NCBI GenBank assembly: GCA_964403605.1
Contig: CAYOGR010000001.1
Span: forward strand, 1 to 49,572
Reading direction: 5' to 3'
Length of the DNA: 49,572 nt
Origin: an uncultured Chthoniobacter sp.
GTDB taxonomy: Bacteria; Verrucomicrobiota; Verrucomicrobiia; Chthoniobacterales; Terrimicrobiaceae
Both the position numbers and the translations under genes were made by a program. The notes under the pieces were generated by a model that ran no database searches, was not told where the DNA came from, and saw nothing but the letters and a program-made list of their open reading frames with translations. The stretch's first letter is position 1. Each line of letters opens with the position of its first letter. Shown piece after piece: positions 1 through 49,572 of this stretch.

Positions 1-658
1 CCAGCATCATCGCCAAATACCCGAGCAACCGTTGCAACTCCCCGCCGCTTGCCGTTCCAAGGGAGGACGCGGTGATCGCGAAAACACCAAAGGGAGCGAT
101 CCGCTTGGCGACAACTCCAAGCGCCGCGGTTAACAGCGACCGCAGCGGCAACACAACACCCAACACCGCCTCGCGGCCGGGCAATGTTTGCAAGAGCACC
201 CCCAGCGCGATCGAGACCACAAGCACCCCGGCGACATTTCCCGATGCCAGCGCCGAGAAGATGTTCGCGGGAAGAAAGGTCGACAGCAGGCTCTCTTGGA
301 CAGGCAATGCAATCGTCTCGGGCTCGAAGATCGGCGAGGACACCAGCGGCGGAAGGATCATCGGCAGCAACACCACCGCAGTGCCAGCGATGGCGACCAT
401 CCCCGCAAGCGCCAACCCTCCACGCTTGAGCAACAGGATCAACGACCCCCTCGCCATGCCTCCGAGCGTGCCCACCACCTCAAGCATCAGATAGGGCAGA
501 ATCACCAGCGAATAGGAGCGGATCAACAACTGCCCGAGCGGATCGAGCGCCGAGCAGGCGGGCCCGAAACCCCATCCTGCCAACAATCCCGCTCCGATGG
601 CCACCGTGCACCAAGCGGCCACCGACCGGGGGAGAAAGCGCCGCAATAAAGAATTCAT
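1..658 (-). CDS. Dicarboxylate/amino acid:cation symporter (DAACS, GltP/DctA/SstT-like), N-terminal part; 3' end lies beyond the left window edge
   Basis: Missing from the ORF track because its stop is outside the window. Reverse-strand reading from the ATG (rc of 656-658) stays open to position 1: MNSLLRRFLPRSVAAWCTVAIGAGLLAGWG...FLPANIFSALASGNVAGVLVVSIALGVLL...KRIAPFGVFAITAS. The multi-TM pattern is typical of DAACS carriers. The + strand ORFs 72..494 and 188..649 are its antisense shadows. Confidence 0.7.
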   Translation of the reverse strand, partial: MNSLLRRFLPRSVAAWCTVAIGAGLLAGWGFGPACSALDPLGQLLIRSYSLVILPYLMLEVVGTLGGMARGSLILLLKRGGLALAGMVAIAGTAVVLLPMILPPLVSSPIFEPETIALPVQESLLSTFLPANIFSALASGNVAGVLVVSIALGVLLQTLPGREAVLGVVLPLRSLLTAALGVVAKRIAPFGVFAITASSLGTASGGELQRLLGYLAMML

Positions 659-809
659 CGGAAAATCAACTACCGGAATCTCCCCACGCATTCAAAGCCC
701 TGGGGATCCAAGCCCGAATTCCAGAGGCAGGATCTAACGATTTCCTTCAAAACATGTCATCCGATCAAGGGGTGGCTGCTTCTCGCGGATTCCAGTGTCC
801 CGGTGGTCA

Positions 810-1982
810 TCACCCTTGGGTGTGAATCCGTGTCCAGGCGGCGTTGGCCTTGGAGCTGGCGACCGCCGCTTCGATGAACGCCATTCCACGCACACCGTCG
901 TCGATGCTGGGGTAGTCGAGCCAGAGCGGATCGGGTTTGTTGCCGTCCAAAACGGCTGCAAGGTGGTTGGCGAAATTCCGGTAGATGTTGGCGAACGCCT
1001 CGAGGTAGCCCTCGGGGTGGGCTGGCGGGGTGCGAGTCGCCGCCGCAGCGGATTGGCCGAGATAGCCCATGCCGGTTCGAAGAACCTCGATGGGACGGTC
1101 GGGCCATTTCAACAAGAGCGTGTTGGGTTCGCGCTGGTGCCATTCCATTCCACCGGTTTCGCCGTAGACTCGGATATTGAGATTGTTTTCCTCGCCCACG
1201 GAAATCTGGGAGGCGTGAAGCACCCCTTTCGCGCCACCTTCAAAGCGCAGGAGGATATTGGCGTCGTCGTCCAGGCGGCGCCCCTCGACAAACGCGGTGA
1301 GATCGGCGGCGAGTTCCTGGATGCGCAAGCCCGTGATGTATTCGGCGAGGTTTTCGGCATGGGTGCCGATATCGCCGAGGCAGCCGGCGGCTCCCGAGCG
1401 GGCGGGGTCGGTGCGCCAGGCGGCTTGCTTTTGGCCGGATTCCTCGATCCGCGTGGCCAGCCAGCCTTGCGGATACTCCACCACGACCTTTCGGATTTTT
1501 CCAAGCCGGCCGGAGCGAACGATGTCACGCGCCTCCTTGACGAGCGGGTAGCCGGTGTAGTTGTGGGTGAGGCCGTAGAGCAGCCCGGTGCGCCGCACAA
1601 TCCCGCGCAACTCGATCGCCTCGGCGAGATTCAGCGTGGCGGGCTTGTCGGAGAGCACCGCGAAGCCGTGGTCCAGAGCGGCCTTCGCGGCGGGAAAGTG
1701 GACATGGTTCGGCGTGACAATCGAGACGAAGTCCATGCGCTCGCCAAGCGGCAGGGCCGCCTCGGTTTTCATCATTTCGTCGAAAGTCCCATAGCAACGA
1801 TCCGGCGGGAGAAAAAAATCGGCACCCGAATCGCGGGAGCGCTGCGGGTCGCCGCTGAAGGCCCCGCAGACGAGTTCGATGCGGCCGTCCATGGCGGCGG
1901 CGATACGGTGGACGGCTCCGATAAAGGCTCCACGGCCCCCGCCGACCATGCCCATGCGGATTTTTCGCTTGGTGGCGCTCAT
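810..1982 (-). CDS. Gfo/Idh/MocA family NAD(P)-dependent oxidoreductase
   Basis: 390-aa ORF with an N-terminal Rossmann motif ([19 protein letters not shown]) and a C-terminal alpha/beta domain typical of the family. Its start overlaps the upstream TIM-barrel gene stop by 4 nt. Confidence 0.9.
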
Positions 1983-3028
1983 TTGGTTTTTCCTTTCTTT
2001 TTGTCGAATGCGGCATCGAACGCGACCGCGCTCGGTGAGAAGTCGAGTTTACGAACGAACGCGGCCGCCTCGGTGGCCCCGTGAACGCGATCCATCCGGA
2101 TGTCCTCCCATTCCACCGAAAGCGGCCCTTGGTAGCCGACATCATTGAGGGCGGCGATGACATCTTCGAAGCGGATATCGCCACGGCCCGGCGAGCGGAA
2201 ATCCCACTGGCGACGCGCGTCGCCGAAGGTCGTGTGGCCACCGAAGACGCCCACCGAGCCGTCTCCATGACCCCACCACGCGTCCTTGATGTGGGCGTGG
2301 AAAACGCGGGAACCAAATTTCCGGATGAAGGCGATGTAATCGACCCCTTGATAGCCGAGGTGCGAGGGGTCGTAGTTGAAGCCGAAGCGGCGGTGGTGCT
2401 TCACGGCGGCCAGGGCGCGCTCGGCGGTGGCTATATCGAACGCGATCTCTGTCGGATGGACCTCCAAGGCAAAATCGACATCGGCCTTGTGAAATGCGTC
2501 GAGGATCGGAATCCAGCGTCTGGCGAAGTCGGCGAATCCGGCATCCCAATATTCCTGCGAGGTCGGCGGGAAGGCATAGATCGAATGCCAGATCGAGGAT
2601 CCGGTGAAGCCGTTGACGGCCACGCGGTGTGGGTTTTTGGAAAAGCCCGGCTTGGCGTTGAAAAAGGTGCGGGCGGCCTTGGCGGTGAGGGCCATTTTTT
2701 TTGCAGCGCGGCGGCGAACCCCCTCGGGGTCGCCATCGCCCCAGACATCCGGGGGGAGGATGGAACGGTGGCGGGAGTCAATCGGATCGCACACCGCCTG
2801 GCCGACGAGGTGGTTCGAGATCGAGAAGCAAGTGAGGCCGTGGTCGGCGAGAAGTTCCCAGCGTTCGCGGGCATAGGACTTCGAGGCGGCGGCTTGATCG
2901 ACATCGAAGTGATCGCCCCAGCAGGCGAGTTCGACGCCGTCGTAGCCCATGCTCTTGACGAGCGGGGCGAGGTCGGCCAGCGGAAGGTCGGCCCATTGGC
3001 CGGTGAACAAGGTAAGCGGTCTTGGCAT
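1979..3028 (-). CDS. Sugar phosphate isomerase/epimerase (xylose isomerase-like TIM barrel, AP_endonuc_2 fold)
   Basis: ORF 1979..3079. The ATG at 3028 is preferred ([43 protein letters not shown]). Metal-ligand-like motifs are EVHP, NYDPSH and HAHIKD. The TTG at 3079 is an alternative start. Confidence 0.85.
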
Positions 3029-3199
3029 GTCGGGAGTGGTGGCGGGTGGTGGTTTTTTAATTTTTGACGCAGGGGTCAAAAACAGGAGGCATTAGAACTC
3101 TCGAAAAACCACGATAAAACAAGCGAACTTTTGAGCACCCCCGCTAACGAAAAGGGATTGGCTTGCGAAGGGAATCCCCAACCGCTATCCGCACCTTCC

Positions 3200-3973
3200 A
3201 TGTCGCTCCACCTCGTTCATTGGGCCAGCCGGATTCTCGGCAAACAAACCACCGCTCGCGTTATTTATCCCGACTCGGGCACTCCGCCGTTTCCGGTTCT
3301 TTATCTTCTGCATGGACGCTCGGACGACAGCTCCTCGTGGTCCCGGAACAGCCGGATCGAATGCCACGCCGGGGCGTTTCCGATGATCGTGGTGATGCCC
3401 GACGGCTACCTTGGCTTTTACACCGACAACGAACAGGGCCCGGCCTACGCGCGCCACATTGGCGAGGAACTTCCCGGCGTCATCGAGCGCACTTTTCAGG
3501 CGCGGACCGATCGGGCCGGCAGGGCGATCGGCGGACTCTCGATGGGCGGCTACGGCGCGCTGCGCGTGGGGTTGGGCCGCCCGGACCGCTATGGCTCGAT
3601 CCACAGCCATTCCGGAGCGCTGGATGGGGCAGCGACCCTTTTGCGCAACTGGAAGGAGGGGCACGATCCCGATGCCCCGGACCTGCCCGGCGAGATGCAA
3701 CGAATTTTTGGCAGCCAGCCGGCGGGCCCCCGGCACAATCTTGTCGAATTGGCGAAGAAAGCCTCGAAGAACCTCCCCGAAATCCTGATCGATTGCGGCA
3801 CCGAGGATTTTCTTCTGGAGGAGAACCGGAATTTCACCAAGGCCTTGGAGCGCGAAAAAATTCCGCACACCTATGTGGAGCACCCCGGTGGCCACAACTG
3901 GAGCTACTGGGACACCCACATCCAGGAGGCCCTGCTCTTCCACGCCAAAAATTTTGGCCTTGGCCATAGATGA
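3200..3973 (+). CDS. Putative esterase (alpha/beta hydrolase, esterase D / enterochelin-esterase-like)
   Basis: PVLYLLHGRSDDSSSW, the nucleophile elbow GLSMGGYGAL and a C-terminal HPGGHNWSYW fit the putative-esterase family. The ATG at 3200 is chosen inside track ORF 3131..3973, which starts at TTG. Confidence 0.8.
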   Translation: MSLHLVHWASRILGKQTTARVIYPDSGTPPFPVLYLLHGRSDDSSSWSRNSRIECHAGAFPMIVVMPDGYLGFYTDNEQGPAYARHIGEELPGVIERTFQARTDRAGRAIGGLSMGGYGALRVGLGRPDRYGSIHSHSGALDGAATLLRNWKEGHDPDAPDLPGEMQRIFGSQPAGPRHNLVELAKKASKNLPEILIDCGTEDFLLEENRNFTKALEREKIPHTYVEHPGGHNWSYWDTHIQEALLFHAKNFGLGHR

Positions 3974-4139
3974 ATGCCGCCTCCGCGAGGCAAGGGGATC
4001 GGTTCGGAATTGAGAAAAAGACGGGGCTGGATTTTCAGAGACTTTTTGGAGGGATTCCGTCCGTTCCGCAAGGTCCCGGAAACGAGGCGACTCCTTCCGT
4101 GAATTCTGTAAATTCCGTCTAAAAAATCTTCTTCCGCGA

Positions 4140-5213
4140 TCACACCCGAACCGCCTTGCCTAGGCGGTCGGACTCGAAGCAGGCGTCGAGTGCTTTTTGA
4201 ATCTCGGCACCACGGGCGAAGTCGGGTTCTCCTTGTTTACCGGTCTGGATGGCGGTGATGAAGCGCTCGTAAATGCTCGGCGTTTGCGGGGCTTTGAGCG
4301 TTGTCCATTTGGCTTTGTGGATGTCTTCACCCAAGCAGACTTCGAGTTCGTTGTAGGACTTGTCCAAATCGAGCCGCAGGGCGCCTTTTGTGCCGTGGAC
4401 TCGGAGATACAGGGAATTCGCATGGCCGGTCGCCCAGCGGGTTGTGTGGATAACTCCGAGCGCGCCGTTGGCATACTCGACCTGCATGAGGGCGGAGTCG
4501 TTCGCATCCAGCGGGTATTCGCCCATGCGTTTGCCTTTGAGTTTGGTGAAGGTTTTCAGACGGGCCTGAATGCTGCGGATCGGCCCGACCGGGAGTGATG
4601 CTAAATCCAGAATGTGGACTCCCACATCACCGAGCACGCCTTTGCTGCCATGCTTGCTGGAAAGCCGCCAGAGCCAGGCTGGCATTGTTTTCCAGTCTCC
4701 CCAGATCTGACTGGAGAGCCAACTTTGCAGGTAGCTGGCCTCAACATGGATGATCTCGCCGAGTTCCCCGTCTCGCACGAGCTGCGCCGCCTTTTGAAGC
4801 GCCGAGGAGTTACGGTAACTGAAGTTCACCATGTTGATGACGCCGGCTTTCTTGGCCGCACGGGCCATGCGAAGCGCATCAGCGTGGTTCGTGGCGAGCG
4901 GCTTCTCGCAGAGGATGTGCTTGCCGGCGGCAATCGCTTTTAGCGAGAGCGGCGCGTGCAGATTGTCGGGAGTCACATTTGAGACGGCATCCACTCCACC
5001 TTCGGAAAGGAGTTTCTCGAAGTCGGTGAATACCGCGGCCGACCCGCCGTGCTTGGCGGCAAACTCTCCCGCCCGCTTGCCATCGACATCGCAGACGGCT
5101 GCAAGCTCGACGCCGGGGATTTTCAGGAACTCTGTGGCATGGACATTCGCCATGCCGCCGGTTCCAACAATGCCAATGCGGATTTTTTTGCGGGCTGGTG
5201 ATTTCTTTTTCAT
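4140..5213 (-). CDS. Gfo/Idh/MocA family oxidoreductase (ThuB-like partner of ThuA)
   Basis: KIRIGIVGTGGMANVHATEF Rossmann motif and an EKPLA motif. Its ATG shares 1 nt with the ThuA stop (TAATG at 5211-5215). Confidence 0.9.
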   Translation of the reverse strand: MKKKSPARKKIRIGIVGTGGMANVHATEFLKIPGVELAAVCDVDGKRAGEFAAKHGGSAAVFTDFEKLLSEGGVDAVSNVTPDNLHAPLSLKAIAAGKHILCEKPLATNHADALRMARAAKKAGVINMVNFSYRNSSALQKAAQLVRDGELGEIIHVEASYLQSWLSSQIWGDWKTMPAWLWRLSSKHGSKGVLGDVGVHILDLASLPVGPIRSIQARLKTFTKLKGKRMGEYPLDANDSALMQVEYANGALGVIHTTRWATGHANSLYLRVHGTKGALRLDLDKSYNELEVCLGEDIHKAKWTTLKAPQTPSIYERFITAIQTGKQGEPDFARGAEIQKALDACFESDRLGKAVRV

Positions 5214-5983
5214 TAGCGATGGCCTTCAGTTGGGCGTTCAGCGGCTTCGGGGTCGCTGGGGAGTGGTTCCAGCGGGGCGGAATTCGGGCAATTGTCGGGA
5301 ATGCAGACGGTCGGCCTGGCCCAGTGAACCGCATTGCGGATCACTCTCTGGATCTCGGCTTGGTGATAGGTCGGATAAGTTTCATGGCCGGGACGGAAGT
5401 AAAAAATCTTGCCGTTGCCGCGCTGCCAGGTGGCCCCGCTGCGGAAAACCTCGCCGCCGGTGAACCAGGAAATAAAAATCAACTCGTCGGGTGTCGGAAT
5501 GCCGAAGGGCTCTCCATACATCTCCTCGGCGGGAATTTCAAAAAAATCGCCGATGCCTGCTGTAATCGGGTGGTGCGGGGCGATGTTCCAGAGGCGCTCC
5601 TTGTCGGTCGACTCGCGCCATTTCAAAGAGCAGGTCGTTCCCATGAGTGCTTTGAATATCTTCGCGTAATGGCCGGAGTGGAGGACGATGAGCCCCATGC
5701 CTTCGAGCACGCGGCGCTTCACTTCCGTAACGACGGCGTCGGAAACCTCTCCATGGGCCATGTGACCCCACCAGAGCAGCACATCCGTGGCGTCCAGGGT
5801 CTCCTTGGACAAACCATGACCGGGCTGATCCAACCAGGCGGTGGAGACATCCAGAGCGATATCCGCGCGGAGAGGCTTCGCGATTGCTTCGTGCATACCC
5901 TCGGGGTAGATCGCGGCCACCTTTGGGTTCTTTTTTTCGTGACGGAATTCCCCCCACACGAGGGTTTTGATTTTTTGCGACAT
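5213..5983 (-). CDS. ThuA domain protein (trehalose-utilisation-like, class-I glutamine amidotransferase-like fold)
   Basis: [31 protein letters not shown]...[11 protein letters not shown]...[10 protein letters not shown]...[14 protein letters not shown] is typical ThuA. The ATG at 5983 is chosen within track ORF 5213..6121. Confidence 0.9.
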
Positions 5984-6203
5984 GTCGGTGTTAAAGAAGA
6001 GTTCTCGATCTTGAGCTTCGTGCCGAACGGCGTCAAGGGCGGCGCATTGCGAAAACGGACATTCTTGCCGGGGTATGTGGCGACGCCTATGGTGGGGCTT
6101 ATCGCATCCGCTGAGTCTCATGGATTTTCTCTTTTTCCTTTTCCCTTCGAACTCGTCACCAGAGGGAATCTGGACGCGGGTCGGGGATCATTTCGCAGGA
6201 TGC

Positions 6204-6497
6204 ATGCTGCGCGTTGAGAAAATCGGGAGTGAACTGGCCGGGCGAATCGTCGCGCTACCCGATAAGATGTCCCGCGCGGGGTGGATCGAAGGCGATTTGA
6301 AGTGGCGAAACATCCAACCGGATGGCACCTGCTGGCGGATGCAAGATTTGCGGAAACACTACGACACCCGGACCGCCACGGTGACGAAGGTGGACTTCTG
6401 TGAATACCGGTTGACGGTCGGCTCGCTCGGCCACCTGCGACTCCACACCGGTTCCCAGCCTTTTTTTCCGGAACAACGGTGGGTGCGCCCCCATTAA
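6204..6497 (+). CDS. Hypothetical small protein (weak DUF2147-like pattern)
   Basis: GC3-rich reading frame in an otherwise empty gap. The pattern LRVEKIGSELAGRIVAL...GDLKWRNIQPDG...QRWVR loosely recalls DUF2147. The start is uncertain (6075, 6120 or 6204). Confidence 0.3.
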   Translation: MLRVEKIGSELAGRIVALPDKMSRAGWIEGDLKWRNIQPDGTCWRMQDLRKHYDTRTATVTKVDFCEYRLTVGSLGHLRLHTGSQPFFPEQRWVRPH

Positions 6498-6509
6498 CAA
6501 TCCAATTCA

Positions 6510-7685
6510 ATGAAGAAACCCAACGACCTCGGACCCGTGACTGCGGGCATTCCCAAAAAACTCCGCAAACACCGCGCGGCCCCGGTTTCCAAGGCCGCCG
6601 TGCGCCGCCCGCCGAAAGCCTCGCTGGAGTTTTCCTTTTCCCTCAAGCCCGCCGACATCGCGCGACACCTCGACCGCTTTGTCATCGGCCAGAAAGAGGC
6701 GAAAAAAGTCCTCTCCGTCGCGCTCTGCGACCACTTCCAGCATGTCCGGCTGTCGCTGGAGGGACACGAAGCCCCGTTCTACCAAAAACAGAATGTCCTC
6801 CTGCTCGGGCCTACCGGCGTCGGCAAAACCCACCTCATCCGATCGGCGGCCGACCTCATTGGCGTGCCGTTCGTGAAAGCCGACGCCACAAAGTTCAGCG
6901 AGACCGGTTATGTCGGCGGCGATGTCGACGACCTCGTCCGCGACCTGATTCGTCGCGCCGGGGGCGATGTGAACCGCGCCTCGCACGGCATCATCTATCT
7001 CGATGAGGTCGACAAACTCGCCAGCCGCGCCGAGAGCGGGCGGGATGTCTCGGGCCGCGGTGTCCAAACCAACCTTCTCAAAATCATGGAGGACGGCGAT
7101 GTGCCTGTGCTCTCGCCGAACGATGTCACCGGCCAACTCCAATCCGCCATGGCCGCCGCACGCGGGAACACGCCCGGGATGCCCGACAGCCTCTCGACCA
7201 AACACATTCTTTTCATCGCCAGCGGGGCGTTCGTGGGGCTCGACGGAATCGTCACCTCCCGCCTCGGCCAGTCCACGATGCCGACCGCCAAGGCGCTCGG
7301 GCAGGCGAATACCACCGACTTCATCCGTTTTGGCCTCGAGCCCGAATTCATCGGGCGTCTTCCGGTCCGCGCCGCCTGCCACGCGCTCGACGAAGACGAC
7401 CTTTTCCAAGTCCTCGGGAAAAGCGAGAGCAGCCTCATCCACCAATACGAACGCTCGTTCTCGGCCTACGGCATCAAGCTCTGCTTCGAACCCGACGCCC
7501 TCCGCAAACTGGCCGCCCTGGCCCGCGACGAGGAAACCGGCGCGCGCGGCCTGATGACAGTTCTCGAACGGACCTTCCGCGACCTGAAATTCCGCCTGCC
7601 CTCGACGCGCCTCCGTGCCCTCAAAATCACGCGCGAGACTGTGGAAAATCCTGCCGCCGCGCTGGCGAGGCTTTTGAAAAAATGA
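6510..7685 (+). CDS. ClpX-like AAA+ ATPase lacking the N-terminal zinc finger, RKH loop and IGF ClpP-docking loop
   Basis: Collinear with ClpX: VIGQKEAKKVLSVAL, Walker A GPTGVGKT, pore loop ETGYVGGDV, Walker B IIYLDEVDK, RDVSGRGVQ, FGLEPEFIGRLPV, sensor-2 TGARGL. There is no Cys-rich N-terminus, and no GSGIGFG or RKH segments. Confidence 0.85.
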   Translation: MKKPNDLGPVTAGIPKKLRKHRAAPVSKAAVRRPPKASLEFSFSLKPADIARHLDRFVIGQKEAKKVLSVALCDHFQHVRLSLEGHEAPFYQKQNVLLLGPTGVGKTHLIRSAADLIGVPFVKADATKFSETGYVGGDVDDLVRDLIRRAGGDVNRASHGIIYLDEVDKLASRAESGRDVSGRGVQTNLLKIMEDGDVPVLSPNDVTGQLQSAMAAARGNTPGMPDSLSTKHILFIASGAFVGLDGIVTSRLGQSTMPTAKALGQANTTDFIRFGLEPEFIGRLPVRAACHALDEDDLFQVLGKSESSLIHQYERSFSAYGIKLCFEPDALRKLAALARDEETGARGLMTVLERTFRDLKFRLPSTRLRALKITRETVENPAAALARLLKK

Positions 7686-9475
7686 CCCGCCCGGTTGTCG
7701 TTTTCGACGGCTCCTGCGGGTTCTGCCGCCAATGGATCGAGCGCTGGCGCGATTTGACCGGCAACGCGGTGGATTACCGCCCCTCGAGCGAGGCAGCCAA
7801 GGATTATCCCGACATCGCCCCGGAGGAATTCGACCGTGCGGTGCAGTTGATCCAGCCCGACGGCTCCAGAACCTCGGGAGCCGAAGCCGTTCTGAAACTC
7901 ACCGCCCCGCACAGTCTCAGCGCAAAAGCGGGCCTGGCCGCCTATCGCGGGAGTTCCCTCCTGGCCGCGTTGTTTGAAAAATCCTACGCCGCCGTTGCGA
8001 ACCACCGCACATTCTTCTCAAAGCTGACCCGTCTTCTCTGGGGAGCTTCCGCCCAACGCCCCGCCTTCGCCGTTGCGAACACGCTTTTCCTGCGCGCCCT
8101 CGCCCTGATTTTTCTGATCGCGCTGCTCTCGTATCGACACCAGGCCGCAGGTCTCAACGGCCCGAACGGCATTCTTCCGGTCGGGCCGTTTTTTGAGGCC
8201 GTCTCGAACCAACTCGGCGACGGGGCGTTTTGGGCCCTCCCCTCGCTGGTGTGGCTTTCCCCCGACTTGGGCACCCTGCAGATCCTGGTGAACATCGGCC
8301 TCGCCGCCTCGCTTGCCGCGCTGTTGGGCATTCTCCAGCCACTTTGCTTTTTCACGCTCTGGGCGGTGATGCTCTCCCTCTGCGTGGCCGGGCAGGATTT
8401 TTATGGATTCCAGTGGGACTCGCTCCTGATCGAAACCGGCTTCCTCGCCGTTTTCCTAGCCCCGTGGCGGTTGAAGCCGAATTGGGAGGCCGTGGACCCA
8501 CCGCGCCTCGCCCGTCTGGCAGCCGTGGCTCTGTTGTTCCGGCTGATGTTCTGCTCCGGCGTTGTGAAGCTCACTAGCGGAGATCCGAATTGGGCCAATC
8601 TGCGCGCGCTGGATTTCCATTTTTTCACACAGCCCCTCCCGAATCCCCTCGCCTGGTTCGCGCAGCAACTCCCGCCCGAGGTGCTCACGATACTTTGCGG
8701 GGGAATGTTTTTCATCGAACTCGCCCTCCCCTTCGCGTTTTTCCTGCCGAGAAATCCGCGCCTTCTCGCAGCTTGGGCGATGATCCTTCTCCAAGCCGGA
8801 ATCGCGCTCACGGGAAACTATGCGTTCTTCAATCTCCTCTGCGTGGCACTCTGTCTGCTCCTTCTCGATGACCGGTGCTGGCCGAAATTTCTTCTGAAAA
8901 AATCCGCCGCCGCCGTGTTTGTCCCGGCTGCGATTCGACGACCGGTTCTCGGCGCGATCCTTTTGCTCTCCCTGATTCCACTCGTCTCCGCATTTCGAAC
9001 AATCCCCGCCCCGCTGGCGCCACTGGCGGAGGTTTATTCCCGCATCGCCCCGTTCCGGAGCGTGAACAGCTATGGTTTGTTTGCCGTGATGACCACGCAA
9101 CGCCGCGAAATCCTCGTCCAAGGCAGCGACGACGGCCACGACTGGCAGACCTACGAATTCCGCTACAAACCCGGCCCGGTGGATCGTCCGCCACCGGTCG
9201 TCGCCCCCTACCAACCCCGCCTCGACTGGCAAATGTGGTTCGCGGCGCTGGGGCGGTTCGAAACCACACCTTGGTTTCAATCTTTCGCCATCCGCCTCCT
9301 CCAAGGCTCGCCCGAGGTTTTGGCCCTTCTGGAAAAAAACCCCTTCCCCGAAAAGCCGCCGAAATTCATCCGCGCGGTTTTGGACGACTACACTTTCACC
9401 TCCGCCGGCGATAGGAACTGGTGGAGTCGCGAACCTGCCGCGATCTACTGCCCGGAAATCTCGCTGAAACCGTAG
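7682..9475 (+). CDS. Fusion membrane protein: DCC-family thiol-disulfide oxidoreductase (DUF393) N-domain plus lipase maturation factor (LMF) family domain
   Basis: N-terminus VVFDGSCGFCRQWIERW carries the DUF393 CxxC motif. A polytopic body follows (FLRALALIFLIALLSYRHQAAGLNGPNGILP), and the C-terminus PKFIRAVLDDYTFTSAGDRNWWSR is typical of the LMF family. ATGA overlap with the upstream ClpX-like gene. Confidence 0.8.
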   Translation: MTRPVVVFDGSCGFCRQWIERWRDLTGNAVDYRPSSEAAKDYPDIAPEEFDRAVQLIQPDGSRTSGAEAVLKLTAPHSLSAKAGLAAYRGSSLLAALFEKSYAAVANHRTFFSKLTRLLWGASAQRPAFAVANTLFLRALALIFLIALLSYRHQAAGLNGPNGILPVGPFFEAVSNQLGDGAFWALPSLVWLSPDLGTLQILVNIGLAASLAALLGILQPLCFFTLWAVMLSLCVAGQDFYGFQWDSLLIETGFLAVFLAPWRLKPNWEAVDPPRLARLAAVALLFRLMFCSGVVKLTSGDPNWANLRALDFHFFTQPLPNPLAWFAQQLPPEVLTILCGGMFFIELALPFAFFLPRNPRLLAAWAMILLQAGIALTGNYAFFNLLCVALCLLLLDDRCWPKFLLKKSAAAVFVPAAIRRPVLGAILLLSLIPLVSAFRTIPAPLAPLAEVYSRIAPFRSVNSYGLFAVMTTQRREILVQGSDDGHDWQTYEFRYKPGPVDRPPPVVAPYQPRLDWQMWFAALGRFETTPWFQSFAIRLLQGSPEVLALLEKNPFPEKPPKFIRAVLDDYTFTSAGDRNWWSREPAAIYCPEISLKP

Positions 9476-9484
9476 CCGCCGATT

Positions 9485-10849
9485 CTAGACAACCTCCGCC
9501 GGGGCCCCTTCACGGCCGCGAAGGCGCATCAGGATCGGCAGTCCGGGAAACTCCCATTTATCCCGCAGGCGTGCGCAAAGGTAGTTCACATAGCTGTCGG
9601 GAATGAGTTTCGGATCGTTCACGAAGAGCACAAAAAGCGGAGGCTGGATCGGCGAGCGGGAGCTTTCCTTGGCCTGGGCGGCGTAGAGGATTTTAAAGCG
9701 CCGGTTGCCCCGCGTCGGCGGCGCCTGGCGTTCCATGGCGGCTTTCAACACGCGGTTGAGTTCGCCGGTTCCCGCTCGGCGCGTGGAGTGCTGGCGGACT
9801 TTTTCCACCATGGTGAAAAGGCGGCGCACATTCGCGCCGGTCAACGCCGACAGGATCACGACCGGGGCGTAGTGTAAAAAAAACAACTCCGCTCGGATGT
9901 GTTCGGTGTGTTCGCGGAGAAGCCCGGGATCCTTCTCCCGGCCTTTGGCCACGAGATCCCACTTGTTGAGCGCGATAATGGCGGGCTTTTTCGCCTCCTG
10001 GATCAGACCCGCGATTTTCTTGTCCTGGGAGGTCACGCCGCTGGTGGCGTCGATGACGAGGATGTTGATATCGGCCCGGCGGATCGTCTGCTCCGAGCGC
10101 ATCACGCTGAACACCTCCACCGAGGTGTTGTGCCTCGACCGGTGCCGGATGCCTGCGGTGTCGCACAGGATGTATTTTTGACCCTCGCGCTCGGCGAGGA
10201 CATCGACCGTGTCGCGCGTGGTGCCGGCGATCTCGCTGACCGTGCTGCGCTTGTCCTCCACGATGGCATTCACCAGCGAGGATTTCCCAACATTCGGGCG
10301 GCCGACCAGGGCGAGCTTCGGGATGATTTCACCATCGGGCTCGGGATCTGCGGAATCCGGCGGCACGAGAAAATCGATCAAATCGACAAGTTGGCCAATC
10401 CCGCGCCCATGCGCGGCGCTCACGGAGCAACTGTGCTCGAAACCCAGACGGGCGAAATCGTAGAAACGCGATTCATGCCCCTCGGTATCGACCTTGTTGA
10501 CTACGAGGATCACCGGTTTGGCGGAGGCGCGAATGGTGGTGGCCAGCTCGCCATCGAGGGGCGTCAACCCATCGATGGAATCCACAACAAACAAAATCGC
10601 GTCCGAGCTTTCCATGGCGATGAACGCCCCGTCCCGCGTGCTCTCGGCGAAATCGGGGTCGGGCTCCGAGCCGATGCCTCCGGTGTCGGTGATTTCGAAG
10701 GGCGCGAGACCGAGTTTGCAAATCGCGCCGATGCGGTCGCGGGTCACGCCGGGCTGGTCGTGGACAATGGAAATCCGGCGGCCGGCGAGGCGGTTGAAAA
10801 GGGCCGATTTGCCGACATTCGGTCGGCCGATGATAGCGACATGACGCAT
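9485..10849 (-). CDS. der: Ribosome-biogenesis GTPase Der (EngA), two GTPase domains plus KH-like domain
   Basis: Two G1 motifs (GRPNVGKSALFN and GRPNVGKSSLVN), DTGG and DTAG motifs, NKVD and NKWD motifs. Confidence 0.95.
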   Translation of the reverse strand: MRHVAIIGRPNVGKSALFNRLAGRRISIVHDQPGVTRDRIGAICKLGLAPFEITDTGGIGSEPDPDFAESTRDGAFIAMESSDAILFVVDSIDGLTPLDGELATTIRASAKPVILVVNKVDTEGHESRFYDFARLGFEHSCSVSAAHGRGIGQLVDLIDFLVPPDSADPEPDGEIIPKLALVGRPNVGKSSLVNAIVEDKRSTVSEIAGTTRDTVDVLAEREGQKYILCDTAGIRHRSRHNTSVEVFSVMRSEQTIRRADINILVIDATSGVTSQDKKIAGLIQEAKKPAIIALNKWDLVAKGREKDPGLLREHTEHIRAELFFLHYAPVVILSALTGANVRRLFTMVEKVRQHSTRRAGTGELNRVLKAAMERQAPPTRGNRRFKILYAAQAKESSRSPIQPPLFVLFVNDPKLIPDSYVNYLCARLRDKWEFPGLPILMRLRGREGAPAEVV

Positions 10850-10854
10850 GGTTT

Positions 10855-11424
10855 TTAGCTTGGTTTGGCGTGGTGGCGGAGCTGCCCAAGCCCGCGCATG
10901 AGGTAGTCGATGCCGCTAACGAGCGTGAACAGTCCCGCGACATAAACTGTGACGAGGTGGTGTGGAATCTGGAGCATCAGCCACGCGATGGCGAGCATTT
11001 GGAAAGCGGTGGCGGTTTTTCCGGTCCAACTCGGCTTCACCTCCAAGTGGTGGTCGAGCAGATACAAAACCCCGCAACCCGCGAGGATCACGGCGTCGCG
11101 GGCGATTACGAGGACAGGAAACCAGAGGGGAAAGGCGTGGTTCCACTGGCTGAGGCTCAGCGTGATGATGGCCGTGAGGAGAAGCCCCTTGTCGGCAATC
11201 GGGTCGAGGATGGCTCCGAGGCGGCTTCGCTGGTTCCAGTGGCGGGCGATGTAGCCGTCCAACCCATCCGTGATGGCAGCCAGAATGAAAACCGCGATCG
11301 CGGCGAGGCGCTGCCATTCCTGTGGCTGGCCGCGCGCCACGCTCTCGCCGTAATAAATGCAAAACAACACGAACACCGGAATCATCAGAATCCGGAAAAC
11401 CGTGAGTTGTGTGGCGAAGGTCAT
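10855..11424 (-). CDS. pgsA: CDP-diacylglycerol--glycerol-3-phosphate 3-phosphatidyltransferase (CDP-alcohol phosphatidyltransferase family)
   Basis: Signature DGLDGYIARHWNQRSRLGAILDPIADK in a 189-aa multi-TM protein. Confidence 0.85.
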   Translation of the reverse strand: MTFATQLTVFRILMIPVFVLFCIYYGESVARGQPQEWQRLAAIAVFILAAITDGLDGYIARHWNQRSRLGAILDPIADKGLLLTAIITLSLSQWNHAFPLWFPVLVIARDAVILAGCGVLYLLDHHLEVKPSWTGKTATAFQMLAIAWLMLQIPHHLVTVYVAGLFTLVSGIDYLMRGLGQLRHHAKPS

Positions 11425-11466
11425 CTGCCGCCAAGTTAGCTGCGGCGAAGCCTGGCGTAAACTCCC

Positions 11467-12039
11467 CTAAACCTGGGAGTCCAACAGAAGGCCTCTTTCG
11501 TCGGATGCGATTTCGCGCCATTTGCCGGGAGGCAGATCGCCCAGCTCCAGAGAACCGATCGCTGTTCGAATCAATCTCAGCGTGGGATGCCCGACTGCGG
11601 CGGTCATTCGGCGGACTTGGCGGTTTCTCCCCTCACGGAGGCGGAGCTTGATCCAAAAGTCCTCAACGGTTTTTCGGACGCGAACCGGGGGATCGCGGGG
11701 AGGAATGAACGGTTGCGGATCTAAAAGGATGGCCTCTGCAGGAAGGGTGGTGCGGCCGTCGAGAATCACGCCTTCACACAAACGCCGCAGGGCTTCCTGG
11801 CCGGGCAACCGTTCGACTAGGACGAGATAGGTTTTCGTCACATGGTGCTCGGGATCGAGAAGGCGTTTGTTCCATTGGGGCTCGTCGGACAAAAGAAGCA
11901 GCCCCTCGGAGTCGGCATCCAATCGACCGATCGGGTAGATGTTTTTCGGGAACGAAAAATCCGCGAGTGGGCGGTTGGGACTGCCGTCGGGCGTGAACTG
12001 CGACAAGACGCCGTAGGGTTTGTGAAAGGCGAGGATCAA
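11467..12039 (-). CDS. rluE: 23S rRNA pseudouridine synthase RluE-like (RsuA family, no S4 domain)
   Basis: ILAFHKPYGVLSQF...GRLDADSEGLLLLSD...REGRNRQVRRMTAAVGHPTLRLIR is collinear with E. coli RluE. Confidence 0.85.
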   Translation of the reverse strand: MILAFHKPYGVLSQFTPDGSPNRPLADFSFPKNIYPIGRLDADSEGLLLLSDEPQWNKRLLDPEHHVTKTYLVLVERLPGQEALRRLCEGVILDGRTTLPAEAILLDPQPFIPPRDPPVRVRKTVEDFWIKLRLREGRNRQVRRMTAAVGHPTLRLIRTAIGSLELGDLPPGKWREIASDERGLLLDSQV

Positions 12040-13067
12040 AGAACCTTCAAGCGCGTCAGATCCTGGGAATCGACCACACCAATGGGGTGGCTGTTTTCAT
12101 CGAGAACGACCAGATCGTCGATGCGGTGGCGTTCGAGGATTTGGAGCACCTCCGCCGCCAGCTTGTCGCCTTGGATCGTGATTGGTTTGAGCGTCATGAA
12201 ATCCCCCACGGGCCGCGTTCCGATGTGGGGATCCTCGGGAAAATGCCGCGCGAAGTCGCCGTGGGTGAAGATGCCGGCGAGCGAACCGTCCCCATGGACC
12301 ACCACAGCGGCGCCGGCGCGATGGGAGGTCATTGCCTGGATCGCCTCCAACACCGTGGCTGACGGCGAAATGATCGCGAGATCGTCCACGGGACGCATGA
12401 TTTGCCGCACCTTGAGAAGAAGGGACCGGCCAAGGCTTCCGCCGGGATGGAATTTCGCGAAGTCCTCCTTCCGGAATCCACGGCTCTCGAGCAGAACCAT
12501 CGCCAGCGCATCGCCAAGAACCAGCATCGCCGTGGTGCTGGAGGTCGGAGCGAGGTTGAGCGGACAGGCCTCCTGCGAGACGGAGACATCGAGCACGACC
12601 GCGGCCGATTTCGCGAGGGTGGAAGCGGTGTTTCCCGTCATGGCGATCACGGGCAATCCGAACCGGACGATGGCGGGTAAAATGGAAAGAAGTTCCTGGG
12701 TTTCTCCGCTATGGCTGAGGGCGAGAACGACATCCCCTTCCGCGACGATTCCGAGGTCGCCATGGAGGGCGTTGAGGGAATTCAGGACGACCGCTGTGGA
12801 GCCGGTGCTGGTGAGGGTCGCCGCGATTTTTTCACCGATGTGACCCGATTTTCCAACACCGAGGACGACGACCTTGTTACGGCGTTCGACGGCCGCCTTG
12901 ATGAGATCCACGGCTTGGATGAAACGCTCATCGAGCCGCGCGGCGACAGCCGAGGTTTCCGCGATTTCGGTTTCAAAGACGCGCCGGGCGCGCTCGAGAT
13001 AATCCATGGCGGGGATCATGGGGGAACCGCCTTGCCTCGCGCAAGGCCCGAGAGGCGGGACTACCAA
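12036..13067 (-). CDS. kpsF: Arabinose-5-phosphate isomerase KpsF/GutQ (SIS domain plus tandem CBS)
   Basis: VVLGVGKSGHIGEKIAATLTSTGSTAV (SIS) followed by two CBS-like repeats. The likely true start is internal (MIPAMDY at 13019). Confidence 0.9.
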   Translation of the reverse strand: MVVPPLGPCARQGGSPMIPAMDYLERARRVFETEIAETSAVAARLDERFIQAVDLIKAAVERRNKVVVLGVGKSGHIGEKIAATLTSTGSTAVVLNSLNALHGDLGIVAEGDVVLALSHSGETQELLSILPAIVRFGLPVIAMTGNTASTLAKSAAVVLDVSVSQEACPLNLAPTSSTTAMLVLGDALAMVLLESRGFRKEDFAKFHPGGSLGRSLLLKVRQIMRPVDDLAIISPSATVLEAIQAMTSHRAGAAVVVHGDGSLAGIFTHGDFARHFPEDPHIGTRPVGDFMTLKPITIQGDKLAAEVLQILERHRIDDLVVLDENSHPIGVVDSQDLTRLKVL

Positions 13068-14347
13068 CCGCGCCGCTCGACGGCATCAATGTGGAGAGTG
13101 ATCGGATCGCGGCGCGGCGGCACGGGATCCGGGCGGGTTTCCTCCACCAGAGGGTTGGCGGACTCGTCGATTTGCGTGGCCTCGAACCAATTCAAATAAT
13201 CACTGATCGCCTTTTGGCGTTCGACAAGAAGGACACGGATTTTTTCGATGTCCTCGATCCGTTGCTCCAACTTGGCTTTTGGTTTCGCCGCGAGAAGCAT
13301 GCTGATGTTCCGGTATTCCTCAACAACCGGGCGGAGGAGCGGGTGGGCGCGGAATTCGAGATTCATCAAATCGACCGATCGCTGGCGCATGAGAAAAGCC
13401 CCTCCTTGGGCGCGGGCAGCGAGCGGAAGGGCCGCCGGGCCGCTGGCTCCGGTGGAGTTTGGCTTTTTGGGATCGGCGGGAATCTCGAGATTCAGAATCG
13501 AAGCGAGCTCCTCGTTGGTTTTTTCGACCGTGAGCGAGGCCAACCGGGGGGGCATCGAGCTTCGCGCCAAGGCGAGCGTCCAGACTCTGGTGAGGCCCCG
13601 CAAATCCGGGGAGGCATCGGGAAACGCCGCCAAAAGCTCGACGGGATCGAGCGACTGCGATTTTTCCAGATAGTCGAGAAAACGCCTTTTAGAGGTTTTC
13701 GAACCTGCCAGCACTTTTACGAGGGCAAGCGCCTGGGCGCGGTAGAGCAGAAGCGAGGTCGCATCCAGACGCTCCGGGCGTTGCCTCAAAAAATCCCCCA
13801 GCGCCGGAGGTCGGTCACTGCGAATCAAGGCGGCATGAACCCCGTCGGGCACGGTTCCCCCACGGCGCCGGAGTTCCTCGCCCAATCCCTCGACCAGCCA
13901 ACCCGGCGGTTGGGCATAGGTTTTCCCCGGTTTCGGGGGATTCTTGCGGTGCATCGTCCACAGCGCGAGCGCTCGAAGAACCTCCGTCTCAAATTGCCCG
14001 GCGCGCATCGCCCAGGGTTCATGCAGGTCGAGCTGAACCTTCAATCCCCCGTCCTCCACCTCGAAAAGACTACACTGCGCGCCGCCGACTCCACGGGGCT
14101 TCGCGCCACGGGTTTTGTCGACAATGATCACCGGTTCCGCCGAAGAGGGTTTCACGCCCGTGGTTTTTTCCCACTCCTTGGCGGCATCCTCCGCCAGTCG
14201 CGCCAACCGCATTCGCGTTTCCCGGTTCGGCGAGTAAATGACAAACCCGCCGGTTTCCAGCGGCTTGCCAAGGGGCGATTGCGCAAGCAGGGACGGAGCC
14301 GCGAGCGCGACTAAAACGACCGTCAGCGGGAGGAGGAGGCGGGCCAT
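13061..14347 (-). CDS. Hypothetical secreted protein (signal peptide, no recognisable domain)
   Basis: N-terminus MARLLLPLTVVLVALAAPSLLAQSP looks like a Sec signal. Composition is protein-like, unlike the antisense ORF 13091..14314. Overlaps both neighbours on the same strand. Confidence 0.6.
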   Translation of the reverse strand: MARLLLPLTVVLVALAAPSLLAQSPLGKPLETGGFVIYSPNRETRMRLARLAEDAAKEWEKTTGVKPSSAEPVIIVDKTRGAKPRGVGGAQCSLFEVEDGGLKVQLDLHEPWAMRAGQFETEVLRALALWTMHRKNPPKPGKTYAQPPGWLVEGLGEELRRRGGTVPDGVHAALIRSDRPPALGDFLRQRPERLDATSLLLYRAQALALVKVLAGSKTSKRRFLDYLEKSQSLDPVELLAAFPDASPDLRGLTRVWTLALARSSMPPRLASLTVEKTNEELASILNLEIPADPKKPNSTGASGPAALPLAARAQGGAFLMRQRSVDLMNLEFRAHPLLRPVVEEYRNISMLLAAKPKAKLEQRIEDIEKIRVLLVERQKAISDYLNWFEATQIDESANPLVEETRPDPVPPRRDPITLHIDAVERRGW

Positions 14348-15114
14348 CGGACAACGATCCGCTTCGGTGAAACCTGGGCGGAATCGGCTTTTTGCAGGAT
14401 CGCGAGGGCATTTTCAAGCGAGGCGAAGCAGGGGCTCCAGAGCGGAAGGAGGAGTTGGGCCAGCGGCCCGGGAACCGGCAAACGCCCGAGCGCGGCATCC
14501 ACCACGCGAACCCCCAATCCCGAACCCTCCTGGACCGGGGCCAGGGTGATTCGCAGGAAAAGACTTCGGTCGTAAACCGCGACCTGCAGTGTGAAATCCA
14601 CCCGCCCCTCGCGCAGCGCGATATGACAACGCTCGTAGCCCACCTTCAGGCCGAGCGGATTTTCCACCGGACTCAACCGGACATTCGCCGCCAGGAAACG
14701 ATTGATCGCGACCTCGTCGGCCTGCCACGCCCCACCGGGGGTCTCGGAGGCAACGCGCAGGAAGTTCGCGAGCTGCGCCGACTCCCCGGCGGATGCTGGA
14801 GGAACCGGCCGTGGAATTTCCTCGGGAGGCTGCAGGATGAGGTAAACCGCGAAGCCCGCGGCCCCGAGCGCGAGAAGAATCACAAAGCGAAAAACAATCG
14901 TGGAAAAACGAGTGCCCGCCTGACGGAGTTTGGCGGGGGCCTTCAGGGCCTGTCGGTTGACAATCTGGGGAGCACTGGCTCCGGCGTTCTCCATCGCCTG
15001 CGCTGGCAGGCCGGGCTTGGAACCCGGGACGGGCGGGGGAAGGCGCTTGGCGCAGTTCAGGCAGAAGACCCGCGTGTCGTCGTTCTCCGTTTGACAAGCG
15101 CCGCAGATTTTCAT
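14323..15114 (-). CDS. Hypothetical zinc-ribbon membrane-anchored protein
   Basis: N-terminus MKICGACQTENDDTRVFCLNCAK has two CxxC pairs. One TM helix (FSTIVFRFVILLALGAAGFAVYLIL) precedes a C-terminal extracytoplasmic domain of about 170 aa. ATGA overlap with the upstream FmdB-type gene. Confidence 0.6.
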   Translation of the reverse strand: MKICGACQTENDDTRVFCLNCAKRLPPPVPGSKPGLPAQAMENAGASAPQIVNRQALKAPAKLRQAGTRFSTIVFRFVILLALGAAGFAVYLILQPPEEIPRPVPPASAGESAQLANFLRVASETPGGAWQADEVAINRFLAANVRLSPVENPLGLKVGYERCHIALREGRVDFTLQVAVYDRSLFLRITLAPVQEGSGLGVRVVDAALGRLPVPGPLAQLLLPLWSPCFASLENALAILQKADSAQVSPKRIVVRWPASSSR

Positions 15115-15440
15115 GTCGAAGCGGGCTTCGATTCAGCCTTCGGCGCGGGTTTGCTTTCCGCTGGTTTCGATTCGGTTTTGGGGGCCGTAGTGGAAGAGTC
15201 GCCACCCTCTTTTTTTGCGGCCTGCTTGTAGCCCTCACTGCGGTAGTCGGTGGTGTAGAAGCCGGAGCCTTTGAAGATCAACCCCGCGCCGGTGCCCAGC
15301 AGGCGCTTCACTTTTCCATGTCCCCAAGTCTCCATACGGCAAGCGGATTCGGGGCAGGTTTCAAAGGCTTTGTCCTTCATCGACTGGAAGGCCTCGAAGG
15401 TTTGACCGCATTTTTCACATTCGTAATCGTAGGTCGGCAT
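15111..15440 (-). CDS. FmdB-family zinc-ribbon protein (CxxC_CxxC_SSSS) with low-complexity Lys/Pro/Ser tail
   Basis: MPTYDYECEKCGQTFEAFQSMKDKAFETCP...FKGSGFYTTDY is the canonical FmdB ribbon. The tail has ESKPA-type repeats. The ATG at 15440 is chosen within track ORF 15111..15542. Confidence 0.85.
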   Translation of the reverse strand: MPTYDYECEKCGQTFEAFQSMKDKAFETCPESACRMETWGHGKVKRLLGTGAGLIFKGSGFYTTDYRSEGYKQAAKKEGGDSSTTAPKTESKPAESKPAPKAESKPAST

Positions 15441-15541
15441 ATCGCCGATGAAACTACCAACAACCCGCGCATTTCGGCAACAGGCAGTCACACGGGCAAA
15501 ATCTTCTTCGTGCGCGCGCCTTCGGCGGTAAGATTTGGACA

Positions 15542-16294
15542 ATGCACCTCAACGAAGCCGCTCGCTATCTCGATGATCTTCTCCGCATTCAGGAAATCGG
15601 AGACTACCCCCAGGCCATGAACGGTCTCCAAGTGGAAAACTCCGGCGGCATCTCCCGCATCGGCGCGGCGGTGGACGCCACGGAGGCCGTGATCAAGGAG
15701 GCCGCCGAGGCGCAGATCGACTTCCTGATCGTCCACCACGGGCTCTTCTGGAACGGCGCGCAACGCGTCACCGGCGCGAACTATCGTAAGACGAGGATTC
15801 TGATGGAGGCCGACATGGCTGTTTACAGCGCGCACCTGCCGCTCGATGTGCATCCCGGTATCGGCAACAACGCCCTGCTGGCCGCCGCGCTGGGACTCGA
15901 GGGGGGCGAGCCCTTTCACGAATCGTTCGGCCAAAAAATCGGACTGCGCTTCGAGGCCGAAATCAGCCGCGAGGTTCTGCGCGACCACCTTGAGCGGGCC
16001 GTTGGAGGAAATGTGCATCTCGCCCCGGGCGGGCCCGTTCTCGCCCGCCGGGTAGGAATCATAACCGGAGGAGCTGGCGGGGAAATCGCCAAAGCCGCTG
16101 CTGCGGGCATCGATACTTTCATCACCGGCGAGGGACCGCATTGGTCCTACACGCTCGCGGAGGAGCTGCAGGTGAATCTTTTCTACGCGGGCCACTACGC
16201 CACCGAAACCTTCGGAGTGAAAGCGGCGGCCGAACTCCTCGCCCGCAAGCTCGCCCTGCCCTGGCAATTCATCGACCACCCGACCGGGCTTTAG
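15542..16294 (+). CDS. Nif3-like dinuclear metal centre protein (YbgI / GTP cyclohydrolase 1 type 2 family)
   Basis: GDYPQAMNGLQVEN...DFLIVHHGLFW...AHLPLDVHP...GHYATETFG are typical NIF3 motifs. Confidence 0.9.
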   Translation: MHLNEAARYLDDLLRIQEIGDYPQAMNGLQVENSGGISRIGAAVDATEAVIKEAAEAQIDFLIVHHGLFWNGAQRVTGANYRKTRILMEADMAVYSAHLPLDVHPGIGNNALLAAALGLEGGEPFHESFGQKIGLRFEAEISREVLRDHLERAVGGNVHLAPGGPVLARRVGIITGGAGGEIAKAAAAGIDTFITGEGPHWSYTLAEELQVNLFYAGHYATETFGVKAAAELLARKLALPWQFIDHPTGL

Positions 16295-17327
16295 GCGAAA
16301 CCCCGGCCTCGATTCGCAGATCGCCGCCGATCCGCTTGTAAACGGGATTGGCGAGTTGGATGCCGTTTTTTCCACGACCGCCGACCGCAGAGGTGGCTCC
16401 TCCGAGCAAAACCGGAGCGACATAGAAGACCACCCGATCGACCAACCCGCGGTCGAACGCCTCGCCATGGGTGCGCCCCCCGCCCTCGATTAGAACATGC
16501 TGGACGCCGCGCTTTCCGAGATCACGCAGGACGGCTCGAAGGGACTTGCCTTGAAAAACCAGGGTTCGTTCCCGGAATTCATCGGTGAGAATTTTCGAGT
16601 CGGGCGGAATTTCCCCCGAGCGAGACCACACCACGCGCCAGGGCTGGCGGGCCTTCGGAACACCACGAAGTGTCAGATGAGGATCATCCACTCGAACCGT
16701 TTCGGCCCCGACGAGGATCGCGTCGCAGCGGGCCCGAAGCTTCATGGCATCGGCTCGGGCGGCCTCCGAGGTGATCCAACGGCGGTTTGGAAACGAGGCG
16801 ATGCGGCCGTCGAGGCTCATTCCCGCCTTGGCCGTGACGAAGGGGAGACCGGTGGCGATCCATTTGCTCCATGCCACATTGAGTTCCCGGCATTCGGACG
16901 CGAGCACGCCGGTGGAAACCTCGATCCCGGCTTCATTCAGAATTCTCACCGCCCGTCCCGCGTGGGAGGGGTTCGGGTCGGTCGCGCCGAAGACGACCCG
17001 GGAGATTCCTGCTTGAATGATCGCCGAGGTGCAAGGCGGCGTGCGACCTTGTGTGGAGCAAGGCTCCAGCGTGACATAGAGAGTGCATCCAGCGGAGCTG
17101 GAAGCATTCCGCAAAGCCTCCACCTCCGCATGGGGCTTTCCAGCAGCGCGGTGCCAACCCTTCGAAACCACCTTGCCGTTGCGAACCAAAACCGCCCCGA
17201 CGGCGGGATTCGGGGCTGTTTTTCCAATCCCCTTCCGCGCCTCGCGGATCGCGAGACGCATCATCGCCTCATCGCGCTCGCTTGCGGACATGGGCGGAGC
17301 GGCTGGCAGGCTTCGCGGCTTTCGCAA
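16269..17327 (-). CDS. ribD: Bifunctional riboflavin biosynthesis protein RibD (pyrimidine deaminase / uracil reductase)
   Basis: Deaminase zinc motifs HAEVEAL and PCSTQGRTPPC, followed by a reductase domain. The true start is probably internal (17291 or 17264), because 17327 would overlap the upstream gene by 59 nt. Confidence 0.9.
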   Translation of the reverse strand: MRKPRSLPAAPPMSASERDEAMMRLAIREARKGIGKTAPNPAVGAVLVRNGKVVSKGWHRAAGKPHAEVEALRNASSSAGCTLYVTLEPCSTQGRTPPCTSAIIQAGISRVVFGATDPNPSHAGRAVRILNEAGIEVSTGVLASECRELNVAWSKWIATGLPFVTAKAGMSLDGRIASFPNRRWITSEAARADAMKLRARCDAILVGAETVRVDDPHLTLRGVPKARQPWRVVWSRSGEIPPDSKILTDEFRERTLVFQGKSLRAVLRDLGKRGVQHVLIEGGGRTHGEAFDRGLVDRVVFYVAPVLLGGATSAVGGRGKNGIQLANPVYKRIGGDLRIEAGVSPKARSGGR

Positions 17328-18003
17328 GAAGGTCGAGTTCCTTCGTGGTGAGGGGGCGCCACGCGCCAGGAGGAAGTTTGAAATCCGAGAGAGGCCCCAT
17401 CCGGATCCGGCGCAGGCGCTCGACCTCGTAGCCGAGACGGTAAAGCATCAAGCGGATCTGGCGTTTGATGCCTTGTTTGAGCACGACGCGCAAGAGTCGG
17501 GGCCCGACAATCCGCACCGATTCAAAACGCCCACGCCCGCCTTCGATGTGGACGCCGCGAAGGAGCTTGGCGGTCAATTCGGGATCAAAGGCCTTGTCGA
17601 GTTCCACCTCGTATTCCTTTTCCACCCCGTGCGACGGATGCAAAAGTTTCTGGGCAAGCGCCCCGTCGTTCGTCATCAGCAGGACCCCTTCGCTCTCTTT
17701 GTCCAAACGACCCACATGAAAAAGATTTGTGTGACCCTCCTCGAGAAGGTCGTAAACCGTGCGACGACCCTGCTCGTCGGAACGGGTCACGACATAGCCA
17801 CGCGGTTTGTTGAGAAGAAGAGTAACCAGGGGAGCCGTATGGACGGGGCGACCTTTGACGCGAACATCGTCCCCCGGTTCCACGGTGGTGGCGAGGTTTT
17901 CGATCCGGTGGCCATTAATGACCACCACTCCGGAAGAGATTAAATCCTCGCAGGAACGCCGCGAGCCAAGGCCCGCAGCGGCTAAAAAACGGTTGAGCCG
18001 CAT
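17269..18003 (-). CDS. Pseudouridine synthase with N-terminal S4 domain (RsuA/RluB/RluF family)
   Basis: MRLNRFLAAAGLGSRRSCEDLI (S4), GRLDKESEGVLLMTNDG (catalytic Asp motif) and KRQIRLM. Confidence 0.9.
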   Translation of the reverse strand: MRLNRFLAAAGLGSRRSCEDLISSGVVVINGHRIENLATTVEPGDDVRVKGRPVHTAPLVTLLLNKPRGYVVTRSDEQGRRTVYDLLEEGHTNLFHVGRLDKESEGVLLMTNDGALAQKLLHPSHGVEKEYEVELDKAFDPELTAKLLRGVHIEGGRGRFESVRIVGPRLLRVVLKQGIKRQIRLMLYRLGYEVERLRRIRMGPLSDFKLPPGAWRPLTTKELDLLAKAAKPASRSAHVRKRAR

Positions 18004-18019
18004 GGAAAGCGGCGGCGGC

Positions 18020-18175
18020 CTATTCCTCGGGCTTGGTTTTAGGAAGGCCGATCACACGCTGGCCATCCTTGAACTGACCACGCTTGCGGAGGAGATCGAC
18101 ACGCTCGAAGCGCTTCAACACGCTGCGCTTGGCTTTGATGGCGCCTTTGCCTTTGAGACTGGGATGCTGGCTCAT
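18020..18175 (-). CDS. Small basic protein, 51 aa (below the ORF-track length cutoff)
   Basis: Hand translation of the reverse strand gives MSQHPSLKGKGAIKAKRSVLKRFERVDLLRKRGQFKDGQRVIGLPKTKPEE*. The codons are GC3-rich and 15 of 51 residues are Lys/Arg. It ends 16 nt upstream of the pseudouridine synthase. It resembles the 'small basic protein' family I recall from PVC bacteria; the family assignment is from memory. Confidence 0.6.
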   Translation of the reverse strand: MSQHPSLKGKGAIKAKRSVLKRFERVDLLRKRGQFKDGQRVIGLPKTKPEE

Positions 18176-18241
18176 AAATTAAAAATGGTTGGGTAGAATG
18201 GAGTCGAGCTCCACGGAAAGCAATCCCATTTCCGGAAAAAA

Positions 18242-18934
18242 TCAGGTTCCTGTTGCCTCCCCCTGCCTCGCGGTAATTGTCGTGAGCATCAGAACCCAGA
18301 AGGTTTGGATGAGCACCGCGACGGGGATCTGGAGCTGCGCAGGCATGGAGTAGATGCAGGCAACAGCCGGAATCCAGAAAGCCCAGCCGGCGATTTGGAC
18401 GGGAAGGACTTTTTCGGTGAGGAAATCGGGGGTGAAAATCGAGGCGGCGGTCGCGCGTGAAAACCGACCAGCCTGAAGGGTGAAGAAAACAACGCAGAGG
18501 ATATTTGCGAAAAATGGACTGTAGAGGAACTGATCCACGAGAATTTTAACCAGGATCGTCTGCCAATCATTGCCGGTGCCGAACCACGCATTTTGGCAGC
18601 GGTAGAAGAAGTCGACCATCATTCCCATGAAGCCGAGAAAAACCCCGGTGGCGGCGAATCTCCAGAAGTTGTCCAAGGTCGGCTTGCCACGCTGGAAAAA
18701 TACGATCTTCAACACCTCGGGCAGCAAGGCACCGGACAGCATGTAGGAGACAAAGGCGAAACCATAGCCGACCTCCTCCTTGATCTCCCCAACCCTCTGA
18801 AGAAAGGCGGAGGTGCCGTCGTGCAAAAGATACGCGGCGATGAAGCATCCCATGAGAAATTGCAGGAAAAGACCCGGCAGGAAATTCACGCGGGCGGCCC
18901 GGAGGCCGGTGGCAAGGGCTTCGCGCAGGTTCAC
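18242..18934 (-). CDS. Hypothetical polytopic membrane protein
   Basis: Several hydrophobic helices (FLPGLFLQFLMGCFIAAYLL, VFLGFMGMMVDFF, IAGWAFWIPAVACIY). A GTG at 18934 forms a GTGA overlap with the tilS stop. The track ORF extends to 19057, but that part lies inside tilS. Confidence 0.6.
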   Translation of the reverse strand: MNLREALATGLRAARVNFLPGLFLQFLMGCFIAAYLLHDGTSAFLQRVGEIKEEVGYGFAFVSYMLSGALLPEVLKIVFFQRGKPTLDNFWRFAATGVFLGFMGMMVDFFYRCQNAWFGTGNDWQTILVKILVDQFLYSPFFANILCVVFFTLQAGRFSRATAASIFTPDFLTEKVLPVQIAGWAFWIPAVACIYSMPAQLQIPVAVLIQTFWVLMLTTITARQGEATGT

Positions 18935-19911
18935 GGACGGCCTTTCTCCAGAAAAATCACGCCCGACCGGCGTCGGGCGTGGAGGTCGCCGGGAAGGTTG
19001 ATTTTCGCCGGTCCGTTGATGTCGAGAAGCGAGAGCACGCGCCGGGTTTCCTCCCAACCCGGCTCAAAAACTCCCCGCTCGCGGAGCCATCGCAGAACCG
19101 CGCGCCTTTGAATCGCGAGGGGCAGTGTGCGGAGTTGCTTGCAGGAAAGTGTCTCGCCGATTTCGGGAACCAGCGCGGAGAGGCACTCGTCCTCGGCCCG
19201 AAAAATCTCGGCGGCACGCGGGATGGTTTTCAGGAACGCAGGGCCGAGCGTCTTCTCGATGGCGGGTAGAACGACGAGGCGGAGCTTGTTGCGGGTATGG
19301 ACAGTTTCAAGATTCGACGCGTCCTCGCGGAAGGGAATGCGATGACGCTTTTGATAGGCGGCGATGTCGTTGCGGGAAAATCCAAGCATCGGTCGGCGGA
19401 GGGTCAGGTTGCCTTTTTTCGAAAGCGGCCGCATTCCTCCCAGGCCTGCGGAACCGCTTCCGCGAAGGAAATTGAAAAGACAGGTCTCGATCTGGTCATC
19501 CGCGTGGTGGGCCAACAAAAGCACACGGCTTTTGTGGCGCCTTGCGCATTCGGCAAAGAAGGCCTGCCGAAGCTCGCGCGCCGCGAGTTCCAGGGATTTG
19601 CGGTTCGCTTCGGCATAGTCACGCGTGGCGGCCCGGGCTGATTCAAGCGCGCATCCAAGCTTGGAGGCCTGCTTCGACACAAATACCGCATCGGCCCGCG
19701 ACGCCTTGCCACGCAGGCTGTGGTCGAGATGGCAAACGACGAGCTTTTCAAACCCCACAGCCCGGAGAGCGCACAGCAGGACCATCGAATCCCGCCCGCC
19801 GGATACACCGACGAGAAGTTTTTTTCTCTTGGAAACCCCGGCCATCGCCTGCTCCAAGGCAAGCTCCAGCGGGTCGGAGGGCTTCGGGTTATTTGGAGAT
19901 TTTGTCGGCAC
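18931..19911 (-). CDS. tilS: tRNA(Ile)-lysidine synthetase
   Basis: PP-loop motif [15 protein letters not shown], followed by [13 protein letters not shown]. Confidence 0.9.
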
Positions 19912-21160
19912 CGAAGTAGGGCCTCAGCGCCTCGGGGACCAAAATCGAGCCATCGGGTTGCTGGAAGTTTTCCAGAATGGCGACATAGAGTCGGGCGAGG
20001 GCGGTTCCGGAGCCGTTGAGCGTGTGGCAGAAGCGGTTTTTGCCGTCCGCGGCCTTGTGGCGGAGATTCATGCGGCGGGCTTGGAAGTCCTCGAAATTCG
20101 AGCAACTCGAGACCTCCAGGTAGGCGCTCTGGCCCGGGGCCCAGACTTCGATGTCGTAGGTTTTGGCGGAGCCGAAGCCCATGTCACCGGTGCAAAGGAC
20201 GATCACGCGGTAGTGGAGTCCGAGCTTTTGCAGGACGCGCTCGGCGTCGGCGGTGAGGGATTCCAGTTCGGCGTTCGATTGCTCTGGCGCACAGATTTTG
20301 ACCAATTCGACCTTGTCGAACTGGTGCATGCGGATGAGGCCGCGGGTCTCGCGCCCCGCCGATCCGGCCTCGCGGCGGAAGCACGGGGTGTAGGCGGCAT
20401 ACTTGATGGGAAGCTGGGCGGCGTTGACGATTTCCTCGCGGTGGAGATTCGTCACGGGCACCTCGGCCGTGGGAACGAGGAAAAGTCCGCCCCCATCCAC
20501 GCCATACATGTCCTCTTCAAATTTGGGGAGCTGGCCGGTGCCGATCATGCAATCGCGACGGACGACGAATGGCGGGCTGACCTCGGTGTATCCGTGTTCG
20601 CGGGTGTGTAGATCGAGAAGAAAATTCAGCAACGCCCGCTCAAGCCGCGCGCCTAGGCCGGTATAAACAGCGAAACCGCTGCCGCTGATTTTTGTGGCTC
20701 GGTCGGGATCGATGAGGCCCAGCGACTCGGCGAGGGCCACATGGTCTTTGGGATTTTCGATCGCCGGTTTTTCGCCATGGGTGCGAATGACAGGATTGTC
20801 GGCGGCGTCTTTACCCGGAGGAACATCGGCCTGCGGAAGGTTTGGGAGGTTGAGAAGAATGTCGCGCTGTTTTTCCGAAAGAGCCTCGGCCTCGGCGGAA
20901 GCAGCTTCCATATCCCCGGAGATTTTTTTGACCTGCGCCTCAAGGTCGGTGGAGTCGAGCTTTTGGGCGCGGAGCCGGCCGATTTCCTTGCTTAGGCGGT
21001 TGCGGTCGCTTTGAAGCCCCTGCAGACGGGTCTCGGCGGAGCGGCGTTGGATGTCTATCGCAAGGATGGCGTCGATGGTTTCCCCGTGACCCGGGGCGCG
21101 GGCGGCGAGGCGGCTTTTGACAAGGTCGGGTTGCTCCCGAATGAGACGAATATCGAGCAT
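19889..21160 (-). CDS. serS: Seryl-tRNA synthetase
   Basis: [14 protein letters not shown] with an N-terminal coiled coil. Class II motifs [25 protein letters not shown] and GSGTALARL. The ATG at 21160 is chosen within track ORF ending at 21226. Confidence 0.95.
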
Positions 21161-21215
21161 GGGTTGGACAGGATGGGGAAAATCGGCAAGATGGGCGAAC
21201 CAAATTCGACTGCCG

Positions 21216-22148
21216 ATGTCCGCCAAGTTCCGCGACTACTACCAAACTCTCGGGGTTTCCAAAACCGCCACCGCCGCTGAAATCAAAAGCGCGTTCCGCA
21301 AGCTCGCGCGCCAACACCACCCCGACACGGCCAAAGACAAAAAAGTGGCCGAGGAGAAATTCAAGGAGATCAACGAAGCCTACGAGGTGCTTGGCGACCC
21401 CGAGAAACGCAAGCGCTACGACCAGTTCGGCGCGGATTGGCAGCACGGCCCGCCTCCACCGGCCGGGGGAGGATTCCAGCGCGCGGGTGGAGGATTTCGT
21501 CCCGGTCGCGCAGGCCAGGCCGGCGAGGAGGAGTTTTCCTTCGGGGGAACCGGCTTCAGCGATTTTTTCGAACAGATGTTCGGAGGCCGCCGTGGCCGGG
21601 GAGGATTCGAGGATTCGCCCCAACGCGGTCAGGATGTCGAGGCCGATATCATGGTCACTCTCGAGGAAGCTTTGAACGGATCGACCCGCCAGATTTCCTT
21701 CCGCCGCGGATCTTCAAAAAAACTCGAGACCTACACGGTTAAAATCCCGAAAGGCATCCGCGAGGGCCAACGCATCCGGCTCGCCGGCCAGGGCGGAAGC
21801 GGAGCGGGCGGAGCGGGAGCGGGCGATTTGTATCTGCGGGTGAAATTCCAGCGCCATCCCGATTTTGAAATCGAGGGGAGCAATCTCCTCTATGACCTGG
21901 AGATTCCAGCCTGGGACGCGGTTCTCGGTTGCAGCGTGACCGTTCCGACCCTCGGAGGGCGCATCAAACTCAAGATTCCACCGGGAACGCAAAGCGGGAA
22001 AAAATTCCGCATTCCCGGCATGGGACTGCCGGAGGGCGCTGCCAAACGCGGCGATCTCCACGCCATCGTTGGAATCATCGTTCCCGAAAACCCCTCCCCC
22101 GAGGAAAAAGCCCTCTGGGAGCAGATTGAGGCGTTGAACAGGGCTTAG
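21216..22148 (+). CDS. DnaJ-class co-chaperone without zinc-finger domain (CbpA-like)
   Basis: J domain [35 protein letters not shown], a G/F-rich linker, then two beta-sandwich C-terminal domains. There are no CxxCxGxG repeats. Confidence 0.9.
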
Positions 22149-22813
22149 AGGGTGGAAGCGGGCCGCAGGACGGGCGACTCCGGGGTTTCTCCGAATTCCC
22201 CCCTTTGCAGGTAGGCGCGGTAGCGCTCGAGGATGGAACGCAGGTATTGCCGCGTTGTGGGAAAATCCATCGCGCGCCTCAGGCCTTCGGCCGTCGGCAA
22301 TCCCTCCTGGGCGGAATTACGCTCCCAGCGCTTCACACGCGAGCGACCGGCATTGTATTCGGCGAGAGCGAAAGGAACGGGATCGTCCTTGTCCCGCCAA
22401 TGCCTCAAGGCCCGCGCCAGATACCAGGCGCCGGCATCGAGGTTGGTCTTGGGATCGAAAAGATCGGTTGGAACAAAGGTTTCGATTTTTTCGGACACCA
22501 TCCAATCCGTTGCGGCGGGTTCTGTGATTTGCATGAGACCCCGCTCGCCGTGGGCGCCGACCATCCGGGGCTGGAATCTTGATTCCCGCCAGACGACGGC
22601 CTTCACCAGCGAAGGGCTCACACCGTGCCGGGCGGCGGCTTGTTCGATGAGGGTGTCGTAGCGCCGAAAGCGCGATGAGAAAAGGAACTCCTGGAGGGCA
22701 TAGTCCGCGCTGGCGCTTCCCCGGATGAATACAAAGGCGCCGACGCCGAGAAGGATCAATAGAACAGCCCCACCCGAGAGCACGAGACTCCGGCCGATAA
22801 TCCGGCGGCTCAC
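22145..22813 (-). CDS. Lytic transglycosylase (SLT domain) with N-terminal membrane anchor
   Basis: VVWRESRFQP (catalytic Glu), GLMQI and AEYNAG motifs, with an N-terminal TM helix. Confidence 0.85.
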   Translation of the reverse strand: MSRRIIGRSLVLSGGAVLLILLGVGAFVFIRGSASADYALQEFLFSSRFRRYDTLIEQAAARHGVSPSLVKAVVWRESRFQPRMVGAHGERGLMQITEPAATDWMVSEKIETFVPTDLFDPKTNLDAGAWYLARALRHWRDKDDPVPFALAEYNAGRSRVKRWERNSAQEGLPTAEGLRRAMDFPTTRQYLRSILERYRAYLQRGEFGETPESPVLRPASTL

Positions 22814-23490
22814 TCGTTGTGGGCGATGAAGTTTGCGATATCGAGAACACTGCCCGAGAAGGCCATGATCTCCCCGGCGCGTAGCTTGCGGTCCGGCTCG
22901 GGAACGGCATTGAAGGACTTCACCACTGTGGTTCCATCCTCGGCCGTCTCCACGGTTTTGAGAGCAATCAGGTTGATACGGAATTTGCGGCGAAGGTCGA
23001 GTTCCTGGATGGATTTCCCGACGATCGCGGCGGGCACGGCGATCTCGACGATGCTGAATCCATCGGCCAGCTCGAAGTAGTTCGTCATATCGCGAATCAA
23101 GAGGCGCTGAACAATCCAGCGTGCGGCTTCCTCCTCGGGATTGAAAACATCATCGGCCCCGATGGCTTTCAGCACCTTCTTGTGGTCGGGCGTGGTGGCG
23201 CGGGCCACGATGCGGGAAATTCCACGCTGCTTCGCGTGCACGACCAACATCACCTGGGCCTCGAAATTGTTCGAGATTCCGGCGATCAGGACATCCACAT
23301 CGCCGATGCCGTGCATGTTCAGGGCCTCGCTGTGGCTGGCATCAAGACAGACCGCGAGGGCCACATGGTCTTTCACCGCCTTGACGCGCTCCATATCGAT
23401 ATCCACCGCGATGACCTCCGCGCCGCGGCGGGCGAGGCCGAGCGCCGTGGATGTTCCGAATTCGCCTAGACCAACAACTGTGTATTTCAT
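22810..23490 (-). CDS. TrkA/KtrA-type potassium uptake regulatory subunit (RCK N plus C domains)
   Basis: MKYTVVGLGEFGTSTALGLARRGAEVIAVDID Rossmann motif. The 226-aa size is typical of KtrA. Lies directly downstream of the TrkH/KtrB gene. Confidence 0.9.
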   Translation of the reverse strand: MKYTVVGLGEFGTSTALGLARRGAEVIAVDIDMERVKAVKDHVALAVCLDASHSEALNMHGIGDVDVLIAGISNNFEAQVMLVVHAKQRGISRIVARATTPDHKKVLKAIGADDVFNPEEEAARWIVQRLLIRDMTNYFELADGFSIVEIAVPAAIVGKSIQELDLRRKFRINLIALKTVETAEDGTTVVKSFNAVPEPDRKLRAGEIMAFSGSVLDIANFIAHNE

Positions 23491-23514
23491 GATTTTCTAT
23501 CCTGGGTGGGGACT

Positions 23515-25362
23515 TTAGCCGACAACGACATCCTCTTCGGGAAATTCATAATCCAGCGAACGGGTGCTTTGGAAGACGGACAAGACCATGGCAATCGGCC
23601 CGATGCGGCCGATCCACATCATGGCGCAGAGGACGAGTTTTCCTCCATCGGAGAGCCCCGCCGTGATCCCCGTGCTCAGCCCAACCGTGCTCAAGGCTGA
23701 AAAACACTCGAAAGCCACATCCCTCAAGGGAACCCCGGGGTCGAAATACGAAACCAGAATCAGCCCTGTGATCGCGGCGACCATGTAAAGTTGGAACACA
23801 TTCAGCGCGGAAATCACGACGCGGAAGGGGATCGAACGGCCAAAGGCCTCGATGCGGCTGTTCCCGCACAACATGGCCCGGAGTGCCAGGGCGAGAACCG
23901 CAAAAGTCACCGTCTTGATGCCTCCCGAGGTCGAGACGGGGCAACCCCCGATGACCATCAGGAAAATCACCGCAAACAGCGTGGCGTTTTGAAGCTCCGC
24001 GAAGTTCACCGTGTTGAAACCCGCCGTGCGCGTCGTGATCGATTGGAAAAGGGCGGTGGTGAATGCGTCGAACACTCCCAAGCCCCGAAGAACATGGGAG
24101 CTTTCAAAAAGCCAGAAAACCGCGGTGCCCGAGACCAGTAAAAAAAGGGTGGTGACAAGTGACAAACGCGACTGCACCGAGAATCGAGTCTTGGAAACCA
24201 AGGATCGCGGATTCCGAAGCTTTTTGAAACGGCTCAAAAGCACGGAAAAAATTTCCGGAATCACCAGAAAACCAAGGCTGCCGACAACAATGAGAACCAT
24301 GATGGTGTAAAGCACTCCGAAATTGGTCGAAAAGGACTCCAAGCTGTCTGTATGGAAGCCCATCCCTGCGTTGCAAAATGCCGAGATGGAATGGAAGACA
24401 GCCCACCTGAGACGGTCCACCGGCGAGTCGCCATAGTCCACGAAAGCGTAAAGCAAGGCGGCACCCACGGCCTCCACCAGGATCGTGATGGCCACCACGC
24501 CGATGACGAGGCCTCGAAGGTCGCCCAAAGCGGGCGCGTTGATGATCCTCCGGAAAGCCACCATCTGCTGAACCGGCAGGGTTTTGTTTGATAGGCTGGA
24601 AACAAGAGCCACGAAAGTGACCACGCCAAGCCCCCCGATCTGGATCAGCACGAGGAGGACGGTTTGCCCGAAGATGCTGAAATCGCTTCCAATATCCCTG
24701 ACGACAAGTCCCGTCACACTGGTCGCGCTCGTGGCCATGAAGATCGCGTCCACCCAAGGCATCGGCTCCACCCCGCTTGCCATGGCATTGGGAAGTTTCA
24801 AGAGGCAGGCCCCCATCGCAATGATTGCCAAAAACGAACCCGCCAGAAGAATCTCGGGACGCCACCCCCGGGAAAGAATCGATTCCATTCCGCGCAGGAC
24901 TTGCAGCATCAGGCATCCGACCAGAAACATCCTCACCGTCCACAAAAACAAACTCCCCGCCGGTATCGCCAACTCCCCCGCCAGCATCTGCCGCAGGGAC
25001 ACAGGCAGGAAAACCAGCGCCAACAGCACCAGGAGGCCAACCCCGAGAAGAATCCATTCCGCCCGACGATAGCGGAGCGCCGCGCCGGGAGCGGATGCCA
25101 AGGCCATTTCGGATAACCAAAGGGCCCCGTAGGCGCAGGCAAGAATGACATCCAGACGCTCAAAAAACCTGGCCGTCGCCGTCGGCAAGGGAAACCCGCC
25201 CCCGGCGATCAACGACGCCGCAGCCAGAAAAGCCAGCAAGACCGAGACCCGCCCCTGCCAGGGCCGTCCCCATCGGCGTTCGGCAAACTCTTTGGAATTC
25301 ATTCGATGATTCGCGCCATGATCCCGCAGTGGATTCCGGTGACGAGAAAAATCCTGCGCCAC
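23515..25362 (-). CDS. TrkH/KtrB family potassium transporter
   Basis: Polytopic protein with repeated pore-loop-like segments (TSATSVTGL, CNAGMG, TRTAGFNT, STVGLSTG). The ATG at 25302 (MNSKEF) is an alternative to the GTG at 25362. Confidence 0.9.
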   Translation of the reverse strand: MAQDFSRHRNPLRDHGANHRMNSKEFAERRWGRPWQGRVSVLLAFLAAASLIAGGGFPLPTATARFFERLDVILACAYGALWLSEMALASAPGAALRYRRAEWILLGVGLLVLLALVFLPVSLRQMLAGELAIPAGSLFLWTVRMFLVGCLMLQVLRGMESILSRGWRPEILLAGSFLAIIAMGACLLKLPNAMASGVEPMPWVDAIFMATSATSVTGLVVRDIGSDFSIFGQTVLLVLIQIGGLGVVTFVALVSSLSNKTLPVQQMVAFRRIINAPALGDLRGLVIGVVAITILVEAVGAALLYAFVDYGDSPVDRLRWAVFHSISAFCNAGMGFHTDSLESFSTNFGVLYTIMVLIVVGSLGFLVIPEIFSVLLSRFKKLRNPRSLVSKTRFSVQSRLSLVTTLFLLVSGTAVFWLFESSHVLRGLGVFDAFTTALFQSITTRTAGFNTVNFAELQNATLFAVIFLMVIGGCPVSTSGGIKTVTFAVLALALRAMLCGNSRIEAFGRSIPFRVVISALNVFQLYMVAAITGLILVSYFDPGVPLRDVAFECFSALSTVGLSTGITAGLSDGGKLVLCAMMWIGRIGPIAMVLSVFQSTRSLDYEFPEEDVVVG

Positions 25363-25427
25363 CCCTGCTCAATGGGCTCCTGTTTTTTCTGGATCAACAA
25401 CCGTCGGCTCCCCATTGTTCGCGCCCT

Positions 25428-26345
25428 ATGTCCGTTCTTATCGTTGGCTCCATCGCGCTGGATGACATCAAAACCCAGCTTGCCGAACACAAAAACCTGC
25501 TCGGAGGCTCGGCCTCCTACGGCGCCGTCTCCGCTTCGAATTTCTCACCCGTGAGCCTTGTGGGCATCGTCGGCGAGGATTTCCCGAAGGAGCACATCGA
25601 CCTCTTCCGCCAACGCCGCATCGATCTCGACGGCCTCCAGGTCGTGCCCGGCAAAACCTTCCGCTGGTCGGGCGAATACATGTGGGACATGAACACCCGC
25701 GAGACGCGCTCGGTGGAGTTGAATGTTTTCGAAACCTTCACCCCCACCCTGCCGAATGGCTACCGCGACACGCCCATCGTCCTGCTCGCAAACATCGCGC
25801 CGGATTTACAGAACCATGTCCTCGACCAGGTCAGCCAGCCCCGCTTCGTGATTGCGGACACAATGGATCTCTGGATCAACATCGCCAAAGACTCGCTCAC
25901 CCGCCTGATCGGTCGCGTGGACATGCTCATCCTCAACGATGGCGAAGCCCGCCAATTCACAGGCGAAACGAGCCTCATCAAGGCCGGCAAAAAAATCCGC
26001 GACATGGGGCCCGCCTATGTCGCCATTAAAAAAGGCGAGCACGGGTGCTTGTTGTTCGGACCCGAGGCCGGGTTTTTCAGCTGCCCGGCGTTTCCACTCG
26101 AGGACATCCACGACCCCACCGGCGCGGGTGACACCTTCGCCGGCGGCCTCGCAGGATATCTCGCGGCCCACGCCGGATCGGGCGTCACTTTTGAGATTCT
26201 CAAAAAAGCCGTCGTCTATGGCAGCGTTCTCGCCAGCTACAATGTCGAAGCCTTCAGCCTCGAGCGGCTCAAAACCGTGGACAACGCCCAAATCGAATCC
26301 CGCTACGACCTCTTCCGCCGGATCTCGCAGTTCGAGAGGATTTGA
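25428..26345 (+). CDS. PfkB-family carbohydrate/nucleoside kinase (ribokinase-like)
   Basis: MSVLIVGSIALDDI...GGSASYGA at the N-terminus and the C-terminal anion-hole motif DPTGAGDTFAGG. Confidence 0.85.
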   Translation: MSVLIVGSIALDDIKTQLAEHKNLLGGSASYGAVSASNFSPVSLVGIVGEDFPKEHIDLFRQRRIDLDGLQVVPGKTFRWSGEYMWDMNTRETRSVELNVFETFTPTLPNGYRDTPIVLLANIAPDLQNHVLDQVSQPRFVIADTMDLWINIAKDSLTRLIGRVDMLILNDGEARQFTGETSLIKAGKKIRDMGPAYVAIKKGEHGCLLFGPEAGFFSCPAFPLEDIHDPTGAGDTFAGGLAGYLAAHAGSGVTFEILKKAVVYGSVLASYNVEAFSLERLKTVDNAQIESRYDLFRRISQFERI

Positions 26346-26349
26346 ACTG

Positions 26350-26619
26350 CTACGCCTTCACCGAAGGCGCGCGATAATACACTGCGGTGTGGCCGACTTG
26401 CTGCACCAGCATGGCTCCGGTTTTTTCGGCGAGTTCCTTGGAGAGCGTCTTGCGCTCGTCCTTGAAACCCTCGAATCGCATTTTCACGAGGCCGTGAAGA
26501 TCCAGCAATTTTCCCAGCTCCGCCAAAAACTCGGACGAGGCACCGGCTTTTCCGAGTTTGATGGTGGGCTTCAGCGTTTGCGCCCGGCTTTTGAGTTCGC
26601 TGAGTTTGGGAATACTCAC
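26350..26619 (-). CDS. yhbY: YhbY-like CRM-domain RNA-binding protein (ribosome assembly)
   Basis: LSELKSRAQTLKPTIKLGKAGASSEFLAEL...HGLVKMRF...VQQVGHTAVYYR. The GTG at 26619 forms a GTGA overlap with the cimA stop. Confidence 0.75.
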   Translation of the reverse strand: MSIPKLSELKSRAQTLKPTIKLGKAGASSEFLAELGKLLDLHGLVKMRFEGFKDERKTLSKELAEKTGAMLVQQVGHTAVYYRAPSVKA

Positions 26620-28184
26620 TTGGCACTCCCGGCGCGTGTGGCGAAGAACTCGTAGCTGTCCACCAAAGCGAGCCAACTCGCCTCGATGATGTTGTCGGAA
26701 ACTCCGACCGTTCCCCAGGTGGTGGTCCCATCGGTGGAAACAATCAGCACACGGGTTTTCGCGGCGGTGCCGCGGGAGCCGTCGATGATCCGGACCTTGT
26801 AGTCGGCCAACCGCACCGAATCGATCCAGGAGTAAAATGGTCGCAGCGCCTTTCGCAGAGCCGCATCGAGTGCATTCACCGGACCATCGCCCTCCTCCAC
26901 CGTGTATTCCGGCGTGCCGTTCACCTGCACCTTGACCGTGGCCTCGCAGGTCGTGAATTGATGATCCTGCGATTGCCGAAACGAGCAGTGGTATTCCTTG
27001 AGGTCGAAAAGTCGCGTGTGGCGGCCGAGCGTGCGCCGGATCAGCAAATCAAACGACGCATCGGCGGCCTCGAACTCGTAGCCGAGCGCCTCGGTCTCCT
27101 TCACTTTTTTGAGAATCGAAGCCACCTCCGGCGCGCCTTTTTGGAAATTGAAACCAAGCTCGGCGGCCTTCGCGAGGATGTTGCTCTGGCCGGCCATATC
27201 GGAGACGAGGATCGTCTGGGAGTTTCCGACCAGCGTTGGATCCATGTGTTCGTAGCTGCGGGCGATTTTTTGCACCGCATGAACATGCAGCCCGCCCTTG
27301 TGGGTGAACGCGGCCGGGCCGACATAGGGGGCGCGGATGTCTTGGGGAACATTCGCCAACTCGTCCACGAAGCGCGAGACCTCGCGGAGTTGCGCGAGAT
27401 CGGGCACGCAGGGCAGGCCCATCTTGACCTGAAGCGTGGGAATCGCCGTGGTGAGGTTGCAATTCCCGACCCTCTCCCCGTAGCCGTTCATCGTTCCCTG
27501 AACTTGGCAGGCTCCGGCCCGCACCGCCGCCAGGGCGTTTGCGACACCCAAGCCGCAATCGTTGTGGGTGTGGATGCCGACCGGACACTTCAAATCCGCC
27601 AGAACCTCGGCGGTGATACGGCCGATTTCCTCGGGGAGTGAACCGCCATTGGTGTCACAAAGAACCAGCACATCGGCCCCGGCGTCGCGGGCGGCGCGGA
27701 GTGTGGCGAGGGAATAATCGGGGTCGTCCTTGTAACTGTCGAAAAAATGTTCCGCATCGTAGAACACCTCGCGGCCATGTTTTTTGAGGAACGCCACGGT
27801 GTCGGCGATCATGGCGAGGTTTTCATCGGGATCGACATTCAGCACCTGGGTGACATGCAGCAGCCAGGTTTTGCCCACGATCGTGACAACCGGCGTCTTT
27901 GCATCCAAAAGCATCCGCACCTGGGCGTCGGCATCGACGGCCATTCCTCCGCGGCGCGTGCTGCCGAACGCGGCGATCTTGGCGTTTTTCCACTCCAGCT
28001 TGGCGGCCTCGTTGAAAAACGCGGCATCGCGGGGATTCGATCCCGGCCATCCCCCCTCGATGTAATCGACGCCAAACGCATCGAGCCTCTGGGCGACGCG
28101 AATCTTGTCGAGGATCGAAAAAGAAATTCCCGTGCCCTGCGTGCCGTCGCGCAGCGTGGTGTCGTAGATCGTAACCGGTTTCAT
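26616..28184 (-). CDS. cimA: (R)-citramalate synthase (LeuA/CimA family, long form with regulatory domain)
   Basis: MKPVTIYDTTLRDGTQGTGISFS...DYIEGGWPGSNPRD and HTHNDCGLGVAN motifs. The N-terminus is typical of the CimA clade. Confidence 0.85.
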   Translation of the reverse strand: MKPVTIYDTTLRDGTQGTGISFSILDKIRVAQRLDAFGVDYIEGGWPGSNPRDAAFFNEAAKLEWKNAKIAAFGSTRRGGMAVDADAQVRMLLDAKTPVVTIVGKTWLLHVTQVLNVDPDENLAMIADTVAFLKKHGREVFYDAEHFFDSYKDDPDYSLATLRAARDAGADVLVLCDTNGGSLPEEIGRITAEVLADLKCPVGIHTHNDCGLGVANALAAVRAGACQVQGTMNGYGERVGNCNLTTAIPTLQVKMGLPCVPDLAQLREVSRFVDELANVPQDIRAPYVGPAAFTHKGGLHVHAVQKIARSYEHMDPTLVGNSQTILVSDMAGQSNILAKAAELGFNFQKGAPEVASILKKVKETEALGYEFEAADASFDLLIRRTLGRHTRLFDLKEYHCSFRQSQDHQFTTCEATVKVQVNGTPEYTVEEGDGPVNALDAALRKALRPFYSWIDSVRLADYKVRIIDGSRGTAAKTRVLIVSTDGTTTWGTVGVSDNIIEASWLALVDSYEFFATRAGSAK

Positions 28185-28282
28185 GAGTGGGCGGCCACCC
28201 TATGCCCGCCGTGCAGCCGGATCAAGAACGCGGGCAGGGCCATCTTGACCTGGGCACCGGACAAAACGCATGATCCGAAATC

Positions 28283-29044
28283 TTGAATACCTATTCCTCG
28301 TCCGATTGGGACATCGATTTTCTGGCCGAAAACCAAGTGGTCCGCTCGAAAGATTTCGGCATGACCAAGGAAGCCAAAAGCGTCCGCTACCCCATCCGCC
28401 TCCTGCGCTACTGGTTCGGCTACCAACTTCTGCGAGAGGAAAGCCAACGCGTCGCCCGTCCGATCGATGTGGCGGAGATCGGCGTGCATGTCGGCCAGAT
28501 GCTTGAATTCGTCAAATCCGCACCCGCGCGCATCGACATCGGTTGCTGGACGGCTGTCGATGCCGTGATGCGACGGGATCGCCTCGCTCAAGCGGGCTAC
28601 ACGGATTTTCAAGAAGCCAACCTCGAGGACGCCGGTTTCGCCCTGCAGCGGGACTACGACACGGCCATTCTCCTGCATGTGCTGGAGCACCTGTTCGAGC
28701 CCGAGAAGGTTTTGAAAAAAATCGCCGCTGCGATTCGTCCCGGCGGTTCCTTGATCGGAGGATTTCCCGTCGTCCCCGGGCCCCTGGCAGGAATCCGCGA
28801 AAGCCAGGTTCGCAAAACTGCAAAGCCCATGGGGCATGTGAGCGTCTTCTCACCCGGCCGTGTCCGCCGCATGGCGGAAGAGGCAGGTCTGAAAGTCGAA
28901 TTCCTAAGCGGTGCCTTCCTCATGCGCAGTAAAGGCAGCGCGCTCGAAAACTCCGCCGCATGGATGCGCTTCAACATCGCTTGGGGCCACCTCTTTCCGG
29001 GATGGCCGGGGGAAATCTACTGGCTGATGCGCAAGCCGGCCTGA
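28283..29044 (+). CDS. Class I SAM-dependent methyltransferase
   Basis: ILLHVLEHLFEPEKVLKKIAAAIRPGGSLIGGFP is typical of Methyltransf_11/23. The start is uncertain (TTG at 28283 or ATG at 28361). Confidence 0.75.
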   Translation: MNTYSSSDWDIDFLAENQVVRSKDFGMTKEAKSVRYPIRLLRYWFGYQLLREESQRVARPIDVAEIGVHVGQMLEFVKSAPARIDIGCWTAVDAVMRRDRLAQAGYTDFQEANLEDAGFALQRDYDTAILLHVLEHLFEPEKVLKKIAAAIRPGGSLIGGFPVVPGPLAGIRESQVRKTAKPMGHVSVFSPGRVRRMAEEAGLKVEFLSGAFLMRSKGSALENSAAWMRFNIAWGHLFPGWPGEIYWLMRKPA

Positions 29045-29778
29045 GCCCGACGGCGAAGCAACCCCGGCAGGCGCACGGGCCACTCCAGCAGCAATCGCGC
29101 GTGCGCCGCAACGAGCAGCAGATTGTCGCGCAGATAACGGAAATGGGACACCCCACCCTCCGCTCGCGGCGGATAAGTGACCGGCACAGGAATGTTGATA
29201 CAGGGCAAACCAGCCCACGAGAGCCTCACGGCGAGAATCGTGTCGAAATCAAACCTCCGTCCCCAGCGCGTCCCCTCCATCACCGCCAACGAAGGCTCGA
29301 TCGGATAAAGTCGAAATCCGAAAAGGGAATCCCTCGCCCCGAGGTCCAGGGTTTCGAGACGCGCAAAGGAATTGCCGACAACCCGCCCCTTGACCCGCTC
29401 CGGCGGAGCATCCGGACCAAAAACCGGAACTCCGCAAAGAAACGCCTCGGGATTTTTTTCAGCGGCCTCCAAGAACGGACGAATCCTCCCCGCCGGATGT
29501 TGTCCGTCGGCATCCATCGCGAGCAAATGAGTGAACCCCTCGCGAGAAGATTTCCGGAGGGCTTCCAGGATCGCGCCGCCCTTGCCCGAATTTTTTGGCA
29601 ATCTCAAAAAGCGCACTCCCTCCAAGCCCAGCACCTCGGCCTCGCGATCGCTGCCATCCGTGCTTCCATCCACCACCACCCACACATCGGAATGCACCGC
29701 CCGAGCCTCCTGTAGAGTGCGCGCAAGTTGGGAACCGCTATTGTAGGAGGGCAGGACGACTAGCGGACGAAAACTCAT
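29017..29778 (-). CDS. Family 2 glycosyltransferase
   Basis: LVVLPSYNSGSQL...VVVDGSTDGSD...LPKNSGKGGA...AMDADGQH are GT2 motifs (DxD-like DAD). The ATG at 29778 is chosen within track ORF ending at 29823. Confidence 0.85.
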   Translation of the reverse strand: MSFRPLVVLPSYNSGSQLARTLQEARAVHSDVWVVVDGSTDGSDREAEVLGLEGVRFLRLPKNSGKGGAILEALRKSSREGFTHLLAMDADGQHPAGRIRPFLEAAEKNPEAFLCGVPVFGPDAPPERVKGRVVGNSFARLETLDLGARDSLFGFRLYPIEPSLAVMEGTRWGRRFDFDTILAVRLSWAGLPCINIPVPVTYPPRAEGGVSHFRYLRDNLLLVAAHARLLLEWPVRLPGLLRRRAQAGLRISQ

Positions 29779-29868
29779 GGAGCCCCTTCCAAATATCGGG
29801 GGGCGCGCTCGCTTGGAAGGCAATGTTCATTGAAGTTTTCGCCGGATCGTGTTCCCTCCTTCCACGAT

Positions 29869-30990
29869 ATGGAAAAGTCCGCGCACCCGCATGTCTTGAA
29901 TCTCGTAGCCTACGAACCGGGCAAGCCCGTCGAGGAACTCGCCCGCGAAATGGGCCTCAAGCCTTCCGAAATCATCAAGCTCGCCTCGAACGAAAACCCG
30001 CTCGGCCCCTCGCCGCTGGCCATTCAGGCGATGCGCGATACCCTGGAGCGATCCCATTTTTACCCCGATGGCGGCGCCTGGGCCTTGCGCAACGCCATTG
30101 CCGAAAAACTCGACCTCGACCGCGCGAACATCATCCTCGGCAACGGCTCGAACGAAATCATCGAATTCATCGGCCACGCCTTTCTCAAACCCGGCGACGA
30201 AGTGGTCACGGCCGGCCACGCCTTCGCCGTTTACAGTCTCATGGCCCAACTCTTCGGCGCAAAAACCATCGAGGTTCCCGACCCGGATTTCACCCATGAC
30301 CTGGACGCGATGCTCGCCGCCATCACTCCCCGCACCCGGCAGGTTTTCATCGCGAATCCCAACAACCCCACCGGCACACTTGTCGGCCAGGAAGCGATCG
30401 ACCGCTTCATGTCCCGCGTGCCCGACCATGTCCTCGTGATCTTCGACGAAGCCTACTACGAGTTCCTCGATACCCCGCCGGATGTCCTTCGCTATGTGCG
30501 CGAAGACCGGAATGTCGTCGTCATGCGAACCTTTTCGAAAATCCAAGGCCTCGCGAACCTCCGCATCGGCTATGGTCTCGCACCCGCCCGAATCGCCGAG
30601 GTTCTTCAAAAAACCCGCCAACCTTTCAACGCAAACGGCATCGCCCAGGCCGGTGCGCTCGCCGGACTCGCCGATGAAGACCACATGCGCCGCACCCGAG
30701 AACTCACCCACGAGGGCCGCAACTACCTGCAGGCCGAATTCACCGCGATGGGACTGACCTTTGTCCCCAGCGCCGCGAATTTCGTGCTCGTGCATGTGGG
30801 CGACGGCGACGCTGTCTTCAAAACCCTCCTCCGCCGCGGCCTCATCGTCCGCGCCATGCGCAGCTACAAGCTCCCGGAGTGGATTCGCGTGTCAGTGGGA
30901 ACGATGGAGCAAAACCGCGCATTCATCGAAAACCTCCGACTCCTCAATCAAGAAGGCCTCTTGAAAAAAGGCGAACCCCTCGCCGCCTGA
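29869..30990 (+). CDS. hisC: Histidinol-phosphate aminotransferase
   Basis: LASNENPLGPSP, NPNNPTG, and TFSKIQGLANLRIGY (PLP lysine). Confidence 0.9.
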   Translation: MEKSAHPHVLNLVAYEPGKPVEELAREMGLKPSEIIKLASNENPLGPSPLAIQAMRDTLERSHFYPDGGAWALRNAIAEKLDLDRANIILGNGSNEIIEFIGHAFLKPGDEVVTAGHAFAVYSLMAQLFGAKTIEVPDPDFTHDLDAMLAAITPRTRQVFIANPNNPTGTLVGQEAIDRFMSRVPDHVLVIFDEAYYEFLDTPPDVLRYVREDRNVVVMRTFSKIQGLANLRIGYGLAPARIAEVLQKTRQPFNANGIAQAGALAGLADEDHMRRTRELTHEGRNYLQAEFTAMGLTFVPSAANFVLVHVGDGDAVFKTLLRRGLIVRAMRSYKLPEWIRVSVGTMEQNRAFIENLRLLNQEGLLKKGEPLAA

Positions 30991-32312
30991 TGGCAGCCTA
31001 CGAGGAAACCATCGCCGCCGTAGCCACTCCACCCGGCGAGGGAGCCATCGCCATGGTTCGCCTCTCGGGGCCCGACACACAAAAAATCCTCGCGGGAATT
31101 TTCAAAGCCCGCTCGCCGCGCCCAAAACCTCGGAAGGCGACCTTTGGAAAAATCCTCGATGGCGAGGAAATGGTCGACCAAGTCCTCGTTACCACCTTTG
31201 AGGCCCCAGCGAGTTTCACAGGTGAGGATATGGCCGAAATCTGCTGTCACGGCGGAGTCCTCCTCGCCGCCAAAATTCTCGAACTCGTCCTGCGCCACGG
31301 AGCCCGTGCCGCTGAGCCCGGCGAGTTTTCGCAACGCGCTTTCTTCAACGGGAAGATCGACCTCACCCGTGCCGAGGCGATCATGGACATCATCTCCGCG
31401 CGCACTCCCCTCGCCCTCCGTGCCGCCGCCCAGCAACTTGAAGGCCGACTCGGCTCCGAAATCCTCTCCCTGCGCGACTCCACACTTGAAACCGTCGCGC
31501 ACCTCGAAGCCTTTATCGATTTTCCCGAGGAAGGCATCGATCCCGCCACCGGCCAACTTCTCCTCGAAAAAATCCAAACCCTCCTCGCCCGCACCACCGC
31601 GCTCCTCGCCACCGCCGACGAGGGCCGCATCCTTCGCGAAGGCGTGCGAGTCGCCATCGCCGGAAAACCCAACGCCGGAAAATCCAGCCTTCTCAACCGC
31701 CTCCTCGGCATGGACCGCGCCATCGTCAGCGAAATTCCCGGCACCACCCGCGACACCATCGAGGAAACCGCCTGCCTGCGCGGCATTCTCTACCGCCTCA
31801 CCGATACCGCCGGACTCCGCAAAACCGCGGACCCCATCGAACGCGAAGGCGTCGCCCGCACCGAACGCGTCCTTGAATCCGCCGATCTCGTTCTTCATCT
31901 CTTCGACGCCTCGTCCGAGGAAATCCCGGTCGCCCTGCGCGAGAACGAGCTTCTCGTCGCCAACAAATCCGACCTCCCCTGCCCGGAGTTGCCTGTTCAC
32001 GCGATTCCTGTTTCCTGCGCCACGGGTGCCGGGTTTGACCAACTCCTGGACGCCATGGCCGAAGCGGCCGGTCTCCGACACCTGACCTCCGGCCAATCCC
32101 TCGCCGCGATCAACTCCCGCCACAAAGCCCTCCTCGAATCCTCACGCGCCTCGCTCGAATCCGCCTCGACCTTGGTTCAAGCCAACCAGCCACCCGAACT
32201 CGCCGCCATCGAACTCCGCGCCGCACTGGATTTCCTCGGCCGCATCGTCGGCAATGCCGATACCGAAGACATCCTCGGCGAAATCTTCAGCCGCTTCTGC
32301 ATCGGGAAATAA
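30990..32312 (+). CDS. mnmE: tRNA uridine-5-carboxymethylaminomethyl modification GTPase MnmE
   Basis: TIAAVATPPGEGAIAMVRLSG, G domain GKPNAGKSSLLN and DTAG, C-terminal FCIGK. The ATG shares 1 nt with the hisC stop (TGATG). Confidence 0.95.
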   Translation: MAAYEETIAAVATPPGEGAIAMVRLSGPDTQKILAGIFKARSPRPKPRKATFGKILDGEEMVDQVLVTTFEAPASFTGEDMAEICCHGGVLLAAKILELVLRHGARAAEPGEFSQRAFFNGKIDLTRAEAIMDIISARTPLALRAAAQQLEGRLGSEILSLRDSTLETVAHLEAFIDFPEEGIDPATGQLLLEKIQTLLARTTALLATADEGRILREGVRVAIAGKPNAGKSSLLNRLLGMDRAIVSEIPGTTRDTIEETACLRGILYRLTDTAGLRKTADPIEREGVARTERVLESADLVLHLFDASSEEIPVALRENELLVANKSDLPCPELPVHAIPVSCATGAGFDQLLDAMAEAAGLRHLTSGQSLAAINSRHKALLESSRASLESASTLVQANQPPELAAIELRAALDFLGRIVGNADTEDILGEIFSRFCIGK

Positions 32313-32377
32313 AAAAACTCCGCTCCCGAGTTCACCAGCCGACGGTATCCCTTTGCCACGGTCACCTGCTGGCAGCC

Positions 32378-33784
32378 TCAACCTGTGGTGGCGAGGTTGT
32401 CGGCGATTTCCTCGGCGGGATAACTCCAGATTTCCGAAAGCGTGGGGTGGTAGTGCGGGATGGAGGAGAATTCGCGGACAGTGGCGCGGTAGTGCATTGC
32501 CACAACGACTTCGTGAATCAACTCCGAGGCCTCAGGGCCGACGACGGAGGCGCCAAGGATTTCGCCGGAATCCCGGCGGGCGAGGAGTTTCACGAACCCC
32601 TCGGTTTCACCCATGACGAGGGATTTGCCATGATCGTTGAATGGGTAGCTGGCGGCGAGAAATTCGACGCCGGCGGCTCGGAGTTCGGCCTCCGTTGCGC
32701 CTGCCGTGGCAAGCTGGGGCTCGGTAAAAACCGCAAACAGTTTGAGCCGGTAATCCATCTCGCGGAGAGCCTCCACGCTGCGACCTAGTTTAACCGCCGC
32801 GTTGTGGGCCGCGATTTCGCCCTGCTGGATCGCGATGTGGACGACTTCCAGACCTCCACAAACATCCCCGGCGGCGAAAACATGGGGTTCCGAGGTCGAT
32901 TGGTCGGCATGGACCGAGATTCGTCCATGGGAACTCGCCAGGCCAAGGGGCTCCAATCCTTCGAGACGCGGCTTGCGCCCCAGAGCGTTGAGAACGCGTG
33001 CGGCTTCGAGATGTTTGATCTCCGAACCGTGCTCGAAGGAAACCCGCGCGTGGACCGTGTCGTCGGAGACATGGAGCAGCCCGGTGTCGGTAAAGATGTC
33101 GATGCCATCGCGGCGCATGGCCTCCTCGAGGGCCATGGCCACATCGGGATCGACGGATTTCAAAATCCGGGAACTGCGCTGGACAATCGTCACTCTGGAT
33201 CCGAAGGCTCGGCAGTAGCTGGCCATTTCCAGGGCCACAGGCCCCGCGCCCAGAATGATGAGGGATTCGGGGATGCGCTCAAGGTCGAGGAGTTCGTCGC
33301 TGGTGAGGCATCGCGATTCCGCCAACCCGGGCACCTGGGGAAAGGCGATCTCGGAGCCCGTGGCGATCAGAAAAGTCCTCGCGCTCAGCGTGGAGGTTTG
33401 CCCGTCCGGCGCATGGATGCGGATCGAGTGGGCATCCAGGAACTCGGCCCTCCCCCGCAGGAAAGTGAATTTCCCCGACTCCAACTGCCCCCGACGGTAG
33501 TCGGCAAATTCGGCGACGAGGCGTTTTTTTCGGGCAATGATCGCGGAGGCGTTGAATTCCGGCGTTCCGCACGAGAGGCCAAATTCCCCCGCCTTTTTCA
33601 AAATGCGGAACCGGTGGGCGGATTCGAGAAGCGTCTTGCTGGGCATGCAGCCGCGAAGAATGCAAAGTCCACCGATCTCCGTGCCGCCTTCGACAACGAC
33701 TGTTTTAAGTCCAAGACCGACCGCCGTGCGGGCCCCGGCGTATCCCGCGCTACCTCCCCCGATCACCGCAAAATCGTAGTCCAT
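32378..33784 (-). CDS. Flavoprotein disulfide reductase (dihydrolipoyl dehydrogenase / mercuric-reductase-like family)
   Basis: FAD motif VIGGGSAGYAG, redox-active disulfide GLCILRGCMPSK, NAD motif ILGAGPVALE, C-terminal His-Glu dyad HYHPTLSE. Confidence 0.85.
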   Translation of the reverse strand: MDYDFAVIGGGSAGYAGARTAVGLGLKTVVVEGGTEIGGLCILRGCMPSKTLLESAHRFRILKKAGEFGLSCGTPEFNASAIIARKKRLVAEFADYRRGQLESGKFTFLRGRAEFLDAHSIRIHAPDGQTSTLSARTFLIATGSEIAFPQVPGLAESRCLTSDELLDLERIPESLIILGAGPVALEMASYCRAFGSRVTIVQRSSRILKSVDPDVAMALEEAMRRDGIDIFTDTGLLHVSDDTVHARVSFEHGSEIKHLEAARVLNALGRKPRLEGLEPLGLASSHGRISVHADQSTSEPHVFAAGDVCGGLEVVHIAIQQGEIAAHNAAVKLGRSVEALREMDYRLKLFAVFTEPQLATAGATEAELRAAGVEFLAASYPFNDHGKSLVMGETEGFVKLLARRDSGEILGASVVGPEASELIHEVVVAMHYRATVREFSSIPHYHPTLSEIWSYPAEEIADNLATTG

Positions 33785-33874
33785 GCGATGGGCTTATCTC
33801 CTCTCGGCACCCAAGAAAAGCTCAAGCGGCTTTCCACTCGCCACGGGGTCGTCTAGGGTTTCCCCGATAAAAAG

Positions 33875-35074
33875 ATGAAAACGCCTTTCGATCCGATTCC
33901 CGATGTCCTCTCCGATATTCGCCGGGGGCGCATGGTGATTGTCACCGACGACGCCGACCGCGAAAACGAGGGGGACCTGGTGATGGCGGCCTCGAAAGTG
34001 ACTGCGAACGCGGTGAATTTCATGGCGAAATTCGGCCGCGGGTTGATTTGCGCGCCGATCACCGAGGAGCGTGCCGCGCAGCTCGGCCTGCAACGAATGG
34101 TCGCCAAGAACCGCGAGTTTTTCAAAACCGACTTCACTGTTTCCGTGGATGCGACCCATGGGATCACAACGGGGATCAGCACCAAAGACCGCGCGGCCAC
34201 GATCCGAGTCCTCTCCGATGCCAACACAAAGCCCGGCGACCTGATTCAGCCAGGGCATGTTTTTCCGCTGCAAGCCAAGGCCGGCGGCGTGCTTCGGCGC
34301 GCCGGCCACACCGAGGCGGCGATCGACCTCGCGCGGCTCGCCGGCCTCGATTCCTCCGGCGTGATTTGCGAGATCATGAAGGACGACGGCTCGATGGCCC
34401 GGCTGCCGGACTTGATCAAATTCAAACGCAGGCACGGCCTGAAAATGTGCTCGATCCAGGATCTCATCGCCCACCGCCGCAAGAGCGAGCGTCTCGTGGA
34501 GTGCGAGGAGAAGATCGTGCTGCCCACGGACTACGGGGATTTCAATCTGCATCTCTACCGGTCGCTGCTCGATGACATGCACCACATCGCGTTGGTGAAA
34601 GGAAAGGTCTCCTCCTCCAAACCCGTGTTGGTGCGCGTCCACAGCGAATGCCTCACCGGCGATGTCTTCGGCTCCCGGCGTTGCGACTGCGGCCCCCAGC
34701 TCCAGCAGGCCATGCAGCGCATTCAAAAAGAGGGCGCCGGCGTGCTGCTCTACATGCGGCAGGAGGGCCGTGGAATCGGCCTCGGGCCTAAAATCCGTGC
34801 CTACAAGCTTCAAGAGCAGGGACTGGACACCGTCGAAGCCAACGAGCGCCTGGGATACCCCATGGATCTGCGCGACTACGGCCTTGGCGCCCAAATCCTC
34901 GCCGATCTCGGCATTCACAAAATCCGGCTCCTCACCAACAACCCACGCAAGGTCGTCGGCCTGGAGGCCTACGACATCGAGATTGTCGAGCAACTCCCGA
35001 TCCGCTCGGCGGCGAATCCCCACAACGCCCGGTATCTCGAGACCAAGAGAAAAAAAATGGGCCACAAGCTCTGA
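33875..35074 (+). CDS. ribBA: Bifunctional 3,4-dihydroxy-2-butanone-4-phosphate synthase / GTP cyclohydrolase II
   Basis: DDADRENEGDL and RAGHTEA (RibB), followed by VRVHSECLTGDVFGSRRCDCG and NPRK (RibA). Confidence 0.95.
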   Translation: MKTPFDPIPDVLSDIRRGRMVIVTDDADRENEGDLVMAASKVTANAVNFMAKFGRGLICAPITEERAAQLGLQRMVAKNREFFKTDFTVSVDATHGITTGISTKDRAATIRVLSDANTKPGDLIQPGHVFPLQAKAGGVLRRAGHTEAAIDLARLAGLDSSGVICEIMKDDGSMARLPDLIKFKRRHGLKMCSIQDLIAHRRKSERLVECEEKIVLPTDYGDFNLHLYRSLLDDMHHIALVKGKVSSSKPVLVRVHSECLTGDVFGSRRCDCGPQLQQAMQRIQKEGAGVLLYMRQEGRGIGLGPKIRAYKLQEQGLDTVEANERLGYPMDLRDYGLGAQILADLGIHKIRLLTNNPRKVVGLEAYDIEIVEQLPIRSAANPHNARYLETKRKKMGHKL

Positions 35075-35107
35075 TTGGATCACTCATCCCGCCTCATAGG
35101 TGACCCC

Positions 35108-35971
35108 CTAGCGGCGCATGACGGGGGATTTGACTTCCAAAGCGATCCGGCGGGCATGGGTGCGCAGGCACGATCTGCCGCGACGGGCGCGCGCCATGAT
35201 TTCCCGGGCCTCACCGGCTCCGCTAATTTCCAGGATCATGGCCCCGCGAAACCCGACTTGCACCAACTCGCGGACAAAGTTCCCCCACTCGATCCTCCCC
35301 TCGCCCGGCGGGAGATGTTCGTCACTGTGGCCTTTGTTGTCGTGCACATGGAGCATCCGGAGGTGGGGGCCGAGTTTGTAAACCAGAGGATAAAGATCGC
35401 CCGCGAGGAAAGCGTGCCCGGTGTCGAGACACGCTCCGACCTCGTTTGTGTCGAGCGCGCCCAGAATCCACACGATGTCGCTGGAACTTCCGAAGAGCAG
35501 GTGGGGAAGCTTGTTTTCAAGAACGCATTGGATGCCCGTTTCGGAGCACCGAACAGCGACGCGATTCAGAACCGAAACGACATTCTCGATCCGGACCATG
35601 CGTTCCTCGCGGGATGGGATGTCTGCATTTTCAGGCCCGGGATGGATGACAAAATAGTGCACGCCGAGCAGCGAGGCCGCATCGACGGCACGGAGGATTT
35701 CGTCGAACGCGTGCTCGCGCGTTCCGAAATCGGGCGATGAGATGTCGATGTCCCTCGCGAACGGGGCATGGAACGAGTAGGCCTCCATGCCCAGCTCCTC
35801 GATGCGGTGCGCGGCCTCGCGAACGGCTGCAAGATTCTTGTAATCGAGATGGGACGGCGAAAAAACCACCTCGATCATGCTGAATCCACTTTCCCGAATG
35901 GCCTCGAGGCACTCGAGAATCGGGGTGTGATGAAAGCAGCCTGTGGAAAGCCCGATCGGCCAACTTGTCAT
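35108..35971 (-). CDS. Xylose-isomerase-like / endonuclease IV-like TIM-barrel protein (AP_endonuc_2 fold)
   Basis: From the ATG at 35971: MTSWPIGLSTGCFHH...FHAP...FVIHPGP...VLEN...VGACLDTGHAFLAG...LHVHDN...DEHLPPGEGRIEW...MILEI. This matches the nine-ligand metal-site pattern shared by Endo IV and sugar isomerases. ATGA overlap with the upstream gene. The track ORF (to 36214) runs into that gene. Confidence 0.85.
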   Translation of the reverse strand: MTSWPIGLSTGCFHHTPILECLEAIRESGFSMIEVVFSPSHLDYKNLAAVREAAHRIEELGMEAYSFHAPFARDIDISSPDFGTREHAFDEILRAVDAASLLGVHYFVIHPGPENADIPSREERMVRIENVVSVLNRVAVRCSETGIQCVLENKLPHLLFGSSSDIVWILGALDTNEVGACLDTGHAFLAGDLYPLVYKLGPHLRMLHVHDNKGHSDEHLPPGEGRIEWGNFVRELVQVGFRGAMILEISGAGEAREIMARARRGRSCLRTHARRIALEVKSPVMRR

Positions 35972-37392
35972 AATCGAAGCTCCAGTTGTTTTGCGGGCTG
36001 GCGGAGCGCGCGGGGTTCGGGCAGCGTTTCCACGCCCGACTCCCGGCCCCGGATACGGGCGAGTTCCCCGTCGAGGCGGGTTTTCGCGGAGGAAAAAATC
36101 CTCACATAGAAATCCGCGCGCATGGCGGGCGAATAGTCGATCCACTGGCGGCCCCAATCGTGGTCGCGCTCGAACTTGGATCGTATCAACCCCGCAATGT
36201 GCCGCGGATGCCAACCAAGCCCGAGAAGGCTCTCGGTGACACTTCGTATCCCGGAGGGTTTCAGCAAAAGATCATTGGGAAACATCAGCGCGTTTCTCGC
36301 CTCCGTCGGAAGGTTGCCAAGCGGGGTGCGGTCATAAGTCGAGGGCCAGCGCTCCGGGGCGTCATGGGTGGCCGAATAGAAGTATTCATGAAATCGACGG
36401 AGGGCGGTGCCACGATACTGCCGGATCAGACTGGCCATGCCGAAAGTCTGATCGGGAATGCGGGTGGAAAGTTGGCCAGCCAACCGCGTGGCGAGCCCAG
36501 GGTCGCGCATGACCACCATTGCTTGTCGAATATCCAAGCCATCCACCGGCACAAAGATGATCGGACCGATCTTGGAAATGTTGTTGCTGCCGACCGCATA
36601 CAACTGCTGCCAGGGCTTGAGATACGCGCTGAAGGGCACCCTCACCGTGCGCGTGTAGAGCGGATCCCCGTATTCGGAGAGATCAATCGATATCATTTCG
36701 CGTCCCCTCCCCGAGGGAGCCACCTCGACGGCTGTGAGTTCGATGGGGATCTCGGACTCCGGGCGCGCCAACTCGATGACGAGGCGTCCGAGGAATTCCA
36801 TCACCAATCCAAGCCCGGCGAAGGCATGGGCGAGCACGGGGTAATCCCGTCCATTCCTGGGACTCGGCGGGAATGGATCCCCGATGAAGGCTTTTTTTCC
36901 CATCCCGGCGAGGGATTCAAACACTTCGGAGGAGCGGTCGATGCGCCAGGCGAAATGGTGGCCACGCCCGCTCAGCACATGCAGGGCCTCAATGCCGTGG
37001 TAATCGAGCACACGCCGGATCGCGCGGGCGACCGGTTCCTGCATGAGGAATGCCCGGGCGGGATCGAGATAGGCCTCGGCGGGAAAATCAAAATTCACAT
37101 ACTCCACATCGAGGTGGGCGATGAGCGATTCGCGATCCCAGAGCGAGCGGCAAATATCCAACCCCTCCTCGAGGCGGTCGAAAAGCTCCTCCGGATTGCG
37201 TGGGGTCCGCGCCGGTTGCCCGACTCCGTCCGCAGTGATGAATTCACAGGTGGCCGCCGCCGGAGTCTCGCCGCCGAGAAATTCCATGATACGGGCGCGC
37301 ACCGCCGGCGAGCGGTAGTATTCGCGATAAGTCTTGAGGATGTCCTGCATGGAACGGCGGTGCGGTTTTTCGTGCGTGCCCGCGGGGGGCAC
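35968..37392 (-). CDS. Uncharacterised 474-aa protein with archaeo-eukaryotic primase (AEP)-like motif series
   Basis: Protein-like composition, unlike the equally long antisense ORF 35986..37422. Ordered motifs: AHLDVEY (D95/E97), LSGRGHHF (S141-H146), ISIDLSEY (D237), VRVPFSAYLK (R251...K259). The start may instead be M15 (37350). Confidence 0.7.
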   Translation of the reverse strand: MPPAGTHEKPHRRSMQDILKTYREYYRSPAVRARIMEFLGGETPAAATCEFITADGVGQPARTPRNPEELFDRLEEGLDICRSLWDRESLIAHLDVEYVNFDFPAEAYLDPARAFLMQEPVARAIRRVLDYHGIEALHVLSGRGHHFAWRIDRSSEVFESLAGMGKKAFIGDPFPPSPRNGRDYPVLAHAFAGLGLVMEFLGRLVIELARPESEIPIELTAVEVAPSGRGREMISIDLSEYGDPLYTRTVRVPFSAYLKPWQQLYAVGSNNISKIGPIIFVPVDGLDIRQAMVVMRDPGLATRLAGQLSTRIPDQTFGMASLIRQYRGTALRRFHEYFYSATHDAPERWPSTYDRTPLGNLPTEARNALMFPNDLLLKPSGIRSVTESLLGLGWHPRHIAGLIRSKFERDHDWGRQWIDYSPAMRADFYVRIFSSAKTRLDGELARIRGRESGVETLPEPRALRQPAKQLELRL

Positions 37393-37418
37393 GCACGAGG
37401 AGGCCGCTCCTTGTTTTT

Positions 37419-37865
37419 TTAACTCACCGGAATTTCCAGTGTCTTGTGCATGGCTCCCTCCCCCTTGGGTAGATGCACTTTCAGGAGGCCATCCTTGAAC
37501 TCGGCGGAGACATTTTTTCGTTCTGTCCCCTCCGGGAGGGTGAAGCTTCGCTCGAAAGCTCCATAATTTCGTTCAATGCGATGGAAGCGGCGACCCGTTT
37601 CCTCCTTCTCCAGCTTGCGTTCTCCGGAGATGCGGATGGAACCGTTCTCCAGCTCCACTTTCACATTCTCCTTCCTCACCTCGGGAAGCTCGGCCTTGAT
37701 GGTGTATTCCTTGTCGCTCTCCTCGACATCCACCAGCGGACACCATTCCGTGCTGGAGATCGGTTCGTCGATCGAGGGCAGCAGTGACCTCGAAAAGAGC
37801 GTGTTCATGCGGTTGGCCATTTGTTCGAACTCCCTTAAGGGATTCCATTTGATCAGTGTATTCAT
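37419..37865 (-). CDS. Small heat-shock protein (Hsp20 / alpha-crystallin family)
   Basis: Alpha-crystallin domain: PLVDVEESDKEYTIKAELPEVRKENVKVELENGSIRISGER...ERNYGAFERSFTLPEG...AEFKDGLLKVHLPK. Confidence 0.95.
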   Translation of the reverse strand: MNTLIKWNPLREFEQMANRMNTLFSRSLLPSIDEPISSTEWCPLVDVEESDKEYTIKAELPEVRKENVKVELENGSIRISGERKLEKEETGRRFHRIERNYGAFERSFTLPEGTERKNVSAEFKDGLLKVHLPKGEGAMHKTLEIPVS

Positions 37866-38019
37866 TGTTGGTTCATGAACCGGCGTTGTTTTGAACGATC
37901 CTCCGAAGCCGGTGTCCGGCGGACCGAATGGGTTCGATTCCGCGGAACCGGAACCACACCCCCACCAGACAGCCTTCCAGAGCCTGCCTCAATAGGGTGT
38001 AGTCCCGACTGCGGCTTGC

Positions 38020-40170
38020 TCAGGGGTTTTTCTGGATGCTGAAAATCGCGGGGGATGTGATCGTCCATCCGCTGGTTCCCAGCTCGAAACTTGGGTTCGC
38101 GACGCGGTTGGCTCCTCCCGCAGTGCCGAGAAAAACCTCGTCCAGATACATCGTGCCACCCGACCCGTCATAGGCGTCGTCGAAGCTCAGCCAAATCCGC
38201 TGGCGGCTCCCCGTGTTGAAAACCGGCGTGGTGAACTTGGTCCAGTTCGAGGTGGCATTGATGCGAATGCCGGAGAGTTTCACGGTCCAGGCCGAGTTGC
38301 CCCACACCTGGAGCTCCACCGAACCGGAGCCCTTCACCCAGACGCTGGCGGTCACATTGGTCCGGGGCGGGACAGGCACGCGCTGGAAGAGATCGTGATA
38401 GGTCGCACTCGGTTGCACTTTCGCCACAGCGGCCCAATTGCCATTGAAAACATTCCCCCCGGTGGGTGGCGTCGCCGTGGGCGACGGACTTGGCGATGGG
38501 GTTGGCGTCACTGTTGGTGTGGGCGTCGCTGTTGGCGTGGGTGTCGCTGTCGGGGTGGGCGTCACTGTTGGCGTGGGCGTCGCTGTAGGGCTGGGTGTCG
38601 GCGTCACCACTCCCGCGTTCAGGATATCGCGAACCTTTGTGACGCTGGCCTGCAAGGCGGCATTGGATTTGAAATCCGTAATGAATTCCCACCAGAAGAC
38701 GCCGCCGATGCTCCCGGCAAAGTCAAAGGCGGCACCATGGTAGATTTCGGAGATGGCCAGCTTGGCGGCGATCGGATCGGTTTGATTGTAGGCCCACCAG
38801 AACCTCTGACCCGGGATCCAGTAGCCGAGTTCACCGATTCCGATTTCCGAGTTCGGAAACTCCGCGCGCATCGTCTTCATCACCTGGTCGAAGGCCATGC
38901 CCATCGGGGCCTGCTCCTGATATTGCGAAAATGTGACGACATCGAGGAGCGACCTTGTCGAGGCAGGCAGGTTGTTCGCTACCCAAGTGAACATGGAATT
39001 CGCCACGGTATCGGTGTTAATCTGCCAAAAGAGCGTCAGGAAGGTGAGCTTGCCCGGGGCGCGGTTGCGAACCTCCTGCGCGGCGTCGGCGATCCGAAGC
39101 GCGATGTCGCTGCTCAGCCAGGTTCCGTTGACTTCGTTGCCGACCTCCCAGGCGTCGATCTGCGGAAAAGCGGTGATGAAATCGATGAAGCGCTGTTTAT
39201 ATTGGGCGCGGGTGTATTGACGGTCGTAGGTGGAATCCACCGGCTGCCCGAGCACTTTGAGCCCCTTGGATTTCGCGTAGTTGATCAGCCCGGTGTAGGG
39301 TGATGGCCCAAGGCCGGCATCGAAAACAACCCGGATCCATCCGAATGGAGAAGTCGTTTTTGCAGCGAGATCCAGGTTCTCCTGGTAGTTCGAAACCGTG
39401 TCGATCGTAAAACCCAGCCATGGCGTGAGGGTCGCCTTGTTGTTCCGGGCGAAAACCGGGCCGTGCTCCTGCAGGAGCGTGTCGTAGGCCACGGCGAGTT
39501 GATCGAGCGCGAGTTGCCCCGCTTTTCCCTTGGCGCTCTCCGGGCTGTAGGCATCGACGCTCGCAAGCTGTGCCGCCGCGGCTTGGTAGGCGGTGTTGAA
39601 CTTTGCGGACGCGACATAACCGGGGCGCGCGGCCAGGGCGGCATCGAGTTTTTTTCGGATGTCGCGGGCGGCCTGGTAGGAGAAATTAACCGTCGCCCCC
39701 GCGCTGAATCCCGCCCCGCCATTATCCAGGATCACCAACCCAAAGCCGTTCGGGAGTGTGGGCCAATTCAAGGCCAGAGCCACCGGGCGGGACGGAATGT
39801 TGAAGGCGAGATTCGCTCCCGAGGTGAAGAGCGGGCCGCTGCTGATCGCCCTCATGTTCTCGGGATCGAGCAGGAAGTCGCTGTTGTAGCCCGCGCCCTC
39901 GTTGTTCGAGATGGTTCTCACCTGGGTGGGCGTGAGGGCGGCTCCGTTCCGATCGAAGAACAGGAGCGTGACCGCTCCGCCGGCCTGGGCTGTTCCCTTG
40001 AGCGTGAACGCCAGCCAGACCGCCACCGCCAGACCCGCAACGAGGGCACCGGGGAGGGCCAAACGCCGGGCATGCGCTTTGGCTCGTTTCAGGATTTTTG
40101 TGCCCAGCGAAACCCGCTCCGGCCCTTCGGGTGCGGGTTGCTGCATTGGTTTGTTTTTTTCTTTGTCCAT
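38020..40170 (-). CDS. Secreted or anchored clan GH-A-like glycoside hydrolase with Pro/Thr linker and C-terminal CBM4/9-like beta-sandwich
   Basis: N-terminal anchor LALPGALVAGLAVAVWLAF. Candidate acid/base motif WEVGNEVNG and nucleophile motif IGIGELGYW. The linker is PTPSPTATPTPTVTPTPTATPTPTATPTPTVTPTPSPSPSPTATP. The C-terminal module ends in MYLDEVFLG. Confidence 0.75.
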   Translation of the reverse strand: MDKEKNKPMQQPAPEGPERVSLGTKILKRAKAHARRLALPGALVAGLAVAVWLAFTLKGTAQAGGAVTLLFFDRNGAALTPTQVRTISNNEGAGYNSDFLLDPENMRAISSGPLFTSGANLAFNIPSRPVALALNWPTLPNGFGLVILDNGGAGFSAGATVNFSYQAARDIRKKLDAALAARPGYVASAKFNTAYQAAAAQLASVDAYSPESAKGKAGQLALDQLAVAYDTLLQEHGPVFARNNKATLTPWLGFTIDTVSNYQENLDLAAKTTSPFGWIRVVFDAGLGPSPYTGLINYAKSKGLKVLGQPVDSTYDRQYTRAQYKQRFIDFITAFPQIDAWEVGNEVNGTWLSSDIALRIADAAQEVRNRAPGKLTFLTLFWQINTDTVANSMFTWVANNLPASTRSLLDVVTFSQYQEQAPMGMAFDQVMKTMRAEFPNSEIGIGELGYWIPGQRFWWAYNQTDPIAAKLAISEIYHGAAFDFAGSIGGVFWWEFITDFKSNAALQASVTKVRDILNAGVVTPTPSPTATPTPTVTPTPTATPTPTATPTPTVTPTPSPSPSPTATPPTGGNVFNGNWAAVAKVQPSATYHDLFQRVPVPPRTNVTASVWVKGSGSVELQVWGNSAWTVKLSGIRINATSNWTKFTTPVFNTGSRQRIWLSFDDAYDGSGGTMYLDEVFLGTAGGANRVANPSFELGTSGWTITSPAIFSIQKNP
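38490..38600 (-). repeat. Coding tandem repeat (about 24-nt period, GGCGTCRCTGTTGGYGTGGG units) encoding the (T/S/A/V)P linker
   Basis: Visible reiteration of ggcgtcactgttgg / ggcgtcgctgttggcgtggg units across 38490-38600, in frame within the GH gene. Confidence 0.8.
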
Positions 40171-40271
40171 GGCCGCAACCTAGAAAGGGCGCGGGATTGC
40201 TCCATGGGGACATCGACCCTCGGCTTTGCACCCCATTGAGAGCCCGTGCGGCACGGAGGTTCGTCTCACCG

Positions 40272-41237
40272 ATGAAAACAAACATTTCGCCCAAGAGTCG
40301 CCAAAACCACCGGACCCATCGAGCGCATGATTTCCTGGCCGCTTTCCTTGTGACTGCGGCTGGGCTCTGGGCGGGCAGTTTGGGCTGCTCAATCGTCGCA
40401 AAACCCGATTCGAGGATCGACGCCGGACTCCGGACATCCTCGCATGTGGCCAAGCCCATCGGCCTCGACGCGAACCCGACCGACGCCCCTGCAATCGACG
40501 CCCGCAGCGGAATCGTGATCGACGCTTTGACCGGTGAGAGTCTCTACGAAAAGGATGCCGACCGCCTCCTGCCGGTGGCCAGCACGCAAAAACTTCTCAC
40601 CGCGCTCGAGGTGATCAATGAGGGCGGACTGGAGCAGGAGGTGACGGTGGGCTTGGGCGCGGCCTTGGAGCCCCCGTCCAAAGTGGGCCTGATCCCGGGA
40701 TCCCGGCACCGAAAGATCGATCTGCTTGGAAGCCTGCTGGTCGCCAGCGCCAACGATGCGGCCAGCGCTCTCGCCACGAACGGAACCGGCTCCTACGAGG
40801 AATTTGTGAAGAACATGAACTTGCGGGCGAAGCGCCTCGGGGCCAGAAACTCCTTGTTCCGGAATCCGCACGGCCTCGACGAACCGGGACAGTATTCCAC
40901 CGCGCGGGATTCCGCGATCATCGCCTACCACGCCTATCGCAGCCCGCTGATCCGGCACTTCGCGGCCCAGCAGTTTTGGACTTTTTCCCATGGGGACGGG
41001 CAAAAAACAGTTCTCGAAAACACAAACGAACTTCTCTGGAACTGGCCACCCTATTTCAACGGACTCAAGGGCGGCTTCACATTCTGGGGAGGAAAATGCC
41101 TGATCGCCTCGGCGAAACACAACGGCAGCGAAATCATCATTGTTCTCCTTGGCAGCACTCCAGAAAGGATATTCGTCGACGCCAAGCGCCTTTTCCATTG
41201 GCATCACGGGAGGTTGAACCACATCGCCGGGCAATGA
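40272..41237 (+). CDS. D-alanyl-D-alanine carboxypeptidase (serine peptidase S11, PBP5/6-like)
   Basis: SxxK (VASTQKLL) and SxN (SANDAA). LKGGFT sits at the KTG position. The N-terminus has a hydrophobic signal/anchor (FLAAFLVTAAGLWAGSLGCS). The ATG at 40272 is chosen within track ORF starting at 40098. Confidence 0.8.
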   Translation: MKTNISPKSRQNHRTHRAHDFLAAFLVTAAGLWAGSLGCSIVAKPDSRIDAGLRTSSHVAKPIGLDANPTDAPAIDARSGIVIDALTGESLYEKDADRLLPVASTQKLLTALEVINEGGLEQEVTVGLGAALEPPSKVGLIPGSRHRKIDLLGSLLVASANDAASALATNGTGSYEEFVKNMNLRAKRLGARNSLFRNPHGLDEPGQYSTARDSAIIAYHAYRSPLIRHFAAQQFWTFSHGDGQKTVLENTNELLWNWPPYFNGLKGGFTFWGGKCLIASAKHNGSEIIIVLLGSTPERIFVDAKRLFHWHHGRLNHIAGQ

Positions 41238-41240
41238 TTT

Positions 41241-41256
41241 TTCGGAAATGTCCGAA
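41241..41256 (+). terminator. Small hairpin just after the carboxypeptidase stop (TTCGGA-AATG-TCCGAA)
   Basis: Perfect 6-bp inverted repeat with a 4-nt loop, 4 nt after the TGA and preceded by a T-run. There is no downstream U-tract, so terminator function is uncertain. Confidence 0.25.
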
Positions 41257-41418
41257 GGCGCAAAATCCGTCCATTCACATTTAAATATTTCAAATGCAGT
41301 TTTTAATATTCGGGCAAACGCTGGGAATGATTCCTTGAAGGCCTGCGGTCCAGGCGGGGAGACGCGGTCGACTTTGATTCCAGGTCGCCGCAAGAAGTGG
41401 CTCCGGATATCTGGAAAC

Positions 41419-41492
41419 TGCACCCGGCGGGGATCGAACCCACAACCTACGGCTTCGGAGACCGTCACTCTATCCAATTGAGCTACGGGTGC
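41419..41492 (-). tRNA. tRNA-Arg (anticodon CCG)
   Basis: The reverse strand folds by hand into a 74-nt cloverleaf: GCACCCG-TA-GCTC-AATTGGATA-GAGT-G-ACGGT-CTCCGAA-GCCGT-AGGTT-GTGGG-TTCGATC-CCCGC-CGGGTGC-A. CCA is not encoded. Confidence 0.9.
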
Positions 41493-41671
41493 TGAACAGC
41501 TGCATCCTCCTTTAAGCGCCGGGGAAAATCAAACGCAAAAGCCCCTCGAAGGAGTTCACCCGAAACATGTGGCTTGCATTTTGCCGGAGTGGAAAAGAGT
41601 CTTGGCGCGTTCCACGGAGGGTTTTGGCTATTGCCACCGCACGGAGGAATCCAAAAAGACGCAACCAAACG

Positions 41672-42913
41672 ATGGCGACTACCACACTCGAGCACCCCGA
41701 TGCCTTGGCACGCAGCATCAAGGCCATGCAGGAAACCGAAGAACTGCTGGGCGAAAAAATGGTCATCAACATGGGGCCTTCGCACCCCTCGACGCACGGA
41801 GTGCTCCGCATGATCCTGGAGTTGGACGGCGAGGTCGTCACCAAGGCCACACCGGATATCGGCTACCTCCACCGCGGCGATGAAAAAATCGCCGAGAACA
41901 TGACCTATAACCAGTTTGTGCCCTACACGGACCGCTTGGACTATCTGGCCCCGATCGCCAACAATGTCACCTACGCCCTCGCGGTGGAAAAACTCATGGG
42001 CTGGGAAATCCCTCCCCGAGGCAAGGCGATTCGTGTGATCTGCTGCGAACTCGCGCGTATTTCCTCGCATCTTCTTGGCGTGGGTTGCCTGGGCATGGAT
42101 CTCGGCGCAACCTCTGTCTTTCTCTACACCTTCACCGAGCGCGAGAAGATCTACAACATGGTGGAGCAGCTCTCCGGTGCCCGTTTCACCACGAGCTACA
42201 CCCGCGTGGGCGGGCAGACACGAGATTTGCCACCGGCGTTTATCGCGATGCTGAGGGATTTTCTCGAGACCTTCCCGAAGGCTTTCGCGGATGTGGACAA
42301 ACTCATCACCCGCAACCGCATTTTTGTGGATCGCTGCAAAGAGGTGGGCGTGATTTCAAAAGAGGACGCGATCGCCTACGGCCTCTCCGGGCCGAATCTC
42401 CGGAGCAGCGGGGTGGATCACGACCTTCGCAAGAAACACCCTTATCTCGATTACCAGAACTACGATTTCGAGGTGCCCATCGGCTCGGTCGGCGACAGCT
42501 ACGACCGCTACCTCGTTCGTCTTGAGGAGATACGCCAAAGCGTGTTGATCCTTCGTCAAGTCCTCGACAAATTGCCCCCCGGTCCGATCAACTGGCACGA
42601 CCCGAAGAGCACGCTCCCGGACAAAGTGTCGGTTCTTACGAAGATGGAGGAACTCATCCACCACTTCATCGTCGCCACCGAAGGCGTCCACGCCCCCGCG
42701 GGGGAGGTCTATTTCGGGGCGGAAAACCCGAAGGGCGAGCTGGGCTTTTACATTTACAGCAAAGGCGGGGGGGTTCCCTACCGTCTGAAAATCCGCTCTC
42801 CCTCGTTCTGCAACATCAGCATCCTTTCCAAGTTGCTACCCGGATCCATGGTGTCCGATGTGGTGACTATCCTCGGATCGCTTGATCCCGTCTTTGGCGA
42901 AGTGGATCGCTGA
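41672..42913 (+). CDS. nuoD: NADH-quinone oxidoreductase subunit D (49-kDa subunit)
   Basis: MVINMGPSHPSTHGVLR...DIGYLHRGDEK...RLDY and a C-terminal LGSLDPVFGEVDR are hallmarks of NuoD. The ATG at 41672 is chosen within the track ORF. Confidence 0.95.
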   Translation: MATTTLEHPDALARSIKAMQETEELLGEKMVINMGPSHPSTHGVLRMILELDGEVVTKATPDIGYLHRGDEKIAENMTYNQFVPYTDRLDYLAPIANNVTYALAVEKLMGWEIPPRGKAIRVICCELARISSHLLGVGCLGMDLGATSVFLYTFTEREKIYNMVEQLSGARFTTSYTRVGGQTRDLPPAFIAMLRDFLETFPKAFADVDKLITRNRIFVDRCKEVGVISKEDAIAYGLSGPNLRSSGVDHDLRKKHPYLDYQNYDFEVPIGSVGDSYDRYLVRLEEIRQSVLILRQVLDKLPPGPINWHDPKSTLPDKVSVLTKMEELIHHFIVATEGVHAPAGEVYFGAENPKGELGFYIYSKGGGVPYRLKIRSPSFCNISILSKLLPGSMVSDVVTILGSLDPVFGEVDR

Positions 42914-42993
42914 TCAAAGTCCCCGCCGCCAGCCCCCGGCAGGATTCCGTTTCCTCCGCCGACCGGCATTGAAAAATAAAATCACACCCTGAC

Positions 42994-43461
42994 ATGACCC
43001 TGGCCAACCTATTATCAGAGTCGCAAATTATTCCCGAGATGGCCGCCAAGGAACGCTGGCAGGCGATCCGGGAATTGGTCGATTGCCTTGTAGCATCCGG
43101 TAAAATCGAGCGTGCGGACGAGGACTCCATTCTCGAATCCATTCGCCAGCGCGAGGAAACGATGAGCACCGGGATCGGCTTCGGAATCGCCATTCCGCAC
43201 GCCTCCTCCCCCAAGGTTACGGAAGTTGTCGCTGCCTTTGGACGCTCCACCGCCGGCATTCCCTTCGATGCGCTCGATGGTGAACCCGTTTCCTTCATCG
43301 TGCTTTTCGTGGTGCCGAAGGATCAGTTCCAGACCCACCTGCGAACCCTCGCTGCGATTGCGAAATTCTTGAACGATAAAGTCATCCGCGAGGAACTTTC
43401 CAAGGCCCAGAGTGTCTCCACCATCCTGCAGGTCTTTGAAAACCGCTCCGGCCGCCCCTAG
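42994..43461 (+). CDS. ptsN: PTS EIIA type-2 domain protein (PtsN / nitrogen-regulatory IIA-like)
   Basis: 155 aa with the active-site region TGIGFGIAIPHA and a typical EIIA-Ntr N-terminus (LLSESQIIPEMAAKERWQAIRELV). Confidence 0.8.
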   Translation: MTLANLLSESQIIPEMAAKERWQAIRELVDCLVASGKIERADEDSILESIRQREETMSTGIGFGIAIPHASSPKVTEVVAAFGRSTAGIPFDALDGEPVSFIVLFVVPKDQFQTHLRTLAAIAKFLNDKVIREELSKAQSVSTILQVFENRSGRP

Positions 43462-43470
43462 AAATGTAGT

Positions 43471-43487
43471 GCGGGCGTCCCGCCCGC
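43471..43487 (+). promoter_or_regulatory. GC hairpin GCGGGCG-TCC-CGCCCGC in the ptsN-argS spacer (possible terminator or leader element)
   Basis: Perfect 7-bp stem with a 3-nt loop, 10 nt after the ptsN stop. A third complementary copy (CGCCCGC) lies at 43515-43521. Confidence 0.3.
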
Positions 43488-43559
43488 GATGGGATTCCCA
43501 CTCGGACGGCGGAGCGCCCGCCCCACTACGCCCCGCCGAACTTCGGCGCGCCTCCACTG

Positions 43560-43587
43560 AAAACTTGATTCTTAAAACTTAATTCTT
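43560..43587 (+). repeat. Tandem 14-nt direct repeat (AAAACTTGATTCTT / AAAACTTAATTCTT) ending 3 nt before the argS ATG
   Basis: Two adjacent units matching at 13 of 14 positions. The region is AT-rich in a GC-rich genome. Confidence 0.6.
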
Positions 43588-43590
43588 CTG

Positions 43591-45300
43591 ATGCCTACCG
43601 CGCGCGAACTTCTTTCCACCCGACTCCGCGAGGCCCTTTCCGCCTGTGCCCTCGACCCCTCGCGCGGTGAAGTCGGCCAGGCTGCCGACACGCGATTTGG
43701 CGACTACCAATCGAACGCCGCCATGGTTCTGGCAAAGGAGAAAAAAGCAAACCCCCGCCAACTCGCCGCCGAAATTCTCGCCAAGCTCGATGTCTCCGGT
43801 ATCGCTCAACCTCCCCAGGTCGCCGGCGCGGGATTTCTGAATTTCCGCCTCGAGGATTCTTTTCTTTCCAATGCGGTTTCCCAACTCGCCGCCGATCCCC
43901 GTCTCGGCGTTGCTCCCGCCGCACACCCGAATAAAATCCTCGTCGACTTCAGTTCGCCGAATGTCGCGAAGCCGATGCATGTCGGCCACATCCGCAGCAC
44001 CATCCTCGGCGATTGCCTCGTGCGGGTAGCCCGCTTTCTCGGCCATGAGGTCACGGCCGACAACCACATCGGCGACTGGGGCACGCAATTCGGAAAGGTC
44101 ATCTACGGCTGGAAGCATTTCCTCGACCGCGAGGCTTTGCAGGTGGACGCCATCGCCGAACTCGTTCGGCTTTACCGCGAAGTCACCCGCCTCGAGGAGA
44201 CCAACGAGGACATCAAGCGCACTGCCCGCGAGGAATTGGTGAAACTCCAGGCCGGCGATTCCGAAAACCTCTCGATTTGGAAACAAACCGTCGAACTCTC
44301 CTGGCGCGAATTCGAGAAACTCTATGGCCTGCTCGATATCCAGTTCGATGAACGCCTCGGCGAAAGCGCCTACAACGAAGCCCTCGCTCCCCTCTGCGCG
44401 GAACTCGAAAAACGAGGCATCGCCCGCGAGAGCGACGGCGCGCTTTGCATTTTTTTCCCGGAAATTCCCACGCTGGAGGGCAAGCCCGCGATCATTCGGA
44501 AGTCCGACGGCGGCTTCCTCTACGCCACCACCGACCTCGCCACGATCGATTACCGCGTGAAGCGTTGGAGCCCCGACGCCATCTGGTATGTCGTTGGTTC
44601 CCCGCAGGCCCTCCACTTCCAGCAAATCTTCGCCGCCGCGAAAATGATGGGCATCGGGGGGGATCTCCGCCACATCGCCTTTGGCAGCATCCTTGGCGAG
44701 GACCGCAAGATCATGAAAACCCGATCCGGCGAGAATGTCGGCCTGGCCGAGGTTTTGCATGAAGCCATCGAGCGCGCCCGGAAAATCCTCGCCGCGCGAT
44801 CCGAGGCCCTGCCCCCCGAGGAAGCCGAGACCGCCGCCCGCCTCATTGGAATCGGTGCGGTGAAATATGCGGAACTCTCCCAAAACCGCCTCACCGACTA
44901 TGTTTTTTCGTGGGACAAGCTTCTGGCGTTCGAAGGAAACACCGCGCCGTATTTGCAGAACGCCTATGTCCGCATCCGCTCGATTTTCCGCAAAGCGGGC
45001 GAGTCCGCCGATCCCGCCGCGAAAATCCAAATCACCGGCCCCGCCGAGCGCGCGCTTGCCGTCAAACTCCTCCAATACGCCGAGACCCTCCCGGTCGTCC
45101 TCGAGGATTTCCGCCCGAACATTCTCGCGAACTACCTCTACGAACTCGCCAACACCTACCACTCGTTTTACGAAGCCTGCCCGGTGTTGAAAGCCGAGCC
45201 CGCCCTGCGCGCCAGCCGACTCCTCCTGAGCGATCTCGCCGCCCGCACCCTTTCGCACGGCCTCGTCCTTCTCGGCATCCACTGCCCCGAGCGAATGTAA
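43591..45300 (+). CDS. argS: Arginyl-tRNA synthetase
   Basis: SSPNVAKPMHVGHIRS (HIGH motif), an anticodon-binding (DALR-type) C-terminal domain, and a C-terminal M. Confidence 0.95.
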   Translation: MPTARELLSTRLREALSACALDPSRGEVGQAADTRFGDYQSNAAMVLAKEKKANPRQLAAEILAKLDVSGIAQPPQVAGAGFLNFRLEDSFLSNAVSQLAADPRLGVAPAAHPNKILVDFSSPNVAKPMHVGHIRSTILGDCLVRVARFLGHEVTADNHIGDWGTQFGKVIYGWKHFLDREALQVDAIAELVRLYREVTRLEETNEDIKRTAREELVKLQAGDSENLSIWKQTVELSWREFEKLYGLLDIQFDERLGESAYNEALAPLCAELEKRGIARESDGALCIFFPEIPTLEGKPAIIRKSDGGFLYATTDLATIDYRVKRWSPDAIWYVVGSPQALHFQQIFAAAKMMGIGGDLRHIAFGSILGEDRKIMKTRSGENVGLAEVLHEAIERARKILAARSEALPPEEAETAARLIGIGAVKYAELSQNRLTDYVFSWDKLLAFEGNTAPYLQNAYVRIRSIFRKAGESADPAAKIQITGPAERALAVKLLQYAETLPVVLEDFRPNILANYLYELANTYHSFYEACPVLKAEPALRASRLLLSDLAARTLSHGLVLLGIHCPERM

Positions 45301-45377
45301 CCCTTCCCCGGCCCCCTGGCTGGGACGCGCTTTCGATTCACCTCCGTCTTGGCGCTTCCGTAAAAGCCCCTCTTTGC

Positions 45378-47198
45378 TCAGTGGTGCGATGCCTCGCCAG
45401 CCCCGCTCGGGATGTGGATTCGCTCAACCATTTCCTGCACCTCCTTGGGAGGTTCGCCACCAAAGGGCCTCACGAGAAACGCCACGGCGAAGTTGATCAA
45501 CATGCCCACAAAACCGATCCCTTCGGACGAAATCCCGAAGAGCATTTGCTCCTCCGTGCCACCGAGGAACTGGAAATAGACGATATAGGAACTCGTGAAA
45601 ACCATCCCCGCGAGCATTCCCGAGATCGCTCCAAGTTTGTTCATGCGCTTGGAGAAAATCCCGATCAACAGCGTGGGAAAAAACGACGAGGCAGCCAGGC
45701 CGAAGGCAAAGGCCACCGTCTGCGCAATGAAGGCGGAAGGCGGATTGATGCCGAAATACGCCGCCATGGCGAGTCCCACAAACGAGGCGCCGCGTGCGTA
45801 GTTCACCTCCTCCCGGTCGCTTAAATCCGGTTTCACGATCTTTTTCATCAGGTCGTGGGAGATTGATGTCGAGAGCACCAGCAGCAATCCCGCCGCGGTC
45901 GAGAGCGCGGCCGCAATGCAGCCCGCCATGAGCAACGAAACCACCCAAATCGGCAGCCCGGCCATGGAGGGATTCGCCATGACCATGATGTCGTTGCCAA
46001 ACCAAAGTTCGTTGGGATTCGAAAGATCCGGCTTGTTGGCCAACAAACGCTCGCCGTGCACTCCCAGCCGCTGATTTTCCGGGGCATCGTGAGTTGGAAA
46101 AATCGGTTGCTCTCCTTGAAACACACTGTTCGTTCCCGCCGCCGATTTTGCCGGGCCGAAATACTGGATCTTCCCGTCGCCGTTCTTATCCACCCACACC
46201 ATCTGCCCGGTCGCCTCGAACTCGCGGAACCATCCCGGCGCGTCCGCATAGCTCTTCGTGTGCAGCTCCTCGATCAAATTCAGCCGCGCAAACGCCCCGA
46301 TGGCCGGTGCCGTGAGGTAGATCACCGCGATGAAAATCAATGTCCAGCAAGCCGAGTTGCGCACCGCCTGCACGCTCTTCACCGTGAAAAACCGCACGAT
46401 CACATGCGGCAACCCCGCCGTGCCGCACATCAACGCCGCGGTGATGCAAAACATGTTCACCATCGACAATTTTCCCGTCGTATATTCCTGGAAACCCAAC
46501 TCCACATTGATCCGGTTCAGCTTTTCAAAAAACGGCACCGATTCTCCGTTCAGCGAATAATTCCCGATCAACCCCAGCTGCGGCACCGGCTGGTTCGTGA
46601 TCATGATCGCGATAAAAACCGCCGGAATCGTGTAGGCGAACGCCATCACACAATACTGCGCCACCTGGGTGTAGGTGATCCCCTTCATTCCCCCGATCCC
46701 CGCGTAGAAAAACACAATCGCCGCGCCGACCACCACACCCGCGGGAATGCCGATCCCGAACAACTGCGAAAAAACCACACCCACCCCGCGCATCTGGCCC
46801 ATGATGTAGGTCATGCAGATGAAGATCGCGCAAACCACCGCCACCCCGCGCGCCCACTTCGAGTAATACCGGTCTCCAATGAAGTCCGGCACCGTCGCCT
46901 TCCCGAACTTCCGCAAAAACGGCACCATCAAAATCGTCAGCAACACAAACCCGCCGGTCCATCCCATCAGAAACCGGGAGGCGTCGTATCCGCTCATCGC
47001 CACAGCCCCCGCCATCGAGATGAATGTCGCTGCGGACATCCAGTCCGCCGCCGTTGCCATGCCGTTCGCAAACGACGACACCCCGCCGCCGGCCGTGTAG
47101 TATTCCTTTGTCGAACCCGCCCGCGACCGCACCGCGATCACGATGTAGACCGCGAATGAAATCCCGATGAAAAGAAAGTTCAGCGTGCTCTGGCTCAT
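45378..47198 (-). CDS. Sodium:solute symporter family (SSF) transporter, ActP/cation-acetate-symporter-like
   Basis: [23 protein letters not shown]...[32 protein letters not shown] is typical SSF. It has a large loop insertion. ATGA overlap with the upstream DUF4212 gene. Confidence 0.9.
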
Positions 47199-47473
47199 TG
47201 CCCCTTGTCCCCCTCGGCATAACCGAATTTCGCATCCAGACGCTTCATCAGCACCGCATACGCCACCAGGATCAAAATGAAACAAATGATCGACCCCTGC
47301 TGCGCCATCCAAAATCCGAATGGAGCCGTCCCAACCGGCGGCAGGTGCTCATCCATCCACTCCCGGAAAAAAATCCCGCACCCGAAACTCACGAAAAACC
47401 AAATCCCGAGCAGCACACCGAGAATCCTAAGACAGGCCTGCGAGTAGGCGCGGTGATCAACGCTTTTGCTCAT
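47195..47473 (-). CDS. DUF4212-type small subunit of a sodium:solute symporter
   Basis: 92 aa with two TM helices. [46 protein letters not shown] matches my recollection of DUF4212. Its position directly upstream of an SSF gene is characteristic. Confidence 0.8.
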
Positions 47474-47699
47474 TGGAAAAATGGTTCGGGTTTGTGAATC
47501 GACTGGTTTCCGAAGGAAGATGACCAGAGGGGGTGAATTGAAACATGGTGGAGGAGGTTGCTGGGCGACTCAAAGCATCTACCAACAGCCTTCCTACCCT
47601 ACAATAGGGAAATGCCTCCCGATCCGATCCCGGCCCGGAAAAGCGGAATCATCGACCGGAAGCGAACTTGTCCACTGGGCGTCGGCTTGTGAAGGAAGG

Positions 47700-48098
47700 C
47701 TATTTCCCCATGCTGAGAAACCAATGGGCGACGAGGGCCCCGGCCCAGACGGCCAAGAGACATAAAGCCACACTGGAAAGGATATTCACGCCGGCCAGGA
47801 GCATTTGGCCGGAGCGCATCAGGGCAAGCGTTTGCAAGCTGAATGAGGAGAAGGTGGTGAAACCACCGAAGATCCCGGCGAAGATCAGGGCACGAATACC
47901 GGAACCCGGGTTCCACAAGCCGCCCTCGAGAAGCAGCTCCGAGAAGACACCGATGCCGAAGGATCCAACGATGTTCACGAGCAGGGTTCCAAACGGGAAA
48001 AACGCAGCCCAAGACAGAGTCGCGACCCACTCGGAAATCAGCCAGCGCGCCAGGCTGCCAACGGCCCCGCCGGCCATGACCGCAAGGGCCTCCTTCAC
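47700..48098 (-). CDS. crcB: Fluoride ion channel CrcB/FluC
   Basis: [10 protein letters not shown]...[14 protein letters not shown]...GFTTFSSFS are CrcB motifs. The GTG at 48098 forms a GTGA overlap with the dcd stop (alternative ATG at 48077). Confidence 0.85.
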
Positions 48099-48667
48099 AT
48101 CCGCGGAATCGTGATGCCGCGCTGGCCCATGTATTTCCCGGCGCGGTCGGCATAGCTCGTCTCGCACATTTCGTTGCCGAGGAAAAACACGACCTGCGCC
48201 AATCCTTCGTTCGCATAGATCCGCGCAGGCAGCGGCGTGGTGTTCGAAATCTCAAGCGTCACATGCCCCTCCCACTCGGGCTCGAACGGCGTGACATTCA
48301 CAATGATTCCGCAACGGGCATAGGTGGACTTCCCGACGCAGATCGTGAGCACATCGCGGGGGATTCGGAAATACTCGACGCTGCGGGCGAGCGCGAAGGA
48401 GTTCGGCGGCACGACGCAGACATCGGTTTCCATGTCCACAAACGAACGGTCATCGAAGGATTTCGGATCGACCACACTGCCGAAGACATTGGTGAACACC
48501 TTGAATTCGTTGGAAACACGGAGGTCGTAGCCGTAGCTGGAAAGGCCGTAGCTGATCACGCGATCGCCGGCTTCCGTCTTTTTGACCTGACCGTTCACGA
48601 ACGGCTCGATCATTCCCTTCTCCGTCGCCATGCGACGGATCCATTGATCCGAGCAGACACCCATCAC
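48095..48667 (-). CDS. dcd: dCTP deaminase
   Basis: GMIEPF...[13 protein letters not shown]...[11 protein letters not shown]...EPEWEG motifs. Confidence 0.95.
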
Positions 48668-48975
48668 ATTGAAAGACCGGGGATTTTCATCCCGCCGGTC
48701 AGCTTGCCCATTTCATCGCCTGCCATTTTCTTCGCGTCCTCCACGGCTTGGCGGACGGCGCTGAGGACGAGATCCTCGAGCATCTCGACATCGGCGGGAT
48801 CGACCACCTGCGGATCGATCTTGATCGAGGTGATCTCCCCCGAACCGGTGGCTTTGACGACGACTTTCCCCCCGCCGGAAGTGGCTTCGACGGTGCGGGC
48901 GGAGAGTAGGGCCTGGGCCTCGGCCATGCGTTCCTGCATGCGCTGGGCCTCTTTCAGCATTTTTGCGATGTTCAT
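48664..48975 (-). CDS. ybaB: Nucleoid-associated protein YbaB/EbfC
   Basis: [19 protein letters not shown]...[30 protein letters not shown]...[12 protein letters not shown], located directly downstream of dnaX as in most bacteria. Confidence 0.9.
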
Positions 48976-49572
48976 GGCTGGCGAGTCTGGAGGGTGCCCT
49001 TGAAGATTTCGAGGGCTTTTTCGATCAAAGGATCATTCAAAAAATCCGCCATCGGATCGACGGGTGTTTCTTCGACCGGCGAAGGCTCGGTCTCCACGGC
49101 GGCGACAGGCTCCTCACGGGGCTCCGGCATTTCCTCGACGGGAGCCACAGGCTGAAGGGACTCGTCAAAATCGAACTCCAAACGCATGGGGCGACCGAAC
49201 TCCTTCAGCAGGCGCTGTTCGATTTCCTTGATCCCCTGCTCCATGAAATAGGAACTCGCGGATTCGCGGGAGGACTCCGGGAAGCGGATGACAATCCTGC
49301 CTTCCTCGAGACGATCGAAAACCCCATCCCCCAGCCAACCGAAACGAATGAAGGAATTTTTCGAGAATTCTCCGGCGATCCTTTCCCAGACCACGGCGGC
49401 ATCGACATTTTGATCCGGGGAAACCGGCGTTGGATTGGGTGGAGCCGGTGATGGCTTCGGTGGATCGGGTGGAGGCTCCGGTGCCGACTCGATGGATGCG
49501 GGCGCGGGAGTCTCCGGCTTCGGCGGGGATTTGACCGGTGCCGCCACCGGGCGGGAAACCGGGCGCGGTGCG
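48972..49572 (-). CDS. dnaX: DNA polymerase III subunit gamma/tau, C-terminal part (5' end outside the window)
   Basis: The reading frame is open to the right window edge. A Pro-rich linker is followed by a tau C-terminal-like domain (WERIAGEFSKNSFIRFGWL...RIVIRFPES). The call relies largely on synteny with ybaB. Confidence 0.7.
   Translation of the reverse strand, partial: APRPVSRPVAAPVKSPPKPETPAPASIESAPEPPPDPPKPSPAPPNPTPVSPDQNVDAAVVWERIAGEFSKNSFIRFGWLGDGVFDRLEEGRIVIRFPESSRESASSYFMEQGIKEIEQRLLKEFGRPMRLEFDFDESLQPVAPVEEMPEPREEPVAAVETEPSPVEETPVDPMADFLNDPLIEKALEIFKGTLQTRQP

Follow-up and report, generated by a model that had tools for sequence, protein, structure and literature searches.

LigD unites an AEP (archaeo-eukaryotic primase) Pol domain and a 3'-phosphoesterase (PE) domain with a ligase; in it an AEP polymerase is physically coupled to a metal-dependent phosphoesterase that cleans 3' ends. 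Endonuclease IV (EndoIV; Nfo/Apn1) is a TIM-fold enzyme with nine metal ligands. MJ1311 (PDB 3wqo) has, to our knowledge, no known function, and we know of no pairing of either MJ1311 or CbiR with an AEP. MJ1311 has been listed as a predicted EndoIV homologue (PMC2770678), and CbiR is a phosphodiesterase of cobamide remodelling that acts on the cobamide nucleotide loop, not on DNA (PMC7733943). In mycobacterial base excision repair, Prim-PolC fills gaps best after end processing by EndoIV (PMC5663958). Single-chain PriS-PriL fusions are represented by PolpTN2 (PMC3973330), and PriCT domains are related to the PriL Fe-S domain (PMC5862659).

We analysed a window of 49,572 nucleotides from an uncultured Chthoniobacter sp. 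(contig CAYOGR010000001.1), in which three genes lie together on the minus strand at 35108-37865 (ORF list), where the original prediction had put them: hsp20, a gene for an unannotated protein (here protein X) and a gene for a TIM barrel (Table 1). X represents a new family, and its pairing with the barrel is likewise new, both within known kinds; the place of the pair just behind hsp20 in this clade suggests, without proving it, an undescribed module for the processing of DNA damage.

Table 1 Features of the hsp20, X and TIM-barrel locus, with positions counted along the window
Feature	Position	Strand	Description
hsp20	37419..37865	-	148 aa small heat-shock protein (alpha-crystallin/Hsp20); PF00011 84.4 bits, cut-off 20.8
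Protein X	35968..37392	-	474 aa from GTG, more likely 460 aa from ATG 37350; unannotated family, predicted AEP fold
TIM-barrel partner of X	35108..35971	-	287 aa; AP_endonuc_2 superfamily, EndoIV-type nine-ligand metal site; PF01261 140 bits
Hairpin between hsp20 and X	37370..37398	-	12-bp stem, 5-nt loop; contains GTG 37392
Promoter-like motif CACCCTATTGA	37989..37999	-	about 130 nt upstream of hsp20 ATG
AEP motif I (hhhDhD/E) of X	37102..37110	-	D95-V-E97 on strand beta 89-100
AEP motif II (sGxGxH / sxH) of X	36955..36972	-	S141-G-R-G-H-H146, hairpin between strands 137-140 and 144-152
AEP motif III (hD) of X	36682..36684	-	D237, end of strand 232-237
C-terminal all-helical domain of X	36028..36495	-	about residues 300-455; helices 316-453 in AF2 model

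The ATG of the barrel gene at 35971 overlaps the TGA stop of X in an ATGA, read directly at 35968-35971 (CGA TTA TGA / ATG ACA) as had been proposed, and the barrel is, as judged from this overlap, translationally coupled to X. The gap between the hsp20 stop and the GTG of X counts 26 nt, not the 27 nt first given. This GTG sits within the 5' arm of the GC-rich hairpin, and most homologues use a start equivalent to M15 of X (MQDIL...), so that the true start of X is probably ATG 37350, with an intergenic distance of 68 nt.

No match to X was found in Pfam, NCBIfam, PHROG, PADLOC or PDB sequences, nor among curated AEP models even at E <= 1; its homologues number more than 1593, in 649 clusters at 50% identity. 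When the confident AF2 model of X (pLDDT 88, pTM 0.88) was compared with the PDB by Foldseek, the top 14 matches were all AEPs (Prim-PolC 5op0/6sa0, LigD-Pol 2r9l/4mky, CAPP 7nqe), with probabilities of 0.6-1.0, target-normalised TM-scores of 0.34-0.49 and E-values of only about 7e-3; the probability of the next matches falls sharply, to below 0.35. Matches in BFVD are phage primase-helicases and PrimPol N-terminal proteins, with a TOTE primase domain among the weak ones. In the model, the order beta(89-100)-alpha-beta-beta-alpha-beta(232-237) is that of an RRM-like palm, and each motif falls where such a palm would carry it.

The four stretches originally picked out, LIAHLDVEY, LSGRGHHF, MISIDLS and VRVPFSAYLK, are all present in the translation at the residues and nucleotides reported for them, and the three catalytic motifs persist in 130 homologues whose identity falls as low as 24%, with the well-known DxE/DxD and GYH/GHH alternations among them. 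For motif I, D95 is found in 126 of 130 (E in 3 more), with 96 E and 30 D at position 97; for motif II, 67 sequences have S and 61 have T at position 141, G142 is kept in 121 and G144 in all 130, and position 145 has 80 H and 45 Y; D237 of motif III is kept in 130/130. The extent given for motif II, S141-H146, stands, but its histidine is, by the published sxH definition, H146 (124/130) and not H145, a position held by H or Y. An hhalign comparison of X with four LigD-Pol-family PDB sequences scored 32.1, whereas 150 column shuffles reached 28.0 at most (mean 15.2, sd 2.8). It aligns the N-terminal YY helix, motif II with SGSKGLH of LigD-Pol, D237 with D227 of M. tuberculosis LigD-Pol (IDLS with VDWS), and the subsequent PFS with PYS; motif I is put wrongly, onto a non-conserved LDP.

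On its modelled fold and its motifs, X is probably an AEP of a new family with a predicted intact DxE / sGxGxH / D active site; the AEP-like fold and the motifs bear out the original prediction. That X is no functional AEP, its fold and motifs being convergent or misleading and the protein serving as a scaffold or in other chemistry beside a sugar-metabolising TIM barrel, we hold to be improbable. Such a reading would fit the lack of an HMM-level match of X to any AEP family and the Foldseek E-values above 1e-3 and TM-scores below 0.5, but not the run of 14 consecutive AEP matches, the independent viral primase matches, an hhalign score beyond every shuffle, or the retention, throughout the family, of precisely these three catalytic motifs and of the canonical E/D, S/T and H/Y swaps in them.

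Prim-PolC and LigD-Pol (5op0, 6sa0, 2r9l) are the best structural neighbours of X and share with it the DxD/E, SGxGxH and hD motifs, the N-terminal YY helix, the PYS/PFS strand and a chromosomal, stress- or stationary-phase-linked setting; they have no HMMER-level similarity to it. Unlike them, X has no counterpart of the N-terminal 5'-phosphate-binding segment (hhalign alignment with LigD-Pol), no link to Ku or an ATP-dependent ligase, an obligate pairing with a predicted TIM-barrel phosphoesterase, and, at its C-terminus, about 160 aa of additional helical domain, with four cysteines in most relatives. The conserved pattern of this domain is WHPRH...RSKFERD...W..Y.P..RAD.Y.R.F, and 80 of the 91 family representatives carry a cysteine cluster, LPPC...DFNCxSxxEKGxCx4-6C, with Cys at three positions in those 80 and at a fourth in 66; X of the window and its clade are without all four.

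This domain bears on a second reading, in which X would be a primase with de novo initiation, having a PriS-like catalytic and a PriL-CTD-like helical domain (ancestrally four-Cys, possibly Fe-S), and with its EndoIV-like partner would reprime or restart at abasic or blocked sites. The cysteine cluster points that way; an hhalign comparison of the C-terminal domain with human p58C pairs three of the four Fe-S cysteines (FPPC287, FSC367, HGC384; P = 0.012, one of 100 shuffles scoring as high), one family member matches PF04104 DNA_primase_lrg (E = 0.0044) and another RepB_primase_C (E = 0.12). The order of an AEP catalytic domain and then a helical C-terminal domain has its precedent in PolpTN2, and in the wider family it is three cysteines of the cluster that align with PriL Fe-S ligands (PMC3973330, PMC5862659). 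The likeness to the PriL Fe-S domain is marginal, however, and partly driven by the cysteines themselves; the domain profile finds nothing in the PDB at E <= 10, and the cysteines are lost in the window's own clade. PolpTN2-like enzymes replicate plasmids or mobile elements and have helicases as partners. X, by contrast, is encoded on the chromosome beside a nuclease-type partner, with no helicase or replication gene nearby, and its best structural neighbours are repair polymerases, not PriS. We regard the primase as unlikely and keep to a gap-filling polymerase as the preferred reading of X.

The metal site of the barrel is complete in alignment with Nfo: H110, E152, D183, H186, H208, D217, H219 and E248 correspond to Nfo H109, E145, D179, H182, H216, D229, H231 and E261. 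These eight are invariant in 78/78 sequences, as is H68 in SFHAPF, and MJ1311 likewise has eight Nfo-type ligands in alignment and a HAPF motif holding the ninth. F71 of HAPF, also invariant in the family, aligns by its motif offset from the ligand histidine with Y72 of Nfo (HDSY), a DNA-inserting residue in the Nfo structure. The local resemblance to Nfo was borne out against the real E. coli nfo gene, in which VGACLDTGHAFLAG corresponds to VGVCIDTCHAFAAG, and so on; the common motifs are CxDTxHAF and H.[ND][DN]...D.H..GEG. The PPGEGRI.W motif of the barrel, in a difference from Nfo, resembles that of ketose epimerases, and no counterpart of the Nfo DNA-binding residue R37 was identified.

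The proposal of an Nfo-like barrel thus holds for the metal ligands and local motifs but not for orthology, the nfo model giving 37.5 bits against a cut-off of 129.65 over an alignment of residues 66-191 only. An Nfo orthologue was rejected, the scores being below the Nfo cut-offs and in total nearer to MJ1311, CbiR and even ketose epimerases. MJ1311 is the best PDB match (3wqo, E = 1.2e-18) and, with CbiR, the closest sequence relative; the CbiR model gives 63 bits and its cut-off of 105 is not reached. In the PDB sequence comparison, ketose 3-epimerases score 39 bits and Nfo 20, which would favour the sugar-metabolising barrel of the non-AEP reading, as would sugar or polysaccharide genes near some loci. 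These neighbours are not conserved, however, and D-tagatose 3-epimerase is, in the alignment from that comparison, without four of the nine Nfo ligands, H68, H110, D217 and H219 of the barrel being absent from epimerases.

In 77 of 83 loci the barrel gene follows X directly. This synteny extends over six phyla (Verrucomicrobiota, Planctomycetota, Fibrobacterota, Acidobacteriota, Nitrospirota, Methylomirabilota), with Roseiconus nitratireducens JC645 among the cultured carriers, and the pair is sometimes fused, as in the X-TIM proteins P0127 and P0135; a CBS-X fusion was also found. Motif residues and gene pair are conserved, and none of the outcomes that would have spoken against the original prediction, among them a confident non-AEP fold for X or a barrel grouping with characterised sugar isomerases, was observed. 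Fusion in some members recalls LigD; unlike LigD, the predicted phosphoesterase is a TIM barrel and not of the PE fold, and there is no ligase module and no Ku. Within clades the chromosomal context is conserved, with the housekeeping genes ribBA, S11 peptidase and prepilin peptidase. Stress genes among the neighbours are hsp20, Usp and P-type ATPase.

The repair or tolerance function that had been proposed stays putative. In the loci compared, no gene for a ligase, Ku, a glycosylase or any other repair protein recurs beside the pair. The pair might instead act on RNA, the barrel healing 3' ends and X adding nucleotides in stress, or make and hydrolyse a nucleotide-derived small molecule; we think this rather unlikely. 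It would suit the stress genes and the lack of linked DNA-repair genes, and the CBS-X fusion hints at sensing of an adenosine ligand; against it stand the shortfall of the CbiR score, the lack of cobamide genes adjacent to the X-TIM loci, and the invariant F71 opposite Nfo Y72. CbiR, the closest named family of the barrel, cuts the cobamide nucleotide loop and not DNA (PMC7733943), and rNTPs are preferred by LigD-type AEPs (PMC5663958), but all characterised AEPs polymerise nucleotides on a nucleic-acid template or primer (PMC4538821).

The pair has a patchy phyletic distribution, with 394 carriers in about 185,000 species genomes, conflict systems are known to include AEP domains, and the TOTE domain is among the weak BFVD matches, all of which could indicate an anti-phage or conflict system or mobile-element cargo. 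Searches of PADLOC, PHROG and the collections of plasmids and phages gave no match to the pair. Its neighbourhood holds no gene for an integrase, a helicase or a toxin and is stable within clades; we consider such a role very improbable.

A heat-shock-linked operon of three genes was upheld in part. In about 34 of 83 loci, all belonging to the clade of the window (roughly 54% identity or more), hsp20 immediately precedes X on the same strand, and the conserved hairpin between them leaves hsp20 only a putative member of the operon. This hairpin is strong (-40 kcal/mol for the 96-nt context, z = -4.0) and present in about 33 loci, and its consensus has 9 pairs, 2 of which show compensatory UA<->CG changes; a U-tract is missing from most copies. 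The motif CACCCTATTGA is similar to the sigma-32 -10 consensus CCCCATnT, and of 39 matches to the pattern CACC[CT][CT]ATT[GT]N in 1.6 Mb, those in 32 related loci lie 581-600 nt upstream of the hsp20 stop. Since the window also has copies ahead of genes unrelated to heat shock, its assignment to a sigma factor is only tentative.

Our preferred reading, to which we give about an even chance, is one of end cleaning by the barrel and gap filling by X on damaged DNA, by analogy with LigD Pol and PE or with Prim-PolC and EndoIV. X and the TIM barrel would be the two obligate enzymes of a module that acts on damaged nucleic acid, in all likelihood DNA. The barrel, a predicted metal-dependent phosphoesterase with an EndoIV-type trinuclear site, would incise abasic sites and/or strip 3' blocks (phosphate, phosphoglycolate, unsaturated aldehyde); X would then extend the cleaned 3'-OH across a short gap, probably with the same tolerance of ribonucleotides as LigD-Pol and Prim-PolC, and the nick would be sealed by a ligase encoded elsewhere. 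Heat stress speeds depurination. In Terrimicrobiaceae and close Chthoniobacterales, where the pair lies directly behind hsp20, with a conserved promoter-like element upstream of hsp20 and the conserved hairpin between hsp20 and X, transcription may continue into the pair under heat stress, though at a lower level.

Three genes follow one another on one strand in the order hsp20, X and barrel, where X is the product of a 474-aa ORF and the barrel is a 287-aa protein of the AP_endonuc_2 superfamily; the genes flanking X are recognized by Pfam (HSP20, 84 bits; AP_endonuc_2, 140 bits). The peptides quoted in the original prediction were all found in the ORF translations at their residue and nucleotide positions, and the ATGA overlap described for X and the barrel gene was read in the sequence (CGATTATGACAAG). 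Residues of X are counted from the GTG. Since this codon belongs to a 12-bp hairpin, in its 5' arm, and most homologues start at the equivalent of M15, the ATG at 37350 (460 aa) is, judging from sequence, the likelier start.

Features in and around the hsp20, X and barrel genes (positions in nucleotides)
Feature	Position	Strand	Remarks
hsp20	37419-37865	-	ORF list
X, 474-aa ORF	35968-37392	-	ORF list; GTG start
Barrel, 287-aa ORF	35108-35971	-	ORF list
Bifunctional ribBA (DHBP synthase / GTP cyclohydrolase II)	33875-35074	+	Convergent with the end of the barrel gene, 34 nt apart
Pyridine-nucleotide-disulphide oxidoreductase gene	32378-33784	-	Next after ribBA
Gene of a 716-aa protein	38020-40170	-	Directly upstream of hsp20; long Pro/Thr-rich linker (PTPSPTATPTPT...)
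CACC[CT][CT]ATTG[AG], hsp20 copy	37989-37999	-	
CACC[CT][CT]ATTG[AG], other copy	40229-40239	+	
CACC[CT][CT]ATTG[AG], other copy	41047-41057	+	
CACC[CT][CT]ATTG[AG], other copy	12079-12089	-	
Hairpin between hsp20 and X	37370-37398	-	Also in related loci L004-L030, L040-L043 and L063

Single-sequence and profile searches with X gave no match in Pfam, NCBIfam, PHROGs, PADLOC or the PDB sequences; no curated model of an archaeo-eukaryotic primase (AEP) family in Pfam or NCBIfam matched at E <= 1, and 91 family members scanned against Pfam returned isolated weak matches only. The family comprises more than 1,593 clusters at 90% identity, none of them named, and 649 clusters at 50% identity (exhaustive HMMER scan).

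A confident AlphaFold2 model of X was obtained from an alignment of 42 homologues (pLDDT 88, pTM 0.88). The 14 best Foldseek matches in the PDB are all AEPs (probability 0.6-1.0), with a sharp fall after them; target-normalised TM values are 0.34-0.49 over the 14 matches and 0.42-0.49 for the near-full-length ones (ranks 1-9). They include Prim-PolC of Mycobacterium smegmatis (probability 1.00, E ~7e-3, target-normalised TM 0.42-0.43), the LigD polymerase domain of Mycobacterium tuberculosis (probability 0.98-0.99, TM 0.43-0.45), and a CRISPR-associated Prim-Pol (TM up to 0.49). Viral models agree with this, phage primase-helicases and PrimPol N-terminal proteins matching best. The elements of the model are, in order, strand 89-100, helix 111-131, hairpin 137-152, helix 184-212, and strand 232-237, a beta-alpha-beta-beta-alpha-beta succession that in the model forms the RRM-like palm, which makes up the AEP catalytic core together with an alpha/beta module; motifs I and III are placed on the first and the last of these strands, respectively, and motif II in the hairpin.

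Conservation of these motifs was scored in a 130-sequence alignment of the X family reaching down to 24% identity. Motif I is AHLD95VE97, on a beta-strand, with D95 in 126/130 and position 97 occupied by E (96 sequences) or D (30); motif III (hD/E) is I236-D237, with D237 in 130/130. The sxH of motif II serves nucleotide binding in AEPs, and across the family this motif is [S/T]-G-[R/Q]-G-[H/Y]-H, with G144 in 130/130, H146 in 124/130, and H or Y at position 145. The substitutions of the E/D, S/T, and H/Y type are exactly those found among active AEPs. According to the published definitions, motif I is hhhDhD/E and supplies metal ligands, and motif II is sxH (PMC4538821); by the latter, the motif II histidine is H146, whereas the original prediction had expected H145 next to the acidic residues.

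The likeness detected by Foldseek, at E ~7e-3, is moderate, not overwhelming. A misleading fold match would agree with this and with the empty family searches; on the other side stand the uninterrupted series of AEP matches and the conserved motifs, and we consider such an error quite improbable. The structural inference that X is AEP-like holds. Since no curated AEP model matches X, we conclude that it probably founds a new family within the AEP superfamily and is not a member of a described one; its nearest structural kin are the bacterial repair polymerases.

No sequence similarity of X to the LigD-Pol/Prim-PolC family was detected by HMMER. In a profile-profile comparison (hhalign) with four LigD-Pol-family sequences taken from the PDB, the X family scored 32.1 (P = 0.002; motif I misaligned), and all of 150 column-shuffled controls scored below this (mean 15.2, sd 2.8, max 28.0). 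Paired in the alignment are the N-terminal YY helix, SGRGHH with SGSKGLH, IDLS with VDWS, and PFS with PYS; D237 of X is aligned with LigD-Pol D227. The placement of motif I, LigD DLDP on L109-D110-P111 of X, was rejected because D110 is poorly kept (D in only 67/130), whereas D95 and E97 are conserved and lie on a beta-strand. The N-terminal 5'-phosphate-binding pocket of LigD-Pol is without counterpart in X, which enters the PolDom alignment after about 20 residues; no conserved basic residues stand at the positions aligned to the pocket. In none of 83 X loci was there a link to Ku or to LigC/LigD ligases, as in the LigD-Pol/Prim-PolC family.

The C-terminal helical domain contains a cysteine cluster, LPPC...DFNCxSxxEKGxCx4-6C, in 80/91 family representatives (X-family alignments A3/A4), with cysteine at three cluster positions in these 80 and at all four in 66/91. 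X of the window and its clade have lost all four cysteines, with a low-confidence tail in their place; the equivalent residues are about 364 and 446-460 (nt about 36013-36301). Human PriL-CTD (p58C), the sequence of which was verified before its use as hhalign partner, aligns, weakly, at three of four Fe-S cysteines (C287, C367, C384; P = 0.012; shuffles as high in 1/100). One family member matches PF04104 (E = 0.0044), and a profile of the domain gave nothing against the PDB at E <= 10. Kinship to the PriL Fe-S domain should be taken as a lead rather than a finding. That X, by means of this C-terminal domain, acts as a primase or in repriming would build on that lead; with the cysteines lost in the window protein and repair polymerases as the suggested nearest kin, we regard it as fairly unlikely.

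The barrel was aligned (MAFFT) for 78 family members together with Escherichia coli endonuclease IV (Nfo; NC_000913) and MJ1311. In this alignment eight of the nine metal ligands of Nfo find their counterparts, which do not vary (78/78). The ninth, the invariant H68 of SFHAPF, was left unaligned with Nfo H69 (PHDSY) by MAFFT and was assigned by motif. The nine-ligand EndoIV pattern originally proposed is kept, eight ligands by alignment and one by motif. Because D-tagatose 3-epimerase is without four of the nine (H68, H110, D217, H219; PDB-match alignment), the metal centre is predicted to be of the phosphoesterase (EndoIV) type, not of the epimerase type. The best solved relative is MJ1311 (E = 1.2e-18), which has been included among predicted EndoIV homologues of archaea (PMC2770678).

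Three closer assignments of the barrel were rejected. As an Nfo orthologue, judged by the curated models (TIGR00587 / PRK01060), it scores 37.5 bits against a TIGR00587 cut-off of 129.65, and otherwise <=25 bits against cut-offs of 244-376. Members of the ketose 3-epimerase/sugar isomerase branch have a four-ligand single-metal site; the barrel has extra ligands, and its best score there is 46.5 bits against 305 (fructoselysine 3-epimerase). As CbiR it scores 63.2 bits against an NF041277 cut-off of 105, and cobamide genes were found neither in the window nor in related loci; CbiR is a proven phosphodiesterase of the AP_endonuc_2 superfamily acting in cobamide remodelling (PMC7733943). By total score, ketose epimerases (39 bits) rank above Nfo (20 bits). 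An RNA or small-molecule substrate for the pair would sit well with the example of CbiR; with the CbiR cut-off missed and no cobamide genes adjacent, it is unlikely.

With one genome per species, the distribution scan gave 394 X loci, most of them in Verrucomicrobiota; further carriers are Planctomycetota (including the cultured Roseiconus nitratireducens JC645), Fibrobacterota, Acidobacteriota, Nitrospirota, and Methylomirabilota. The synteny of X and barrel, raised as a question in the original prediction, extends across phyla: the barrel gene is directly downstream of X, on the same strand and usually overlapping, in 77/83 loci, the rest being mostly truncated contigs. Two representatives, P0127 and P0135 (747 and 724 aa), are natural X-barrel fusions with the domains in gene order; other fusions, P0233 (612 aa) and P0128 (591 aa), show an N-terminal CBS pair on X and a 125-aa N-terminal extension. 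Two X copies, L047 and L048, occur on separate contigs (DATDAL010000074, DATDAL010000152) of one Terrimicrobiaceae MAG and are either paralogues or a sign of strain heterogeneity within that bin.

Apart from the barrel, and hsp20 in one clade, the 83 loci have no conserved neighbours; in particular, neither ligase or Ku nor glycosylase or helicase recurs across the family. Individual lineages have neighbours of their own, namely prepilin peptidase, erythromycin esterase, P-type ATPase, Usp, and polysaccharide deacetylase. The pair has recurrent surroundings in soil Verrucomicrobiota of Udaeobacter-like type (L045, L053, L057, L067, L068, L076, L080), with an erythromycin-esterase-like protein, two further proteins (one membrane), and an MgtA-like P-type ATPase upstream, and polysaccharide deacetylase and universal stress protein downstream; it looks like a stress/dormancy island rather than a repair locus. 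In the window, the 716-aa protein has no Pfam match; about 9 related loci have it in the same place. That the pair is a defence system or mobile-element cargo is most improbable: ribBA and the oxidoreductase gene beside it are ordinary housekeeping genes and thus evidence against a mobile island, and X has no match in plasmid or phage collections.

The Hsp20 product contains the alpha-crystallin domain PF00011 (84.4 bits, cut-off 20.8; residues 47-147). Of the three-gene heat-shock operon first proposed, the adjacency stands, about 34 loci having hsp20 immediately upstream of X in the same orientation; generality does not, as the arrangement is clade-specific, confined to X relatives at roughly >=54% identity and found in no more distant lineage among the 83 loci. 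In 32 related loci a motif, CACC[CT][CT]ATTG[AG], precedes the hsp20 ATG by a fixed distance of about 130 nt, and 32 of its 39 matches in 1.6 Mb stand upstream of hsp20. It resembles the sigma-32 -10 consensus CCCCATnT; assignment to a heat-shock sigma factor is unsupported because other copies in the window precede non-heat-shock genes, for an S11 D-Ala-D-Ala carboxypeptidase and a pseudouridine synthase. Among loci without hsp20 it was found upstream of X in one only (L032), and is therefore not general. An RNA thermometer is conceivable in the 5' UTR of hsp20, which is long and conserved; none was found there with Rfam. Scans around the operon for the CIRCE operator, Rfam families, sigma-70 promoters, and terminators gave nothing on the coding strand. 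In about 33 loci, the stop codon of hsp20 and the start of X are separated by the GC-rich hairpin (11-12 bp), which shows UA<->CG changes of the compensatory kind and usually has no U-tract. It may act as an attenuator, stabilise the mRNA, or end transcription as a U-less terminator, so that co-transcription of hsp20 and X is plausible only.

For X and barrel together, a two-enzyme module for end cleaning and gap filling is the best-supported reading, to which we give an even chance. The EndoIV-type barrel would incise at abasic sites or remove 3' blocks, after which X, as an AEP, would extend the 3'-OH. This arrangement would mirror LigD, in which an AEP Pol domain and a 3'-phosphoesterase domain are joined in one protein, and mycobacterial Prim-PolC acting after EndoIV. 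In mycobacterial base excision repair, gap filling by Prim-PolC is most efficient after EndoIV processing (PMC5663958). A repair function of the pair is what we infer from these parallels. Heat speeds up depurination, which would account for the pair behind hsp20.

A fuller picture is possible, if doubtful as a whole: X and barrel would be an undescribed, self-contained system for DNA damage (abasic sites/blocked 3' ends) of PVC-group and other soil and freshwater bacteria, in which a new AEP family, ancestrally with a PriL-like, probably Fe-S domain, primes or fills where a dedicated EndoIV-type phosphoesterase cuts; in Terrimicrobiaceae it would be wired behind hsp20 into the heat-shock response, so that a single transcription unit would serve the thermoprotection of both protein and DNA.

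To our knowledge, bacterial AEPs with cellular, not mobile-element, roles have so far been essentially the LigD/Prim-PolC group. The survey of bacterial AEP families deals with mobile-element primases (PMC5862659), and full-text literature searches did not turn up any account of a pairing between an AEP and a barrel of the xylose-isomerase-like or EndoIV-like kind. New here are the AEP family and its obligate EndoIV-type partner. The X family would be a second chromosomal bacterial AEP family beside LigD/Prim-PolC, carried by about 394 species genomes, mainly of poorly studied Verrucomicrobiota and Planctomycetota, and two widespread annotations, 'hypothetical' and 'sugar phosphate isomerase', would gain a testable biochemical role. 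As an evolutionary lead, the pair suggests how modules of a Pol and an end-cleaning enzyme come about repeatedly, starting from different folds; if the hsp20 link is true, heat stress would be tied to the repair of heat-induced depurination.
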